A DNA stretch of 64,000 nucleotides from an uncultured Acidobacteriota bacterium (GTDB lineage: Bacteria; Acidobacteriota; UBA6911; RPQK01; JAPXNP01). The DNA lies in the NCBI GenBank assembly GCA_963777605.1, contig CAVZRV010000007.1:192001-256000 (forward strand). The letters are read 5' to 3'. The stretch's first letter is position 1. Every line of letters begins with the position of its first letter. This document shows, one piece after another, positions 1 through 64,000 of the stretch. The translations under genes and the position numbers were made by a program. The notes beneath the pieces were generated by a model. It did no database searches. It had not been told where the DNA came from and saw only the letters and a program-made list of their open reading frames with translations.

Positions 1-1335
1 GATCCACCGCCTTCACAATCTGTGGCGTCACCATGACCAGAAGCTCGGTATTGGCCTGATCCGACGATCGGCTTCGAAAGAGCTTCCCCAAAAGCGGAAT
101 GTCCCCGAGCCCGGGAACCTTGGAGACGGTTTCGACCAGGCGGTTGTCGATGAGGCCGGCAATCGCAAAACTCTGGCCGTTCCTCAGTTCAACCTCGGTC
201 TCCGCCCGGCGTGTGTGAGATTGCAGGGACGACAAAGCCGGCAACGGTGAGGGCATTGGCAAAATCGAGGGCACTGACTTCCGGCACGACTTTGAGCCGA
301 ATCATGCCGTCATCCTGAATTTGAGGCGTGAAAATGACCCGGACCCCAAATTCCCGGAACTGAATCGTCACCGCCTGGAAGTTGCCCCCTCCCTGGACAA
401 CCGGGAAGGGGAATTCTCCCCCGGCCAGAAAGCTGGCCTCGCGGCCGTTCATCGCCAACACGTTGGGTTCGGCAAGGATTTGAAGCAGGCTCTTCTGGTT
501 CAGGGCGCGGATGACGGCCCCGAGATTGAGATCGGGCCGGAACAGGAAGATGTTCATCAGGTCGGAGAGCCCGAAGCACCGATCCAAAGCCCGCTGATGG
601 TCATTACCGATTGCGCCGGCCGCGGTATTCGGCTGACCTGGAATCTGGACACGCTGAGGGACTTGCCCGACACCCGCCCCGAGTTGGCCAAACTGCTGCG
701 TCGAAAGTGGCACCGATCGTGTTCCCGGCGCCCGTGCTGAAGAGGGACATCCCCAGTTCGCTCAAGCGTCGAGCGATCGACTTCGGCGATCTTGACTTGA
801 AGGAGGACCACCTCGCGGTTCTCCCGGATCGCCAGCATGTTGACGACTCGGGAGCGTAATGTCTTGGCGACCGCCTCAGCCTGCTTCTGCTCGGCCTCCG
901 ATCCGACCTCGCCGGTCAAAACCAGCGCCGAGCCGCTCTGGCGAACTTCGATCGATTCGTCCGGGCATGACCCGGGCCAGGGTTTCGCGAGCACCGCCAA
1001 CATCCAACTGGACGTCGAGATCAAACGACTGCACCTGTTCCTGCTCGTTCCAAAGCAGCAGCGTCACGCTCCCCGGCTTGATGCCCGTGGATCAGGACCT
1101 GCCGTTCGGTGACACTGACCGCCGAAGCAATCTCAGGATTCGTCACCGAAACCCGAACCAGCGGCTCGGGGCTGTTGATGACCAGTGACTTCCCCACCAA
1201 AACCCGCAACCGTTCACTGGACTGGTTCACTTGGGCAAGAACGACCGTTGAAGTGAAAGAAAAGACAACGACCGACAGAAAAGCTACCAATGAGAAATCG
1301 TGCTTACAGGATCTCTTACCCAGTGTCGTTCTCAT
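1..1335 (-). CDS. cpaC: Flp pilus secretin CpaC/RcpA (frameshifted, runs off the window)
   Basis: Consecutive fragments in different frames: signal peptide plus T2SS/T3SS pil_N domain (LRVLVGKSLVINS...RVSVTNPEIA), BON-like segment (VLTGEV...VVNML), secretin motifs (ILAEPNVLAMNGREASFLAGGEFPFP, FREFGVRVIFTP, LKVVPEVSALDF). At least 4 indels. Confidence 0.85.
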
Positions 1336-1450
1336 CTCTCTCCCCTCACCTTCACCACAGGAATCGGCAGGAACCGGCGCATTGTTTAGTAGAGCAGGCA
1401 CTGAAAATTCTTACTTCTGGATTCGGAATTCTGAATTCTGAATTCTCGTC

Positions 1451-2337
1451 CTAGTTTTCCCCCGGCTTTTTCTCTTCGTAGGTCATCGTCTTCCGCTCCG
1501 TTCCCTGGATGACTTCCACCTCGTACTTCTTGGGCGGAGGGGGGGGCGGGGGGGGAGGCGGGGCAACTCTTCGGACAACCCGCCGGACCGGGGCGGCCTC
1601 CTCGACCTTGGGCTGATCGGACGAGGGTTCGCTGTAGAGTTCCGCACGCTTCACCGGACTGGGATCGGTGTGCTCCAGGTCGAGAGGATTGCGAAGCGCC
1701 AACTGGATCCGGGCATCCGAGGAGGCCAGGGCCAGTTTCTGGGAATCCTCGGGGGTGACCAGAAGCGTGACCACCTGGACCTTTTCCGGCGTTCCCTGGG
1801 CGTTCCGCTCGATGTTCTGACCGGCAGCGAGCACCTCGACGTTTTCCAGGACCACCTTCGAGATCTCTCCGGACGAGCTGTTGTCGGGGGAACCGGTCAC
1901 GATGACATCGACCCGCGTTCCGGGCAGGACGAAGCCCGATACGCCGATGACCTCGTTGACCTTGACCGAAACCGCCCGCATTCCCGAAGGAATCGCCGTC
2001 GTGAGGCCCGCGCCGGCACCCCGAGGGGCCAATTTCGATTCCAGGACCGGCTCGTTCGGCAGCATCGGGACAACCACCCCGCGTCCGACAACCTCTTCGA
2101 CCCGGCTGAAACTTCCTTCAAGGGGAACTTCTTTCGACCAGGGAGCCAGGCGAAGATCACGTTTCCTCAATCAGTTTCCCCAGGGGCAGCCGCTCGACGC
2201 AACCACGATCTGACTTTCGCCCTCGGATGATTCGTTCGGGATCCGCGAGGAGATTTGCCGGTAGAGAACAAGGGTCAGAAGCCCACTGAGGAACGAGCGC
2301 CAAAACTGGCGAGCAATACAACCCTCAAACGGTTCAT
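1451..2337 (-). CDS. cpaB: Flp pilus assembly protein CpaB/RcpC (N-terminus frameshifted)
   Basis: GMRAVSVKVNEVIGVSGFVLPGTRVDVIVT and VTLLVTPEDSQKLALA...LALRNP motifs; poly-Pro tail. ATG at 2337 is out of frame with the 1451-2170 ORF. Confidence 0.88.
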
Positions 2338-2458
2338 CCCACACCACCTGATCAACTTCTGATCATTCATGAACGCTACGGGCACGGCCATGAAAACGAG
2401 CCCCACTAAGCAATCTCCAGAGCGCGAAACCCAGTGCTTGCGCTGAGATCACGCCATC

Positions 2459-2629
2459 TCAGAAATACCCGGAAGCGGTTTCATAGAATGCAGCGAGCAC
2501 CTTCCAAGAGCCCCAATCGCCCCGATGCAGACCAAGAATGATCAGCAACACCAAAACCGAGTACTCAATCACTGTTACGCCGCGTTGGTCAGCGCAACCA
2601 GCAGTCATAATGTGACTCTTTCGGATCAT
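2459..2629 (-). CDS. flp: Flp family pilin, second and divergent copy (probably frameshifted)
   Basis: DQRG-VTVIEYSVLVLLIILGL prepilin motif (G/xxxxEY). Confidence 0.65.
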   Translation of the reverse strand: MIRKSHIMTAGCADQRGVTVIEYSVLVLLIILGLHRGDWGSWKVLAAFYETASGYF

Positions 2630-2699
2630 CCCAATGCTGCCAGGGCCCACTCAATGTTACACAGTACCTCACCCGGAGAGCGAGCATAATCCTACATAC

Positions 2700-2728
2700 C
2701 GGGGCGCCCAACCGAGCCTGGCGCCCCG
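2700..2728 (-). terminator. Stem-loop downstream of the major pilin
   Basis: CGGGGCGCC...GGCGCCCCG 9-bp inverted repeat; no strong U tract. Confidence 0.4.
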
Positions 2729-2767
2729 AATCGTTCTACCTGCGAAACGCGCCCTCACTAAGTCCGG

Positions 2768-2968
2768 CTAGGTGTACCGCCCGCGTAATGTCTCGCCCAA
2801 ACGCCTGAAACAGCTGTATGCCAAGGTTTCCGATAATGGACAGGAGCAGACGACGATGATCAGCGCAGCAATAACCGCATACTCGATGACGGTCACGCCG
2901 CGCTCGTCGCGGGTCAGGTTGGAAAGGTTCATTTTGATGATGGCTACCAGGTTGTTCAACATTTTCAT
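2768..2968 (-). CDS. flp: Flp family type IVb major pilin
   Basis: DERG-VTVIEYAVIAALIIVV motif; strong SD (AAAGGAG) before ATG 2968; C-terminus probably frameshifted. Confidence 0.85.
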   Translation of the reverse strand: MKMLNNLVAIIKMNLSNLTRDERGVTVIEYAVIAALIIVVCSCPLSETLAYSCFRRLGETLRGRYT

Positions 2969-3089
2969 TCTCCTTTGATTAAGGTTTGCGGCCCGTTCCA
3001 AACAGCGCCTATGTTACCGGCGGCTGGCAAACCGCTCTACGGAACGATTTGGTGAAATGCGGAGAATATTTGGAAGAAAGCGGCCGACT

Positions 3090-3379
3090 GTAGGATAAGC
3101 TTCCAGCTTGTCTCCAAGCCACCGGCACCCGACCCGACGACGGTGCCCACTTCACGAGACAAGCAGGGATGCCCTACGCTGTTCGGCGGTAGGACAAGCT
3201 TCCAGCTTGTCTCCAGGCCACCGGCACCCAACCCGACGACGGTGCCCACTTCACGAGACAAGCAGGGATGCCCTACGCTGTTCGGCGGTAGGATAAGCTT
3301 CCAGCTTGTCTCCAAGCCACTGGCACCCAACCCGACGACGGTGCCCACTTCACGAGACAAGCAGGGATGCTTGTCCTAC
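3090..3379. repeat. BIME/REPIN-like array: 3 tandem 99-bp units, each an inverted pair of GTAG REP elements
   Basis: GTAGGAYAAGCTTCCAGCTTGTCTCC at 3090, 3189 and 3288, each followed by GAGACAAGCAGGGATGC..CCTAC. Confidence 0.9.
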
Positions 3380-4100
3380 GCCGGTGGATCGATCGGGAGG
3401 CTCATACTGATGGATTCGGCGACCCAGTCGGCCCCCTGGGAAATTAGAACCGAACCTTGTCGGATAAGGTAAGTGGTGCCGTCAGCGATGGGGGTCCAGC
3501 CGACCGCGAGAACGATTACCGGGATGAGCAGCCCCAGGACCGTCCAGGTGGAGACCCAGCCGGCGATTCTGCGGTCGTCGGGCTCGGTCAGGCGCTCCAA
3601 CTGCGAGCGACCCGAGGCCCAGCGTCCGATCAGCGTAGGGATCAGGAGCAGGGAGCGGATTCCTTCGCGGAACTGAACGAGGGGGTTGAGACGGTTCTTC
3701 TCGGCCTTCTCCACCTCTTCGTCGGCGATCCCAGGCAGCGGGTCAGGAGGTTGTTGGCCGCATTCAGGCGCTGTTCGTGAACCGTGGTCTGGCTCATCTG
3801 CTCCAGGATCTCGACCAGGGAACGGTCCGAGCGGCCGTAGTCGTGCTGGAAATAGTCGGCGTAGCGGCTCGTTCCCACCAGTTCATCGACCGACGCCTGC
3901 ACCCGGAGGACGTTGCGCATCAGCCACTCGTAGTGATCCTGGTTGAACGTCTCCTGGTATTCGAGACAGAAGTTCCTGAATTTCTTGCGATAGGTCTCGA
4001 TCAGTTCCCGCGACTGGATCCAACGGTTTCGGCGCAACAGGGTCACGCCATACCCGAGGCCAAGAACAACCAAGATAAAGAGAAAGGCCAGGAAGCGCAT
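3376..4100 (-). CDS. Hypothetical membrane protein (split by one frameshift near 3730)
   Basis: MRFLAFLFILVVLGLG start with SD GAAGGAG; continues in ORF 3376-3714 with further TM segments. Confidence 0.6.
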
Positions 4101-4306
4101 ATCGCGGCTCCTTCGATTAGAGTAGCTAAGATGGATGCCGTTCCGTATCTGAGAGTATATCGTCAATCTGTCATTTTTCAATCGGTTTCGCAGGACAACC
4201 CTTCCAGGTTGTCGCGTGGATGAACCGCCCACCCCGGTCACACCCGGCATGCCAATCCCGTGGGAAGGGTCCCGTTCTGGACGTGGGCGGCAGCGCAATC
4301 GCCACG

Positions 4307-4330
4307 ACGCAAGCTGGAAGCATGCGCTAC
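4307..4330 (-). repeat. REP variant (GTAG family)
   Basis: Minus strand GTAGCGCATGCTTCCAGCTTGCGT, same TTCCA-loop hairpin. Confidence 0.6.
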
Positions 4331-4454
4331 CCTGGCGCACGATCCAAAAATTTTCCGTGTTTTCCCCAAATTTGGAGCGGTGGGCGGAAACGTCCGCTAG
4401 GTGGTGATTGACTGCGTGGCGTATGATTATCAGTGAATCAATGGAAGGTTCAAA

Positions 4455-4928
4455 GTGGATATGGGAGACTCAGAGCATTCAGTTCAGTCAGTGAGCGGAG
4501 GATTTGACGCCGCAGGTAACTCCAGAGGCGTCGCGATCCTTGAGTTTGCCGTCGTTCTGCCCCTCCTGCTGCTGGTGCTCTTCGGGATCATCGAGATGAG
4601 CCTGGTTCTCTACGACCAGGCGATGATCACCAATGCTTCCCGGGAAGGCGCCCGGTACGGGATCCTCTTCAACACGGACAGCGAAGGCGCTTACACACCG
4701 ATGACGACCGCCCAGATCCAGGACAAGGTCAACACCTACCTGACGGATCACCTGGTCAGCTTTGCAGCTGCCAACGCCACGACAACCGTGAGTGGAGGTG
4801 GGGCTTCCGGGGTGCCGCTTACAGTCCGGGTCCAGTACGCGTATACGTTTCTCGTTCTCCCGAACTTCGCCAATACGTTGGCGGGCAACCTGAACCTGAC
4901 CGCCGAAACCGTGATGAGAATGGAATAG
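4455..4928 (+). CDS. tadE: TadE-like pseudopilin
   Basis: RGVAILEFAVVLPLLLLVLFGIIE...NASREGARYG. Confidence 0.9.
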   Translation: MDMGDSEHSVQSVSGGFDAAGNSRGVAILEFAVVLPLLLLVLFGIIEMSLVLYDQAMITNASREGARYGILFNTDSEGAYTPMTTAQIQDKVNTYLTDHLVSFAAANATTTVSGGGASGVPLTVRVQYAYTFLVLPNFANTLAGNLNLTAETVMRME

Positions 4929-4942
4929 GAGGAGGTGCGTCG

Positions 4943-6292
4943 ATGCCTCGCCCTTTGCGCTTGACTGACCGCTGGCGGACCGATCGGGGAGCGGTGATCG
5001 TACTGGTCGCAGTCATGATGGTGGTGCTCCTCACCTTCGGGTCCCTGGCCGTTGATGTGGGCTACATCATGGTCGTCCGCAACCAACTGCAGAATGCCGC
5101 CGATGCGGGTGCACTCCGCGGGGCCCGGGTGCTGTACACCAACAACGGCCAGACGATCAACACGGTCGCGAACAACGAAGCCTATTTGGCGGCGATTGAC
5201 AACATGAGCCAGAATCAGCCGGTGGAAGTGAATGACCCGTCGGGCAATTCGGGAGATGTCCAGCGGGGTCACTGGAGCTTTGCCTCACGGACCTTCACCG
5301 AGAACGCTTCTACGACACCGGTTGTCCTCTGGGATCGAACGACCGCAGAACTCGATGCCGATACCGGATACATCAATGCGGTCAAGGTCACCGTGCACCG
5401 TGAGGATATCCCGGCGAATTCGTTCCTTTCCAAGATCATCGGGTACGACAACTTCACACTCCAGGCGGAGGCGGTTGGCTACATCGGATTCGCGGGCACC
5501 CTGGGGCCCGGCGAGGCGGACCAACCCATCGCCATCTGCAAACAGAGCATCACGGATTTCGATTCCGGCGAGTATACCTGCAATACCGGCAGGATGATCA
5601 ATTCGGGCGGTGGGACTACACACAACACGGGTGGATGGACTAACTTCTCTCAGCCCTGTGACACGGCCAGTGTTCCCACGGTCAGGCCATTGGTCTGCAG
5701 TACCGGGAATCCCGGGGAAGTTGCCTACGGTGAGGGTATCGGGACGGTTGGCGGCATGCAGGACACGGTTTACCGAGATTTTCGCGACTGCTGGATTGCT
5801 TCAGCGGGTGCCGTGGATCTGGATGGCAGGCCGATCGTACCCTGGAATCTTTCGCTTCCGGTCGTCGACTGCGACGCGAACAACGTCAGTCCCTGCTCGG
5901 AGCTCGTCGGGGCGGTGAACCTGGACGTGATTTGGGTCAAAGAAACTGGAACGGACCCGCAGTGGCGTGATGTCCCTCTGCGAATTGACGCAGGACCCGC
6001 CGGTTCGTGGGTTTGCCAGGCAGCGGCCGATTTTGCGGCCGCACACGCGATCGGTGTTGAGCAGGTTCGAATCAATGATCTGGACGCCTCCCAGCGCCAG
6101 AGTTGCTGGGTGGAATTCGGCCCCAGGTTCAACCTGCAGACAGCAGACGGAACCAGTGTCGGGACCTTGAGTGCCAGCGACCTGCAAAAGACCATCTTCT
6201 TCCTGCCAAGCTGCACACCCCATGAGCCAAAAGGTCGCACGGGCGGAGAGAACTTCGGGATTCTCGCCAAGATTCCGGTGCTGGTGGACTGA
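4943..6292 (+). CDS. tadG: TadG-like pilus assembly protein with Cys-rich C-terminal domain
   Basis: RGAVIVLVA...LAVDVG...RNQLQNAADAGALRGA Tad N-terminal motif. Confidence 0.85.
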   Translation: MPRPLRLTDRWRTDRGAVIVLVAVMMVVLLTFGSLAVDVGYIMVVRNQLQNAADAGALRGARVLYTNNGQTINTVANNEAYLAAIDNMSQNQPVEVNDPSGNSGDVQRGHWSFASRTFTENASTTPVVLWDRTTAELDADTGYINAVKVTVHREDIPANSFLSKIIGYDNFTLQAEAVGYIGFAGTLGPGEADQPIAICKQSITDFDSGEYTCNTGRMINSGGGTTHNTGGWTNFSQPCDTASVPTVRPLVCSTGNPGEVAYGEGIGTVGGMQDTVYRDFRDCWIASAGAVDLDGRPIVPWNLSLPVVDCDANNVSPCSELVGAVNLDVIWVKETGTDPQWRDVPLRIDAGPAGSWVCQAAADFAAAHAIGVEQVRINDLDASQRQSCWVEFGPRFNLQTADGTSVGTLSASDLQKTIFFLPSCTPHEPKGRTGGENFGILAKIPVLVD

Positions 6293-6402
6293 CTCACCGG
6301 CACGAGGTAATCGGGAGTTGGCTGGGGGAGTCAACCGAAAGGCAAAACCTTTGCGAAAACTCTCCCCAGAGCAACCCCTGGAAGCAGCAAACCGCGGAGC
6401 GG

Positions 6403-6780
6403 CTACTTCTGTTCGAGCAGCCAATCGACAAGGGTCTTCAGCTCAGCCTGATTTCCGGTGAAGGTTTTCTTGTGCTTCTGGCCGTTGAGGTCCACTTCCT
6501 TCTTCAGGAATTTTCCAATCCAGTCCGCGTCCTGTTTGAGGTTCTTCAGATCAGGCCCCTTCATCTTCTCGGACTTCGTGGTGGCCGTGATTCCGGCACT
6601 CGAGACGTCATGACACATGTTGCACTTCTGACTCAGGAAAATCGCCTTGCCGTCGGCTCCGGACGGCCCGCTGCCCTCGCTTTGGATGGCCGCGGCCGCC
6701 CCTGCAGTTGTCGGCCATGCTACGGCCATAATCAACGCAAACATCAACGTCGTTCCGAATCCAACCAGAACTTTCCTCAT
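6403..6780 (-). CDS. Monoheme c-type cytochrome
   Basis: Signal peptide MRKVLVGFG..., CNMCH heme-binding motif, KGPDL. Confidence 0.85.
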   Translation of the reverse strand: MRKVLVGFGTTLMFALIMAVAWPTTAGAAAAIQSEGSGPSGADGKAIFLSQKCNMCHDVSSAGITATTKSEKMKGPDLKNLKQDADWIGKFLKKEVDLNGQKHKKTFTGNQAELKTLVDWLLEQK

Positions 6781-7192
6781 ATCTAAAGATCTCCCTTGTT
6801 TGAACCGGATTTCCCCCCAAGGTCTCTTGAGACACGGCAGGACTGCGTTGCCTCTCAATTCAGATGGCGACGGGGCAGAAAGGTTACAGACGAGGCCCCG
6901 ATTCTCAATGAAATCGGTAGTTGCAAGCCGGCCCCGCCCCCGCCACCGGATCATTCAAAGAGTGAAACTCTCCAAGCCGTCAATCGTGATTCCCGCGCAT
7001 TCAGTACGCGAGTGTCAGCGGCCTCTCCGGATCTGATTGCCAGTTCCAGCTTTCTCCAATGGTTCGGCCTCCGCATCACTTCTGTTGGCCTGCGAAGTCC
7101 GTCGCGCTCGCTTCACTCGCGTACTGGCGATCGCGCTGAACGACGCAAGTTCCGCGATGAATCTTCTTGATTCCATTCTCCGTTCGGTCTTC

Positions 7193-7237
7193 GGTTAGTG
7201 GCTTCGATTACGGAGACAAGCTGGAAGCTTATCCTAC
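7193..7237 (-). repeat. REP element with conserved flank
   Basis: GGAGACAAGCTGGAAGCTTATCCTAC is the exact reverse complement of the array REP; flank GGTTAG(G)TGGCTTCGATYACGG is shared with the 14645-14690 copy. Confidence 0.85.
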
Positions 7238-7382
7238 CGTCGTTTCAGGCCGGCCTCTCCGGATGTCGCACGGCTCGCGTAAACTTTTGAATTAAGCAGA
7301 TTTCTGTGGAAAACTGAGTTCGGGCAAGTTGGTCATTTGACGTGGCTGGTTTGGGCCTGTGTCCCACAGCAAGGAAAACCGG

Positions 7383-8459
7383 ATGTCTCACTATGAAGAG
7401 CGTCTCGAACAGGACCTGACCGAGATCCGAAATCGGATTTCCGAAGTCGACGAACTCCTTGGCCGGGCAATCTCAGCGAGCATTTCGGCGCTGCTGACCC
7501 GCAATCGGGAACTAGCGTCGGAGACCATCCTGCGGGACCAGATCGTGAACCGGAAAGTCCGGGAACTGGATGCCCTCTGCCACGCGTTCACGGCCAAGCA
7601 TCTTCCCAGTGGAGCTCACCTGCGCTTTGTTTCCTCGGTACTCCGTATCAGCATTGCCCTCGAACGGATCGGAGACTACGCCTCGACGATTTGCCGGGAG
7701 TCGGTGCGGATGAGCCAGGAACCGGAGGGAATCCTGCGCCGGGACATCGATCTGCTGGTGCGCGAGGCGAACCAGGTCCTGCACGAATCGGTTCGCGCGT
7801 TCGTCGAGTCAAATGCAGATCGGGCGCGAGGCACAGCATCGATGGCTTCCAACGTGGGCAAAGAGTTCGACCGAGCTTTCGAGGACCTCGTCGAGGAAAG
7901 CAAGCGATCCGAGCGGCCTATTGTTGACTTGTTTGGTGTCCTGATGGTGCTCAACCGGCTCAGCCGGATCTGCGACCAGGCAAAGAACGTATGCGAGGAG
8001 ACAATCTTCGCGGCCGCCGGTGCCGTCAAGAAGCCGAAGCGATTTCGGATTCTGTTTCTGGACCAGGACAGCGCCCGTTGGAGCGTGATGGCTGCCCTCG
8101 TTGCCCGCCGCATTTTTGAAACCCGTGCCGCGGTTTCGTATGCCGGGTTGGCGCCGGCAGACTCCCTCAACGCTGAGATGATTGCCTGGATGACCGACCG
8201 CGGTTTCAGCACGACAGGGATGGACCCGGTTGCCGCCGAACCACTGCCCGAACACCTTGACCAGTTTCACATCGTCATTGACCTGACGGGACGGCTAAGG
8301 CAGCGGGTCAAGAACCTCCCTTACCACGTAGTCCTGCTGACCTGGCCATTCGCTGCCGAACGCCCGGCAGAGGAGTTCTCTCTGGAGGAGGGATTCAACC
8401 GGCTGGAAACCCGGCTGAAAGACTTGGCCGGCATCCTGATCGGCGACTTGGCCAACTAA
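7383..8459 (+). CDS. phoU: PhoU fused to a degenerate LMW-PTP/ArsC-like domain
   Basis: Two PhoU repeats (LERIGDYASTI, LSRICDQAKNVCE); C-terminal RILFLDQDSARWSVMAA...SYAGLAPA resembles the ArsC/LMW-PTP N-terminus. Confidence 0.8.
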   Translation: MSHYEERLEQDLTEIRNRISEVDELLGRAISASISALLTRNRELASETILRDQIVNRKVRELDALCHAFTAKHLPSGAHLRFVSSVLRISIALERIGDYASTICRESVRMSQEPEGILRRDIDLLVREANQVLHESVRAFVESNADRARGTASMASNVGKEFDRAFEDLVEESKRSERPIVDLFGVLMVLNRLSRICDQAKNVCEETIFAAAGAVKKPKRFRILFLDQDSARWSVMAALVARRIFETRAAVSYAGLAPADSLNAEMIAWMTDRGFSTTGMDPVAAEPLPEHLDQFHIVIDLTGRLRQRVKNLPYHVVLLTWPFAAERPAEEFSLEEGFNRLETRLKDLAGILIGDLAN

Positions 8460-9542
8460 GGCTGTTCTGCGCCGGCGAGAAGCTCAAGCTTCTGAGCGTA
8501 CCGGTCCCTTCCCGCTTCATCAGGGGCATACTTTTCGGCGTCTTCCAACGCTTTCATCGCACGGTGGACCTCTCCCAGGCCGATGTAGGCCCGGGCCAAT
8601 GCGAAGTAGAAACGATGTTCTTCGTGCTTTCGCTTCAAGGCATCCTTGAAATGTTGGACAGACTCCGCAAGCGCGCCGTGCGAGAAAGCCTCCAGCCCGA
8701 GATTGTAGTGGTAATACGGGTTCTTGTTTCGAAACTCGGCGACCTTCTTCAGGAGTTTGAGGGCTTCGTCATGCCGACCCGTTCGTTCGTACAGGCTGGC
8801 CAGGTTCGACATTGCCACCATGTTCTCACGATCGAGATGAATCGCCTGCTTGTAGGCCGGTTCCGCTTCCATGTCCCGGTTGGCCAGCGCGTACGCCGCT
8901 CCGAGGTTGGCCCAGGCAAAAGGAGCCGAGTCGTCGAAGTCGAGGGCCCGTCGCAGCGCTCCGAGGGCTTGCTCGGAATCTCCCAGGGCCAGGTAGTTGG
9001 CGCCCAGGTTGTTGAAATAGTGCGCTCGACCACGATCATCGGAGACGATCTGACCCCTCAGTTCCACCCGGTTGATTCCCGGCAGGAGGTCAATCACGTA
9101 AGCACTCGTCCCGACAACTACTACCGCATTGACGTGTTGATTCAGGATGACCAGGCTTCCATGCTTACTCCAGGTCGGAATGATGTCGACCTCCCTGTAG
9201 CGGACATCCAGGCCGAGGTACCGCCCGGCCGCCACAATCAGGTTGGTGAATGCGAGGCAGTTCCCCGAGCCGTCTCTGATCAGTTGTTCAGCCGTCAGCG
9301 TCACCTCAGAGTAGCTGAAGTTCACCCCGTCATCGCTGAAGATCGTATTGATCAACTGGTGCAGACGCTCGATCTCGGGAGCCCCGCGAGCCACTCTTGC
9401 ATCGAGAAAAGCCTGTGACTCGGCCGAAAGGTACAGGGGATCCTTGTGCTCGGACGGTACCGGCGTGGCTCCGCTCAGTACAAGCAAAAGTAACAGTCCG
9501 AGTGGTCAGGACTCCCGTAAGGGGTATACGAGATATAACCAT
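8456..9542 (-). CDS. Secreted transglutaminase-like plus TPR protein
   Basis: GNCLAFTNL / HVNAVV / YVIDLL putative Cys-His-Asp triad followed by TPRs; signal peptide appears frameshifted near 9500. Confidence 0.7.
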
Positions 9543-10121
9543 CGCCGAGAGCCCGGGCCTCGCGAGTTCGAGATCGAGGAGCGAGCGTAGGGGGCGATGC
9601 CGCAGCATCGACGACGAAGAGCGACGAAGAGATCGGCCGCAACCCCCATCGGCCCGTCGGGTTGCGGCGGGACGGGGCCCATCTCGTCGTTGCGGCTCCT
9701 TGACGATGGCTCGCATCGCCATCGTCGCCACGCCTCGATCCGGACTCCGTCGCGCCCGCAACGATTGTCACGCTATTTCGGGATCGGACCACTGGCATGG
9801 CAGGACTCCCAAACTGGATATGGATGTATTTCAGTATATACCCTGCTTGCCTAGAGGTCTTGCCCCATGGCAAAGTTCAGTCCGGGAAACAAACCCTGGG
9901 GGCCTCGCAGCTGCCGGCCGGATGGAGGCAAGATCGGAGACAGGCAACTGATGGAGGACTGGAAGCCGCGGCTGACGCTTTACTCCCGCACTGAATGGGC
10001 GATCGAATCGCGGCTTTCGGTGCCGATTCCGGAAGGCCCCGCAATAACGCTGATTGCAATCCGGCCATAGAGACTGACAAAATCATTAGAACGCACGTGT
10101 CGCAGCGAACCGGAGAGTGGA

Positions 10122-12566
10122 GTGAATCAGAAACATCTGTGTTGCAGACCGATTTGGATCACACTGCTGATCGTGCTGGTGTTGTTGACATCCCAGATCA
10201 TTGCCCAGTCGTCTCCCCCAGAGCAGAAGTCGGACAATGAGCCCTCTGGTCCGCTGGCGGCGACCGAGGTGCCGTTGGCGGCAGATCAGGCCGTTGCCTT
10301 TCTCCGGGATGTGAACCTGAGGAGTGCCCTGCCCTCCGGTGTCAATCGAATCAAATCACAAATCCCCTCAGTCGCCAAACAGGCAAAGAGCCTCGACGAC
10401 TACACAACCAGTCTGCTGTCAACGCGGGCCTCTCTTCGGGAACTGGGCGATCTTCAGCGAAGCTGGGGGAGGTTGGGAGACCAGCTTCGCACTTGGCAGG
10501 AGGCCATTCTCGGCCAGTCGAAGACACTCGACGGCTTCATCACCGAACTCGACAACCGGCGGCAGATCTGGCGTAAAACGCAGCAAGCCTCGGGCTCAGC
10601 CGAGTATCCGGAACCCGTCAAGGAGATGATCCGGGAAACCCTCTCCAACCTCGCGCAAACCCGCGCCAAGGTCATCGACGGGCGGAGAGCACTCCTGCAA
10701 CTTCAGAACTCTGTTCTCGAGATTCGGGCAACCGTCGCAGAAGGCCTGGCTAAGACCGAGAATGCCATCGACGAACAATGGGGCCAGCTCTTTTCCTTTC
10801 AGAGCCCCCCTCTGTGGAGTGTTATTGCCGGAGTAAGGCCGTCACAACTGGTCACCACCATGGGAGGGCAGTTCCGTTCTGACTGGGAAGCACTGACCGG
10901 CTACGTATCTCAGGAAAAGCGGCTGTTCCTGTTCGATTTCCTGTTCCTCGTACTGTCGCTCGCCATACTCACGGTTCTTCGGAGAGAGCTTCGGACGGAA
11001 CTCGAAATCGAAGGGCGGGAGAAGATCACCCACATTCTTGGCCGCCCGGTGGCGTCATCCCTCCTCGTGGTCGCGTTGCTCAGCACATTGCTGCACCCCC
11101 AGGCCCCCAACTCCTGGCTCAAGCTGGTCACTCTTCTCCTCGTGATCGCTCTCCTTCGCCTCCTGCCCGGGCTGCTTCCCCCGAAGCTCGTGCCTATTCT
11201 GTGGGCGTTCCTCGGGCTTCGGCTGCTGGATGTCTTAACCGACTCGTTCCCGGAAACCGCAGAAGTCGGACGGCTGCTCACCTTCTTGACGACAGTTTTC
11301 GCCCTGCTGCTCCTGGGTTGGTTCCGAAACTCGCTCGATTGCTGCCAGGACCGGTTTTGGCAGGTACTGTTCCGGGCCGGCGTGTCGCTGTCGGCCGTGC
11401 TGCTCGGCGTTGCGCTCTTCGCAAATGTTTTCGGAGGGGTTGCACTGGCGGGAGTGTTGTCCAGCGGGGTGCTGCGGATCGTGTTGGTGGCCACGATCCT
11501 GTGGGCAACTCACCTCGTGATCCGGGCGGCGCTGATCGTCCTGCTACAGACCCGCTTTGCTCGCCGTTCCCGCGTCGTCCTTCTCTACAGCGACCTGATC
11601 CAGCGCCGTATTTCCCGCCTCGTCGGCCTGCTGCTGACCGTCTACTGGTTGTTTGCCGGGCTTCGTATCTTTCTTCTGGAAGAAACGATTTCACAGGATT
11701 TCCTGAGCTTCGTCAAGAGCCCCCTGAAGATCGGCGAACTGTCGGTATCTTTGGCCGACGTAGCGATCTTCGTGATTTCCGTCTGGTTCTCATTCGCGCT
11801 GGCCCGCCTGGTCACGTTTCTGCTCGACGAGGACGTCCTGCCCCGGTTATCGCTGCATCGCGGAGTCGGATCAACCGTTTCCCGTCTGACTTACTACGCC
11901 GTCCTCCTGGTAGGTTTCCTGATCGCGCTGCCGGCGGCCGGGCTCGGGCTCGACCGGTTCACTGTGGTTATCGGCGCCTTCGGTGTCGGCATCGGGTTTG
12001 GCCTGCAGAACATCGTTAACAATTTCGTGTCGGGACTCATACTCCTGTTCGAACGCCCGATCCAGGTCGGAGACAAAGTCCAGGTGGGGCAACTGATAGG
12101 CGAGGTCACCAACATCGGAACGCGCGCCAGCACCATTCGGACCTTCGAAGGTTCCGAGGTAATCGTTCCCAACGGGGACCTCATTTCCGAACAGGTGATC
12201 AACTGGACTTTGTCGGATCTCCAGCGCCGGGTCGAAGTCACTGTCGGAGTGGCCTACGGGACTGATCCCGAGAAAGTCCTCAAGCTCCTCCTGGACGTGG
12301 CAGCGGCCCACGAGCACGTTCTGCCGAAACCCGAACCCGTGGCCCTTTTCATGGGATTTGGAGACAGTTCCCTCGACTTTTCCCTCCGAGCCTGGATTGC
12401 CGACTTCGACAAAGGCTTCAAGGTCCGCAGCGACCTCACCGTTGCCATCAACCGGGCCTTAAGCGAGGCAGGCATCGAAATTCCCTTCCCCCAGAGAGAT
12501 CTCCACATGCGTTCAATGAGTCCGGAGGTCGAGAAAGCGATCGACAAGAAGCCGGAGTCAAAATAA
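10122..12566 (+). CDS. Large MscS-family mechanosensitive channel (MscK-like architecture)
   Basis: GVGIGFGLQNIVNNFVSGLILLFERPIQVGD and IPFPQRDLH; periplasmic coiled coil plus multiple TMs. Confidence 0.92.
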   Translation: MNQKHLCCRPIWITLLIVLVLLTSQIIAQSSPPEQKSDNEPSGPLAATEVPLAADQAVAFLRDVNLRSALPSGVNRIKSQIPSVAKQAKSLDDYTTSLLSTRASLRELGDLQRSWGRLGDQLRTWQEAILGQSKTLDGFITELDNRRQIWRKTQQASGSAEYPEPVKEMIRETLSNLAQTRAKVIDGRRALLQLQNSVLEIRATVAEGLAKTENAIDEQWGQLFSFQSPPLWSVIAGVRPSQLVTTMGGQFRSDWEALTGYVSQEKRLFLFDFLFLVLSLAILTVLRRELRTELEIEGREKITHILGRPVASSLLVVALLSTLLHPQAPNSWLKLVTLLLVIALLRLLPGLLPPKLVPILWAFLGLRLLDVLTDSFPETAEVGRLLTFLTTVFALLLLGWFRNSLDCCQDRFWQVLFRAGVSLSAVLLGVALFANVFGGVALAGVLSSGVLRIVLVATILWATHLVIRAALIVLLQTRFARRSRVVLLYSDLIQRRISRLVGLLLTVYWLFAGLRIFLLEETISQDFLSFVKSPLKIGELSVSLADVAIFVISVWFSFALARLVTFLLDEDVLPRLSLHRGVGSTVSRLTYYAVLLVGFLIALPAAGLGLDRFTVVIGAFGVGIGFGLQNIVNNFVSGLILLFERPIQVGDKVQVGQLIGEVTNIGTRASTIRTFEGSEVIVPNGDLISEQVINWTLSDLQRRVEVTVGVAYGTDPEKVLKLLLDVAAAHEHVLPKPEPVALFMGFGDSSLDFSLRAWIADFDKGFKVRSDLTVAINRALSEAGIEIPFPQRDLHMRSMSPEVEKAIDKKPESK

Positions 12567-12606
12567 AGCACCAGCGGCTGTCGAGGTGCCCACCGCCAAT
12601 CTATGC

Positions 12607-13293
12607 CTACGGCCCGACTCGAGCTTTCACTTCATCGAGGATCACCCGGGTTGCTGAAGCTCCGACCCTCGTAACCCCGATCTCTCGCACCCGCAGCAGG
12701 CGATCCAGGTCTCTCACCCCACCCGCAGCCTTGACCTGGACTTCCGGGGGGGAATGTCGACGCATCAACTCGAGGTCTTCCAGGGTTGCGCCTCCAGTCC
12801 CGTATCCGGTCGAAGTCTTGACCCAGTCTGCTCCGGCGCCACCACATATCTCGCAGAGGCGGATCTTCTGGCCGTCATCCAGATAGCAGTTCTCAAAAAT
12901 GACTTTGATCTTCTGGCCGCGCTCATGAGTCAGATCGACGAGTTCCCGGATTTCACCCGCGACATAGTCCCAGTCCTCACTGACAACCTTGCTGATGTTC
13001 ACGACCATGTCCAATTCTTCGACTCCGTCGTCGAGCGCCTGAACTGCCTCGGCCACCTTGACGGCTGTAGCATGGCCGCCATGGGGAAAGCCCACCGTAG
13101 TACTTGGCTTGACTGAACTTCCCGAAAGCAGTGCAGCGCAACGTTTCAGGTAATAGGGGAGAATACAGACGCTGGCTACGTCATAGTCCACTGCCAGCCG
13201 GCAGCCGTTCTCGAGCTGCTCGACCGTCAGCGTCGGCTTGAGCAGAGAGTGGTCGATCATCTTCGCAATATCAAGATAGCAGTAACTCATCAC
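12607..13293 (-). CDS. deoC: Deoxyribose-phosphate aldolase
   Basis: IDHSLLKP, VGFPHG, ELDMV, VKTSTG, VKAAGGVR. Confidence 0.95.
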   Translation of the reverse strand: MMSYCYLDIAKMIDHSLLKPTLTVEQLENGCRLAVDYDVASVCILPYYLKRCAALLSGSSVKPSTTVGFPHGGHATAVKVAEAVQALDDGVEELDMVVNISKVVSEDWDYVAGEIRELVDLTHERGQKIKVIFENCYLDDGQKIRLCEICGGAGADWVKTSTGYGTGGATLEDLELMRRHSPPEVQVKAAGGVRDLDRLLRVREIGVTRVGASATRVILDEVKARVGP

Positions 13294-14255
13294 TCCTCCA
13301 GTTTCCTCATGGCCAGGGCAATTCCGCCCAGTGTTCCGGCCTGTTCACCCAACTTGGAGATGACAACCGGCACGGTGTCGGCGGGAAACATGCGGACTCG
13401 CAGACGTAAGACCTCCCGGATCGGTTCCAGCAGCAGGTCTCCCATCTGGGCGACGCCCCCTCCGAACACGACCCGGTCAGGGTGAAGCGCAGTGACCATA
13501 TTCGCGACTCCGATACCGATGAACTCAGCCGCACGACGAATCTCGATCTGGACGGTCCGCTCTCCCTCTCGGGCCGCCTGCGCCATGGTTTCAGGCGTAA
13601 CCCGGTTCAGATCGCCTCCAACAATCTCGTGCAGGACGGGGGCCAACCCGTTTCGCAACAGGCGCACACCGGCCGCGGCCACGGCCGGGCCACTGGCGAG
13701 AGCCTCCATGCAGCCGCGGTTGCCGCAACCGCAGATCGGACCGTCAGGGATTATCGTCTGGTGTCCCATTTCGGCGGCAGCGCCGAGTGGTCCCAGGCGG
13801 AGTTTACGGTCAATCACGATCCCCCCGCCAATTCCGGTTCCGATCGCAAAGAAGACAAAACTGGCGACCTCCCTTCCATGCCCGTATTCCATCTCTCCGA
13901 GAGTCGCCGTACGAACGTCGTTCAGGAGGTAGACCGGGCAGGCGACCCGTGGAGAGAGGATCGCGCGGACTTCGACACCTCTCCATTGGGTGGGAAGGTT
14001 GGGAAGAAACAGGGTCCGGCCCTGGGCAAGATCCACCAGTCCAGGGACTCCCATCCCCAACGCCGACGGGGGCGTACCCACCTCGGCAGCCAGGCGATTG
14101 ACCAGTTGGGCGATCCGGTCGAGGACCGCCTCGGGACCTTCATGGGAACGGGTTGGAGCGGAATCAGAAACCAGGACCGTCCCGTCGGCCTTCCCGAGAG
14201 CTGCCTTGATGTTCGTCCCGCCCAGATCCACACTGGCAAAAATCGCTTCCGTCAC
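13290..14255 (-). CDS. ROK family sugar kinase
   Basis: DLGGTN, NDVRTATLGE, GTGIGGG, EMGH, CGCGNRGCME. Confidence 0.92.
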   Translation of the reverse strand: MTEAIFASVDLGGTNIKAALGKADGTVLVSDSAPTRSHEGPEAVLDRIAQLVNRLAAEVGTPPSALGMGVPGLVDLAQGRTLFLPNLPTQWRGVEVRAILSPRVACPVYLLNDVRTATLGEMEYGHGREVASFVFFAIGTGIGGGIVIDRKLRLGPLGAAAEMGHQTIIPDGPICGCGNRGCMEALASGPAVAAAGVRLLRNGLAPVLHEIVGGDLNRVTPETMAQAAREGERTVQIEIRRAAEFIGIGVANMVTALHPDRVVFGGGVAQMGDLLLEPIREVLRLRVRMFPADTVPVVISKLGEQAGTLGGIALAMRKLEE

Positions 14256-14644
14256 TCAAATCTCCCCTCCAGTTAGCACTTCGCACTTCGGTTTCGCACT
14301 TCGACCTCGGCATTCGCCTTCGCCGTTCGGGATTCGGACGTTCCAAGTCCCGTTGGATCCGGACGGCTGGAGCACATTTAACGCACCCCGTCACCCCGAG
14401 GGAAGCTGTCGCTTCCCTGACGACGGGCCGGGATTTAAAGCGGAACCTGTCGGTTCCGCACTTCCATCTCCACATCCTTTCTCGACCGCTCGCCTCAATC
14501 CCGAGCCAAACGGAGCCAGTTTCTCCAGTTTATCCAAGTCTCCTCGATTGACCCTTCAAGTCAGCCCCAGCCCCGGCCGCCGCCGGACGATCCCGGGGCC
14601 GCGGCTGCGCCTTAACCCCGGCTCTGTGTCTGTCTCCGGTCTCC

Positions 14645-14690
14645 GGTTAGGTGGCTTCGATCACGGAGACAAGCTGGAAGCATGTCCTAC
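14645..14690 (-). repeat. REP element overlapping the BASS stop codon
   Basis: GGAGACAAGCTGGAAGCATGTCCTAC; the TAG of GTAG is the stop codon at 14687-14689. Confidence 0.8.
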
Positions 14691-15847
14691 TCTATTTTCG
14701 AATCAGCCGGGGGGCGTCCCGCCCACCAGGAGGCCAGCATTGCGCCCGACATGTTCATCCAGGGCCCGAAGATCGCCGGAGGGATCGCTGCCAGTTCACT
14801 CTTGAGGACGCCGATCGCCAGCCCGGACGCCATTCCTCCATTCTGCAGGCCAACCTCGATCGAGACCGTCCTGCAGTCCGTTTCATTGAGGCCGATGACG
14901 CGGGCGCCCCAGTAGCCGAGCAAGTAGCCGGTGGAATTGTGAATGATCACCGCCACCATCACGGCGATCACGAAGCCCCCGGCCAGCAGGTCGTCTCGCG
15001 AAAGGGCGGTGATGATCGCAATGATGAAGCAAATCGAGAACATCGAGACGTATGGCAGTCCCTTGAAGATTGCCCGCGAGACTCCTCCCAGCGAGGGATA
15101 GGCCCGGGCTCCGCGAGTCAGGAGCGCATTGACGACAAGTCCGGCGACGATCGGCACGATAATCATGTTCAGGATCGACAGCATCATCGCCACGAACTTG
15201 ACCTCGACATAAGTGCCGGCCAGGAGCTTGGTCATGGCCGGGGTCATGATGGGCGCCATCAGCGTTGAGCAGGAGGTCATTGTCACCGAAAGCGCCACGT
15301 TGCCGTGCGCCAGAAAAGTCATGACGTTGGAGGCAACCCCGCCGGGACAGGCCCCAACCAGCACCATCCCCGCGGCGACTTCGGGGTTGCGGATGAAGAT
15401 CATCGCCAGCGCTTTGCCGACAAAGGGCATCACCGTAAACTGCAGGACCATCCCGATCAGGACGGCTCGAGGCATCAGGAAGACCCTTTTGAAATCGCCC
15501 AGGGTCAGTTGTGTGCCCATCCCGAACATGATGATCTGGATGAGCGGCACGATGAGGTTCTTCAGCTCATAGCCAAACCAGACCAGGAAGGCCTCGGGGT
15601 AAAACATGGCGGCCGCAACAAAGGCCGCCACCCAGGCCGTGAAAGCAAAGGCCGCATAAGTCTTGCTCCCCATGAGATGCACCGCTATAAGCACAAATGC
15701 GCCGATTACCAGGGACGACGCTAGCAGCGGGACATCGAAAAGGGCCGCCACGACACCAAAGGTCAGGGCTGCCAGAGCGGCACCGGGCAAAAGCTGTCGA
15801 ATACGGTTCAATGACGAGGCTGAATCCGGATGGCTGCTGGGAGTCAT
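14687..15847 (-). CDS. Bile acid:sodium symporter (BASS) family transporter
   Basis: IMFGMG, CPGGVASNVMTFLA, SIEVGLQNGG. Confidence 0.92.
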   Translation of the reverse strand: MTPSSHPDSASSLNRIRQLLPGAALAALTFGVVAALFDVPLLASSLVIGAFVLIAVHLMGSKTYAAFAFTAWVAAFVAAAMFYPEAFLVWFGYELKNLIVPLIQIIMFGMGTQLTLGDFKRVFLMPRAVLIGMVLQFTVMPFVGKALAMIFIRNPEVAAGMVLVGACPGGVASNVMTFLAHGNVALSVTMTSCSTLMAPIMTPAMTKLLAGTYVEVKFVAMMLSILNMIIVPIVAGLVVNALLTRGARAYPSLGGVSRAIFKGLPYVSMFSICFIIAIITALSRDDLLAGGFVIAVMVAVIIHNSTGYLLGYWGARVIGLNETDCRTVSIEVGLQNGGMASGLAIGVLKSELAAIPPAIFGPWMNMSGAMLASWWAGRPPADSKIE

Positions 15848-16051
15848 GGATCCCCCATTATTGCCGACACCGAAGAGAAAATGAAGGAGAGGGCGAGAGA
15901 ATTGGCGGGCTCTCCCGGAGCAATCGCAGCCACGCCCCGGGTCCGCGGTGCTGTTCAGCCGCGACTGGTGAGAATGGCCTCCAACTTTGTGCCTCGCAAA
16001 GCCCGATGGAAAGCCAGCCGAACTTCGACTTCCGGGATTTGAGTGGTTGTT

Positions 16052-18433
16052 TCACTGCTGCCTCGAGATTCCCCAGAAGTCATCCAGTTGGGCCCCGAGT
16101 TCGTCTGCGCCTGAGACTCGGACCGGTTTCCACTCGCGGGGCAGGAGGCGACGGTAGGGATGGCGCCTGAAGCGCTCGTCGATCAAGAGGACGACTCCCC
16201 GATCCGTTTCAGAGCGAATAACCCGGCCTGCCGCCTGGAGAACACGGTTCATTCCGGGATAGCAGTAGGCGTACTCAAACCCGCGTCTCAGCTTCCCTTC
16301 GTAGTAGTCCCGGATCAGATCCCGTTCCACCGAAATCCCCGGCAGCCCGACTCCAACTACAGCGGCACCGGTCAGTCGGTCCCCCACCAAGTCAATGGCC
16401 TCTCCGAAGATCCCTCCCAGAACGGCAAATCCGACCAGCGTCCGCCCTGAGTCCGTTGTAAAACGATCGAGGAAATCCCTTTCGATCTCCGTCCTTCATA
16501 CCAGGCTCCTGGACGATGACATCAATGTCGTGGGCCTCTACCAGGAATGACTGCAACGCCATGGACAAGATATTCATAGGAGGGGAAGAAGAGCAAGGTA
16601 GTTGCCACTCCGGCGACCGACGAACGCCATCAGACACTGAACGATCGTTTCAAGGGTGTCTTCCCGCTTGCGGTAGAGCGTGGACGCGCGGTCCATCAAG
16701 AGCGCGCAGAAGTTCTCGGGAGGAAAGGGAGAGGGCACCCGGAGCTCTAATGCCGTTTCGGAACAGCCGAGCACTGATCTGAAGTAGTCTGGCGGATCCA
16801 GAGTGGCTGACAGGAAAACCGCACAGCGGGTACGCTTCAAGGACTCTCTCAACCGATTTGAAGGGTCAACACAATAGAGGCTGACCACGAGGTCTGTGCC
16901 TGCGACCTGATAGGTCGTTCGATAGCGCTCATCATAAGCCTCTCCAGTGCGAAGAAAGTGCCCTAGAGCATAGTAGAACCCGGCAACCGATTCACGGATC
17001 GCATCGGAGAGATCAGGACGACCGGCAAGCAGTTGCTCCGCGTCCCGCAGGCACTGCGCGAGAACGGGGAAGAGATCCACCGGCTTCTCCACGGAAGTTG
17101 TGGTGTGGCCTTGTTCTTCGCAGACCTGCCTTCTCCGCAGTAGCCACGAATTGGCACGGTTGAGGGATCGAGACAGATTCCTCGCCAGCCTCTGGACTTG
17201 CCTCCGGACCTCGAGGAGGTTCTCCTTGCTGATCGCCGCCGAGTACATTTCACGGGCCCGGTCCACCAGGTTGTGGGCCTCGTCCACCAGGTAGAGTACC
17301 GATTCCTGGGCATCCAAGTCACCTCGCCGCAGGTAGACCTGGGGATCGAAGACGTAGTTGTAATCGCAGATCACGCAATCCGCAAAAGAAATCAACTCGA
17401 GCGACAACTCGAACGGGCACAACCGGTGACGCTTTGCTACACCCTCGATGACTTCCCTCGACAGGAGCTCCTCCCGGAGCAGGTTCTTGATCCCCTCCTC
17501 CAGGCGATCGTAAAAACCACGGGCAAATTCGCATTCCGCCGCTGAGCAGGCGGCTGGATCACAGAAGCAAACCTTGTCCCGGGCGGTCAACTGAAGGGCT
17601 CGAATCCGGAGTCCCCGGCTCCGGAGATCTTCGAGAGCGCTGAGGGCAACACGCTGTCCCGTACCTCTCGCCGTCAGGAAGAACATCCTGCGGAGATGCC
17701 CTTCACCCATGGCTTTGATCGAGGGAAAGATCGCTGCAACCGTTTTTCCTATTCCTGTGGGGGCCTGAACGAGCAACTGCCCTCCATCACGGACAACCTG
17801 GTACACGGCAACGGCAACTTCTCTTTGTCCGGCTCGAAAGTGAGGAAAGGGAAACTCCAGCGACCGCGCAGAATCGTTTCTCAGCTCAAGCCACTCGAGT
17901 CTCTCCCGGCAGAGACGCAGATAATGGTTGGAGATCGCTTCGAAAAAGGTCCGCAACTCATGAATCTCCCAGGTTCGGCGAGTCGATCGCTCTTCCTGGG
18001 TATCCAGTTGGTAATAGGTCAGTTGGGTTTCGACCCGTTCCAGGTCACGTCCATTCCAGAGAAGGTAGGAATAGATCCTGGCCTGGGCCCAGTGGACGGC
18101 ATTATCGAAGATCCGGTCATCACTCAGGTCGTGGCGGGTGGTCTTGATCTCTTCGACCACCGCCCGGTTCCCATGTTCGAAGACACCATCGGCCCGGCCC
18201 TCGACCTCAAGCCGGAATCCATGGCCTGTAGCCACGCCACTGAGGGGAACTTCCCGGGTGTACTCCGCAGGACGGGATTCCTGGATCTTGCGGTGGGCCC
18301 GCACCGCTTCCGCCGGGTTGGCCAACTCCCAACCACCCGGTTTCAGGTCACCCTGGCGATTCGCACTTTCGGCGAGTTGACGAACCGCGATCCTCAGGGT
18401 TTCCAGTTCAGGCTGTCCTTCCATGTTCATCAA
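16052..18433 (-). CDS. Rad3/DinG Fe-S helicase with N-terminal PD-(D/E)xK nuclease (frameshifted near 16600-16390)
   Basis: QAPTGIGKT, VDEAHN, LSATL, QAAGRVIR; Fe-S cysteines; N-terminal GRADG..VEEIKT..QARIY. Confidence 0.88.
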
Positions 18434-18481
18434 GGACTGCGAGACGCCGTCCCAGGTTCGTAAAGCAGCGCTTGTGAACCG

Positions 18482-20143
18482 TCAAGGAGAAGTCACGTTG
18501 GTCTTAAGGGTATCCGAGAGAACGAGGTTTTGACGCTTCAAGGTCCGGCCGACCACGCGATCGAGACGATTGTGGCTCTTGATCAGGTCGATGCGGACAC
18601 GGAGCAGCACTGTCTCGGCCTGGAGAAGATCGCGCTGAGCCTCAATCAATTCACGGGTGGTTCCCATCCCGACAGCAAAACGCGATTCTTCTCCCTCCAT
18701 CCGCTCCCGGGCAGCACCCACCGCTGCCGTAGAGGCCTCGATGCTGGCTTCGTTCATCTCGATCTGGGTCAAAATGTCCCGGATTTCAGCACCTGCCGCC
18801 TGATAAGTCGCCGAACGTTGCATCTCCGCCCGATTCAGCTCGATCTGGGCCTGAGCGTTGGAGGCCCGGGCGTCAATGTTGGCGAGCGGGAGCTGAAGGT
18901 TGAGGCCGACGACATACCCGTAGTAGCTCCCCCCAAAGGTCTGGGAAAGGGCATCACCCAGACCGCCAGGGATGATGTTGACGATAGGCGGATCAAAAAA
19001 ACCCTGGGAGTAATCACGGATCACCTGGGTTCCACCGATGCCGAATTGCTGGTAGCCCCCGACAAACTCGAGCGAGGGCTTCAGCCGGTCGCGACTTCGT
19101 TGCAGCTCAATCCTCCGGTTGTCGATCGAGATGGCCGCCTGCTGCAGATCGGGCCGCAACTCGGAAGACTGCATCATCAATTCGTCAAACGGCTCGGGCT
19201 TGTCCGGTTGCTTTTGCTCCGTTTCCGCGGGAATGATCTCTCCCGAGAACTTCCTTGGATCGTCATATCCGGTTACCAACGTGACCAGTTGATCCTGGAC
19301 CCGGCGGGCCGTGTACTGGCTGCGGATCAGTTCCTCCTGGCGGGAGGCGACTTCCGCTTTAACCTGGACAACCTCGAGGCGGGAAGCCGTCCCGACTTCA
19401 AACCTCGCCTGGTTCTGCTCGTAAATAGTCTGGGCAAGATCGTAGGATTTTTGTTTAACGTCGATATCCTTCAGAGCGTAATCGAGGTCCCAGAACTGGT
19501 CCTGGACCTGGGAAACCACCCCGAGGACGAGATCGTAAAACTGCTGGTCGGAAAGATCGACATTGTTCCGCCCGATCTCCAGGTCGTATTCGGCATCGGC
19601 CTTTCCAAATCCTTCCAGGAGGTTTTGCCTGAAGAGGAGTTCGAACTGCGTCTGAATCGTCGGGATCAAAGAGGTGAAAAAGTTCGTGGTGCGGTTTCGA
19701 TTGCCCTTGAAAGTGATCTCGAACTTCGTTCCCGTGTGGAAGAGCTGGCTGAAACCGAGGTTGTAGTCCGTCAGGATGTCGGTGACGCTGTCGCCGCCCT
19801 GGAGAATACTGGCGGCCGGAGTTCTGCTTCGGTCCCAGGAGAAACCGAACGTGCTCAGCGGTTCGTACGGAACACGATCCTTCGCGAGATCCCAGTTGCG
19901 AAGCAACCGGTTGTGTCGCTCAACATTCAAGTTGAGATTGTTCTCCAGCGCGAGTTGGATCGCCTCACGCTCCGTCAGGTGCAGTTTCCCATCGATCCAC
20001 TTGCCGACATCACGGACTATACCGGGCTTGACCCGGGCAACTGGAACATCTTCATAGTACTTCCTGACCAGCCCGGACTGCGCATCAACCGGATTTATGG
20101 CCAAACATCCACCGATACAGAGCATTACGAGGCTTCTCAACAT
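18482..20143 (-). CDS. TolC family outer membrane efflux protein
   Basis: AIQLALENN, RFEVGTASRLEV, RFAVGMGTTRELIEAQRDL; signal peptide from ATG 20143. Confidence 0.88.
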   Translation of the reverse strand: MLRSLVMLCIGGCLAINPVDAQSGLVRKYYEDVPVARVKPGIVRDVGKWIDGKLHLTEREAIQLALENNLNLNVERHNRLLRNWDLAKDRVPYEPLSTFGFSWDRSRTPAASILQGGDSVTDILTDYNLGFSQLFHTGTKFEITFKGNRNRTTNFFTSLIPTIQTQFELLFRQNLLEGFGKADAEYDLEIGRNNVDLSDQQFYDLVLGVVSQVQDQFWDLDYALKDIDVKQKSYDLAQTIYEQNQARFEVGTASRLEVVQVKAEVASRQEELIRSQYTARRVQDQLVTLVTGYDDPRKFSGEIIPAETEQKQPDKPEPFDELMMQSSELRPDLQQAAISIDNRRIELQRSRDRLKPSLEFVGGYQQFGIGGTQVIRDYSQGFFDPPIVNIIPGGLGDALSQTFGGSYYGYVVGLNLQLPLANIDARASNAQAQIELNRAEMQRSATYQAAGAEIRDILTQIEMNEASIEASTAAVGAARERMEGEESRFAVGMGTTRELIEAQRDLLQAETVLLRVRIDLIKSHNRLDRVVGRTLKRQNLVLSDTLKTNVTSP

Positions 20144-20427
20144 GGGGGTCTCTCTCCGAGCATTCGAATGCAGCTTCGCCCAAGTCTCCCGGCGGAAGTA
20201 AACCTGACTGTCTTTCCGAAAGCAACCTTGCGCTCTCGAGGGGCGCCCGACCCGGATACGAAGATTACTGTCCCTCAAACTGGCAATCATGTTTCCAGGC
20301 CGGTTCGGTCCGGTCTCAACGGGAAAACATACTCCATCCTTCAAAGCAGAGTCAAAATCAGGCTGATTCCAAAACGCCCACATCGCCCACTGCTATGTTT
20401 AAAAATAGCGCTTCAATTATGACAAAC

Positions 20428-20546
20428 GTGAAAATTTTTCACATCCTGTGGATTTTGGATGTGGAATTACCGTGACATTCTCTGCTTTCGACCAATTCTC
20501 GCAGCGGATTTTCACTAATCAATCCAGTTGCACACATTTTGTGCAA
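20428..20546. promoter_or_regulatory. Palindromic putative transcription-factor sites
   Basis: GTGAAAA-T-TTTTCAC (20428-20442), CACATCC-N10-GGATGTG (20440-20463), TTGCACA-N5-TGTGCAA (20528-20546). Confidence 0.5.
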
Positions 20547-20568
20547 ATTGGACAGAGGCATTTTTCTC

Positions 20569-20597
20569 TTGGCCACTCCGCAGATGCTGCCTAGAAT
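20569..20597 (+). promoter_or_regulatory. Sigma70-type promoter
   Basis: TTGGCC-N17-TAGAAT, 3-7 nt upstream of the closing stem of the structured RNA. Confidence 0.6.
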
Positions 20598-20600
20598 CGA

Positions 20601-20990
20601 AATTGTCCCAAGGGGTAGACGCAAAAGAGGTTGGAACCCCGAAGGCAGTCTTCCTGGCCAGGTTTCTCGAAGGCTTTGTTTCGCGACGAAGCTGCTGAGG
20701 GGTCAACTTAGGCTGGGAAGACAACGGGATTGGACTTGTCCTCTTTCCGAAACACCTTCGAAATGGCGTCCCTGGCAATTGGTGCTGTTCCGTGGAATGG
20801 GCCATACCTTGACCACGACGGGCCTTTTGTCAGACCGGCAGGTTGATGGCACCTTGAGCCGCCCGCTTCGGCTGGATGTTGAGGTTGTCGGACTTGCCGG
20901 GCGAGGTGAGACGGTTTCTCCGGGAAACTTGACTTGCCAAGCAACCAGGCGCACCGACCTTGAGCGAATATCACTTGGGACAATTCTTTT
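20601..20990 (+). ncRNA. Unassigned large structured non-coding RNA (~385 nt)
   Basis: 12-bp closing stem AATTGTCCCAAG/CTTGGGACAATT followed by CTTTTCT; about 8 nested helices with G-U pairs on the + strand; upstream promoter; no credible ORF. Confidence 0.7.
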
Positions 20991-21152
20991 CTCCGGTAAG
21001 AAACCTTAGAAAGCCTGCTGAGCGACACGTTTCCCTTGCGCGTTATCATCCCGACCCCAATTTTCACCCAGTGAATAAACCCCGAGAAGCGGGAAGGTCG
21101 GGGAGGTCTTGAAACGTTGCCGGCGCAGTGCGAAACTGGCAGCCACAACGTT

Positions 21153-21935
21153 ATGAAGAAAATCTACGTCATTCTCGTCGTCCTCCTGGCTCTCTCAATC
21201 ATAAATACAGTGCCCGGTCAGGCACCCCAAGCTCATAAGAAGCGCCTGCTGGCGGTGGGGATGTCGGAAGGCTGGCAGCACGACTCCGTTTCCGACGCGC
21301 TCGCCACGCTGTATGAACTGGGACAGGAGACCGGTCTCTGGGAAACTTACATAAGAACCGACACCCAGTTGATCACCAAGAAGGAACTGCCGATGAACGG
21401 CAGAAATCTGGACTACTTCGATGCCGTTTTCTTCATGACCACGGGGGAACTCCCCATGAATGACGAACAGAAGGCGGCACTCCTTTCCTTCGTTCGCGAC
21501 GACGGCAAGGGATTCCTCGGCGCGCACAACGCGACAGACACGTTCTACCAGTGGCCCGAGTACGGCGAGATGATCGGGGGCTATTTTGACGGACACCCCT
21601 GGAACCAGTTCGAGGCCACGATCAAGGTGCTGGACCACAACTTTCCGGCGACCCGGCATTTCCCGGACACGTTCAAAATCTACGATGAGATCTACCAGAC
21701 CAAGAACTTTGACCCGGACAAAGTCAGAGTGCTGATGACCCTCGATACCAGCAAGCTGGACATGAAGCGGGACGGGGTCAAACACTCGGAGATTCCGATC
21801 ACGTGGGTTCGCTCCTACGGAAAAGGCCGTGTCTTCTACTGCGGACTCGGGCATCCTCCCGCAGTCTGGCAAAGACCCGATATCCGGACGATGTGGACCG
21901 AGGCCGTGAAGTGGGCGACGGGGATCACCAGGTAA
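21153..21935 (+). CDS. ThuA-like domain protein, secreted
   Basis: Signal peptide; GWQHDS, GFLGAHNATDT, GGYFDGHPW, DEIY, GRVFYCGLGH. Confidence 0.85.
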   Translation: MKKIYVILVVLLALSIINTVPGQAPQAHKKRLLAVGMSEGWQHDSVSDALATLYELGQETGLWETYIRTDTQLITKKELPMNGRNLDYFDAVFFMTTGELPMNDEQKAALLSFVRDDGKGFLGAHNATDTFYQWPEYGEMIGGYFDGHPWNQFEATIKVLDHNFPATRHFPDTFKIYDEIYQTKNFDPDKVRVLMTLDTSKLDMKRDGVKHSEIPITWVRSYGKGRVFYCGLGHPPAVWQRPDIRTMWTEAVKWATGITR

Positions 21936-21970
21936 CTGTACGACTCGCCGATTCGGATATCATAGCTCCA

Positions 21971-22588
21971 ATGCGAAAGGTCTTTTCTTATCCATTGGCT
22001 GCTGCTCTTTTCGCAGTATCGGCCGGCTGGGGAACTGTCCTGGCCGCTAAGTACGAAATCAAGGATCTTCCCGTCCGACGTGCTGCCGAGTACCCTGCGC
22101 ATCAGGATTTCCAGAGTCTGGTCATCGGTGCTGATTGCGGCAATACGCTGGAAAAGAGCCAGGAGCTTTTCGACACCGACAAATTGCTCGAGAAGGGCTT
22201 CATGCCGGTTCTCCTGGTTATTGAAAATAACAACACATTTCCGGTCCAGGTCCTGGGACAGCACGTCTATCTCCTTGATCCCGACGGCACACGAATCGCT
22301 CCGGTCCCATACCTCGAAGTCCTCCTCGCGGTAAGTCTCAAGAAACCGGTCGCCGCGTATGCCGCCAAGAAGGACTTGCACAAGATCGTCAAGAAGGAAA
22401 TGATGCAGGACTTCGAACGCAAGGCCTTTGGCGAGAAACTCATTCCACCCGGCGCTTCCGACCAGGGGATTCTTTTCTATCCCCTCCCCGACCGAGGCGA
22501 CCTGCGCGGATACCGCCTCTACCTGCCGGAGATCCTGGATTTTTCCAAGAATGAGCCGCTGATATTCTTCGAATTCGATGTTCAGTGA
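21971..22588 (+). CDS. Hypothetical secreted protein
   Basis: MRKVFSYPLAAALFAVSAG signal peptide; protein-like composition. Confidence 0.65.
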   Translation: MRKVFSYPLAAALFAVSAGWGTVLAAKYEIKDLPVRRAAEYPAHQDFQSLVIGADCGNTLEKSQELFDTDKLLEKGFMPVLLVIENNNTFPVQVLGQHVYLLDPDGTRIAPVPYLEVLLAVSLKKPVAAYAAKKDLHKIVKKEMMQDFERKAFGEKLIPPGASDQGILFYPLPDRGDLRGYRLYLPEILDFSKNEPLIFFEFDVQ

Positions 22589-22618
22589 GTTCGAAGTTCA
22601 CCAGTCTGCCGAAACTCG

Positions 22619-23893
22619 ATGCCCAAGCTTGATTTGCCACATATTACATTTACCGAGTACCAACTGGAAAACGGACTCCAGGTAGTCCTTGCGCCTCGCA
22701 ACCGGGTGCCGTTGGTTCACGTGAGTCTTCATTACCGGGTAGGCTCCAGCTACGAAACTCCCGGCATGTCCGGATTTGCCCATCTCTTTGAACACATGAT
22801 GTTCCAGGGGTCCGCGAATGTCGGGAAGAACGAGCACGGCCTCCACATCGACCAGATTGGTGGGCAATGGAACGCGTCGACGAACAAGGACCGCACCAAC
22901 TACTACGAGACGGTTCCGTCCCACTGCCTCGAGCTTGCCTTGTGGCTCGAAGCCGATCGGATGAGGTCTCTCTGCGTTACGGAGGAGAATTTCGAGAACC
23001 AGAGAATGACGGTAATCGAGGAGAAGAAGCAGAACTACGACAACCAGCCCTACGGAAAGGCTCACCTGCGCTTCGATGAACTCGCCTACTCGAACTGGGC
23101 TTACGCTCATTCGACCATCGGATTGGAAGAGGACCTGCGTCGCGCTACTCTGGCCGACGCGCAGGCCTTTCACCGCACCTACTACGGTCCCGGCAACGCA
23201 GTCCTGGTGGTTGCGGGAGAGTTCGACGAACTCCACGCCCGGGAACTTGTCCGCCGACACTTTGAACCGATAGAAGATACCACGGCCCCGCAGCATCCCC
23301 TCCTCTCTGAACCCTTGCGGGATGAGGAACGCTACGAGGAGATGGTTGACCCGCTGGCCGCGCTCCCTGCGGTCGCCAGCGGGTATCAGATGCCCTCTCT
23401 GGGCAGCCCCGAGTACTATGCCCTGTCCTTGCTGGCACTGGTCCTGGCCGATGGGGATTCATCCCGGTTTTACCGGCGCTTCGTCTACGACAACAGCTGG
23501 ATTACCGGTCTCTTTGCCGGGCCAAATCAGTACAAGGGCCCTGAAATCTTCAGAATTTGGTTCCAGGTTCGCGAGGATGTCACTCCGGAGGTGATCTCGC
23601 ATGCCGTGGATGAGGAACTCCACCGGATTGCCACCGACCGGGTTTCAGCGGAAGAGTTGGAAAAAGCCCGCAATCAGGTTGAACACCGTTACGTGAATCG
23701 CCTTTCCAGGGTCTCCCAGATCGGCGAACTATTGGCTCGGTCGGCCTCCGTTTTCGAGGACCCGGCAGCGGCGAATGAGCAACTGGAACTACTGATGTCC
23801 GTTTCAGCGGAACAGATAAGGAACACGGCTGCTGTGGTCTTTCAGCCCGCCAATCGAACCCGAATTCTTGTCATACCGGGAGGAAACTCATGA
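22619..23893 (+). CDS. M16B zinc peptidase, catalytic subunit
   Basis: GFAHLFEHMMFQGS (HxxEH), NASTNKDRTNY. Confidence 0.93.
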   Translation: MPKLDLPHITFTEYQLENGLQVVLAPRNRVPLVHVSLHYRVGSSYETPGMSGFAHLFEHMMFQGSANVGKNEHGLHIDQIGGQWNASTNKDRTNYYETVPSHCLELALWLEADRMRSLCVTEENFENQRMTVIEEKKQNYDNQPYGKAHLRFDELAYSNWAYAHSTIGLEEDLRRATLADAQAFHRTYYGPGNAVLVVAGEFDELHARELVRRHFEPIEDTTAPQHPLLSEPLRDEERYEEMVDPLAALPAVASGYQMPSLGSPEYYALSLLALVLADGDSSRFYRRFVYDNSWITGLFAGPNQYKGPEIFRIWFQVREDVTPEVISHAVDEELHRIATDRVSAEELEKARNQVEHRYVNRLSRVSQIGELLARSASVFEDPAAANEQLELLMSVSAEQIRNTAAVVFQPANRTRILVIPGGNS

Positions 23894-25239
23894 TCGAGCG
23901 GCCACCTGCTCCCGGCCCTGTCTCCGAAGTGGCATTTCCGGAAGTCAAATGGACCCAACTACCTTCGGGGCCGTCCTATGCGGCAATCAGCGATCACCTG
24001 CTGCCCCGCGTCAGCGTTCTGGTTGGGATCCCGGTTGGCAGAGTGCACGACCCCGAACCGTTCGAGGGCCTCGCGGAACTCTCCGGAGGCACGCTCAAGG
24101 AGGGAACTCGCAACCACAGTTCCCGTCAAATCGCCGAGATCTTTGACAGAAAAGCGATCAGTTTCAGCGCTGAAGTGCTGCGTGAATACTCTATCTTCTC
24201 ATTCAGCTGCCTGAAGGGCCAATTGCCGGCTGCCCTTGAGATCTTCTCGGAAGTCCTGACCGAGCCGGTATTCCCGGAAGTCGAGTTGGTCAAAGCAAGA
24301 GCCCGGTGGCAGAGCATACTGCTCGCCCAGAGAGCAGACGCAGGGTTTCTCGCCAGCGAGCGCTTCGTGAAATTGCTGTTCCCCGGGCACCCTTACGGGA
24401 GAGTCGCGCCGACGGTGGCCCAACTCCAGGAATTGACGTCGGCACGCGTGAACGCCTTTTACAGGCAGTCCTTCCCTCAGCCAGGAAGCAGGGTTCTCTT
24501 CGCAGGAGATATTGCTCCCGGGGAATCTCAGGATCTGGCGCTCAGCGGTTTCGGATCCTGGACGAACCGCCCTGCACTTGCATCCCGGTTTCCAGAAGCA
24601 CTGGAAAAGACCCCCAGGGTTGCCGTAGTAGATAGACCCCACTCGGCTCAGGCCCGGCTGGCGGTGGGAATGCGTACATTGGCGCGGTCACATGCCGACT
24701 TTGACCGGCTTCGTCTGGCTAACCAGGTCCTGGGTGGCGGCGCAAGCGCTCGACTGTTCCTCAAGCTGCGCGAGCAGAAAGGGTACAGTTACGGGGTTTA
24801 TAGTTCACTCCGGGGTTATCGTCAGGATGGCTTGATGCAGGTCAGTTGCGCCCTGCGCGCCGACAAAGCAGGCGAGGCCGTGTCAGACATCCTCACCGAA
24901 ATGAAGGGATTGGAAGAACACCCGCTGGACATAACCGAACTCGACCGCTGCAAAGCCGAGATCATCGGCTCATTCCTTCGCCGCGTCGAGACGCCGGCAT
25001 CGATCGCTTCACTGGAGATTGCCGGAGCAATGGCCGACCTCCCGCAAGGGTACTATCGCAGCCATGTGACCCGGATACAGGGCGTCACTCCCGGGGACGT
25101 GAAACACGCGGCAATGAAACACATCCGGCCGGAGACCGCCACCATCGTGGCCGTCGGCAAGGCCGACGAACTGGAAGCACAGCTCCGGGAGTTCGGCAAC
25201 GTCGCCGTATACGACTCAGCCGGCAACCAGGTTCAGTGA
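23890..25239 (+). CDS. M16B peptidase, non-catalytic partner subunit
   Basis: M16 fold without HxxEH; LGGGASARLFLKLREQKGYSYG; 4-bp overlap with the upstream gene. Confidence 0.9.
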   Translation: MIERPPAPGPVSEVAFPEVKWTQLPSGPSYAAISDHLLPRVSVLVGIPVGRVHDPEPFEGLAELSGGTLKEGTRNHSSRQIAEIFDRKAISFSAEVLREYSIFSFSCLKGQLPAALEIFSEVLTEPVFPEVELVKARARWQSILLAQRADAGFLASERFVKLLFPGHPYGRVAPTVAQLQELTSARVNAFYRQSFPQPGSRVLFAGDIAPGESQDLALSGFGSWTNRPALASRFPEALEKTPRVAVVDRPHSAQARLAVGMRTLARSHADFDRLRLANQVLGGGASARLFLKLREQKGYSYGVYSSLRGYRQDGLMQVSCALRADKAGEAVSDILTEMKGLEEHPLDITELDRCKAEIIGSFLRRVETPASIASLEIAGAMADLPQGYYRSHVTRIQGVTPGDVKHAAMKHIRPETATIVAVGKADELEAQLREFGNVAVYDSAGNQVQ

Positions 25240-25252
25240 GCAGGGAGAAATA

Positions 25253-25573
25253 ATGTCGAAAGAAGAACACTATCTGAGGGGAATGGATCTTTTCAGCGAG
25301 GATCGCCTTGATGAAGCAGCGGCGGAACTCGACAAGGCCCTTGCGATCGACCCCTCCTACCCGGATGCCCTTCACGCGCTCGCAATGACTCACTACCATC
25401 GCGGAGACCTGGACCAGGCCGTCGAGTTCGGTGAACGCCTGCGCCGCGTCGACCCGGGCAATATCCATGCCTACACCAGCCTGTCCATGTTCTACAACGC
25501 CAAGGGATTCATCGCCAAGGCCGAAGAGATGGGTGCGGAAGCCAGCCGACTTGCCGATTCCGAGCAGGCGTAG
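25253..25573 (+). CDS. Small TPR protein
   Basis: ALAIDPSYPDALHALAM TPR repeats; SD GGGAG. Confidence 0.8.
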   Translation: MSKEEHYLRGMDLFSEDRLDEAAAELDKALAIDPSYPDALHALAMTHYHRGDLDQAVEFGERLRRVDPGNIHAYTSLSMFYNAKGFIAKAEEMGAEASRLADSEQA

Positions 25574-25590
25574 GGAAGTTTCAAGCCAGG

Positions 25591-26388
25591 TTAGTTCTCG
25601 TCGTCGCGGGCATCCAGGGATAGGCCGGGGCCGGTATTGAACCCGGAATCGACGTAGTGAATTTCCCCGGTGACCCCACCGGCCAGGTCGGATACCAGGT
25701 AAACTGCGCTATTTCCAACCTCCTGAATCGACACATTCTTGCGCAGCGGGGCGGCCTTCTCGTAGCTTCCCAGGATTCCGCGAAAACCACTGATTCCTGA
25801 AGCCGCCAGCGTCTTGATCGGGCCGGCGGAGATGGCATTGACTCGAATCCCGTCGGGGCCCAGATCGGCAGCCAGGTACCTCACAGAAGCCTCCAGGGCA
25901 GCCTTTGCCACTCCCATGACATTGTAGTTCGGCATCGTGCGGACCGAACCGATATAGGTCAGAGTCAGTACCGACGCACCTGGCTTCATCAGGGGGCGGG
26001 CTCGGCGAGCCAGTGCCATCAATGAATAGCACGAGATATCCATGGCCAGGTGGAAATCAGACCTGGCCGTATCCGAGAAACGGGCTCGCAGGCTGGACTT
26101 GTTGGCAAACGCGATTGAGTGAACCAGGAAATCGAGTTTCCCCCACTTTTTCTCGACCGTCGAGAAGAAGTCATCGATCTGCTGATCGCTCGTGACGTCA
26201 AGCGGTTCAACGAGTTCGACTCCGATCTCTTCAGCGAGCGGACGGACCCTCTTTTCGAGGGCCTCCCCAAGGAAATTGAATCCCAGGGTCGCACCTTCCC
26301 GAACGGCCGCCTGCGCAATCCCCCAGGCGATCGATCTGTCGTTCGCCACTCCGAGAACCAGGCCCCTTCTTCCTTCAAGCAGTCCCAT
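25591..26388 (-). CDS. fabI: Enoyl-ACP reductase
   Basis: [40 protein letters not shown]. Confidence 0.96.
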
Positions 26389-26394
26389 ACTCGA

Positions 26395-27426
26395 TCAACT
26401 CCCGGAAAGGAGTTCGTTTACCCTTTTCATTACGGCGAAGGCGTCAGCGACATATAGTACGTCCGCTTTCCCCTGCGCCCAACCGCAGTTTGGATTGGTG
26501 TTGATCGCCCTCCGCTCGTTGATGAAACGCCAGCCAACAACGTGCGGTTCCTCTCCGTGGCAGCAGGTTGAGAGACCCTTGGGATGACGGGGTGTCGCCC
26601 CGGTCTGCCCGATCTGGTTCAGGTGGGTCATGAAAGAGAGCACCTTTTGCCCCTCCCCGGCCAGATCGACCATCGACTTGCTGCCCCCCAGCGAAGCCTT
26701 CGACAATTCCAGGAAACCTCGGATCAGTTTCTCCGCGTCATCGACGTGGGAAGCACCGTCGGGTTGACGCTTCGTCCAGCCGGCCCCGGCTACAAAGAGC
26801 AGTTCGGCATCGGGACGAATCGTCTGCTCGCCGGCAGGCGGTTCGAGGATTTCCTTCACCTGGGTCTTACGGGCTTCGTTCGACAACTCAACCGGGATCC
26901 GGGTGACCTCGGCCGATGCCGGGGCCCCCTCGAACGGAGAAAGGATGCCGGGATCAACGATGATGAACCAGGGGCGCTGATCCCGAAGCAGGACTCCCTT
27001 CATACGCTGCCGGTAATACCAGCGCGTGATCTGGAGCTTTCCGTCGTTCCGGTCAAAGCCCGAGACGTGAGTATCGATTTTGCCGCCAACCCGAAAGGCG
27101 GCTCCCGGAAGAGCTCGGCTCAGGCGAGAAGAACCCACCGCGACAACATAGTTGGGCTCCGTCGCCTTGCAGATGGCTTCGATAGCCGCCACGTCGGTCG
27201 AGTAGCGGGGCTGGTCAAAATCACTTCCATCGACTGCCACAATCTGAACAGCTCCGGACGAAGCAACCTCACCGGCAGCTGCGGTCGCGTCACCGCCAAC
27301 AATACCAATGACCAACTCGCCTCCGACCAGTTCAGCAAGGCTCCGGCCACCCGTGACAGCCTCCAGGCCAGCCTTGGGAAGGGCACCGTCGGACTGAGTT
27401 GAGATGACTACCAGTATGCGATCCAT
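26395..27426 (-). CDS. etfA: Electron transfer flavoprotein alpha subunit (divergent)
   Basis: QIGQTG, AINTNP; next to etfB. Confidence 0.8.
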   Translation of the reverse strand: MDRILVVISTQSDGALPKAGLEAVTGGRSLAELVGGELVIGIVGGDATAAAGEVASSGAVQIVAVDGSDFDQPRYSTDVAAIEAICKATEPNYVVAVGSSRLSRALPGAAFRVGGKIDTHVSGFDRNDGKLQITRWYYRQRMKGVLLRDQRPWFIIVDPGILSPFEGAPASAEVTRIPVELSNEARKTQVKEILEPPAGEQTIRPDAELLFVAGAGWTKRQPDGASHVDDAEKLIRGFLELSKASLGGSKSMVDLAGEGQKVLSFMTHLNQIGQTGATPRHPKGLSTCCHGEEPHVVGWRFINERRAINTNPNCGWAQGKADVLYVADAFAVMKRVNELLSGS

Positions 27427-27441
27427 GAACGATTCTCCTAT

Positions 27442-28254
27442 TCAGCTTCCCCTGACCCAGTCCACGATTTCCATTGCCACGTCGTCCACCGAGGCGTCCT
27501 TGACGATTCGCGTGTTCCGCCGCTGCTCGGGCAGGTCCACGCTCGCGAACGATCTCCCGTCAGAGGAGAGCTGAACGGTCCGGGCCTTTTGCAGGGCCGG
27601 CATAACGCTCCGCATGTTCATCATTCCAACCTGAGGATTGTTCGGCGGCTCGGGAAGATGCCCGGTTGCCCATCCAACCGCGATCGGTGGAGCACTGCAG
27701 ACGGAAACCTGGTGTTTGCCTCCCTCGACCCGCTCCAGGAGCCGAAGGGACCCGTCTGCCTCGACCGTGATCTCGTCAACTCCCTGAAACTGGTTGATGA
27801 TCCCCAGGCTTTCTCCGACCATCTGAATGGTGGTGCCGGAGCCGCGAGAGGCCGATTCCCAGCCTCCGAAGAGAAGAACGCGCTCCAAGTCCAGCCCGGG
27901 AATTCCCTTGATCGCCTCGGCAAGCACAGCTGCCACTTCAAAAGACTCTGTGAATCCACCCGCCGACCCGTCGACTGCAACCAGTTCGAACGGTACTTTC
28001 TGCCCGACGCTCATCATCAACTGCTGCAATTTGCCCTTCGGCCCGAGGGCAACCCAGAAGAGCTTGCTGCCGGGAACTTTCCGGACCAGGCTGGCCCCTT
28101 CATACAGCGCGTGTGCAGCCCACGGGTCCAGGACCGAGGGCAACATCATTTCATTTTTCAGCGCAGGCCCCGCAGGACCCATCACCGGCTCCAGCGTCTG
28201 CAACGGGTCGGGGACCAAGCTTCCACAAACAACAATTTGATATCCACTCATCAC
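27442..28254 (-). CDS. etfB: Electron transfer flavoprotein beta subunit (divergent)
   Basis: VVCGSLVPD, DPWAAHALYEG, FGGWESASRGSG. Confidence 0.8.
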   Translation of the reverse strand: MMSGYQIVVCGSLVPDPLQTLEPVMGPAGPALKNEMMLPSVLDPWAAHALYEGASLVRKVPGSKLFWVALGPKGKLQQLMMSVGQKVPFELVAVDGSAGGFTESFEVAAVLAEAIKGIPGLDLERVLLFGGWESASRGSGTTIQMVGESLGIINQFQGVDEITVEADGSLRLLERVEGGKHQVSVCSAPPIAVGWATGHLPEPPNNPQVGMMNMRSVMPALQKARTVQLSSDGRSFASVDLPEQRRNTRIVKDASVDDVAMEIVDWVRGS

Positions 28255-28293
28255 AATCCACCCAATTTTGAATTACCGAGCGAGCAGCGGACC

Positions 28294-30165
28294 TCAGTTC
28301 TCAACGGAGTGTAGCCCACCCGACCCGGCTCGGAAGTCGATATTCGACTGCCGTCCACCGGCCGGCCGGGAACAGTTCCAGAGGCAAACACCGCAGTGAA
28401 CACACTTTTCCCGGTCGAACCGGACACCCCCTTCAGGGTCTCGCTCGATGGCACGGCCGGAACACATTTCAACACAAACCTTCTCACCACAAGAACGACA
28501 GACCTCGGGGTAAAGAAAAACCACGTGATCGGCATACCCCGGCGTTGCCTGAACTTTGCCGCCCATGAGCAGCGCGTCCTGCTGCGAAACAAGCAACTTG
28601 CCATCAAATGGGATCGCGGGCCAGCCCGCTCGTTCCATGAGCGCGTCGTGGAGAGGAACGCCCTTCTTCTCTGCCTCTTCGCGCAGTCGGCCGATCTCCT
28701 CAGCAGGAATTCGCTTGCTGTAGAACTCCTCCGAGGAAGCAAACCGGTCCTGCGGCCGGATGATCTTCCCAGGCATCGCCAGGCGCCCTCCGCTCATCCC
28801 GGCCAGGGCCATGCCGATCATACCGCTCAGGAAGCTTCGGTTGAACCCATCCCTGGAACGCTCGGCAACTCGCCCCTCCTGCTCAATCCAGCTCGCCCGA
28901 CGCCGCTGGACATAGGTCCGATCGAGATCTTCCCGGGTGAACGGTCGGCCGGACTCCACCAACTCGATTACCGCTTCGGCGAGCAGCTTTCCGGTAGCCC
29001 AAGCTTCGTCAACGCCGGAACCGGTCAGAACATTGGTGCTTCCCGATCCCTCTCCAATTCGGGCGTAGCCGTTGCCGACAAGGAAGGGCTCTCCTCTCCG
29101 CCCGGATTCCTGGAGCGACTTGGCTCCCCAGGAGCGAATTGTCCCGTCTTTGAGATAGCGCCAGAAATAGGGATGCATCATCCAGTACTGGAGGTACCGG
29201 TAGGAAGTCCGGGCCGGATTATCGAACCAGGAAGGAACAAAAACGCCCACCGAGGCCAACTGCTCGGTGTGCATGTACATGAACCCGAAGATCTCGGGCT
29301 CTGGATACCCGAAAGTGTGGAAGACCGTTCCCCGCTTGAGGCCAACCGGTTCGGGCAACTCAATCACCATCTTGGCGCCAACGGCCCATTCCGTCTGATG
29401 GTTCCCTTCCGGGATCCCGAAGTGCTCGTCCAGTTGACGCCCTACTGCCCCCACCGGGCCATCACCGACAACAGTCAGGCCCGCCTTAACGTCCATTCCG
29501 GGCATGAATCCGTCGGAAGGCATACCCTGCTTGTCCGTACCCTGGTCCACGAGCCGTATCCCGGCAACGGAGTCACCGTCGATCAGAGGCCCCTTAACCG
29601 GACTGGCAGGCCAGAGGGAAATCAGCCCGGACGACATGACGTCACTTCCGACCCAGTTCATGAATTGCCCGAGGGACAGGATCAGGCCACCTTCCTTGCG
29701 CAAAAAAGGGGGCAGGTAAGGCAGCTCAACAGCGCGCTCTTCATACCAGGGAAGCCACTTGAGGGCTCCCAGACAGCGATCCGCCAGTCGCAGGCTGAGA
29801 GGCCTCCGACTCGCTCCGATCGGGTCCAACAGGTAGAGGACCTTCTCCGCCATTATCGGAGAAGCCAGGGGAATCTGGTCAACCTCCAATTCGGGATAGG
29901 TCTCATGAATCGATCGGGCCCGCGACGCTACCCCTGAGACGCCGAAGGCGAGGTCGTCAGCCCGCTCGTAGCAGGCGACCTGAAGGGGCATGCCCGGCAT
30001 CACCCGGCTCTCGAGACGAGGAGTCCCGTCCGGATTCATGAGCGCCCGAGACAAGGTAGTCAAAAACCCCGCTGTTGCCGGGCCGAAGCCGACACACGCC
30101 ACATCTACTTCGAAGCTGAGACGGTCGGTTTCGACCTCCTCGAGTTCGGGAAGAGTATCAATCAT
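28294..30165 (-). CDS. ETF:quinone oxidoreductase / FixCX-like with C-terminal 4Fe-4S
   Basis: VGFGPA FAD motif, DQGTDKQG..FMPG, CxxC...CVEMC and CVHCGVC. Confidence 0.85.
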   Translation of the reverse strand: MIDTLPELEEVETDRLSFEVDVACVGFGPATAGFLTTLSRALMNPDGTPRLESRVMPGMPLQVACYERADDLAFGVSGVASRARSIHETYPELEVDQIPLASPIMAEKVLYLLDPIGASRRPLSLRLADRCLGALKWLPWYEERAVELPYLPPFLRKEGGLILSLGQFMNWVGSDVMSSGLISLWPASPVKGPLIDGDSVAGIRLVDQGTDKQGMPSDGFMPGMDVKAGLTVVGDGPVGAVGRQLDEHFGIPEGNHQTEWAVGAKMVIELPEPVGLKRGTVFHTFGYPEPEIFGFMYMHTEQLASVGVFVPSWFDNPARTSYRYLQYWMMHPYFWRYLKDGTIRSWGAKSLQESGRRGEPFLVGNGYARIGEGSGSTNVLTGSGVDEAWATGKLLAEAVIELVESGRPFTREDLDRTYVQRRRASWIEQEGRVAERSRDGFNRSFLSGMIGMALAGMSGGRLAMPGKIIRPQDRFASSEEFYSKRIPAEEIGRLREEAEKKGVPLHDALMERAGWPAIPFDGKLLVSQQDALLMGGKVQATPGYADHVVFLYPEVCRSCGEKVCVEMCSGRAIERDPEGGVRFDREKCVHCGVCLWNCSRPAGGRQSNIDFRAGSGGLHSVEN

Positions 30166-30168
30166 GCC

Positions 30169-32400
30169 TTACACCGGGTAATCAAGAGCCTCTGGGATCA
30201 TGACCTGAGCAACCGCCGTTGCCGCCCTGTCCTTGGCAAGACGGCTGCCGGTGAGGCAACCGTCCAACTTCATGCGCTTGCGGGCAAAATCCTCGAAGCC
30301 ATCGAATCGGACACAGGGCCCCGCCTTCCTGGGGTGACGTTCCTCATCCACCACGTCGGTGTAGGAGCCGGCGGTACCGGAAATGCCGGGGATCACGCTC
30401 TCAAGAACCTCCAGCTCATCGGTGCGGAAGCAGCCGCCACAATCATCGTCATCCCACGCCGGGTGGCGATTGTAGCCGTATACGAGCTGGCTGCAGATCT
30501 TCCCCACTTCGCCCGCCGCCGACGCAGCCTGTACGTGGCAGAGATCGGTCAAAAACTGAACGTATCCGCCCAGGCCTTCGCTAAGAATCGGGTTGTCCGG
30601 CCCCTTCTGCTCAAGTTCGATTACGTCCAGGATCTGGCATCGGCTGGCCAGGAGCCAGCAGAGCGCATCGGCAAGCGGGAAAGTCACCCCCTGGCGCTGT
30701 CCCCGGTAAAGAAGGTTACCCTCGGCGTCCTTGGCATGCTGAAGGTGATGGAGGGTCCAGATCCAAAGTTCCATCGCCGAAGCCAGGCCACAGGCTCCGG
30801 TCCCGGGACGACGAGCAGCGATTCCGCGCATCTCGCGAATCCACTGTCGGAACCTGGCCAGAAAAAGGTCATTGGTCATGGTGATGGAGAGCTGGCGTCG
30901 CTGGACAGCTTCGGGACCTTCGTAGGTGGCCTCGAGCTGGGCATCCATCCACTTCTGGCCGAGGAATCCAGGGCAGTCTTCTGTGATCCCGTATCCGCCC
31001 ATCAGGCTTACCGCTTCTCTCATCATGTTTGCCCCGTGCCCGGTGTTCCAGAGCTTGCAGGCGGGGCAAAGCACGTTGGCCTCGGCATCCTGGATGTAGT
31101 ACTGGACCAAACGGTCCTCCTCCAACTCCCGAAACCGCACTTCATCGCGCTGTTCGCCGGGAGTCTCCTGAAGCCGCAGGTACTCGATGGCATCCTTTTC
31201 GATCTGGCGGATCGCTTTCAGCTTGTCCCGTCCGGACTTGATTCCCCGATACTCGAAGATCTGGTCCTTTTCCCTTTCCAGCGGATCGACCCGGTCGAAG
31301 AGTCGGGCTGTCTCAAACCCCAGTGAGGCCGCGGCTTCTCCGGTTGCCCACACGTCGATGAGGCGATGAAGGGCGTCTTCCTTCTGCTGGAGCCCGAGGT
31401 CGAATCTGGGCGACCCGGGGGCGGCAAGCTCTCCTCCACGAAAACGCTGCCGCTGGTACCGAATAACCGGCTCAACCGCCGAGAGCAGCTTTGCAGCGGT
31501 CATCAAACCGACTGTGACTCGGGTCCGGCGGAAAACGGCCTCGATAACTTCTCCGTGGCTGTACCGGGGCACGATCACGCCGTCCTCGACTCGATAGCCC
31601 CCGATAATCCGGCTCGCAGGGATCTTCAGGCTGAAGACAGGATCCCGGGTCGACGACAGCTGGTGAACCAGTTTCTTGGTCGGGGCCCCCCGGTCGAAAA
31701 CACCCGGGTCCCCCTCTTCCAGGATGACCATGCAGGAGCCCTTGAATCGTTCGTCGTCGCTGTTGACGGCAGCCGTCACGAACCGGGCAAAATCCATATT
31801 GGTGATGAACCGGCCGCGCTTGTCGACCTGCAGGATCGGCTCTCCACCTTCAGGCCATTCAGCGATCCCGACCTTTCCGCCCAGCATACTGGCATCGACA
31901 CCGACATACGGGAGCGGTTCGGTGAGGCTGAACGCACCACGCCAAACCTCCTGGTCCGATCCCGGCTGAGGAACGGCACGTGCCATGTACGTCGCAACCT
32001 GTTCCGGCGTTCCTCGTTCGTGGATTGGAGCCAGGGCGAGACAGCCCGCGAGGCTGCACGTTGCGGCACCTCCGTCAACCCAGGCCAACTCGAACGCAAT
32101 CAGGGCGAGGACCAGGTTCTTGGGGCCTTCGATAAAGCCGCCGTTTTCGGGATCCATAAAAGCTGCGGTTATGCCCGAATCATCGAACGCTTTCAGCAGG
32201 CCGGACTTCGCCGCGGTCCATTCATGGGTGTTTCTGGCACCGTCGGCGACGAGGTGGGCAACCGGTCCCCGGGCCACAGCCCGGGCACTCTGCACCACCA
32301 TCTGAAGATCGAAACGGTCAGGATAGCGCCACATAATCTGGCGCACATCATCTCCGGGCAGGGTCGAGAGTATTTCCGTCATGGGAACTGTTGAACTCAT
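30169..32400 (-). CDS. Large acyl-CoA dehydrogenase family protein
   Basis: AFSLTEP, RFITN, LMGGYGITED, TYEGPEAVQR. Confidence 0.88.
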   Translation of the reverse strand: MSSTVPMTEILSTLPGDDVRQIMWRYPDRFDLQMVVQSARAVARGPVAHLVADGARNTHEWTAAKSGLLKAFDDSGITAAFMDPENGGFIEGPKNLVLALIAFELAWVDGGAATCSLAGCLALAPIHERGTPEQVATYMARAVPQPGSDQEVWRGAFSLTEPLPYVGVDASMLGGKVGIAEWPEGGEPILQVDKRGRFITNMDFARFVTAAVNSDDERFKGSCMVILEEGDPGVFDRGAPTKKLVHQLSSTRDPVFSLKIPASRIIGGYRVEDGVIVPRYSHGEVIEAVFRRTRVTVGLMTAAKLLSAVEPVIRYQRQRFRGGELAAPGSPRFDLGLQQKEDALHRLIDVWATGEAAASLGFETARLFDRVDPLEREKDQIFEYRGIKSGRDKLKAIRQIEKDAIEYLRLQETPGEQRDEVRFRELEEDRLVQYYIQDAEANVLCPACKLWNTGHGANMMREAVSLMGGYGITEDCPGFLGQKWMDAQLEATYEGPEAVQRRQLSITMTNDLFLARFRQWIREMRGIAARRPGTGACGLASAMELWIWTLHHLQHAKDAEGNLLYRGQRQGVTFPLADALCWLLASRCQILDVIELEQKGPDNPILSEGLGGYVQFLTDLCHVQAASAAGEVGKICSQLVYGYNRHPAWDDDDCGGCFRTDELEVLESVIPGISGTAGSYTDVVDEERHPRKAGPCVRFDGFEDFARKRMKLDGCLTGSRLAKDRAATAVAQVMIPEALDYPV

Positions 32401-32643
32401 AGCCTTCTTGTTCTAGCGGGGGTTGACGTTTGGCTAAAGCCGTGCCAAGGGAGAGATGATAGGGGAAAGGGGGATCTTAGTCAATTTCGACGGGCGCGCG
32501 ACCAGTTGGCGGGGAGTGACGTGGGCGGCGGTTTCTGGTTTCTGGTCCCTGGCTGTTCGGGTGCAGTCAAGACATCGGTAACACTTCATGAGGCCCAGAG
32601 GCCGAAAGCCAGCACCTCGCCGGGGCTGCCCGGGGTCGGACTC

Positions 32644-32670
32644 GCCGGGCAGGATGCCCGGCCGACCTAC
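32644..32670 (-). repeat. REP-like GTAG hairpin, second class
   Basis: Minus strand GTAGGTCG-GCCGGGCA-TCC-TGCCCGGC. Confidence 0.55.
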
Positions 32671-32798
32671 CAGGCTGGCAGCCTGGATTACTCTCGCCCC
32701 AGAAACCAGGAACCGGAACCCCGATTCCCACTGCTTCACTGGAACTCTGCCCACGCGCTGATTGCCCGTCCGTGACACGCCGATTCTCAGAATTTGCA

Positions 32799-32807
32799 TG
32801 TTATAAT
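32799..32807 (+). promoter_or_regulatory. Extended -10 promoter of the tRNA
   Basis: TGTTATAAT ending 12 nt upstream of the tRNA 5' end. Confidence 0.65.
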
Positions 32808-32819
32808 GTCCGACTTCGG

Positions 32820-32895
32820 GCCGGCGTAGCTCAATCGGTAGAGCGACGCATTCGTAATGCGTAGGTTGGGGGTTCAATTCCCTTCGCCGGCTCCA
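32820..32895 (+). tRNA. tRNA-Thr(CGT)
   Basis: Acceptor GCCGGCG/CGCCGGC, D arm GCTC/GAGC, anticodon arm ACGCA-TTCGTAA-TGCGT, T loop TTCAATT, encoded CCA. Confidence 0.97.
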
Positions 32896-32911
32896 CCATT
32901 CTTTCATCCGC

Positions 32912-33250
32912 ATGGCACAAGAAAGAAGGAAGTTTTACCGCTGGCCACTTTCGCTCCACTGCGTCTGCCGCAGCGAGGCAGGCACCTTCACGGCTGAAAT
33001 CTCCAACCTCTCGTTCGGAGGCGCCCGAGTCGTCAGGGCTACCATCATCCCTTCCGAGGGCTCCGACATCGACGTTGTTCTCCACCGGAAGGACTACAGC
33101 GTTTCGTTCCGTTGCCATGTCTACTATGTGGAGCAGGGTGGCGACGCGGCTTTCGGAATCGAGTTTTACGGCACTCAGGAAGAGCGCACTCAGAAACTTC
33201 TCCCCCTGATGCGAAGTTCCGTCGAAACGGGCGAAGACTTAGTCCACTGA
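32912..33250 (+). CDS. PilZ domain protein (c-di-GMP receptor)
   Basis: ERRKFYR (RxxxR) and NLSFGG (D/NxSxxG). Confidence 0.85.
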   Translation: MAQERRKFYRWPLSLHCVCRSEAGTFTAEISNLSFGGARVVRATIIPSEGSDIDVVLHRKDYSVSFRCHVYYVEQGGDAAFGIEFYGTQEERTQKLLPLMRSSVETGEDLVH

Positions 33251-34036
33251 ACTGACTTCGCGGATCTTCAAATAGTGTCGGTGGAGCACCATCAATCCCC
33301 AAACCATAGCAAGAATCATCAGGGCGGCCCCTGCCCAGTGTGATGCGGTTGCGATTCCCTGATCATGGCTGAGGAGCCCCGTTTCGTTGAGAAGGTATTG
33401 CCAGTCGTGGAAGCCGTAGGGAGCTGTCTGCCCGGTGTTTCCGCCAATCAGGGGAAGGATTCCGGCCCGAGCATCGTTGATATAGGGCGCTATGTCAACG
33501 AAGTTCTCGCCGAACCACCATAGCGAAACCGCCCCGCCGAACGGGTCTCCGGTCCGCCACACCAGCGTCACCCCACAGATCAGTGGGATCAGCAACTGGC
33601 CGAGAGTCCCGCCCAAAGATGCGACGAATTTCCCCAGGGGAGAGAAGAAGATGTGGCCGGCCTCGTGAAACGGGAGGTTGATCAGATGCAGAAAGCTGTT
33701 GCCAGCCCCGTTCGACCCGGGGGAACTGAGAATCAGGGAGAGCCCCCAGAGAGCAAGCGCCGCGAGGAAGATTCCCCGGGCCGCCAGTCCGGCTCCCCCG
33801 GTCTCCTCAGGCAGGTTGAGCAACCATTCGGAAAGCCGGTCGGAGCCAAAGTCAACAACCGCGGGTGGGGGCGGTGGTGGAGGACTTGCAGTACTTGGAA
33901 GACTCCGGAGTCGAAGGTACTTCTCGACCACAATCCCGCAGTCGGGACAGTCCAGGAAGGGGACCTTACCTGAATAGCCACAGTTTGGACAAAGCGTAAC
34001 TCGTTTCATCACCGTCCCAAACGGTTCCTCGTCCAT
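33239..34036 (-). CDS. Zinc-ribbon membrane protein with HExxH (M50-like)
   Basis: CPNC...CPDC, LPFHEAGH, HDW and TM helices. Confidence 0.7.
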   Translation of the reverse strand: MDEEPFGTVMKRVTLCPNCGYSGKVPFLDCPDCGIVVEKYLRLRSLPSTASPPPPPPPAVVDFGSDRLSEWLLNLPEETGGAGLAARGIFLAALALWGLSLILSSPGSNGAGNSFLHLINLPFHEAGHIFFSPLGKFVASLGGTLGQLLIPLICGVTLVWRTGDPFGGAVSLWWFGENFVDIAPYINDARAGILPLIGGNTGQTAPYGFHDWQYLLNETGLLSHDQGIATASHWAGAALMILAMVWGLMVLHRHYLKIREVSSVD

Positions 34037-34158
34037 GCATATCGGCAGGACCTGCCATGGTCTTCAGCTTTGGATGAGCCGGAATTCGGAGAATGCTCTC
34101 GTGGAGGAGGAACAACTCACGCCGACCCAAAAACCGGTTGATGCTAAGCTCAAGTGTA

Positions 34159-35019
34159 ATGAAACTGACGAGACGGCAGCTCTTGCTGTCCGCCGGAGTA
34201 TCGTCCTTTGGCATATCGGCTGTCGCGGCCGGGACCGGTTTCTACGGCGGCTATTTCGAAACCGAGTGGCTGGAAGTCACCCGGATTGCGATTCCGATTC
34301 AGGGACTGCCGGAAGGTTTGGACGGATTTCGAATCCTCCAACTGAGCGACTTTCACCTCTTTCCGCACACGCGCATCGAGTTCATTCGGGAAGTCATTGA
34401 CCAAGCCAACACCTTTGACCCCGACCTCATCACGCTGACCGGCGACTTCGTGTTGGGCAACGTCGACTCCATTTTCGAACTCGCCCCGGCATTGGCCCGC
34501 CTCAATGCCCGGTTTGGGATCTACTCAGTCCTGGGAAACCATGATCTCTGGAAGGGGAAAAAGGTGGTCGAAGAAGGATTGGCCGCCGAAGGCCTGGAGT
34601 TGCTGACCAACCGAGGGATCAACCTTACCGTCGGAAGAAACACGATCTACCTGGCCGGGGTAGACGACTGCTGGTCGGGTCAGCCGGACCTCGAAGCAGC
34701 CATGGATAAGTGCCCGGAAAACGCGACCACGATCTTGCTCTCGCACGAACCGGACCCGGCAGACAATTACTCGCAGGATTCCCGGATTTCCCTTCAACTG
34801 TCTGGCCATAGCCATGGAGGGCAAGTTCGAATTCCGTTCTGGGGATCTCCGTTTCTGCCCCCATTCGGACGGGTCTACGACCAGGGCCTTTTCAAGGTGG
34901 GGAAAATGTGGCTCTACACTAATCGCGGGGTGGGAGTTACCGTACCGATCCGGCTGAACTGCCGTCCTGAGCTCACCGTCATCACCTTGACTCGGGACGT
35001 TGCGGCGGTGCCGGCATAG
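34159..35019 (+). CDS. Metallophosphoesterase (YkuE/YaeI-like), Tat signal
   Basis: TRRQLL, SDFH, TGDFV, GNHD, SHEPD, SGHSHGGQ. Confidence 0.92.
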   Translation: MKLTRRQLLLSAGVSSFGISAVAAGTGFYGGYFETEWLEVTRIAIPIQGLPEGLDGFRILQLSDFHLFPHTRIEFIREVIDQANTFDPDLITLTGDFVLGNVDSIFELAPALARLNARFGIYSVLGNHDLWKGKKVVEEGLAAEGLELLTNRGINLTVGRNTIYLAGVDDCWSGQPDLEAAMDKCPENATTILLSHEPDPADNYSQDSRISLQLSGHSHGGQVRIPFWGSPFLPPFGRVYDQGLFKVGKMWLYTNRGVGVTVPIRLNCRPELTVITLTRDVAAVPA

Positions 35020-35047
35020 CTTGGGCAGAGCGAATCCGTCAACTGGT

Positions 35048-35128
35048 GTGGCACGGGCGGCCCCGGACGTGCGCCGGAAGAACAAAACGATAAGTTCCGT
35101 GGGCCACAGGCGGGGACGCCTGTGCCAC
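35048..35128. repeat. Inverted pair of GTGG-type REP-like hairpins
   Basis: GTGGCACGGGCGGCCCCGGACGTG and CACAGGCGGGGACGCCTGTGCCAC between convergent genes. Confidence 0.6.
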
Positions 35129-35269
35129 TCTGGCGGCCAGCGCTTGTGGCCCCCTTCCGCCGTGCCGTTCAATTCCCGTTGATCGCCGCGGCGCGGGAGA
35201 GGGGCCGATTCGTTCGAAGCCGGCAGCGGAGACTCACGATCGCCGCTGCCAGCCGATTGTCACGCGGCC

Positions 35270-35926
35270 TTACTCGGCGGCATCGAGATCGCGAACATAG
35301 ATATCCTTGAACATCATGTTCCCTAGCCCGCCGGAGTGCAGTTGAAGTGCAATATACCCGTCTGATACCTCGGGTTTGGGATTAGTGAAATCAAGCACCT
35401 GGACCCCGTTCAGATAGCAGACATAACGGTTCCCCTCGACCTTCAGCAGCATCTCGTTCCAGTCGGTGGGCCGGATCAGAGGCTCGAATTCAGGAGCGGG
35501 CCAAGCTTCCCACCCGCGGTTGTCACCGTAAACTCCCCCGCTGTGGTGGCCGATAGTCCGGTCGATTTCAAACTGGCGTCCCTGGCTCACATCGACCGTT
35601 CCAGGCTTGAAGTCGGTATGGAAGTAGACGCCGCTATTGCCGTCGGCCAGGCACTTGAAACGGAGGAACATGTGGAAGTTCTTGTACTTCTTCTCCGTCC
35701 GAAGGTACCCGTAAGCACTGGTCACGCCTTCACCATGAATCTCGCCGTCAGCGGTGACCTCCCACTTCTCCTGACCAACCTTGACCCAGTTGGTCAAGTC
35801 TTTCCCGGTGAAGAGCTTCACCCAGGATTCACCCGGCAGGGGCGGCCTCTGTGGCCGCTGCCCGTAGACGGAAACGAGGAAGAAAAGGCACACGCTGATG
35901 AAGACGAACGAACGATTCCTGGTCAT
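35270..35926 (-). CDS. DUF1080 (3-keto-disaccharide hydrolase) family, secreted
   Basis: WVKLFTGKDLTNW, GNSGVYF, GYIALQLH, FKDIYVR. Confidence 0.88.
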   Translation of the reverse strand: MTRNRSFVFISVCLFFLVSVYGQRPQRPPLPGESWVKLFTGKDLTNWVKVGQEKWEVTADGEIHGEGVTSAYGYLRTEKKYKNFHMFLRFKCLADGNSGVYFHTDFKPGTVDVSQGRQFEIDRTIGHHSGGVYGDNRGWEAWPAPEFEPLIRPTDWNEMLLKVEGNRYVCYLNGVQVLDFTNPKPEVSDGYIALQLHSGGLGNMMFKDIYVRDLDAAE

Positions 35927-36024
35927 TAAACTACCCCTTTCTGTTTAACAAGTGGCGCTACCTGGCGCCTCTTTCCATCACTACACGCCCGCGGCCCGGC
36001 AGGAAATCTCAGGACGGGCCGGAC

Positions 36025-37068
36025 TCATTTCTCCAGCCAATTCAGAATCACTTTGCCCGAACTGCCGGATCGCATAATCTCAAATGCTTCACGATAGTCA
36101 GTGTAGTGAAAACGGTGCGTGATCACACTGTTGATGTCGAGACCGGTCAAAATCATGGACTGCATGAGATACCAGGTCTCATACATCTCCCGCCCGTAAA
36201 TCCCACGGATCGTCAGGCTATTGAAGATGACGGTGTTCCAGTCGATGGCCAGCTCTTTAGTCGGGATCCCGAGGAGCGCAACCTTCCCTCCGTGGCAGAG
36301 GTTGGCAAGCATGTCCTGGAAAGCCTGCCCATTGCCCGACATTTCCAGCCCCACGTCAAATCCTTCCTTCATGCCGAGCTCTTTCTGAACGTCAGCGATG
36401 GAGTGCTTGCTGACATCCAGCGCAACCGTGGCACCCATTTTCCGGGCCAATTCAAGCCGGTACGGATTCACATCCGTCGTAACGACATAGCGGGCACCCG
36501 CCTGCTTGGCGATCGCAGTCGCCATGCACCCAATCGGGCCGGCTCCCGTGATCAGGACATCCTCTCCCAAAACCGGATAGGCCAGCGCACTGTGCGTCGC
36601 GTTCCCAAAAGGATCGAATATCGAGAGCAAGTCCATCGGGATGTTCGGATCGGCATGCCAGACGTTCGTGACAGGGATGGACAGGTACTCGGCGTAGGCC
36701 CCGGGCCGGTTGACCCCTACGCCACTCGTTCGTGGGCAGAGGTGCCGTCTGCCTGCCAGGCAGTTTCGACAGCGTCCGCATACAATGTGCCCTTCTCCCG
36801 AGACAATCTCGCCGATCTCCAGGTCGGTCACATTCTCTCCAAAGGCTTCCACCGTACCGACAAATTCATGGCCGATCGTCATCGGAACCGGAATCGTTTT
36901 CTGGGCCCATTCATCCCAGTTCCAGATATGCACGTCGGTACCGCAGATGGAGGTCTTGTGGATCTTGATTAGAACATCATTAATGCCAATTTTGGGGACC
37001 GGGACCTCTTCCAGCCACAAACCCTCGGCACGCTCCCGTTTGACCAGCGCCTTCATCGTTTTTTCCAT
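36025..37068 (-). CDS. tdh: L-threonine 3-dehydrogenase
   Basis: [42 protein letters not shown]. Confidence 0.97.
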
Positions 37069-37156
37069 ACTCGGAAATCATAACTCAGAAGCTGAAAAGG
37101 TTCTCCCGGGGTGGGCTGAAAGACTCGCCGGCTTGAACTTCCTCGTGGGATTCGCA

Positions 37157-37963
37157 ATGATAGCTCGGTTCGTGACATTCCTTCTTGCGGTCTGGACACT
37201 ATGGAGACGTGAACTGGTGCGGTTTCTGCGCCAGCGCGGTCGTGTCTTCGGGGCACTGGGTACTCCCCTCTTGATCTGGCTCTTCATCGGTTCGGGCATC
37301 GGCAGTTCGTTCCATCTCCCCGGATCTGAAGGGAACCTCAATTATTTGCAGTACTTCTTCCCGGGGACGATCCTGCTGGTAATCCTGTTCACAACCATCT
37401 TCTCCAGCCTCTCGGTCATCGAAGATCGGAAGGAAGGCTTTCTGCTCTCCGTCCTGGTCGCACCGATCTCGAGACAGGCGATCGTGCTCGGAAAGATTTT
37501 GGGAGCCTCGACGCTTGCGATTGGCCAGGGAGTCCTCCTTCTTGCGCTCAGCCCAATGCTGGGCGTCACCCTGACTTTCGGACGAGTGGTCGAACTGGTA
37601 ATCCTGATCGTTTTGGCATCGCTGGCCCTGTCCGCGCTCGGGTTCGCTTCTGCCTGGAAGACCGGCTCGATGGAGGCATATCACTCGGTGATGAATCTCC
37701 TCCTGTTCCCTCTCTGGCTGTTGTCCGGCGCCGTATTCCCTGCCCAGGGAGCGTTCACGTGGATCCGGTGGATCATGCGACTCAATCCCCTCTCCTACAC
37801 CCTGTCGGGATTGCAGTACCTTCTCTACCAGGCTCCCCCGGGCGCAGCCCAGGGTTCGGGACCATTCATCGTTGCCGTTCTCGTCACAGGCGCATTTGGA
37901 ATCGCCGTTTTCGCAATCTCCGTCGGATTGATCGCTCACGGGAAAATCACCGGGATGGACTGA
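37157..37963 (+). CDS. ABC-2 type transporter permease
   Basis: LWRRELVRF, DRKEGFL..VLVAP, LSGAVFP, NPLSY. Confidence 0.88.
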   Translation: MIARFVTFLLAVWTLWRRELVRFLRQRGRVFGALGTPLLIWLFIGSGIGSSFHLPGSEGNLNYLQYFFPGTILLVILFTTIFSSLSVIEDRKEGFLLSVLVAPISRQAIVLGKILGASTLAIGQGVLLLALSPMLGVTLTFGRVVELVILIVLASLALSALGFASAWKTGSMEAYHSVMNLLLFPLWLLSGAVFPAQGAFTWIRWIMRLNPLSYTLSGLQYLLYQAPPGAAQGSGPFIVAVLVTGAFGIAVFAISVGLIAHGKITGMD

Positions 37964-38379
37964 TGGAGATTCAGGACCTTCCCACTCTGAATGCCACTCT
38001 CAACGGAACGAGCGCACTGCTGCTTAGCGCCGGCTACTACTTCATCCGGCGAAAAGAGACCACCCGACATCGCAATGCCATGATCGGGGCACTGATTTCA
38101 TCAACCCTGTTCCTGATCTCCTACCTCATCTATCACGCCGAGATCGGTTCTCGGCCCTACCACGGACAGGGGTGGATCCGTCCCGTCTATTTCGCGATCC
38201 TGATCAGCCACACGATACTGGCCGCAGCTCTTGTGCCGCTCGTCATCATGACGGTCTCCCGCGCCTGGAAAGGACTCTTCTCCCGACACCGAAGGATCGC
38301 CCGGTACACGTTGCCGATCTGGATCTACGTGTCGGTCACCGGAGTAGTGATCTACTCGATGCTCTATCTGTTGAGTTAG
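37963..38379 (+). CDS. DUF420 membrane protein
   Basis: LPTLNATLNG, FLISYLIYH, ILISHTILA, WIYVSVTGV. Confidence 0.9.
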   Translation: MEIQDLPTLNATLNGTSALLLSAGYYFIRRKETTRHRNAMIGALISSTLFLISYLIYHAEIGSRPYHGQGWIRPVYFAILISHTILAAALVPLVIMTVSRAWKGLFSRHRRIARYTLPIWIYVSVTGVVIYSMLYLLS

Positions 38380-38430
38380 CAGGAGGGAAGGGTTAGACAG
38401 CCCGAGGAAGAGGGCCGGGCCATCCAGGGT

Positions 38431-38685
38431 TCAGGCGACTTCGAATACCTCTTCCTGCTCCTCGTCGCGCGGTTCCATCGGTGGGAGGTCCATTTTCGCG
38501 GACCGAGAGTTCTTCAGGGGCCGCTTGTAGTAATGAGGATGCGCTGCTTTGGAAGCAGAATACACCGCCTCCCAGCAGTTTGGACAGCTGTCCAAATGCA
38601 TCAAAAAATCGAGACGATCATCCTCCTCCAGCCTGTTCTGGAGGAAGCTCACCAAAACCTCGCGTTTGCACTTTTCTGTATTCAT
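38431..38685 (-). CDS. Small zinc-finger (ZAS/zf-HC2-like) protein
   Basis: HLDSCPNC (HxxxCxxC); SD-like GGAG before ATG 38685. Confidence 0.65.
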   Translation of the reverse strand: MNTEKCKREVLVSFLQNRLEEDDRLDFLMHLDSCPNCWEAVYSASKAAHPHYYKRPLKNSRSAKMDLPPMEPRDEEQEEVFEVA

Positions 38686-38702
38686 TTTCAAACTCCAACC
38701 TA

Positions 38703-38732
38703 TTAGACAGTGGCATCCAAGCCAAAGTTTCA
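38703..38732 (-). promoter_or_regulatory. Putative ECF sigma promoter
   Basis: TGAAACTT-N17-TCTAA on the minus strand. Confidence 0.5.
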
Positions 38733-39092
38733 CACACCAAGAAGAAATTCTTGCTTTAGATCGGCGAAATTCGCCATTGTCTTATGACAGGGATCACAAT
38801 CGGCAAAGAAAGTTTCAGGCGGGTGCAGAACCTCTGCTGTGCGAAGGTCAACCGGAAAGGTGTGATTTGGCACAGGTGGTTGAACCGCCAAGGCTCCAAG
38901 AACGACAGAATCTCCTTTCTTTTGAACCCGGGAGAACCCTGGCAATCTAACGCGGATCAGCGGATCAAGAGAACGATGGCCGGTCAAACTCCAGTCCGGC
39001 GGCACCCCCGCGCCTTGCACGATTTAGTCGGGCAGCGGACAGTTTCGATCCCCTTCGAGTCACACCTTCTCAATCTATCCGAAAGGGACCGA

Positions 39093-40064
39093 TTACGATT
39101 CGCTCTCGAACTCCTGGAGAATTGACCGAAAGACCGGCAGTTCGATATTGCACCCGGAATGGACAAGAGCGACCGAGCGGCCGTTCAAGCGATCTCTCAT
39201 CCGGTATGCTGCCGCAAGGCTCGCGGCAGCGGCGGGTTCGGCAACATGATGGGTAGTCCGGAAGAAGCGATAGACCGCGGACCGGATCTCTTCCTCGGTC
39301 ACGGTGACAATCTCATCGATGTGCTGCCGCATAACGGATAGCGGCAGTTCGAAGGGAACCCGCGTAGCAAGACCGTCCGCGATCGTATCCGCCGAGTCTG
39401 TCTGGATAATTCTGCCTTCCTTCCAGGACTGGTAAACCGCCGAAGCCCGTTCGGCCTGCACCCCGATGACCTCCACTTTCGCCTTCAGGGCGCGCGCCAC
39501 GGTCAGGGTCCCGGATGCGCCGCTTCCGCCCCCAATCGGGACGATGATTACATCGACCCGGGGAAGTTCTTCAAAAATCTCCAGTGCGTAGGTCGCCACG
39601 CCGTGGATAAGATGAGGTTCATTCCCCGAGTGAACGTACCGGAGTCCCTCTTTCTGTTGGAGTTCCTCCACTTTCTCTCGGGCCTCGTCGAAATCCCGGC
39701 CATAGACGACCAACTCCGCACCGTAGTTGCGGATGGCCTGGTTCTTCTCCGGGTTGTTGCCTTCCGGAACCACGACAACGCAACGCAACCCAAAGAGCCT
39801 GCTTGCCAGGGCAATCGACTGGCCGTGATTGCCCCTGGTCGCGGTCACCAGACCCTGAGTCGCCCCCTCGGATCGGAGTGCCGAAACCAGGTTGATCCCT
39901 CCCCGGATCTTGAAGGCTCCAGTCGGATTGGATGCTTCATGTTTGACCCAGGCCTGGCAGGAGAGCAGTTGGGACAGGAACGGATATTCGACGAGGGGCG
40001 TCGGCTTGAGATAGGGACGGATTCGCGTTCGAGCTTCGAGAACACCCGCAAGAGAAAGTTCCAT
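39093..40064 (-). CDS. PLP-dependent threonine/serine dehydratase
   Basis: PTGAFKIRG, TRGNHG, PIGGGSG, TIADG. Confidence 0.9.
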   Translation of the reverse strand: MELSLAGVLEARTRIRPYLKPTPLVEYPFLSQLLSCQAWVKHEASNPTGAFKIRGGINLVSALRSEGATQGLVTATRGNHGQSIALASRLFGLRCVVVVPEGNNPEKNQAIRNYGAELVVYGRDFDEAREKVEELQQKEGLRYVHSGNEPHLIHGVATYALEIFEELPRVDVIIVPIGGGSGASGTLTVARALKAKVEVIGVQAERASAVYQSWKEGRIIQTDSADTIADGLATRVPFELPLSVMRQHIDEIVTVTEEEIRSAVYRFFRTTHHVAEPAAAASLAAAYRMRDRLNGRSVALVHSGCNIELPVFRSILQEFESES

Positions 40065-40067
40065 GGC

Positions 40068-41738
40068 TTACATCTTCTTCCAGTTGGGGCCTCCTCCACC
40101 TTCCGGAGGAGTCCACAAAATGACCTGGTAGGGATCGGAAATTTCGCACGCTTTGCAGTGAACACAATTGCTGAAGTTGACCTGAAGTCGGCTTTCCGGA
40201 CCGTCACCCTGGAATTCGTAGACCCCGGCCGGACAGAAGTGAATGCACGGATGCCCGAACTCCTCTCCGCAGCGACTGATGCAGACCGACGGATCCAGAA
40301 TCTTCAAATGCGATGGCTGATCTTCCTCGTGAGAGGTGTCGGCGTGAAACACCGAAGTCATCCGGTCAAACGTGATGACCCCGTCCGGGACGAGGGGAGG
40401 CTCCTCCACCGGATCGGCCGGAGCACCCATTCGGCGGTATCCTTCCTCGATCGGAAAAGGGTCCCTTATTCCCCTGCCCGCTGTCACCATCTGAATCGCA
40501 GCGTGACCCAAGCCTGCCCAGAATCCTCCCTGAAAAGCCTGGCGGAAATTCCGGACGGAATGCAACTCCTTGAATGCCCAAGACTCTTCGAACCGCGCCG
40601 AGTAGGAGGAAAGACACTCCCGGCTAAAGTCGTCTGCACGCAAGGCGTCAAAGATAGTCTCGGCTGCCAGCATGCCCGACTTCACGGCCAGGTGAATACC
40701 CTTGAGCCTCTGCGAATTCAGGAAACCAGCCGAATCCCCGATGATAATCAGGCCGTCTGCCCAGAGCCGGGGTATTGCCCAGAAACCTCCTTCAGGGATT
40801 GCCTTGGCTCCGTACGAAAGCAGCTTGGCTCCGTCGAGCCGTGACCGAATCGAAGGGTGCGATTTCCACCGCTGAAGCAGGCGGTGAGGGTCGGTACCGG
40901 GGTTCGGTGAGTCCAGACCGACCACGAACCCGAGCGCCATCACTCCCTCCGAGAGGGTGTAAAGGAAGCCCCCGCCGAAGTCTGATCGGTCCAAAGGGTA
41001 TCCCAGCGTGTGAAGGACCGCCCCAGGATCCACTCCACCGCTCGATTGCCAGAGTTCCTTAACCCCGACGGCGTAAATCTGGGGCTGGCACTTCTCCCGA
41101 AGGCCGAGTAGAGAGAAAGCCCGTCCCGCAAGGGTGCCCCGAGGTCCCTCTCCCAGCACCGTCACCTTGGCCCTGACCTCAATCCCCGGCTCAAAGTTGG
41201 CCTTTTGGTTCCCCTCCCGGTCGATTCCGCTATCGCCCGTTCGAACTCCCACGACCTTTCCTTCTTCGACCAGCAGTTCAACTGCCGGGAATCCCGGGTA
41301 AACGTCCACACCGAGAGATTCACAGCGTTCCGAGAGCCATCGCACGAGAACACCAAGGGATGCGACTTGCAATCCGTGATTGTTCAAAGGAGGAGGAGTC
41401 AGGGGAAGCCGCATTCCACCCGATTCCGTCAGGAAACAAACTTCGTCGTGACGGACCGGGCAGTCGTACGGGGGAGGCTCTTCGTCGGTCCCGCTCAACA
41501 GTTCGTTGAACGCGATCGGGTCGACTACGGCGCCGCTCAACGCGTGCCCGCCAACCTCCCGGCTCTTCTCGAGCACGAGAATCGTTGGGGAAAGCCGCTC
41601 TCCCAAAACGCCCCCGTCGTCAATCCCACGATTGTAGTCGCGAATCAGCCGGGCAAGATGGAAGGCCGTAGAAAGTCCCGCCGGACCGGCCCCGACGAGC
41701 ACTACATCAACCTCGAGGACTTCTCTCTGATCGCTCAC
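40068..41738 (-). CDS. ETF-ubiquinone oxidoreductase
   Basis: VGAGPAGL, KGIHLAVKSG, HEEDQPSHL, FCPAGVYE, NCVHCKAC, PEGGGGP. Confidence 0.93.
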   Translation of the reverse strand: MSDQREVLEVDVVLVGAGPAGLSTAFHLARLIRDYNRGIDDGGVLGERLSPTILVLEKSREVGGHALSGAVVDPIAFNELLSGTDEEPPPYDCPVRHDEVCFLTESGGMRLPLTPPPLNNHGLQVASLGVLVRWLSERCESLGVDVYPGFPAVELLVEEGKVVGVRTGDSGIDREGNQKANFEPGIEVRAKVTVLGEGPRGTLAGRAFSLLGLREKCQPQIYAVGVKELWQSSGGVDPGAVLHTLGYPLDRSDFGGGFLYTLSEGVMALGFVVGLDSPNPGTDPHRLLQRWKSHPSIRSRLDGAKLLSYGAKAIPEGGFWAIPRLWADGLIIIGDSAGFLNSQRLKGIHLAVKSGMLAAETIFDALRADDFSRECLSSYSARFEESWAFKELHSVRNFRQAFQGGFWAGLGHAAIQMVTAGRGIRDPFPIEEGYRRMGAPADPVEEPPLVPDGVITFDRMTSVFHADTSHEEDQPSHLKILDPSVCISRCGEEFGHPCIHFCPAGVYEFQGDGPESRLQVNFSNCVHCKACEISDPYQVILWTPPEGGGGPNWKKM

Positions 41739-41782
41739 GGGCGCTCGCTTTCTCGGAGAACAACCATTCGATCCCGGAACGG

Positions 41783-44700
41783 CTACTCGTCGGCAAGCCC
41801 GGGTCGCTCAAGATCGGGTAGAGCCTGCTCCACCACACGCGTGTTCCACGTCCTCAGGTACTCGCGCAGCACAGGATCATCCAGGAACGGAGAGTCCTGC
41901 GTGTAGGGATAGGACGCCATCCCGTGAAACGGCAACGGTCCAAGGAACTCGGGAGATGCCGAATTGGGATCCATGTCCTTGCCGAATCCGTCCACGTAGA
42001 CCAGGTAATCTCGCACCCACCCGTCAGGAAGCGGCGGCAACGCGGAGACATCGAACCGGGCGGCAATTTCGTCTCCGGAACGGGTTATCACGAAGCGGTT
42101 GTCCTGCGCTTCCAGCAGGGGCTTGACGTCGCCGAAACGGGTGTACGCACCAAGATGAACCTTCCACTCGGCCCGACTCTGTTCGTCGTAGGAATAGACG
42201 TTGGGCTTGCGCCCGTCCGGACTGGCAAACTTCGGGAACCCTTTGTAATGCAGATCTGCTGAACTCGCCTGCAGACGGTGCAGCCGGAAGTCCTGGTGAG
42301 GAGCACCACTTTCGACCAGGACCTGGTCCCAGTAGAGCTTCATGTTGGTCACGACTCTCACCTTGCGGGAGGCGGAAATGAATTTGCCCGACAGGTCAAC
42401 AGTCATCGTCTTGGGCAGACCCGCCGGAAAACCCATCCGTTCGATGGCCGTGACCCAGCGCCCCTGGGCATCCTGCACCTGCAGATAAGGGGGGATCAAC
42501 TCGACGCCGGCCTGCCAGGCGGCAAGTGTACTGGAACTGTCGGCATAGTCGATCCAGGCGTGCATTAATAACACGGCATAGTCGGCGCTGACGTCACCCA
42601 GATCGAGGACCACCTCATGGGTCTCCGTATACCCCTTGAAGGGAAGCGTATTCGCAACTTCTGGATAGATCCTGTCGATGTTGCGGATGGCCCCGAGGAT
42701 ATCTCGGCCCTTGCCGTCCACCGCGCTGACCGGAGGACGCGGAGCTTCCGCAGTAAAGATTCGGAAATCCTGGTAGGGCGGACCGGGGAGAAGCTTCTCG
42801 TCGGGGAAGATTTCGTAGTTCGCGGGGTGGTCAACCGCCACCAGTTCCAGCTGGTCGAAGAGGATCACCTCTTCGAGCTGGTTGTTCATGGTGATCGCGA
42901 CCTGGCCGTCCCGCAACTTCACGTCCGAGCGGTTCAACTTCACGTACTCGTTCGTGTCCGGGGTCTCGTAGATGCCGGGGGCCACCAGGTTGGCGTAGGC
43001 GCTGCCTCCCAGGAAATCGGTCTGGAACTGGTAGGACTTCCCGTTCCAGACGTACATGATCGGGCAGCTTGTGCCTTTCCGGTCAAGTTCCTGAATTTCC
43101 ACCAGTTGATTAGCAGGACGGTCGATTTCGGACTGGAGGACACCGTTCGGCCAGAGTATCCGGACCACATCCGCCTGGTTGTGTCGGCCGAGGCCGAAAT
43201 GCACGATGGGGGGGTTCTGGGTTAAGAATCCCTGCCCTCCGACCGTCTCCTGCTTCAGCCAGAGGCTCCCCGCCTTGATCTCCGCCTTGACGCCGATGCC
43301 GTACTTGTTGCTGTTGGTTCCGGTAATACGGACCGAGAACCAGTTGTTCCGATTGCCGCCATCGTTGCGAAGGAGCAACGGGCTGCCTCCATTCACGTTG
43401 ATCACGAAATCCAGATCTCCGTCGGAGTCGTAGTCCGCTATGCTCAGTCCGCGGATCGCCTTGCCAACCACCTTGTCGAGCCCGGTTGAGGAGGAGACAT
43501 CAGTGAACTTCCCGTCCCGATTCTCGTAAAGATAGAGATTCCGCTCCCGGCTCAACGAAGCCTCTTCTCCAAACAACGGTGCAACCAGAACCAGGACGTC
43601 AAGGTCGCCATCATTGTCAAAATCAAAGAACTGGGTATTAAGCGGGGCCACCTTCGACTGATAGGGGAAGGGCTCGCTCTGGAACCGATCATGGCCCTGG
43701 TTGATCAACAATGCACTGTCTGGAGTCTCTTCCGAGGTAATCCCCAAGTCCATGGAACCATCCCGATTCAAATCACCGACTGCAGCCGCAAGACTCTTTC
43801 CCGAACGGGTGAGTGCCTCGGCGGTCACAGACTTGAAGGATCCGTCCCTGAGGTTATTGAAAAGCTGATTGGGGGCATCGTGATTCACGAAATAGAAATC
43901 GATATCGCGAGAATTGTCGAGGTCGGAGGCGACAAAGGAGAGTGTTTTCAGCGCCTCGAGGCCTAGCCGGGACGGTTTCCCGACTTCTGTAAACGTCCCG
44001 TTGCCATTGTTCCTGTAAAGTCGATTAGCCGCCCCCTTAAGATCGTCCGGGAACTTCATCTCGCCAGTGAATTTCTCCGGCTGCACCGCGAAGTTGACGA
44101 CCAGGATGTCCAGATCACCGTCGTGATCGAAATCGACAAACCCTCCCCCCGTTCCCCAGGACGTGTCCCCTGTACCCGTGGCGGCGGTGACATCCTTGAA
44201 GGTTCCATTCTGCTGGTTCTTGTACAGCGCATTGGCGCCATAATTGACGAGGTAGAGATCGGCGTAGCCATCGTTGTCGTAGTCACCCCACAAGGCCTGC
44301 ATGGTCTTCCCGGCGTAGGTGACGCCCGACTTCCCGGTCCAGTCTTCGAAGGTGCCGTCTCCACGGCTTCTGAACAGTTCCCCCGTCACCTTGCCGGTCC
44401 CTGCATTCGCCAGGTAGAGATCCAGGTGGCCGTCATTGTCGAAGTCCGCAAAGCTGACACCGGAGCCGAGAGCCGGAACGACTTTATCCTCAAATTCGGA
44501 GAGTGACGAGAAGGTCCGCGGCGCCAACCCTGAACCGGCGTGGGTAAAGGCCAGGCCGGCCTGAGCCGCGACCTCGTCGAAGCTCACACGGATCGCAGGC
44601 GCCCCTTCCGGACGGTACCCTCCCAGAAGATGCGGGTTGATGTTGTCAATCGCAATCGCGTAGCTTCCCTGCTCGAGGTACTGAAGGCCGACCGTGGTAC

Positions 44701-45340
44701 TGCCAAACAACTCCTGCAGCCGGCGAAACTCGTCCATTTCGGTGCGACTGTCTTCTCTCTTACCGCTGCGGCCAAGTGCCTGTGCCAGATTGTAATGGGC
44801 CGAAGCGTTGTAAGGCTCGGTCTTGATGACCTGACGGAAGTAGTCGACCGCAACTCCGAACTCCCGGTCCCGCATATGAAGCCGACCAAGGTAGTAATTG
44901 GTGGACGGATCGTCCGGATCCTGCCGATTGACCGCCTGAAATGCTTCGATAGCGTTCTTGACATCGTCCTGGTTCCGGTAAATCAACCCCAGCACGTAGT
45001 GGGCGTGAATCTCATCAGGTTCCAGGGCCAGCGCCTTCTTCAGACTGTCCACTGACTGGTCATACTTCTGATCGTAGAAGAAAGCGATCCCCAAATTCAC
45101 CCAGGCCGGGACGAGGTCGGGATCAATCTTGAGGATTTGCTGAAACTGGGCCGTCGCATCTCTGAACTTGTACTGGTCCAGCAAGGCAACTCCCTTGTTG
45201 TTCAAGCGAACGATCTCTCGTGCCTGCTCTGGAGTGGGTGCGGCAGCAAGGGGTGTCAACCCCGTTGGGAGCAGACAACCAGCAGAAAAAAGGATCAGCA
45301 AACGCAATGATTTCGGGTTCAGTACCCTGGCCAGATTCAT
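41783..45340 (-). CDS. TPR plus FG-GAP repeat / CRTAC1 (ASPIC-UnbV) protein
   Basis: Signal peptide, TPRs, repeated DFDNDGxLD, HFGLG...VRILWPNG, SCP-initiated C-terminal domain. Confidence 0.88.
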   Translation of the reverse strand: MNLARVLNPKSLRLLILFSAGCLLPTGLTPLAAAPTPEQAREIVRLNNKGVALLDQYKFRDATAQFQQILKIDPDLVPAWVNLGIAFFYDQKYDQSVDSLKKALALEPDEIHAHYVLGLIYRNQDDVKNAIEAFQAVNRQDPDDPSTNYYLGRLHMRDREFGVAVDYFRQVIKTEPYNASAHYNLAQALGRSGKREDSRTEMDEFRRLQELFGSTTVGLQYLEQGSYAIAIDNINPHLLGGYRPEGAPAIRVSFDEVAAQAGLAFTHAGSGLAPRTFSSLSEFEDKVVPALGSGVSFADFDNDGHLDLYLANAGTGKVTGELFRSRGDGTFEDWTGKSGVTYAGKTMQALWGDYDNDGYADLYLVNYGANALYKNQQNGTFKDVTAATGTGDTSWGTGGGFVDFDHDGDLDILVVNFAVQPEKFTGEMKFPDDLKGAANRLYRNNGNGTFTEVGKPSRLGLEALKTLSFVASDLDNSRDIDFYFVNHDAPNQLFNNLRDGSFKSVTAEALTRSGKSLAAAVGDLNRDGSMDLGITSEETPDSALLINQGHDRFQSEPFPYQSKVAPLNTQFFDFDNDGDLDVLVLVAPLFGEEASLSRERNLYLYENRDGKFTDVSSSTGLDKVVGKAIRGLSIADYDSDGDLDFVINVNGGSPLLLRNDGGNRNNWFSVRITGTNSNKYGIGVKAEIKAGSLWLKQETVGGQGFLTQNPPIVHFGLGRHNQADVVRILWPNGVLQSEIDRPANQLVEIQELDRKGTSCPIMYVWNGKSYQFQTDFLGGSAYANLVAPGIYETPDTNEYVKLNRSDVKLRDGQVAITMNNQLEEVILFDQLELVAVDHPANYEIFPDEKLLPGPPYQDFRIFTAEAPRPPVSAVDGKGRDILGAIRNIDRIYPEVANTLPFKGYTETHEVVLDLGDVSADYAVLLMHAWIDYADSSSTLAAWQAGVELIPPYLQVQDAQGRWVTAIERMGFPAGLPKTMTVDLSGKFISASRKVRVVTNMKLYWDQVLVESGAPHQDFRLHRLQASSADLHYKGFPKFASPDGRKPNVYSYDEQSRAEWKVHLGAYTRFGDVKPLLEAQDNRFVITRSGDEIAARFDVSALPPLPDGWVRDYLVYVDGFGKDMDPNSASPEFLGPLPFHGMASYPYTQDSPFLDDPVLREYLRTWNTRVVEQALPDLERPGLADE

Positions 45341-45407
45341 AGGCGTTATTCTAACCCAACCGGCCCGAACACAGGGACCGGGCGGGGTTGCCGCCGGCAC
45401 GAGGATC

Positions 45408-46052
45408 TCATTCGTACGCGAACAGGTATTCCCGGTACCCGTTTCGAAGGTGGAACGAGTTGAAGACCCGGAAGTGCGGCATCAACCGGTTAAGGTCCGT
45501 CGCCTCGTACCTGGGACAGTCTTTCAGGACGGACGACTGCCGAAGGTACATCAGGTTCTCCCGATCGAGAATCTTGAAATGGTGAGGCGTTTCCGGGATG
45601 TGACGGTTGGTCGAAATCAGGCTGTACATGAAGGACCCGCGATGGACGTGCCTCGACAGGTGACGGATCAGGTGCCGAAACGCATCTTTCTCCAGGTAAT
45701 TGAAGAGGTCCCAGGTCAGTATGAAATCAAACCGCCATTCGGGTCGAAACGGCAACAGGTAGGAGAACACAGTTTCGTAGCTGAACCCATCCTCGGGAGC
45801 CAGAAAATCGAAGGAACTTAGAGCCTCAAAGAGATGCTCGATGTGCAGGCGGCACCGAAACTCCGAGAAGAACTCGACGTTCTGTCCGACTGGAGGTCCC
45901 AAGTCCAGGATAAGCTGCTTCCTGTCCTCTTTGAACTGGTGAAAGAGTACGTTGAGAGCCAGAGATTTCTGAATAGACGAGGGCTCGACCGCCTCGCCAG
46001 TGGGCGTATCTGGAGCCCTCGATCTATTCCACAATCGGGACCGTCCGGTCAT
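45408..46052 (-). CDS. Class I SAM-methyltransferase-like protein
   Basis: ILDLGP, FDFILTWDLFNYL; 4-bp overlap with bactofilin. Confidence 0.65.
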   Translation of the reverse strand: MTGRSRLWNRSRAPDTPTGEAVEPSSIQKSLALNVLFHQFKEDRKQLILDLGPPVGQNVEFFSEFRCRLHIEHLFEALSSFDFLAPEDGFSYETVFSYLLPFRPEWRFDFILTWDLFNYLEKDAFRHLIRHLSRHVHRGSFMYSLISTNRHIPETPHHFKILDRENLMYLRQSSVLKDCPRYEATDLNRLMPHFRVFNSFHLRNGYREYLFAYE

Positions 46053-46564
46053 GTCTTGGAAGGATGGTTAATTCTGACTCCAAGATCTCCCTGGACCCCG
46101 GACTTTCGCTCCGTCTTGTCTTTGTCAGGTCCCGGTACCGGTGCTCCTCCGCCGGAAGCGCGCTTCGACTCTGGTAGGCCTTCCATATCGATGGCACCCT
46201 TGAACTTGGCTCCATCCTCGAGCGTAACTCTGGGAGCCTGGAGATTCCCGTGTACAGTCCCCGACTGGCGCACGATGATCTTGTCTTCCCCGAAAAGATT
46301 CCCCTGGACCGTTCCTTCCACTGAAATCGTCTTGCCGTAAAGGTCCGCCTTGACCTGTCCGTTCTTGCCCACGGTAATGCTGTTGTTGCGCAAGACAACC
46401 TTACCTTCGACGTTTCCCTGAATCACCAGGTCCTCGTCTCCGGAGACATCTCCCTTGACGACCAGTGAGGATCCGATGATCGCCTGCTCACGGACAGGCT
46501 GGGGCCGAACGTTGGTAGCCGGGGGGGTCATCGCAGGCTGCTCGGATTCGTTTTTTTTCCACAT
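46049..46564 (-). CDS. Bactofilin (polymer-forming cytoskeletal protein)
   Basis: IGSSLVVKGDVSGDEDLVIQGNVEG...LEDGAKFKGAIDM. Confidence 0.93.
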   Translation of the reverse strand: MWKKNESEQPAMTPPATNVRPQPVREQAIIGSSLVVKGDVSGDEDLVIQGNVEGKVVLRNNSITVGKNGQVKADLYGKTISVEGTVQGNLFGEDKIIVRQSGTVHGNLQAPRVTLEDGAKFKGAIDMEGLPESKRASGGGAPVPGPDKDKTERKSGVQGDLGVRINHPSKT

Positions 46565-46682
46565 AGTTGAGGTTCTCCCGTTGGATTTGTGTTCTCTTTC
46601 TATAGCTAAGAATGCGGCAAGTCAAGAAACGGAACCTCGCGTTTCGGAGACCGTCTTCCCCACTTGCTTCCTCCCCCAGGAA

Positions 46683-47360
46683 TCATGAACCAGGCTCCAC
46701 GTAAGGGATCGGATCCTGCAGCCCTGCCCGGGCAAAACCCCGAAGTCTGAGCAGGCAACTGTCACACCGACCGCAAGCATTCTCTTCAGATGTGTAGCAG
46801 GACCAGGTCAAGTGCAGGGGTGCGCCCATCTTCGTCCCCTGGCTCACGATCTGTCCCTTGTCCCACTCGATCAGCGGGGTGACGATCTCGACCCGGGATG
46901 CGGGCCGGGTTCCCTGCCGGATCACTTCGTTGAATGCGTCGAAGAAAACCTGGCGACAGTCCGGATAGCCCGAACTGTCCTCCTCCACCGCACCAATGTA
47001 TATCTGGCCGGCTCCGATTGCTTCCGCCCAACTGGTGGCAATCGCCAGCAGGTTGGCATTTCGAAAGGGGACGTAGGAGACGGGGATCCCAACCCGGTCC
47101 ACTTCGCCCTTCGGCAACTCGATTGAACGATCGGTCAGAGCGGAACCGCCAATCTCGCGCAGATAGGAAATATCGACTACGAGTCTGCGCGTTACACCAT
47201 AGTGGTCGGCGATGGCGTGAAAAGCCCGCCTCTCCCGTTCCTCCGTCCTTTGGCCGTAGGAGACGTGCAGGAAGGCAAGTTCACTTGCCGATCCGGCCGC
47301 TATCGCTGCCGTCACACAACTGTCCAACCCTCCGCTTACGAGACAGACCGCAATAGGCAT
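46683..47360 (-). CDS. queC: 7-cyano-7-deazaguanine synthase
   Basis: SGGLDS, YVPFRN, GYPDCR, TWSCY, CGRCDSC. Confidence 0.97.
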   Translation of the reverse strand: MPIAVCLVSGGLDSCVTAAIAAGSASELAFLHVSYGQRTEERERRAFHAIADHYGVTRRLVVDISYLREIGGSALTDRSIELPKGEVDRVGIPVSYVPFRNANLLAIATSWAEAIGAGQIYIGAVEEDSSGYPDCRQVFFDAFNEVIRQGTRPASRVEIVTPLIEWDKGQIVSQGTKMGAPLHLTWSCYTSEENACGRCDSCLLRLRGFARAGLQDPIPYVEPGS

Positions 47361-47428
47361 GCTGTGATTCTAACAGGCAGAGTCACGCGGATTTGCCTTT
47401 AATCCGCCTCTCGTCAAAAATAGCCCGA

Positions 47429-47740
47429 ATGCGAAAGCGTCTGCTGATCATGCTGGCGGTCATCACCGCCCTGGGGATCACCGGCCTGGTCCTGCTCAGG
47501 AGCCACGCGGTCGAAATCGTCAATGCCGTCGTTGAGAATGCGGTGATCCAGAAGGCCCCAGACGGTTACCCGACCGACCGAATACGGGAAGCGTTTGACA
47601 GCAGCCTTCGCACCGCCCAGCAGGATGGCACGACCCAGCAGCACCTGGATCAGCTCAAAGCCCTTTCCCATCGAGTAGAAAAAGTGCAGAGGCTTGACAG
47701 CGAAGAAGTCGACGAAATGATCGAACGTCTGAAACCATGA
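47429..47740 (+). CDS. Hypothetical membrane-anchored protein
   Basis: N-terminal TM followed by a helical domain. Confidence 0.55.
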   Translation: MRKRLLIMLAVITALGITGLVLLRSHAVEIVNAVVENAVIQKAPDGYPTDRIREAFDSSLRTAQQDGTTQQHLDQLKALSHRVEKVQRLDSEEVDEMIERLKP

Positions 47741-47765
47741 TAACCATCTGTGCTACCATTGCTTT

Positions 47766-48902
47766 GTGCTCTGTCCCCGTTGCCAGATAGAGGTTACCGA
47801 CGGTCAGTGTCCCTCGTGTGGAATTGTCTGGGACGCAGACTACCAACCCGAATCCTCACCCGAGACCGGCCCGGAAAAGGCAGTCATCGGAGGGGAGGCG
47901 TTTGCCGTTGGGTTCGAAATGCTCGAATCACGAAGCCCCGAAAACCCTTCGCCTCCCGGGTGGCGAGAAGAGCTGAAACGTCGGCTCGAAAAGCACTCGT
48001 CGAAAAGCAAGGACGGCCCGAGCGAAGACCCCGCCGCAAAATCTCTTGACCCGACCGAAGGGACCCCTGCGGAGAACGTCCACTCTTCCGGCCCGACCGC
48101 CGAGGAGCCTGAGGCGAAAACCACGCCGCCGACAGAGAGCGCCGAGGAGCCTGCTCCCAAGATTTTCGATTATCGGCTCAAGAAGCCCGTTCAACCTCGA
48201 ACACCACTTCCCAACCCGGTCCGTCACAAGGATCCTGTGCGGGTGACTTCTCGCCCCAAGAGGGAATCGTCGACTGAACCGGCACTGAACCGGCAATTGG
48301 TCCGTGACGGGGAGGAAGCGCTGCCGCCGAAATCCATGCAGCGAGACCGTCCCCTCTCCATCCCCCGGCAGGGAAGGCTCAACCTGGAACCGGGACCTTC
48401 CTCGCGCCCCGAAAAGGAGCCGGTTCCGCCCGAAACCATGAAGGTATCGCCGGTCCGAATGCGTCGTATCTCTCGGGAGATCCTCTTCTCCCGTTTTCTT
48501 GCCGGGGTCGTGGACCTGACCCTCCCCCTTGCGCTGGGAGTGGCTTTTTCCCTCGTGGCCGCCTGGAGTATCGGGTCCGATTTCTTCTCGCCCGATTCAA
48601 TTCGTTCCGCCGTGCTCTTGTCGCTCGGGTTCTACCTGTTCAACTCAAGCTTCTTCCTGCTGCTTGCGGGCCAGACTCCCGGAATGTATGTCGCCCAGCT
48701 CGCGCTGGTCTCGGAAGATGGCTCTCGCGACATCCCCGTGGCGTCGACCATCTTGAGAGTGCTACTGTTCATTCCGTCCGCATTGAGTGTGATCGGTCTT
48801 ATCTGGGGCACTTTCGATTCCCGGTGCCGCTGTCTCCATGACGTCCTCTCGGGGACACGAATCGCCCCCTTGGCGGAAGCGATCGAAGACGCCTCGAGTT
48901 GA
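47766..48902 (+). CDS. RDD family protein with N-terminal zinc ribbon
   Basis: CPRC..CPSC, disordered linker, RFLAGVVD, GQTPG, LHDVLSGT. Confidence 0.85.
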   Translation: MLCPRCQIEVTDGQCPSCGIVWDADYQPESSPETGPEKAVIGGEAFAVGFEMLESRSPENPSPPGWREELKRRLEKHSSKSKDGPSEDPAAKSLDPTEGTPAENVHSSGPTAEEPEAKTTPPTESAEEPAPKIFDYRLKKPVQPRTPLPNPVRHKDPVRVTSRPKRESSTEPALNRQLVRDGEEALPPKSMQRDRPLSIPRQGRLNLEPGPSSRPEKEPVPPETMKVSPVRMRRISREILFSRFLAGVVDLTLPLALGVAFSLVAAWSIGSDFFSPDSIRSAVLLSLGFYLFNSSFFLLLAGQTPGMYVAQLALVSEDGSRDIPVASTILRVLLFIPSALSVIGLIWGTFDSRCRCLHDVLSGTRIAPLAEAIEDASS

Positions 48903-48906
48903 AATT

Positions 48907-50835
48907 TCACCGCCCCGAGGCGGATGCGGAACCAGGCAGTTCAATGCGGAAGACCCCTTCGGCCACCGTTCCGGCGAGCAGTTCGCCGCTGTCGGTTCGG
49001 CTCAGGCTGGAAATTCGCGACAACTCCAGGCCAAGATTGATCGGCTCCCAGGTTTCCCCCGAATCCTGACTGGTGAAGAGGTATCCAACCAAAGGATCGG
49101 CGGCGACGACCTGGCCGGACTTTGGTCCGGGAGAGACCGCCACTATTTCAATCGGGAAGATTCCCCGGGCCTTCGTCCAGTGATCGCCACGATCGCCCGA
49201 AAAGAAGAGGCCTTCCTTGGTAGCGGCAAAGACCTTCCCGTCGGCGATGCTCAACGAGTTGACCGCGATGTAAGGCAGCCCCTCCACCTTGATCGCCCAG
49301 CTCTTTCCGTGGTCGTCGGAACGGAACACTCCCATCTCTGTCCCGATGTAACTCTCGCCCGTCTCTACCTCGCTCAGCACGCAGTTCACACCGCGGTCGT
49401 AGACAGGGAGCTTTCGGTGTGTGATCTGTCCACCCTTCCTGTCGAGCGAGAAGAGCCCTTCCCGAGCGGCGACCAGGAGACCTGATTCATCCGCCCCGGA
49501 AAACTGGATACCGTTCACGAAGAGCGCCTTGGAGGACGGGAGCTGGCTCCACGCCCGGCGGCCCGGGATGCCTCTGAATATCCCCTGGGTGGTCCCCAGG
49601 AAAACTTCGTCGGATCCGGCGGCGGGCAGGATCGCCCTGATTCCGGAAACCTGCAAACCGAGGCCATCGTTGTATGGCTTCCAGGTCGCACCCGCATCCT
49701 CCGACCAGAAGAATCCGCCGTGAGAACTGTCGAGCGCCACCGCAGCGAAAAACTCGTTGCCCTTTCCGGGACGGCTCGTCACCTGGGTGATCTGCCGCTG
49801 AATGAACCCGCTGTTGGACGAGATGAAGGTTCTCCCGCCATCGACCGTTGACAAGACCCCTGCATCGTCGGTTCCGAGAAGGATATGTAAGGGGTTTCGA
49901 GGGTGAATGAGAATCGAGTTGATCACTACCCCGGGCAGCAGGCACTCAAAGGAGTCTCCGCCGTTCGTCGAACGATAAAGTCCTTCGGTCGTCCCGACGT
50001 AGACTACTTCAGGTTTCCGAGGATCGAATCGGACGACCCGGGTCCGTTTGGCGTCGCCCGGGATCCCATTACGAAGCCGTGCCCACTTCGCCCCCGCGTT
50101 GACGGACCGATAAACCCCGGAGCAGGCTCCCGCCATCAAGTTGGAAGAGTCGAGCGGATTCACCTGGATCGAAAACAGGTCGCTGTCCCAGAACATGCCG
50201 TCGTGGATCGGCGTCCACTTCTCCCCGAGGTTTTCGGTCTTCCAGGCCAACCTCCACGTACCCACGTAGAGCGTTGAGGCATCACGCGGGTCGAACGCCA
50301 GCGAGTGAACGTTGTAAAGGCTCCGGTAGCCCCTGGTAATGCGCTCCCATTTTCGGCCGCCGTCCCGACTGAGCAGAACTCCCTCGGTGATCCCGACAGC
50401 AACGATCCGGGGGTCGGTGGGAGCCAGGGCAACCGCGCGGATGCTGCTTTCGAACATCCCCAGGTCCACGTGATGCCAAGTCTTCCCGGAATCTTCCGAG
50501 TGATACAGCCCCCCCTGGTCGCTCTTTAATTCCCAGCCGCCGACCCACATTTCGGCCGGGTTGGCCGGATTGATGACCACGCTGTCCACAACCAGCTCCC
50601 GCCGCTCGATCCCCGGCGAAAGCTTCTTCCACGCGCCCCCCCAATTATCGGAAACATAGATCTGCCCGTCGGCGGTACCCAGGAAGACCCGGTCCGGGTT
50701 TTCCGGGTGACCGGTCAGTGATCTGACATCACCACCGAACGGTCCGAGGGGGATCAAATCGGGTTCCGCCTGGAGCCAAGCGGCCCCGGCCAATACCCAC
50801 ACGACAAGAAGGGGAAGCAGTTTCGTTTTGATCAT
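48907..50835 (-). CDS. Secreted BNR/YCF48-like beta-propeller protein
   Basis: Repeated SxDxGxTW motifs; signal peptide MIKTKLLPLLVVW. Confidence 0.85.
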   Translation of the reverse strand: MIKTKLLPLLVVWVLAGAAWLQAEPDLIPLGPFGGDVRSLTGHPENPDRVFLGTADGQIYVSDNWGGAWKKLSPGIERRELVVDSVVINPANPAEMWVGGWELKSDQGGLYHSEDSGKTWHHVDLGMFESSIRAVALAPTDPRIVAVGITEGVLLSRDGGRKWERITRGYRSLYNVHSLAFDPRDASTLYVGTWRLAWKTENLGEKWTPIHDGMFWDSDLFSIQVNPLDSSNLMAGACSGVYRSVNAGAKWARLRNGIPGDAKRTRVVRFDPRKPEVVYVGTTEGLYRSTNGGDSFECLLPGVVINSILIHPRNPLHILLGTDDAGVLSTVDGGRTFISSNSGFIQRQITQVTSRPGKGNEFFAAVALDSSHGGFFWSEDAGATWKPYNDGLGLQVSGIRAILPAAGSDEVFLGTTQGIFRGIPGRRAWSQLPSSKALFVNGIQFSGADESGLLVAAREGLFSLDRKGGQITHRKLPVYDRGVNCVLSEVETGESYIGTEMGVFRSDDHGKSWAIKVEGLPYIAVNSLSIADGKVFAATKEGLFFSGDRGDHWTKARGIFPIEIVAVSPGPKSGQVVAADPLVGYLFTSQDSGETWEPINLGLELSRISSLSRTDSGELLAGTVAEGVFRIELPGSASASGR

Positions 50836-50837
50836 AT

Positions 50838-50914
50838 AAAAAGGGCGGTGACCCATGGCCACCGCCCAAATCTTAGCAGATCTGGATGTCGGGCGGGTCT
50901 CCCGCCCGACATCC
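50838..50914 (-). terminator. Double hairpin / intrinsic terminator after the OmpA gene
   Basis: 14-bp perfect stem at 50884-50914, then GGGCGGUGGCC-AUG-GGUCACCGCCC-UUUUU. Confidence 0.75.
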
Positions 50915-50923
50915 TTAAGGGAG

Positions 50924-53038
50924 CTAGGGAACGAAGAGTTCCACTTCCACTCTGCGGTTCTGCTTCCGACCCTCATCAGTCGAGTTGTCGGCAATCGGAT
51001 TGCTCTCGCCGGCACTCTTGGTCTCGATGCGGTTGGCATCGATCTTGTGCTGCTTGACGAGGTAATCCTTGACCGCTTCGGCCCGCTTCATTCCGACCGT
51101 CTCATTGGCCGATTCGCTACCCTGGTCATCGGTGTAGCCGGTGAGCCGCGCACGAAGCTGAGGATTCTGCTGCATCTTGAGTGCGATCTCATCCAACTGG
51201 GCCTTGGCCTTGTTGTCGGGCCGCGAGCCGGTCATCGGGATGATGACCTTTTCGACCACTGCGAAGGACTTGGTGCTGGTGCAACTGCCACCGCGATCGT
51301 CCTTAGCGGTCAGAGTGACGCTGTGCGAACCACCGGACATGCCGCCGGTGTTGATGGCGAGAGAAGATCCGCTCTCGGAACGGGACCTGCCGTCAACCTC
51401 CCAGCCGTAGCTGATGGGATCATTGTCCGGATCAGTCGCCTGACCTGAAGCAGTGACCGTTTCACCGGCGAACACATTCGTCGAGCTCAGGTTGAGCGAG
51501 CAACTCGGATTGTTGTTCGGTCGCAGATTCACGGTGACGTTGAATTCGCAACTGGCGCTCATGTTGTCGGTGTCGGTAACCGTGACCCGGACGTTCTTGC
51601 GGCCCTCGGTCTTCCCGGCGGTTCCAAACACGAACTCGGCGCTGTTGTTGGAAACCGACTGTCCATCCACGGTCCAGGAGTAGGTCAGAGCGTCACCATT
51701 GGGATCGGAAGCCGATGCCCGCAGCGTGGTCGACTGGCCCATAGTCACACTCTCGGTACCCGGGGTACAGCTGATCGTCGGAGCCATCTTCCGCTTCTCG
51801 ACAGTAATGTCGGAAGAACAACTGGCAACGTTGTCGCCGTCGCTGACCTCGAGCATCACGCTGTAGCGGCCAGGATCAAGCCCGGTCGTGTCGAGAGTGG
51901 CCGAGTTGTCACCCTGGCTCAGGGATCCGCCGCTTGTCTTCCAGTTGACCGACAAGTTGTCGTCGTCCGGGTCGGAGATCCTGGCGCTGACGGTGGCTTT
52001 CTCGCCTTCCGTGACCGTTGTGGCGCTGGAACTGCACTCCGCCGTCGGCGGCTTGTTGATGGTCCGCTTCAGGGCAGCCTGCACGTAGAAACCGGTGCAG
52101 TTGGCATCAACCACGCCGGGAACGCTCGTCCCGGTGAAGTGGTAGTTGGCCGCGCCGGTAAGAGACATCCACTTCGAGGGGAACACCCGAAGTCCGGCGT
52201 AAGCATCGATCGGATCGTCGGAATTAACGTAGGGGCTGGTGTCGCTGGAGCCATAGAACATGCGGCCCAGAACTTCACCGATCAGGTGGACGGACTGGGT
52301 ACCGAGCGGTGTTTCGAAACCGCCGCCCCAGTTAAAGCTGTCCTGCCGGTCGATTCCGGCACGGTCTCCGGCAAAGAGGAGGCCACCGTTGAAGGTGACT
52401 GTTCCCCCTCCGGCAATGTTCTTGGACAGGATCATGTCAAACCCACCGTCCGTCGCGCCCGAGGTCAATCCGCGAAGCAGGTGCTGACGGTCGTTGGTCA
52501 CGTGGAATTTAACAATCGGCTGAACCGCCAGGCCAACCGGCCCGCCGTGGCGTTCCGAAAGGAGGTTGAATTTCACGCCGGCCCAGAGATCTCCTGAGCC
52601 GTCGCCGAACCCTACGTCCATGTACGGCGACTCGTTATAAAAGCCAACCACGCCGCCCGGTTGATTGTTATTCAAGACCGCCGGCACCAAGGCGCCACGA
52701 GGCAGAATCTTGTTGACCACAATGTCGTCAGCGTTGACACGCTTATAGGCCTCCATAGACCCGAACAGCTCAATGCGGTCTGTGAGTCCCACGGTGAAGG
52801 AGACCGGAAAGATCGTGTAGTCAATCTGACCCGGATCACGGTTGAACTTGTGAGCATTCACCGATATGGCGAACTCCCCCTGTCGGAAGGTGTCCGCTAC
52901 CGAAAGATTAAAAAGTCCAGTGCTGCCGCGATGAGTCGGCGTCAGCAACTTGATCTTTTCCTTGTCCTGGGCGACCGCAAGGCCCGCCAGGACGGCGACC
53001 ACCGTCAGGATCAATAAAAAGTGTTTAGGCCGAAGCAT
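50924..53038 (-). CDS. OmpA family outer membrane protein with PKD/Ig repeats
   Basis: Beta-barrel-like N-terminus, three ASDPDxDxLxYxW Ig repeats, GYTDDQG...RAEAVKDYL...NRRVE. Confidence 0.9.
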   Translation of the reverse strand: MLRPKHFLLILTVVAVLAGLAVAQDKEKIKLLTPTHRGSTGLFNLSVADTFRQGEFAISVNAHKFNRDPGQIDYTIFPVSFTVGLTDRIELFGSMEAYKRVNADDIVVNKILPRGALVPAVLNNNQPGGVVGFYNESPYMDVGFGDGSGDLWAGVKFNLLSERHGGPVGLAVQPIVKFHVTNDRQHLLRGLTSGATDGGFDMILSKNIAGGGTVTFNGGLLFAGDRAGIDRQDSFNWGGGFETPLGTQSVHLIGEVLGRMFYGSSDTSPYVNSDDPIDAYAGLRVFPSKWMSLTGAANYHFTGTSVPGVVDANCTGFYVQAALKRTINKPPTAECSSSATTVTEGEKATVSARISDPDDDNLSVNWKTSGGSLSQGDNSATLDTTGLDPGRYSVMLEVSDGDNVASCSSDITVEKRKMAPTISCTPGTESVTMGQSTTLRASASDPNGDALTYSWTVDGQSVSNNSAEFVFGTAGKTEGRKNVRVTVTDTDNMSASCEFNVTVNLRPNNNPSCSLNLSSTNVFAGETVTASGQATDPDNDPISYGWEVDGRSRSESGSSLAINTGGMSGGSHSVTLTAKDDRGGSCTSTKSFAVVEKVIIPMTGSRPDNKAKAQLDEIALKMQQNPQLRARLTGYTDDQGSESANETVGMKRAEAVKDYLVKQHKIDANRIETKSAGESNPIADNSTDEGRKQNRRVEVELFVP

Positions 53039-53350
53039 AGCTCTACCTCCTGAGTAACGTCTCTGCGCGTATGCCTGAAATACAAAAATTCCCTATCAAA
53101 GTTTTCGCGCACCAAAAAAAGATATTACAGCACTCTCTCCAAGCTACCAATAGTATCCGCTGTTTCTCTCAACAGCAAATGTAAGGCAAGTTCTGCAAAC
53201 TCGCAAGAGTACAGTCACTTCCGTGACTTCGCGAGTATACCATTGCATCCTCGGATCGGTAACCAGCGAATTTCCAACTCCTGCCTGAAGTGACTCCGCA
53301 AGTCCGAACGGGTTTCTCAGACGGACCCCAACCCAATACAATCGCCTGTA

Positions 53351-54091
53351 ATGGATGATTTTGAGAGCCAAGAGTCGCAACTTTTGTCAGGAAAGATCGC
53401 ACTCGCGCACCGAATTGGGAATGCCATCGAGGTTCTTTTGGTAGCCCTTTTCGGGTCACTGCTCGTTCCCATGGCATTCTCCGTGGCCGGAATTTCTCCC
53501 GAGCAAATCCTTCGCAACCTTGGGTACCTCGTCAGTCTCCTGCTGACAGAAGCCTCGGTTACGCTGCTGGTAATTCTCGGGTTGCTCAAACTGAGAGGGC
53601 AAACCCTGCGCGATCTGGGGTGGAGATTTGGCTCTCCGCTGCGAGAGAGTCTGGCCGGACTGCTGTTCGTTCCCGCCCTTTTCACGACGGTGTTCCTGGT
53701 CAGTGCTTCATTTCGGACGCTGCTGCCGGAGTACGCAACCCAGGACAACCCGCTCCTGGGCCTGATCCGCAGCCCCGGCGACCTGTTGCTGATGATCATC
53801 AGCAGCATCTACGTGGGAGGGTTCAAGGAGGAGATTCAGAGAGCGTTCGTGCTGAATCGCTTCCAGGAGAACCTGGGCGGCGCAGTGCCCGGACTGGTGA
53901 TCTGGAGCGTTTTCTTTGGCTATGGACACATGGTGCAGGGCATCGACAACGCGATCGGCGCAGGTCTCCTGGGACTACTATTTGGCCTGCTTTACCTCTG
54001 GAGGCGCAGTCTCACGGCCCCCATCCTGGCTCACGCCGCCTACGACGTTCTGACCGTCACGATCTTCTGGACTTTCGTCGGCCGCAGCTAG
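53351..54091 (+). CDS. CPBP (Abi/CAAX) intramembrane metalloprotease
   Basis: EEIQR, FFGYGH, AHAAYD. Confidence 0.88.
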   Translation: MDDFESQESQLLSGKIALAHRIGNAIEVLLVALFGSLLVPMAFSVAGISPEQILRNLGYLVSLLLTEASVTLLVILGLLKLRGQTLRDLGWRFGSPLRESLAGLLFVPALFTTVFLVSASFRTLLPEYATQDNPLLGLIRSPGDLLLMIISSIYVGGFKEEIQRAFVLNRFQENLGGAVPGLVIWSVFFGYGHMVQGIDNAIGAGLLGLLFGLLYLWRRSLTAPILAHAAYDVLTVTIFWTFVGRS

Positions 54092-54877
54092 CCGCGTCAG
54101 CGCAGCCTCGGCCGCCTGCTGTTCAGCTTCCTTCTTGGAACGCCCCTTTCCCTGGGCAATTTCTTCCCCGGCGTGCAGAACCGAAACCAGGAATTCTTTC
54201 CGGTGCTCCGGGCCTCTCTCCGCGACCACCCGGTACCGGGGAGTCGCCCAGTGCATTCGGTGAAAGGTCTCCTGCAGAGTGGACTTGTGATCTCTCAGGA
54301 GAACTTCCCCCCGGGCGATCTCGGCGAGCTTATCCCGAAATTCAGCGAGCACAAAATCCCGGGTCACACGGAGCCCGCCGTCCAGATAAACGGCTGCAAC
54401 CAGGCTCTCGAAAACGTCGGCAAGGATTGCCCTCTTCTGCCCACCTCCCGTTTTCGCCTCACCTCGGCTGAATCGGACGAACCGACCCAGATTGATTCGG
54501 CGGGACAGCGCGGAGAGTTGCCGAGTCGAGACGAGGTGGGCACGCAACTTGGTCAGGGCCCCCTCCGTCATTTCGCTGTAAGTCAGGAAGAGGAACTCGG
54601 CAATGATGAATCCGAGGATTGCGTCGCCCAGGAACTCGAGTGATTCGTAGTCATCGACGCGAGAGGACTCCTCTCCCTGCTGTTCGTATGCGTACGACTT
54701 GTGTGTCAGAGCGCGGTCGAGAAGTCGGTGATTCTTGAACTGGTAACCGATCGCTCCCTCAAGGGCCTGAAGTTCCTCGATCCGCTCCTCGGAGAGAATG
54801 TGCCGCGAATCGTCGAGTTGATCGACCGCCGTCTCGGATCGAATGCTCCGTATGAAGGAGATCGCCTTTCGCCACAC
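53978..54877 (-). CDS. rnc: Ribonuclease III
   Basis: ALTHKS, ESLEFLGDAIL, ADVFESLVAAVYLD, dsRBD ..GRSKKEAEQQAA; GTG start at 54877 is uncertain. Confidence 0.95.
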   Translation of the reverse strand: MWRKAISFIRSIRSETAVDQLDDSRHILSEERIEELQALEGAIGYQFKNHRLLDRALTHKSYAYEQQGEESSRVDDYESLEFLGDAILGFIIAEFLFLTYSEMTEGALTKLRAHLVSTRQLSALSRRINLGRFVRFSRGEAKTGGGQKRAILADVFESLVAAVYLDGGLRVTRDFVLAEFRDKLAEIARGEVLLRDHKSTLQETFHRMHWATPRYRVVAERGPEHRKEFLVSVLHAGEEIAQGKGRSKKEAEQQAAEAALTRLAAADESPEDRDGQNVVGGVSQDGGRETAPPEVKQAK

Positions 54878-54908
54878 CCTCTGTCTCCCCAGAACCTGAC
54901 TGACCGGA

Positions 54909-55916
54909 TCAGCGCTGCGGATTTGGTACAGCCGCCGGTGTCGCAACGGTATTTGTCGTCGCCGAAGCCTGCGTGGCCTGAATCTCCCGGGCCTGTTGCT
55001 GACCAAGAGCCGTCAGTTCCTGCTCCATCCGGGCTCCCGCTTCGGAAACGATCTCGTCAAACGACTTGGCAGCCCACTCGGAGTCCGGCATCTTTGACTT
55101 GATGATGCCGAGCACTTCCTCCAACTGCTGTCGCGCCGCCTGGGCGGCGATTCCCTGAATCGCGACCGCGCGGCCGTAAGCCATCAACATCGGGCCGACA
55201 TTCCCTATTTTGCGCTGCGCAAAGGCGAGACGCAAGGCGGCGTAGTCGTGGCGCGGATTGTTTCGAAGTGCGGCCTCCAGATAATTGATGGACCGAGAAA
55301 GGTTGGCATCCGGGTTGGGCCCATTTCCAGAGTTGATTTTACTGAGGTAAGCGCGCCCGAGGGCGTAATAGGCCTCGGCCCGCACGTGGTACACCTGCAA
55401 GACCCAACTGGATGCCATCTCCGGGTCAGGCCTTTCCATGGCCTCAATCCGCTGAATTGCCTCATTCGCCCGCTTGATGGCCAGGTCAGGCTTCTTGCCC
55501 TCGGCATAAACAAAAGCCAGTTCGCTCAGGAGGTCGGCGACACCCGGCAACTCGGCGACCGCCTTCTCGGCGTGATCGATGAAACTCGCAGTATTGCCGG
55601 TCTGGAAGTCATTCTGAGCGATCAGGTAATGTGCCCTCGGAACCAGTCCACTCTGCGGGTACTGCTCCAGGAACTGACTGGCCAGGTTCGCCTGCTCTGC
55701 CGACGACGGGGCACTTTCGACTAGTTTCCAGGCATCAGCCTCCGCCTGAGTGCTGGGGCTTCCCGCCACGCTAGAGTCCGCAGCGGGACTCGCTTTCTTC
55801 GGATTGGCTTCGGCCCATACACGCGGCTGAGGCTCGCTCTGTTGTTGACTCAGGGCCACACCCGAAAGACTCAGGCAAAGCGCAACTCCGGTCGCGCAGG
55901 CTTTCCACTTCGACAT
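54909..55916 (-). CDS. Secreted TPR-like protein
   Basis: Signal peptide, helical repeats, SD AGGAGG. Confidence 0.7.
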   Translation of the reverse strand: MSKWKACATGVALCLSLSGVALSQQQSEPQPRVWAEANPKKASPAADSSVAGSPSTQAEADAWKLVESAPSSAEQANLASQFLEQYPQSGLVPRAHYLIAQNDFQTGNTASFIDHAEKAVAELPGVADLLSELAFVYAEGKKPDLAIKRANEAIQRIEAMERPDPEMASSWVLQVYHVRAEAYYALGRAYLSKINSGNGPNPDANLSRSINYLEAALRNNPRHDYAALRLAFAQRKIGNVGPMLMAYGRAVAIQGIAAQAARQQLEEVLGIIKSKMPDSEWAAKSFDEIVSEAGARMEQELTALGQQQAREIQATQASATTNTVATPAAVPNPQR

Positions 55917-55934
55917 CTGTAAACCTCCTAAGTG

Positions 55935-57532
55935 TCAGCGCTCCGGGGGAGGCAGGACTTTGACAGACTCCTGCGCGGCCCGGCGCGCTCCATTGAAATC
56001 TTCGCCGGCTTCAATCACCTGCTCGAACCTGCGGCGAGCTTCCACGAATTTCCCTTCGTGTGCCAGGTAGCGGCCGATTCTGACCGAACACCAGGCTTTC
56101 ACCCAAGGCTGGGCACCTGACGATACCTCCGCCTTCCGGTAATAGTCCATAGCCGCCTCATGCTCCTGCTTCTGGGCGGCAATCTGCCCGAGGTAGAACA
56201 GCGCATCGCCGTTATCAGGCGCAACGTCGAGCAGTTCGTTCAATCGACTCTCGGCCTGATCCCACTGACGGCCGCTCATGAACTCGCTGGCCTCCCGGAA
56301 AAGCCTGATTTTCCGGTTCGCTTCATCCACGGCTTGCTGCCGTTCAACCAGTTCCGCCTGCCGTTTTGTCTCGTCCGCCTGGTCAGCCGCATTCAGCTTT
56401 TTCTCCAAAGCGAGGATCGTGGCGGCGTCCTGGTTGATTTCGTCCTCCGAAATCGCGCCCAGAGAGTCCGCCAGAAAGGCCGGGAAAGTGACGTTCGGCA
56501 AGGCCTCGTACTTCTGGAGCGCCCTCAGGAAGTAAGGGGTAAAAATCAGCCCCCTTCTGAACAGGCTCACATTCTCGCGGTCCCAGTCGTCGGGAGGATG
56601 AAGCCGGTGGAGCACCGCCTCGACGAGGGACTCAGTCAGAATCAACAGGAACCGGCCATGGAAATCCTTTGCCAGGTTCGGCTGCTGCTCAGAAAGAGCG
56701 AGCAGAGAACGAAGCTTCAAGGCCTGGCCGCCCTGCTTCTCGACGAGCGGGTCGAGCAGGAAATGAAGGTATTCGTGCTGCAGTTCGACTGCGTTCCCTT
56801 CGTGGTCGCCTGCAGGACCAACAACGATGTAATAGACCCGTTCCAGGTTGCGGGCATGCACCACGTTCCTGAAGCCGAACAGGTCCGGCATGATCACGAT
56901 CGAACGGTCCAGGACGACGCGAGCCGGAATTCGGAAGTATTGGAGCGTCGCTCGCATGACCCTTTTCACGATAGGGCCGTAGCCTTCCAGTTCCCTGCTG
57001 TAATCGGGCCGGTATTTCTCCCACAACATCTCAATCCCGGCTTTGCGGTAGAACTCGGGAAGGAGTTCCTCGAAGCCAAGAATCCGCTTGACGTCAAGCG
57101 GAATCTCGGGCGCATTGTCCATCAACCGAAAATCAGGGGGACCGGTCAGAAGCAGGGCAAGCGACGTGTAGGCGGTGTGCTGAGCCTCGTCGGATCCCAA
57201 TGAATGGGCCGCAAACATGACCCGGAGGCGACCTTTGAGGCTCGGGTCCAGGTTCCTCAGGTCCTCCCGCAGCCGGGAGACGATTTCCATGTCGAGCTGT
57301 TCTTCATGGCCTCGGCCAAAACCCGCCACGGTCGCCGCAGCCATTACAGTGAAGACCCGGATATCGGTCCGCAGTTCGATGTTGAGAAGATCCTCAACTT
57401 CACCCTGGAGAGGACAATCCGCGAGCGTGTTTGAGCCGCCTGTCCGAACAGGGCAGCGCCCTGGCCAAAGAGAACAGGCAGGAGAACAACGATGACAACG
57501 GTCGCCCGGACCAACTGGAGTTTACGATTCAT
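55935..57532 (-). CDS. Secreted protein with HExxH and C-terminal TPR (frameshift near 57400)
   Basis: QHEYLH, TPRs; the signal peptide lies in the 57344-57532 ORF. Confidence 0.65.
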
Positions 57533-57590
57533 TCAAGTGAAGGGCTATCTTATCGAATGCCCGGCTTCGAGTTCCACTTGCGCCACCCTG

Positions 57591-58052
57591 TCATTCCCCG
57601 CGGCGGATCGCCCGAAACCGCTTAATGAACCAGAGCGCAAATGGATAAGCCAGAACTGCCAGAATGAACGAAAGGGCCAGGGATCCAGTAAACGCGGGGA
57701 TCAGCAGCCGCCACTGGCCGGCAAGCCAAAGCCAGAACTGGCGGGAGAATAACTCCAGGAAGCCGACCTCGGGCAGGGACAGTGCATTCTCCATCCCCAT
57801 GAGGTGAATCCCCACCCAGGTCGCGAAAGTGTAATAGGGCACGGCTACCCACGGAGCGTTCACCCAGACTCCGATCAGAATCGCGGCCCGGTTGAGCCGG
57901 AACAGGAGAGCCAGGGACACGCCGAGGACAGTGTGCAGGCCCAACAGAGGAGAGAAACCGAGAAGCACGCCGAGGGCAAAAGCCAGGGCCGTCCGTTCCG
58001 GTGTATCCGGGACCTGTGCCAGCGCCGAAACAACCCCACGAATCCAGTTCAC
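57591..58052 (-). CDS. DUF2062 membrane protein
   Basis: TPERTALAFALGVLLGFSPLLGLHT, RLNR, WVNAPW. Confidence 0.85.
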   Translation of the reverse strand: MNWIRGVVSALAQVPDTPERTALAFALGVLLGFSPLLGLHTVLGVSLALLFRLNRAAILIGVWVNAPWVAVPYYTFATWVGIHLMGMENALSLPEVGFLELFSRQFWLWLAGQWRLLIPAFTGSLALSFILAVLAYPFALWFIKRFRAIRRGE

Positions 58053-59062
58053 TTGAAGTGGTCAAATCCTTTGGCTTCGAGAGTCTCGCATCGCCCCTCA
58101 CGTCGAAGCGCAAGTTGTGGGATTCCCTCTATAATCGTTCCTATTCGTTTCGGCACCGGCCACTCCGGCCTCCAGCCAGTCTCGAACTCCTGTACCCGGG
58201 CGGGATCGATGGTGAACGCCAGGGCGTAGTCCTCCCCGCCATCGAGCGCATGCTCGAGCGCCAAGTCGCCGGCGACACCGTGCGGGAGAGGGATCGCTTC
58301 AACCATCAGCTCCGCGGCCACCCCACTTTCTTCCAGGAGGTGCAGCACATCCGAGGCGAGGCCGTCGCTTACGTCGATCATGCTGGTTGCCAATCCGGTT
58401 TCCTGAAGGAACCGCCCTTCGTCCACCAACGCGTCCGGAAACAGGTGGCCAGCCACCCACTCAAAGGCCGCCTCGCGTCCCAATATCTCCCGTAGATCGC
58501 GCCGGTCCCCAACGCGCTCAAATCCCCGATCGACGTGCTCCTTCAGATACTGCATTCCCAAACGGGAGTAGCCCAGCCGGCCGGCGACATAGAGCAGATC
58601 GCCGGAGCGGGCGCCGGAGCGTAAGACGGGTTCTCCCGAATCGACCCCGCCCATCGCCGTCACCGACAATGTCAGAATGGACGACGAGGAGAGGTCCCCA
58701 CCGACGAGCGACATTCCGTACTCCTCGGCGGTATCCACGAAACCGCCCACCATTTCCTCGAACTCGCTCTCTGCCAGATCCGGCGGAACAGCCATCGCCA
58801 ACTGGCAGGCAATTGGCCGGGCGCCCATCGCAGCGAGGTCGCTGACGTTCACGACGCAGGCCTTTCGCCCGAGGAGCCGGGGCCCGATCCAACTGCGATC
58901 GAAGTGAACCTGTTCCACCAGCAGGTCGGTCGTCACCAGCAGGCGGTGGAGTGACCCGGGGTCGAAAACGGCACAGTCATCCCCGATATCCCGCAACAGG
59001 CCGGGTGGAGAAGATCGCTCCAGGCGTCGGATGAACGCGATGCGTTTGAATTCACAACTCAT
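58049..59062 (-). CDS. thiL: Thiamine-monophosphate kinase
   Basis: IGDDCA, NVSDLAAMGA, GGDL, IDVSDGL, GGEDY. Confidence 0.95.
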   Translation of the reverse strand: MSCEFKRIAFIRRLERSSPPGLLRDIGDDCAVFDPGSLHRLLVTTDLLVEQVHFDRSWIGPRLLGRKACVVNVSDLAAMGARPIACQLAMAVPPDLAESEFEEMVGGFVDTAEEYGMSLVGGDLSSSSILTLSVTAMGGVDSGEPVLRSGARSGDLLYVAGRLGYSRLGMQYLKEHVDRGFERVGDRRDLREILGREAAFEWVAGHLFPDALVDEGRFLQETGLATSMIDVSDGLASDVLHLLEESGVAAELMVEAIPLPHGVAGDLALEHALDGGEDYALAFTIDPARVQEFETGWRPEWPVPKRIGTIIEGIPQLALRREGRCETLEAKGFDHFK

Positions 59063-59064
59063 AG

Positions 59065-59520
59065 TCAGGTGGTCTTGACCAGTTGACTGATCTCCTGCAT
59101 GAATTCATGCACACTTTTGAAGTCGAGATAGACCGATGCAAAGCGGACATAGGCGACCTTGTCGGTCTGGCGCAGGCGCTCCATCACCAGTTCGCCGACC
59201 CGCATCGAAGTGATCTCGCGACTGGGAGAATCCTGGGCCGATCGTTCAATGCTGTCAACCAGGTCTTCCAGTTGCCTAGGAGAGACCGGCCGCTTTTCAC
59301 ACGCTTTCATAATTCCACGGAGCAGCTTGTTTCGATCGAAGGGCTCCCGCTGCCCTCCCTTCTTGACGACCATGAACGGGATTTCGTCGATGTGTTCATA
59401 GGTTGTAAATCGCCGCCCGCACTTCACGCACTCGCGGCGGCGCCTCACGGAAAGCCCATCCCGGCTCTCTCGCGAGTCTACAACCCGATCTTCGTCGTGT
59501 TCACAGAAGGGACACCGCAT
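59065..59520 (-). CDS. nrdR: Transcriptional repressor NrdR
   Basis: MRCPFC, VVDSR, RRRREC, RFTTYE, VAYVRFASVY. Confidence 0.97.
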   Translation of the reverse strand: MRCPFCEHDEDRVVDSRESRDGLSVRRRRECVKCGRRFTTYEHIDEIPFMVVKKGGQREPFDRNKLLRGIMKACEKRPVSPRQLEDLVDSIERSAQDSPSREITSMRVGELVMERLRQTDKVAYVRFASVYLDFKSVHEFMQEISQLVKTT

Positions 59521-59651
59521 TTCAACTCCAGGCCGCAATCAGCGACGAAACAAATACCGGGGCTTCTCTAATTTCCATGTAGTTCATACCATAGAATGAG
59601 GTTTGGACAGAACGTCGGAGTCGGCCGCCATGGCAGATGGACTCACTGCCT

Positions 59652-59677
59652 CGAACTTTTCGCAATCAGTTTCCGTT
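59652..59677 (+). promoter_or_regulatory. Putative autoregulatory ECF promoter
   Basis: CGAAC-N17-CGTT upstream of the ECF sigma gene. Confidence 0.55.
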
Positions 59678-59720
59678 CATTGTTTACGACGGAACGATTA
59701 ACTAGTGAGGAAGAAGCAGA

Positions 59721-60296
59721 TTGCAGCACCCAGATGCCAAGCTAGTTCAACGTTGCGTCGATGGAGACTCCCGAGCGTGGGATGGTCTTCTGAGATCTTA
59801 CAGCGGAAGGCTGCTGAACATGGCATACCGATACACCGGAAATTACTCTGTTGCTGAAGAACTGACCCAGGACATCTTCCTCAAGGTTTTTCAGAACCTT
59901 CCCAGTTTTCGACCCGAGTCCGGTTCGCTTCAGAATTGGGTCATGCGGGTGGGGCGAAACCTGATCATTGATCACTACCGGGCCCACAAGAAAGAGAAGA
60001 ACGTGGCCGGAAGTGAGGAACTCGAAGTGCTCGATTTCGGGGACCAAAGCCGGAGCGCGAGTCCCTTCGAGAGCGTGGCGCAGGGTGAAAAAGCCCGCTT
60101 TCTCCAAGCCGGACTCGAGAGACTCTCCCCTGAACTAAAGGAAGCGGTCATCCTGCGCGACATCGAGGGTTTTGCCTACCTGGAGATCGCCGACATGCTC
60201 GGCATTCCCGAGGGCACGGTTAAGTCGCGAATCAACCGGGGCAGAATCGAACTGGCAAAGGTATTGAAACAGGCGAGGAGCGAACAGGCATCATGA
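59721..60296 (+). CDS. ECF RNA polymerase sigma factor
   Basis: AEELTQDIFLK, LRDIEGFAYLEIA, GTVKSRINRGR. Confidence 0.95.
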   Translation: MQHPDAKLVQRCVDGDSRAWDGLLRSYSGRLLNMAYRYTGNYSVAEELTQDIFLKVFQNLPSFRPESGSLQNWVMRVGRNLIIDHYRAHKKEKNVAGSEELEVLDFGDQSRSASPFESVAQGEKARFLQAGLERLSPELKEAVILRDIEGFAYLEIADMLGIPEGTVKSRINRGRIELAKVLKQARSEQAS

Positions 60297-60970
60297 ACTG
60301 CGCCCGATTCGAAACACTCCTGTCGGACTACATGGACGGAACACTCGACAGTCGAGTCCGTTCCGCCATGGATCAGCACCGACAGGACTGCTCAGCCTGC
60401 TCCGCCCTCTTTCGGGATGTTGCAAGTCTGAGAAGCGAATTGAGCCGATTCCCGGAAGTGTCTGTCCGTGAAGAGTTGATCGAGCGGATTCTCGTTCGGA
60501 CGACCGGGAAGCCCGAAAAACTCTCATTCTGGTACGGCGTCGTCATGCCCGCGATTCAGCCTTTCCTGACTCAGCGCTATGCCTTTGCGACGTTGATGAT
60601 TTTTGCGTTCATATCGTTCGCCGCCAACGTCATGGGGCCGGGCTTCTCGGCCTCGAGCTATTCCCGCTTCAGCCCGAGTGCCATGATGGCCCGGGCCGAT
60701 GAATTCGGTGGCGAAATCTACAAGACCTGGCGAGAGTTCAACGACCTTAAGAGCCGGGCGCGCGAAGAATTGCGCCTCCTGAAAGAGGACATGATCGGGC
60801 GCCTGGATTATCACCTCGTCACGATCCTTTTTGAAAGCTACGAGGAATCACTCCAACAGCCAGATGCGGAACCGCAGGATCAACCTCCCGGGGTAGAACC
60901 GTCGAAAGATCCGGCAAAGAGCGATGGAGCCCACGATACCAAAGCAAGAGGGGAAGCCAACCATGAATGA
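60293..60970 (+). CDS. Zinc-binding membrane anti-sigma factor
   Basis: MNC...LSDYMDG...HRQDCSAC plus TM; overlaps the sigma stop codon. Confidence 0.88.
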   Translation: MNCARFETLLSDYMDGTLDSRVRSAMDQHRQDCSACSALFRDVASLRSELSRFPEVSVREELIERILVRTTGKPEKLSFWYGVVMPAIQPFLTQRYAFATLMIFAFISFAANVMGPGFSASSYSRFSPSAMMARADEFGGEIYKTWREFNDLKSRAREELRLLKEDMIGRLDYHLVTILFESYEESLQQPDAEPQDQPPGVEPSKDPAKSDGAHDTKARGEANHE

Positions 60971-61514
60971 AGAGCAACGTTCCCAACAAACTGCCCAACC
61001 ACCTCCGCCGCAGCAGTCGCAACAGACGGGATCCTATTCCTATGCGGAGAACCGGTCGGTTCGTGCCGCCCTCTGTGCGCTGGTACCCGGAATCGGTTCA
61101 GTGTACAACCGGGAGTACACGAAAGCCGTCGTTCACTTCGCGGTCTTTGCCGGTCTGGCGATCATCTCGGAGAGCGTCGGAATATTCGGCCTGGCTGCCT
61201 TCTCCTTTTACGTCTTCACCATTATCGATGCCTACCGATCGGCAGAGGTAATCAGTCGGAGAGGTGGCTCTCCGGAGACCGGAAGCGAAACCATGAATTT
61301 TCCCCTTTGGGGCGGGATCCTCATCCTCATGGGTGTGATCTTCCTGCTCGACAACCTCGGGGCAATCCGGATTCGGTCGATCATCGAATTCTGGCCCCTG
61401 ATCCTGGTTTTCATCGGCGGGCACCTGATCTATTCCTACGTGCGGCAAAACGGCGACCGCAAACCTGCGCCGCCAAGTTCAGGACCGGCAAGCAGTTCTG
61501 ACGACAGATTGTAG
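60963..61514 (+). CDS. LiaF/DUF5668-like membrane protein
   Basis: PGIGSVYN, GGILILMGVIFLLDNL, FWPLILV. Confidence 0.75.
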   Translation: MNEEQRSQQTAQPPPPQQSQQTGSYSYAENRSVRAALCALVPGIGSVYNREYTKAVVHFAVFAGLAIISESVGIFGLAAFSFYVFTIIDAYRSAEVISRRGGSPETGSETMNFPLWGGILILMGVIFLLDNLGAIRIRSIIEFWPLILVFIGGHLIYSYVRQNGDRKPAPPSSGPASSSDDRL

Positions 61515-61550
61515 TGTGAAGAACCGGAGTCACGAGAGGAGGACAGGTCG

Positions 61551-63320
61551 ATGTCGGCAAGGAAAACGAAAAGCTTGATCGCAGGGCTGCTCCTGGTAGT
61601 TGCCGGCGGCCTGTTTCTGGCAGTGAACCTGACCGCATTCAGAATTGACTGGTGGCTCGTTACCAAGACGATGTTTCCGGTTCTCTTCATCCTGGGCGGC
61701 GGGATCAAGCTCTGGCGATACGTGACCTGGCCGGAAGAGAGAACCCTGCAGTCGCCGGCATCGGCCAGCCTGCTGAGCGGACTGTTCTGGTTCTCTCTCG
61801 GTGCAGTGCTGCTGCTCGACATATTCGGAGTCCTCGATACGCTGGTCTTCGTCGGACTCTACTGGCCCGTAATCATCATCCTCTTCGGGCTCGGAAAGAT
61901 CCTGGACTACTACCGGTTCAAGGGAGGACTGCGGGTCCGGCCGGCCGAGATCTTCGGGATTGTCTTCGTTATCGTCTTCGGGATTGCCGCCAACCGGCTC
62001 TCCAAGGCCCACTTCCCCCCCTTCGAGGAACTCACGTGGGGCGAACTCTCTCTTCCCATACCGGCCGAGTTGGAGAAGAACAAATTCGAATTTGCCGCCG
62101 ATCAGACCGCTCCTTTGGAAAATGCTGCCGAGCTTCGCGTCCACAACCTTTACGGGGACATCGAGGTCTCCCGCGGCGACTCCAACGATGTTGCAATCAA
62201 GTTGACCAAGACGGTCAGGGCGGATACCCGGGCCGAAGCTGAAGAGACGGCATCCGCCATTCGGATCACAACCCGCACCGAGGAGGGCTATTTCCTGGTG
62301 GGTACCAACCGGGAAGAACTCGGACAGAAAGGGAAAAACCTCTCGACTCACTTTCGAATTACGGTGCCGGCTTCGCTGCCTGTCGTGATCGAGAACAGTT
62401 TTGGAGACGTGAAGATCACGGGTCGAGAGGCTCCCTGTAAGGTGACCAACTCCTACGGTCGGATCGATGTCGAGGATATCCGGGGAGACCTTCGCCTGGA
62501 GACCCGATACCAGGAAATATCGGTTCAAAAGGTGGAAGGGGACGTAACGGCTCAAAACCGTCGCGCCCCGGTTCGCCTGAACGAGATTAGCGGCTCAGTG
62601 GATGCCCGCACCGACTACGATGAGATTAGAGCTCAGGAAATCGGCGGGAAACTGACAGTGACGAATCATTTCGGCTCAATCAACCTGGCCGACCTGGCCG
62701 GTCCCGTTGAAATCGACGGGACCGGCTCCAAGGTGTCAATATCCCGGGCCCACCAGACCGTTGCGATCCAGAACTCGCACAGGGACGTCAAGCTGGATCA
62801 AATCGACGGGAACCTCCTCATTGAGACTTCCTACTCCAAAGTCGATCTGAAACGAACTCTCGGCGAAGTGGATCTCAAGGTGGTCCACTCGGAAGTGACC
62901 GCACGAGATCTTGGTGACGGCATAAAGATTCAGGGGCGCGGGTCGCAGATCGCACTCAAGGACGTCCGCGGGAAGATCGGGATCGAAACATCGCTGCGCC
63001 GGGTTTCAATCGAGGGTTTCGAAGGGCCTGTGACAATTCAGAACGAATATGGAGAAGTCAACCTGGGCACGAACGAAAACCTGGCAGGTCCGGTGAAGAT
63101 CAGCAACCGGAACGGCGCAATCGTCCTTTCACTGCCTGAAACGGTAGCTTTCCGACTGTCGGCCCAATCGGTCGGCGGTCAAATCAATTCCGATTTCAAC
63201 CCGACTCCGGAGGCTCCTGAGGGGGGCACTGCCGTCCTGGAGGCTTCGGTCGGAACGGGAGGCCCCGCGGTTGAACTTCAGACCACCTATTCCCGTATTC
63301 AGATAGTGAAGCGAGGTTAG
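61551..63320 (+). CDS. DUF4097 beta-strand repeat ('toast rack') protein with LiaF-like TMs
   Basis: YWPVIII TM motif; repeated NxxGxI beta units. Confidence 0.85.
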   Translation: MSARKTKSLIAGLLLVVAGGLFLAVNLTAFRIDWWLVTKTMFPVLFILGGGIKLWRYVTWPEERTLQSPASASLLSGLFWFSLGAVLLLDIFGVLDTLVFVGLYWPVIIILFGLGKILDYYRFKGGLRVRPAEIFGIVFVIVFGIAANRLSKAHFPPFEELTWGELSLPIPAELEKNKFEFAADQTAPLENAAELRVHNLYGDIEVSRGDSNDVAIKLTKTVRADTRAEAEETASAIRITTRTEEGYFLVGTNREELGQKGKNLSTHFRITVPASLPVVIENSFGDVKITGREAPCKVTNSYGRIDVEDIRGDLRLETRYQEISVQKVEGDVTAQNRRAPVRLNEISGSVDARTDYDEIRAQEIGGKLTVTNHFGSINLADLAGPVEIDGTGSKVSISRAHQTVAIQNSHRDVKLDQIDGNLLIETSYSKVDLKRTLGEVDLKVVHSEVTARDLGDGIKIQGRGSQIALKDVRGKIGIETSLRRVSIEGFEGPVTIQNEYGEVNLGTNENLAGPVKISNRNGAIVLSLPETVAFRLSAQSVGGQINSDFNPTPEAPEGGTAVLEASVGTGGPAVELQTTYSRIQIVKRG

Positions 63321-63323
63321 GTT

Positions 63324-64000
63324 ATGAGATTACAGCTTGCAGCGGTTCTACTATTCTGTTCGACCTCGGCCTGCGTCTTTCCCATCGAGAACTGGGTCGG
63401 CGACGCGAACTACGTCGACACCGCAAGGGAAGAGCCCCGTGGGACCGAGACAGAGTTGGCGGCGCGAGTCAGCCTGAAAGTCGGTGAACTCCAGGTTGAA
63501 CCTGGAAGCCCGGACAAGATCTACGAGGCCGAATTCCATTACAACGACCTGGCATTCAAACCGGACGTCTCTTTTGAACGACAAGACGGTGGCCGAGCCG
63601 ATCTTTCCGTCTCGCTTGAAGGGGAGTCCCACTCCTTTGGCAGCGCCGAGAACAACTCCATCCGGCTGCGGCTCAACCCGGAAGTGCCTCTCGATCTGCA
63701 ACTCAATGCCGGGGTAGGTTCGAGTACCGTTGACTTGAGTGGAATGCACGTGGCCCGGGTTGAGATTCAGAGCGGAGTCGGAGAGACCCGGTTGCACATG
63801 CTCGAACCGAACCGTTCCGATTGCAAGCTGGTCGAGATTTCCAGCGGTGTCGGGGAATTTTCCCTGACCGGTCTCGGCAACTTCGGGTTCGACGAGTTTC
63901 GGCTCCGCGGAGGAGTCGGCGAGTCCGACCTTGATTTATCGGGAGACTGGTCGAAGGTAGGTGAAGTCGAGATCGAGGTCGGCGTTGGAGAGATCGACGT
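63324..64000 (+). CDS. Toast-rack (DUF2154/LiaF-like) lipoprotein, partial
   Basis: MRLQLAAVLLFCSTSAC lipobox; repeated GVGES/GVGET units; open to the window end (not in the ORF track). Confidence 0.75.
   Translation, partial: MRLQLAAVLLFCSTSACVFPIENWVGDANYVDTAREEPRGTETELAARVSLKVGELQVEPGSPDKIYEAEFHYNDLAFKPDVSFERQDGGRADLSVSLEGESHSFGSAENNSIRLRLNPEVPLDLQLNAGVGSSTVDLSGMHVARVEIQSGVGETRLHMLEPNRSDCKLVEISSGVGEFSLTGLGNFGFDEFRLRGGVGESDLDLSGDWSKVGEVEIEVGVGEID

Follow-up and report, generated by a model that had tools for sequence, protein, structure and literature searches.

Large and intricately folded RNAs are rare in bacteria, and the earlier cases have been ribozymes, the cores of ribonucleoproteins and, recently, RNA-only assemblies. 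Among the described classes, GOLLD and ROOL are often associated with phages or with tRNAs, and 6S RNA is a rod of about 180 nt with a central bubble, usually found as one such RNA per genome. The accessible portions of the relevant papers describe OLE as a component of an RNP (PMC9723947, PMC12054373), and the raiA motif RNA of Bacillota and Actinomycetota as a stand-alone, apparently abundant and structured RNA of unknown function that occurs in many species (PMC12968392, PMC10861870).

We find that a 64,000-nt stretch of DNA from an uncultured Acidobacteriota bacterium (hereafter the window, meaning the whole stretch analysed) very probably encodes a real, undescribed and stand-alone RNA on its + strand, at 20605-20981. 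The limits are taken from ends that are conserved in relatives and define a molecule of 377 nt, with a predicted 5' end at G20605 (+/-1) and C20981 as its last paired base. It is the shortest known member of a family (377-718 nt) in which 43 full-length relatives share an 18-bp terminal rod, a promoter and a T-run. The promoter TTGGCC-N17-TAGAAT, which a previous sequence-only reading had placed before the RNA, was located by a promoter scan at 20569-20597 as a promoter-like site on the + strand, where a T-rich tract leads into a -35-like hexamer (TTTTTCTC TTGGCC, 20561-20574, with the hexamer at 20569-20574) and the -10 hexamer TAGAAT occupies 20592-20597. Seven nucleotides separate the end of this TANNNT box from the first base of the RNA, and such a box ends exactly 7-8 nt 5' of the first G in 42 of the 43 full-length homologs. 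A TTG spaced 16-19 nt from the -10 box is present in 37/43, and the T-rich tract is also visible upstream of the RNA in the listed loci of relatives.

The same reading had described a closing stem of 12 bp and a length of approximately 385 nt. The stem is indeed present end to end, yet relatives conserve only 8 of its 12 base pairs (GUCCCAAG/CUUGGGAC, 20605-12/20974-81), and the outer AATT/AATT is specific to the window. The 5' half of this outer part comes after the -10 box but before the probable start, which shortens the RNA from about 385 to about 377 nt, plus a short U-rich tail. This terminator-like tail (AAUUCUUUUCUCC, 20982-20994, + strand) lies directly 3' of the terminal rod, here called P1, and all 43 homologs have at least five T among the first 10 nt 3' of P1. 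An intrinsic terminator would be a stable stem directly before a U-tract. P1 ends directly before a T-run in all 43 homologs, but its stem is closed over 370-700 nt, and a scan for local hairpins, which cannot see so long-range a stem, lists no terminator on the + strand. The gene is single-copy, with one match in its own 6.73-Mb genome, and the longest open frame in the 43 homologs varies from 61 to 202 aa without conservation.

The window RNA folds far better than chance and does so in a strand-specific manner. The + strand reaches -172.1 kcal/mol (z -6.20), which none of 100 shuffles matches, against -130.4 kcal/mol for the - strand (z -1.30), which 8 of 100 match, and over 11 representatives z runs from -4.2 to -11.6 on the + strand and from +0.1 to -4.4 on the - strand. 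The abundance of G-U pairs on the + strand that had been remarked upon is borne out, at 27 of the 137 MFE pairs. The 5' strand of P1, GUCCCAAGGGGUAGACGC (20605-20622), pairs with its 3' strand, GCGAAUAUCACUUGGGAC (20964-20981), with non-Watson-Crick positions conserved at G9.A and, in tandem, at G14.A / A15.A; among 33 sequences 10 of its 16 pairs are invariant, 3 carry compensatory changes and 96.8% of cells are paired, and further variants of P1 occur. Inside it, the MFE helix table gives P2, in which GAGGUUGG (20627-20634) pairs with CCGACCUU (20954-20961); its counterpart in relatives differs in sequence. P2 was among the extensions of the closing stem proposed from the letters, together with GGUA/UAUC and CGC/GCG, and all three are present in the fold.

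Two domains, both on the + strand like the helices just described, lie within this rod. Domain I (20640-20760) begins with CCCNGARG, which is conserved family-wide, and its closing helix CGAAGG/CCUUCG (20640-45/20755-60) surrounds H1, a long arm with the loop UCGC (20648-20722), and H2, a short hairpin CGGGA/UUCCG (20725-20749); closure, arm and hairpin appear in the MFE folds as they had been drawn, and the window RNA has no counterpart of the H3 seen in the ~450-nt relatives. Domain II (20766-20952) is a four-way junction with the closing helix GCGUC/GGCGC (20766-70/20948-52), found in the MFE helix table in agreement with the earlier proposal. Where four hairpins had been counted there are three, the first two of the four being one long arm: H4 (20772-20833, with the loop CCAUA at 20802-20806), H5 (20835-20900, with the apex GCUUCGGC) and H6 (20901-20942, in a short form typical of f1, the window's own family), each taken from the MFE fold together with an alignment of f1. 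A YCAUN loop on H4 is common to f1, f4 and part of f5, and other families have a long form of H6, with 17 pairs of which 15 are changed on both sides.

The structure of the family covaries. When 33 sequences are folded separately, six hairpins of the MFE folds fall in the same alignment columns, and RNAalifold on a plain MAFFT alignment (L-INS-i) yields 45 pairs, 28 of them changed on both sides. With 33 relatives aligned blind to structure, 136 pairs are supported, 97 of them changed on both sides, where the structure is derived from, and the changes are counted on, one and the same alignment. These pairs are 79.8% paired against 37.6-48.6% when the partners are slid, they score 0.387 for covariation, against 0.10-0.17, and none of 500 shuffles reaches any of five measures. 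Among f1 sequences the 3' halves show 78.9% of cells paired against 41.8-50.8% slid.

In most relatives the terminal rod carries two domains of three hairpins each, and the window copy has this arrangement minus one hairpin. Most members of f1 possess an extra module of ~200 nt, such that the number of three-hairpin modules per RNA is about 1.5 in the window, 2 in most relatives and 3 in most of f1. A covariance model of H5+H6 built from 31 non-f1 sequences (model R1) does not detect the window RNA (4.7 bits, E 0.15, filters off) and gives a weak match in just one of nine f1 loci, which makes it unsuitable for aligning the window RNA. The interior of the window RNA has no detectable homology to the ~450-nt class, and the equivalence of hairpins across families is judged from where they lie, from the architecture and from the alignment of f1. 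Second R1 matches over H2+H3, in 3 of 11 loci, are weak (11.9, 11.2 and 8.1 bits, E 0.3-2.7), too weak to show an internal duplication of domains.

The family is apparently confined to one uncultured order of Acidobacteriota. The 18-mer of the 5' end occurs in 49 of the 76 genomes of the order that were searched (0/76 for a reversed-pattern control) and R1 matches in 46; the union of the two places the RNA in 58/76, with one copy per genome and two in a few genomes. Neither the pattern nor R1 detects it in the remaining 18/76, near-complete genomes included, and so the RNA is either not universal in the order or too diverged to detect. Genus g7 (3/3) and family f107 (5/5) are among the groups in which it was undetected, near-complete genomes of f2 are likewise negative, and g7 is without a ThuA neighbour as well. 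The count for family f3 (1/1) refers to an unpublished genome alone (G063), whose locus L100 is left out of all alignments.

Nothing convincing was found outside the order. Elsewhere in the phylum, a pattern allowing two mismatches occurs at about the frequency of its reversed control, and 30 loci fetched from these matches have no matching 3' end; BLAST with a 437-nt relative against 61 genomes of the class likewise gave nothing convincing beyond the order. Matches to the pattern in Streptomyces, Saccharibacteria and others, and those at loci L056, L069, L074, L115 and L129, lie in coding-like sequence without the promoter and 3' end, and were rejected, as was the lone R1 match outside the order (G370, 30.2 bits, E 7.5e-4), which has no P1-like ends nearby. 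Searches of plasmids and phages with blastn gave no match, and where the 18-mer occurs in IMG/VR, on three contigs, it forms one arm of an unrelated hairpin of ~35 nt. Among metagenome contigs, a 22-mer of H5 has no match, and the f1-type 5' pattern retrieves a single contig (L182), bearing a 718-nt RNA of f1 type that is not close to that of the window.

The family is absent from Rfam 15, which we take to include OLE, GOLLD, ROOL, HEARO, raiA, Acido-1, Acido-Lenti-1, the asd motif, the lysine riboswitch and Y RNA-like families. At gathering thresholds its 4227 models find just a tRNA in the whole window (32820-32892), such that no family matches the RNA; at E<=10, the interval 20350-21200 yields three matches, each on the - strand and each to a family of eukaryotes (E 6.5-7.4); and there is no match on the RNA in 18 loci of relatives (9 + 9). 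The view reached from the letters that this is not RNase P, SRP RNA, tmRNA or 6S RNA thus agrees with the Rfam searches, and all four genes (rnpB, ffs, ssrA and ssrS) lie on other contigs of the genome, the first three, of which a genome has one each, at 304.3 bits (RF00010), 72.3 bits (RF00169) and 181.6 bits (RF00023), respectively. Sponges of the CsrB/RsmZ type are enriched in GGA, shown in hairpin loops; here the density of GGA is 3.44 per 100 nt (3.43 in shuffles), with only 2 of 716 GGA in hairpin loops, and this identity was rejected. CsrA itself is encoded in the genome (81.9 bits). A bacterial Y RNA was also rejected: such RNAs have a Ro/TROVE gene in the same genome, usually adjacent, and no PF05731 match exists in this one, which is 96.7% complete. 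We found no description of such an RNA among the abstracts surveyed; the accessible parts of PMC11109978 and PMC8632094 hold no word beginning with Acidobacteri.

Contigs from three RNA-library runs, belonging to three studies, cover the body of the RNA (20660-20980) with a word depth of up to 3267; they come from relatives that are 85-99% alike rather than from this organism, they say nothing about a transcript's two ends, its strand or its abundance, and DNA can be present in an RNA library. One such contig ends at 20980 and continues into adapter-like letters. Of 19 listed variants at paired positions from nt 150 onwards, 14 keep a standard pair, and the pairing of six variants in the H1 3' strand cannot be judged, as their partners lie beyond the aligned contig; 20850-20911 has no variant among those listed. 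The runs compared were X1, X3, X4 and X9, among 20 listed runs that contain part of the window, almost all of them with a share of ~0.05. Contigs of the RNA runs leave 20400-20642 and 20994-21200 uncovered, gaps that are not informative, and the DNA run X1 covers 20400-20597 only. The RNA libraries that contain the RNA were made from sediment and marsh samples.

On balance we favour a stand-alone, stable and highly structured ncRNA gene of a new class, made and built in the following manner. Transcription would begin from the gene's own sigma-70-type promoter, with the opening base of the terminal helix as its start, and would stop at the U-tract directly 3' of that helix's last base. With start and stop at the ends of the terminal helix, the primary transcript would therefore already be the folded molecule, in which the P1-P2 rod is formed from both ends and carries two multi-hairpin domains. 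The rod may double as a long-range terminator stem, and a termination stem closed over 370-700 nt would be unusual. We suggest a role in trans for the RNA, either of the ribonucleoprotein type or architectural, in which the near-invariant rod, with its G.A mismatch and tandem G.A/A.A, may be an element of docking, stability and termination, and the hairpin modules, whose number differs by lineage, may be peripheral or multivalent binding modules. This scaffold or RNP mechanism in particular is offered tentatively, as plausible rather than probable.

A different proposal for the same architecture is that the RNA is catalytic, or self-assembles into an RNA-only multimer in the manner of GOLLD, ROOL and OLE, and is not a scaffold for proteins. 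Its size, many junctions, repeated three-hairpin modules and strongly conserved helix are traits of large ornate RNAs, and GOLLD, ROOL and OLE are reported to be homo-oligomers, according to the accessible parts of the sources (PMC12286853; 10.1101/2024.12.08.627333). However, the Rfam models reveal no similarity to these three RNAs, and no conserved kissing-loop candidates were seen, most loops being UUCG or GNRA and varying between lineages, and we consider this proposal distinctly doubtful.

The genes that follow the RNA raise the further prospect of a cis-acting leader or attenuator, a signal-sensing RNA in which the formation of P1 before the U-tract would decide read-through into the downstream gene, and the long-range P1 would tie termination to the fold of the whole RNA. 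In many lineages a gene on the same strand does start ~80-400 nt downstream; by Pfam it encodes ThuA in the window and at L003, L005 and L010, an amidase in 5/5 f4 loci, an aspartokinase in genus g14 of f5, and asd in f6, in the second g18 paralog and at L154 and L160. A riboswitch or other cis-regulatory leader is expected to stand consistently upstream of genes from a single pathway. These functions (ThuA; amidase; aspartokinase, asd and dapB of the aspartate pathway) are nonetheless unrelated between families, and the nearest downstream gene is convergent at L008, L009 and L044 and in the first-paralog group L047/L049/L098. Moreover, the T-run is retained in every one of the 43 homologs, the lysine riboswitch and asd-motif models match neither the window nor the relatives' loci, and 377-718 nt is far above the size of known leaders. 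A cis-leader role is consequently unlikely, and decidedly so.

The sequence-only reading had also entertained a highly elaborated RNA polymerase-binding RNA related to 6S, for which a stand-alone gene, paired ends and a strong promoter would speak. We regard this as very unlikely, given that a canonical 6S RNA is encoded elsewhere in the genome (G000:C11:160022-160175, 63.5 bits against a cut-off of 46.4, RF00013), that RF00013 finds nothing in the window even at E<=10, and that the fold has two branched domains and no central bubble resembling an open promoter. As for selfish or mobile DNA (a MITE bounded by inverted repeats, named earlier as a formal alternative) or a protein-coding region, the perfect 12-bp inverted repeat at the ends of the feature and the overlapping ORFs of 156 aa (+) and 146 aa (-) are scarcely enough to make either credible, when MITEs and transposons have many dispersed copies, terminal inverted repeats and target-site duplications and this RNA has no dispersed copies, syntenic neighbours within families, no plasmid or phage match, only an unrelated short hairpin in the IMG/VR contigs with the 18-mer and just 8 of the 12 bp of its repeat conserved, and when the ORFs have no Pfam match and the longest frame changes from 61 to 202 aa between homologs amid many alignment gaps.

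The possibility first raised from the letters, a stand-alone large ornate RNA of a perhaps undescribed class, is thereby strengthened by a single-copy gene, signals conserved in 42-43 of 43 homologs, covariation, the lack of any Rfam match and the presence of rnpB, ssrS, ssrA and ffs at other sites. The outcomes that the reading had named as refuting it (a strong Rfam hit, dispersed copies, a lack of covariation) did not occur, contigs of RNA libraries cover the RNA, and we think it probable that the stand-alone RNA represents a new large ornate class, of the rank of OLE, ROOL, GOLLD and raiA, with an RNP, catalytic or self-assembly job. Each new class of large RNA is a direct entry to new biochemistry, and this family is ready for experiment, with defined ends and promoter, a terminator-like tail and more than 50 natural variants, from the natural minimal version in the window (377 nt) to expanded versions as long as 718 nt. 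The RNA is also a marker for an entire uncultured order of Acidobacteriota, and a test case for possible termination by a stem closed across a full transcript.

Among described systems, OLE of the Bacillota resembles the window RNA in spanning several hundred nucleotides with many junctions and hairpins and near-invariant patches of sequence, and in being lineage-restricted, chromosomal and of unknown precise function. The window RNA, however, has no Rfam match, belongs to another phylum and has a terminal rod as its conserved element, without a kink-turn-type 3-nt bulge and with no associated protein genes adjoining. The raiA motif RNA, so far as the accessible text describes it, is similarly a stand-alone, apparently abundant and structured RNA of unknown function found in many species, whereas the present family is approximately twice as large, is modular with two or three domains, is confined to one Acidobacteriota order and matches no Rfam model. 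With GOLLD and ROOL it shares a large, ornate bacterial fold with multi-stem junctions, but it is single-copy and chromosomal, with no phage, plasmid, IMG/VR or Rfam match. In common with 6S RNA (RF00013) it has a stand-alone gene and a closing stem made from the 5' and 3' ends, although the 6S model does not match it and a separate 6S is found in the genome. Finally, whereas RNase P, tmRNA and SRP RNA differ from the window RNA in that the latter is limited to one order and missing from some families, it resembles all three in that each is single-copy, has a good promoter and combines a conserved core with peripheral helices that grow or shrink from lineage to lineage.

We find that window positions 20605-20981 (+ strand, 377 nt) hold a conserved, strand-specific and covarying RNA gene with autonomous signals that matches no known family, and that the RNA is real and undescribed seems to us very probable. 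On the + strand, positions 20601-20990 fold at -172.1 kcal/mol (z -6.20), with none of 100 dinucleotide shuffles as good (mean -139.7 +/- 5.2), and the reverse complement folds at -130.4 kcal/mol (z -1.30; 8 of 100 shuffles as good). Much of the architecture proposed in a sequence-only reading of this region is present in the minimum free energy (MFE) fold, including many G-U pairs (27 of 137) and Domain I, in which both the long arm and the small hairpin form. Domain II is also present, with three hairpins and not four as had been thought, as are the 12-bp closing stem, of which only the inner 8 bp recur in relatives, and its extensions.

One plan is common to the MFE folds of 17 representatives: a long-range rod of paired ends (P1-P2) encloses the two domains. 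Among 11 representatives, z ranges from -4.2 to -11.6 for the + strand and from +0.1 to -4.4 for the - strand. P1 comprises 8 bp, a G.A mismatch, 4 bp, tandem G.A/A.A and 3 bp, and is followed by P2; in the ~450-nt class, three hairpins radiate from a four-way junction in each domain, those of Domain I measuring ~60, 40 and 57 nt (H1-H3) and those of Domain II ~78, 67 and 53 nt (H4-H6). When 33 sequences shorter than 500 nt were folded individually, these six hairpins fell in matching column ranges of a structure-blind MAFFT alignment. Covariation is evident on the same alignment (n=33), where RNAalifold returns 45 pairs, 28 of them changed on both sides. None of 500 shuffles equalled, on any of five measures, a relaxed consensus comprising 136 pairs and 22 helices; as this consensus was counted on the alignment from which it was derived, sliding each partner by 1-3 columns provides a fairer control, against which it has 79.8% of cells paired (slid 37.6-48.6%), 97 pairs with changes on both sides (55-74) and a covariation score of 0.387 (0.10-0.17). 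In the 33-sequence alignment P1 is 96.8% paired and 10 of its 16 pairs are invariant, and where pairs vary, both partners change together (A13-U becoming G-C in 7 sequences, G17-C becoming A-U in 9, and C18-G becoming U-A or G-C in further loci). H6 realigned by itself gives 17 pairs, 15 changed on both sides, with 92% standard pairs. In the basal stem of H6 (an example from the ~450-nt class is L053:3582-3637(-)), the 5' strand (CCACUUGGG in genus g14 of family f5, CCACUUGAG in f6) repeats the P1 3'-strand 8-mer CACUUGGG, and the strand pairing with it is similar to the P1 5' strand, so that alternative P1/H6 pairings during transcription are possible.

The window copy is the shortest homolog. 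It has P1, P2 and H1, then a short H2; H3 is missing, H4 and H5 are present, and H6 is again short. In most other RNAs of its family, f1, H1-H3 are accompanied by an inserted four-way module of ~200 nt that adds three hairpins, and Domain I has one additional small hairpin. Across the 3' halves of 11 f1-type RNAs (window included), the window's H4, H5 apex and H6 align in register, the H4 loop being CCAUA in the window versus GGUCAUCCC or GCUCAUAC elsewhere; this alignment has 44 pairs, 31 changed on both sides, and is 78.9% paired versus 41.8-50.8% with partners slid. R1, a covariance model of H5 and H6 built from 31 sequences from outside f1, fails to detect the window (4.7 bits, E 0.15) and matches barely any f1 locus, and the interior hairpins of f1 and of the other families are equated by position and architecture, without detectable sequence homology.

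The promoter-like site proposed earlier, TTGGCC-N17-TAGAAT, is present at 20569-20597. In 42 of 43 homologs the first G of GUCCCAAG is preceded, at exactly 7-8 nt, by the end of a TANNNT hexamer; TTG lies 16-19 nt upstream of that hexamer in 37, and at least five T occur among the 10 nt after the last P1 base in all 43. Given these conserved positions, the transcript is predicted to span the terminal helix end to end, starting at its first base and ending just past its last. Contigs with at least 85% identity on 20660-20980 come from three runs recorded as metatranscriptomes in three studies, from salt marsh (13 contigs, mean word depth up to 3267), mangrove (2, up to 1544) and freshwater sediment (2, up to 17.6); being contigs, they show neither ends, strand nor level. 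One stops at 20980 and continues for 13 further letters, which we take to be Illumina adapter; this would place a fragment end within 1-2 nt of the end of P1, a weak hint from one record. Among 19 variants listed at paired positions from nt 150 onwards, 14 keep a standard pair by themselves and 5 do not. One G.U pair has become A-U in one lineage, G-C in a second, and a C-G is U-A in one contig.

BLAST against other f1 genomes matched only the two query ends, in 10 of 15; the loci so found have the 5' end GTCCCAAGGGGTAGACGC and, at a distance of 598-695 nt (377 in the window), the 3' end GCGAATATCACTTGGGAC with its T-run. Full-length homologs comprise 42 distinct sequences and one metagenome contig, of 419-485 nt in most families and 598-718 nt in most of f1. 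When 401 genomes from the phylum were scanned with a pattern, exact and one-mismatch matches were confined to the window's order, two-mismatch matches outside it being about as frequent as those of a reversed control, and carriers in a public genome scan were named only as Acidobacteriota MAGs. Within the order, a degenerate 18-mer occurs in 49 of 76 genomes (reversed control 0 of 76) and R1 matches 46, including nine that lack the exact 18-mer and whose loci have the same ends with a few substitutions; combined, the searches place the RNA in 58 of 76. Both come up empty in genus g7 of f1 (3 of 3 genomes, 97-98% complete), in families f107 (5 of 5), f2 and f106, and in the f4 genomes G435, G251 and G090 (1.9-2.5 Mb), and the count of 1 of 1 for f3 comes from the unpublished genome G063 alone. 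Outside the order, none of 51 f9 genomes matched, and the lone marginal match (G370) has no P1-like ends. In the near-identical IMG/VR viral contigs L184, L185 and L186 the family 5' 18-mer immediately follows a TATAA box, where it forms an arm of a hairpin of ~35 nt (GUCCCAAG...CUUCUGGGAC) and has no 3' partner; nothing else in these contigs resembles the RNA, and they were rejected as members.

Two copies occur in five of six g18 genomes, and in G464 and G465. The g18 paralogs (in G241, G261, G457, G459 and G460, 6.7-9.5 Mb; sets L047/L049/L098/L133 and L048/L050/L119/L132/L152) mostly differ in P1, GACGC/GCGAA versus GACAC/GUGAA, a compensatory G-C to A-U change, with the GACGC form at both places in G459. 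One copy lies upstream of asd and the other beside a convergent PPDK-like gene.

Regarding mechanism, the primary transcript would itself be the mature molecule, both termini locked in the rod. Because the rod hardly varies across the order in sequence, and not only in pairing, and carries fixed non-Watson-Crick pairs, it may be terminator stem, exonuclease shield and recognition platform at once, and the domains, which lineages gain and lose, may be peripheral modules. Taken together, these suggestions favour a trans-acting RNP or architectural RNA, a reading to which we give slightly less than even confidence. That this rod and its domains instead constitute a ribozyme or RNA-only assembly is unlikely.

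Neighbouring genes bear on a further possibility, a cis-attenuator. The window RNA lies between a divergent upstream TolC-like OEP gene and a same-strand downstream ThuA-family gene, whose gene cluster recurs downstream on the same strand at L003, L005 and L010 and is listed with an upstream offset at L004; L002 has the divergent OEP. In f4 the downstream gene is an amidase and the divergent upstream gene a class-II fumarase/aspartase-type lyase (L057, L059, L060, L082), the latter also at L006, L009 and L151. In f5, f6, L154 and L160, asd, aspartokinase and dapB follow on the same strand, and in the first-paralog group, L008, L009 and L044 the downstream gene is convergent. The absence of a common theme argues for a stand-alone gene kept by local synteny, rather than a one-pathway leader, and since neighbours vary from family to family a cis-attenuator is decidedly unlikely. 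With the lyase upstream in f4 and asd, aspartokinase and dapB downstream in other families, the RNA may originally have occupied the space separating two aspartate-pathway units. Some 2 kb upstream of its RNA, L154 also has an unrelated group II intron (L154:774-2582 (-); RF01999 112 bits, RF00029 59.6 bits). In the window, a 619-aa ORF at 16574-18433 (-), with a PD-(D/E)XK nuclease domain (residues 12-170) and DEAD_2/HBB Rad3/DinG-type helicase domains, may be a nuclease-helicase fusion, and of two almost completely overlapping ~630-aa ORFs on opposite strands, only that at 18482-20383 (-) has a Pfam family (OEP, TolC-like), the other (18530-20422, +) probably being a GC-rich shadow frame.

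Searched against 4227 Rfam 15 families at gathering thresholds, the whole window yields only a tRNA gene at 32820-32892 (+, 71.8 bits). A permissive scan of 20350-21200 (E<=10) gave three matches, all to eukaryotic families on the - strand (E 6.5-7.4), and in 9 + 9 relatives' loci nothing fell on the RNA. RNase P RNA (304.3 bits), 6S RNA (63.5), tmRNA (181.6) and SRP RNA (72.3) are encoded on other contigs, and therefore the RNA is additional to these and no housekeeping RNA in disguise. A 6S-like identity is highly improbable, given the separate 6S RNA and the branched fold. A CsrA sponge was rejected (GGA 3.44 versus 3.43 per 100 nt in shuffles, 2 of 716 in hairpin loops; CsrA is encoded in the genome), as was a Ro/Y RNA, the genome having no TROVE protein gene. 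A mobile element or coding region is also highly improbable, since the RNA is single-copy (its sole BLAST match in its own 6.73-Mb genome is itself, with no blastn match in plasmid and phage collections) and has no conserved frame (longest stop-free frames, either strand, 61-202 aa in 43 homologs; no Pfam family in the overlapping 156-aa + and 146-aa - ORFs).

The literature listings and abstracts covered gave no description of such an RNA, and term look-ups in two motif-discovery papers (PMC11109978, PMC8632094) gave no mention of Acidobacteria. We regard it as representing a new class of RNA; OLE, raiA, GOLLD and ROOL are the nearest to it in kind, yet it belongs to none of those families.
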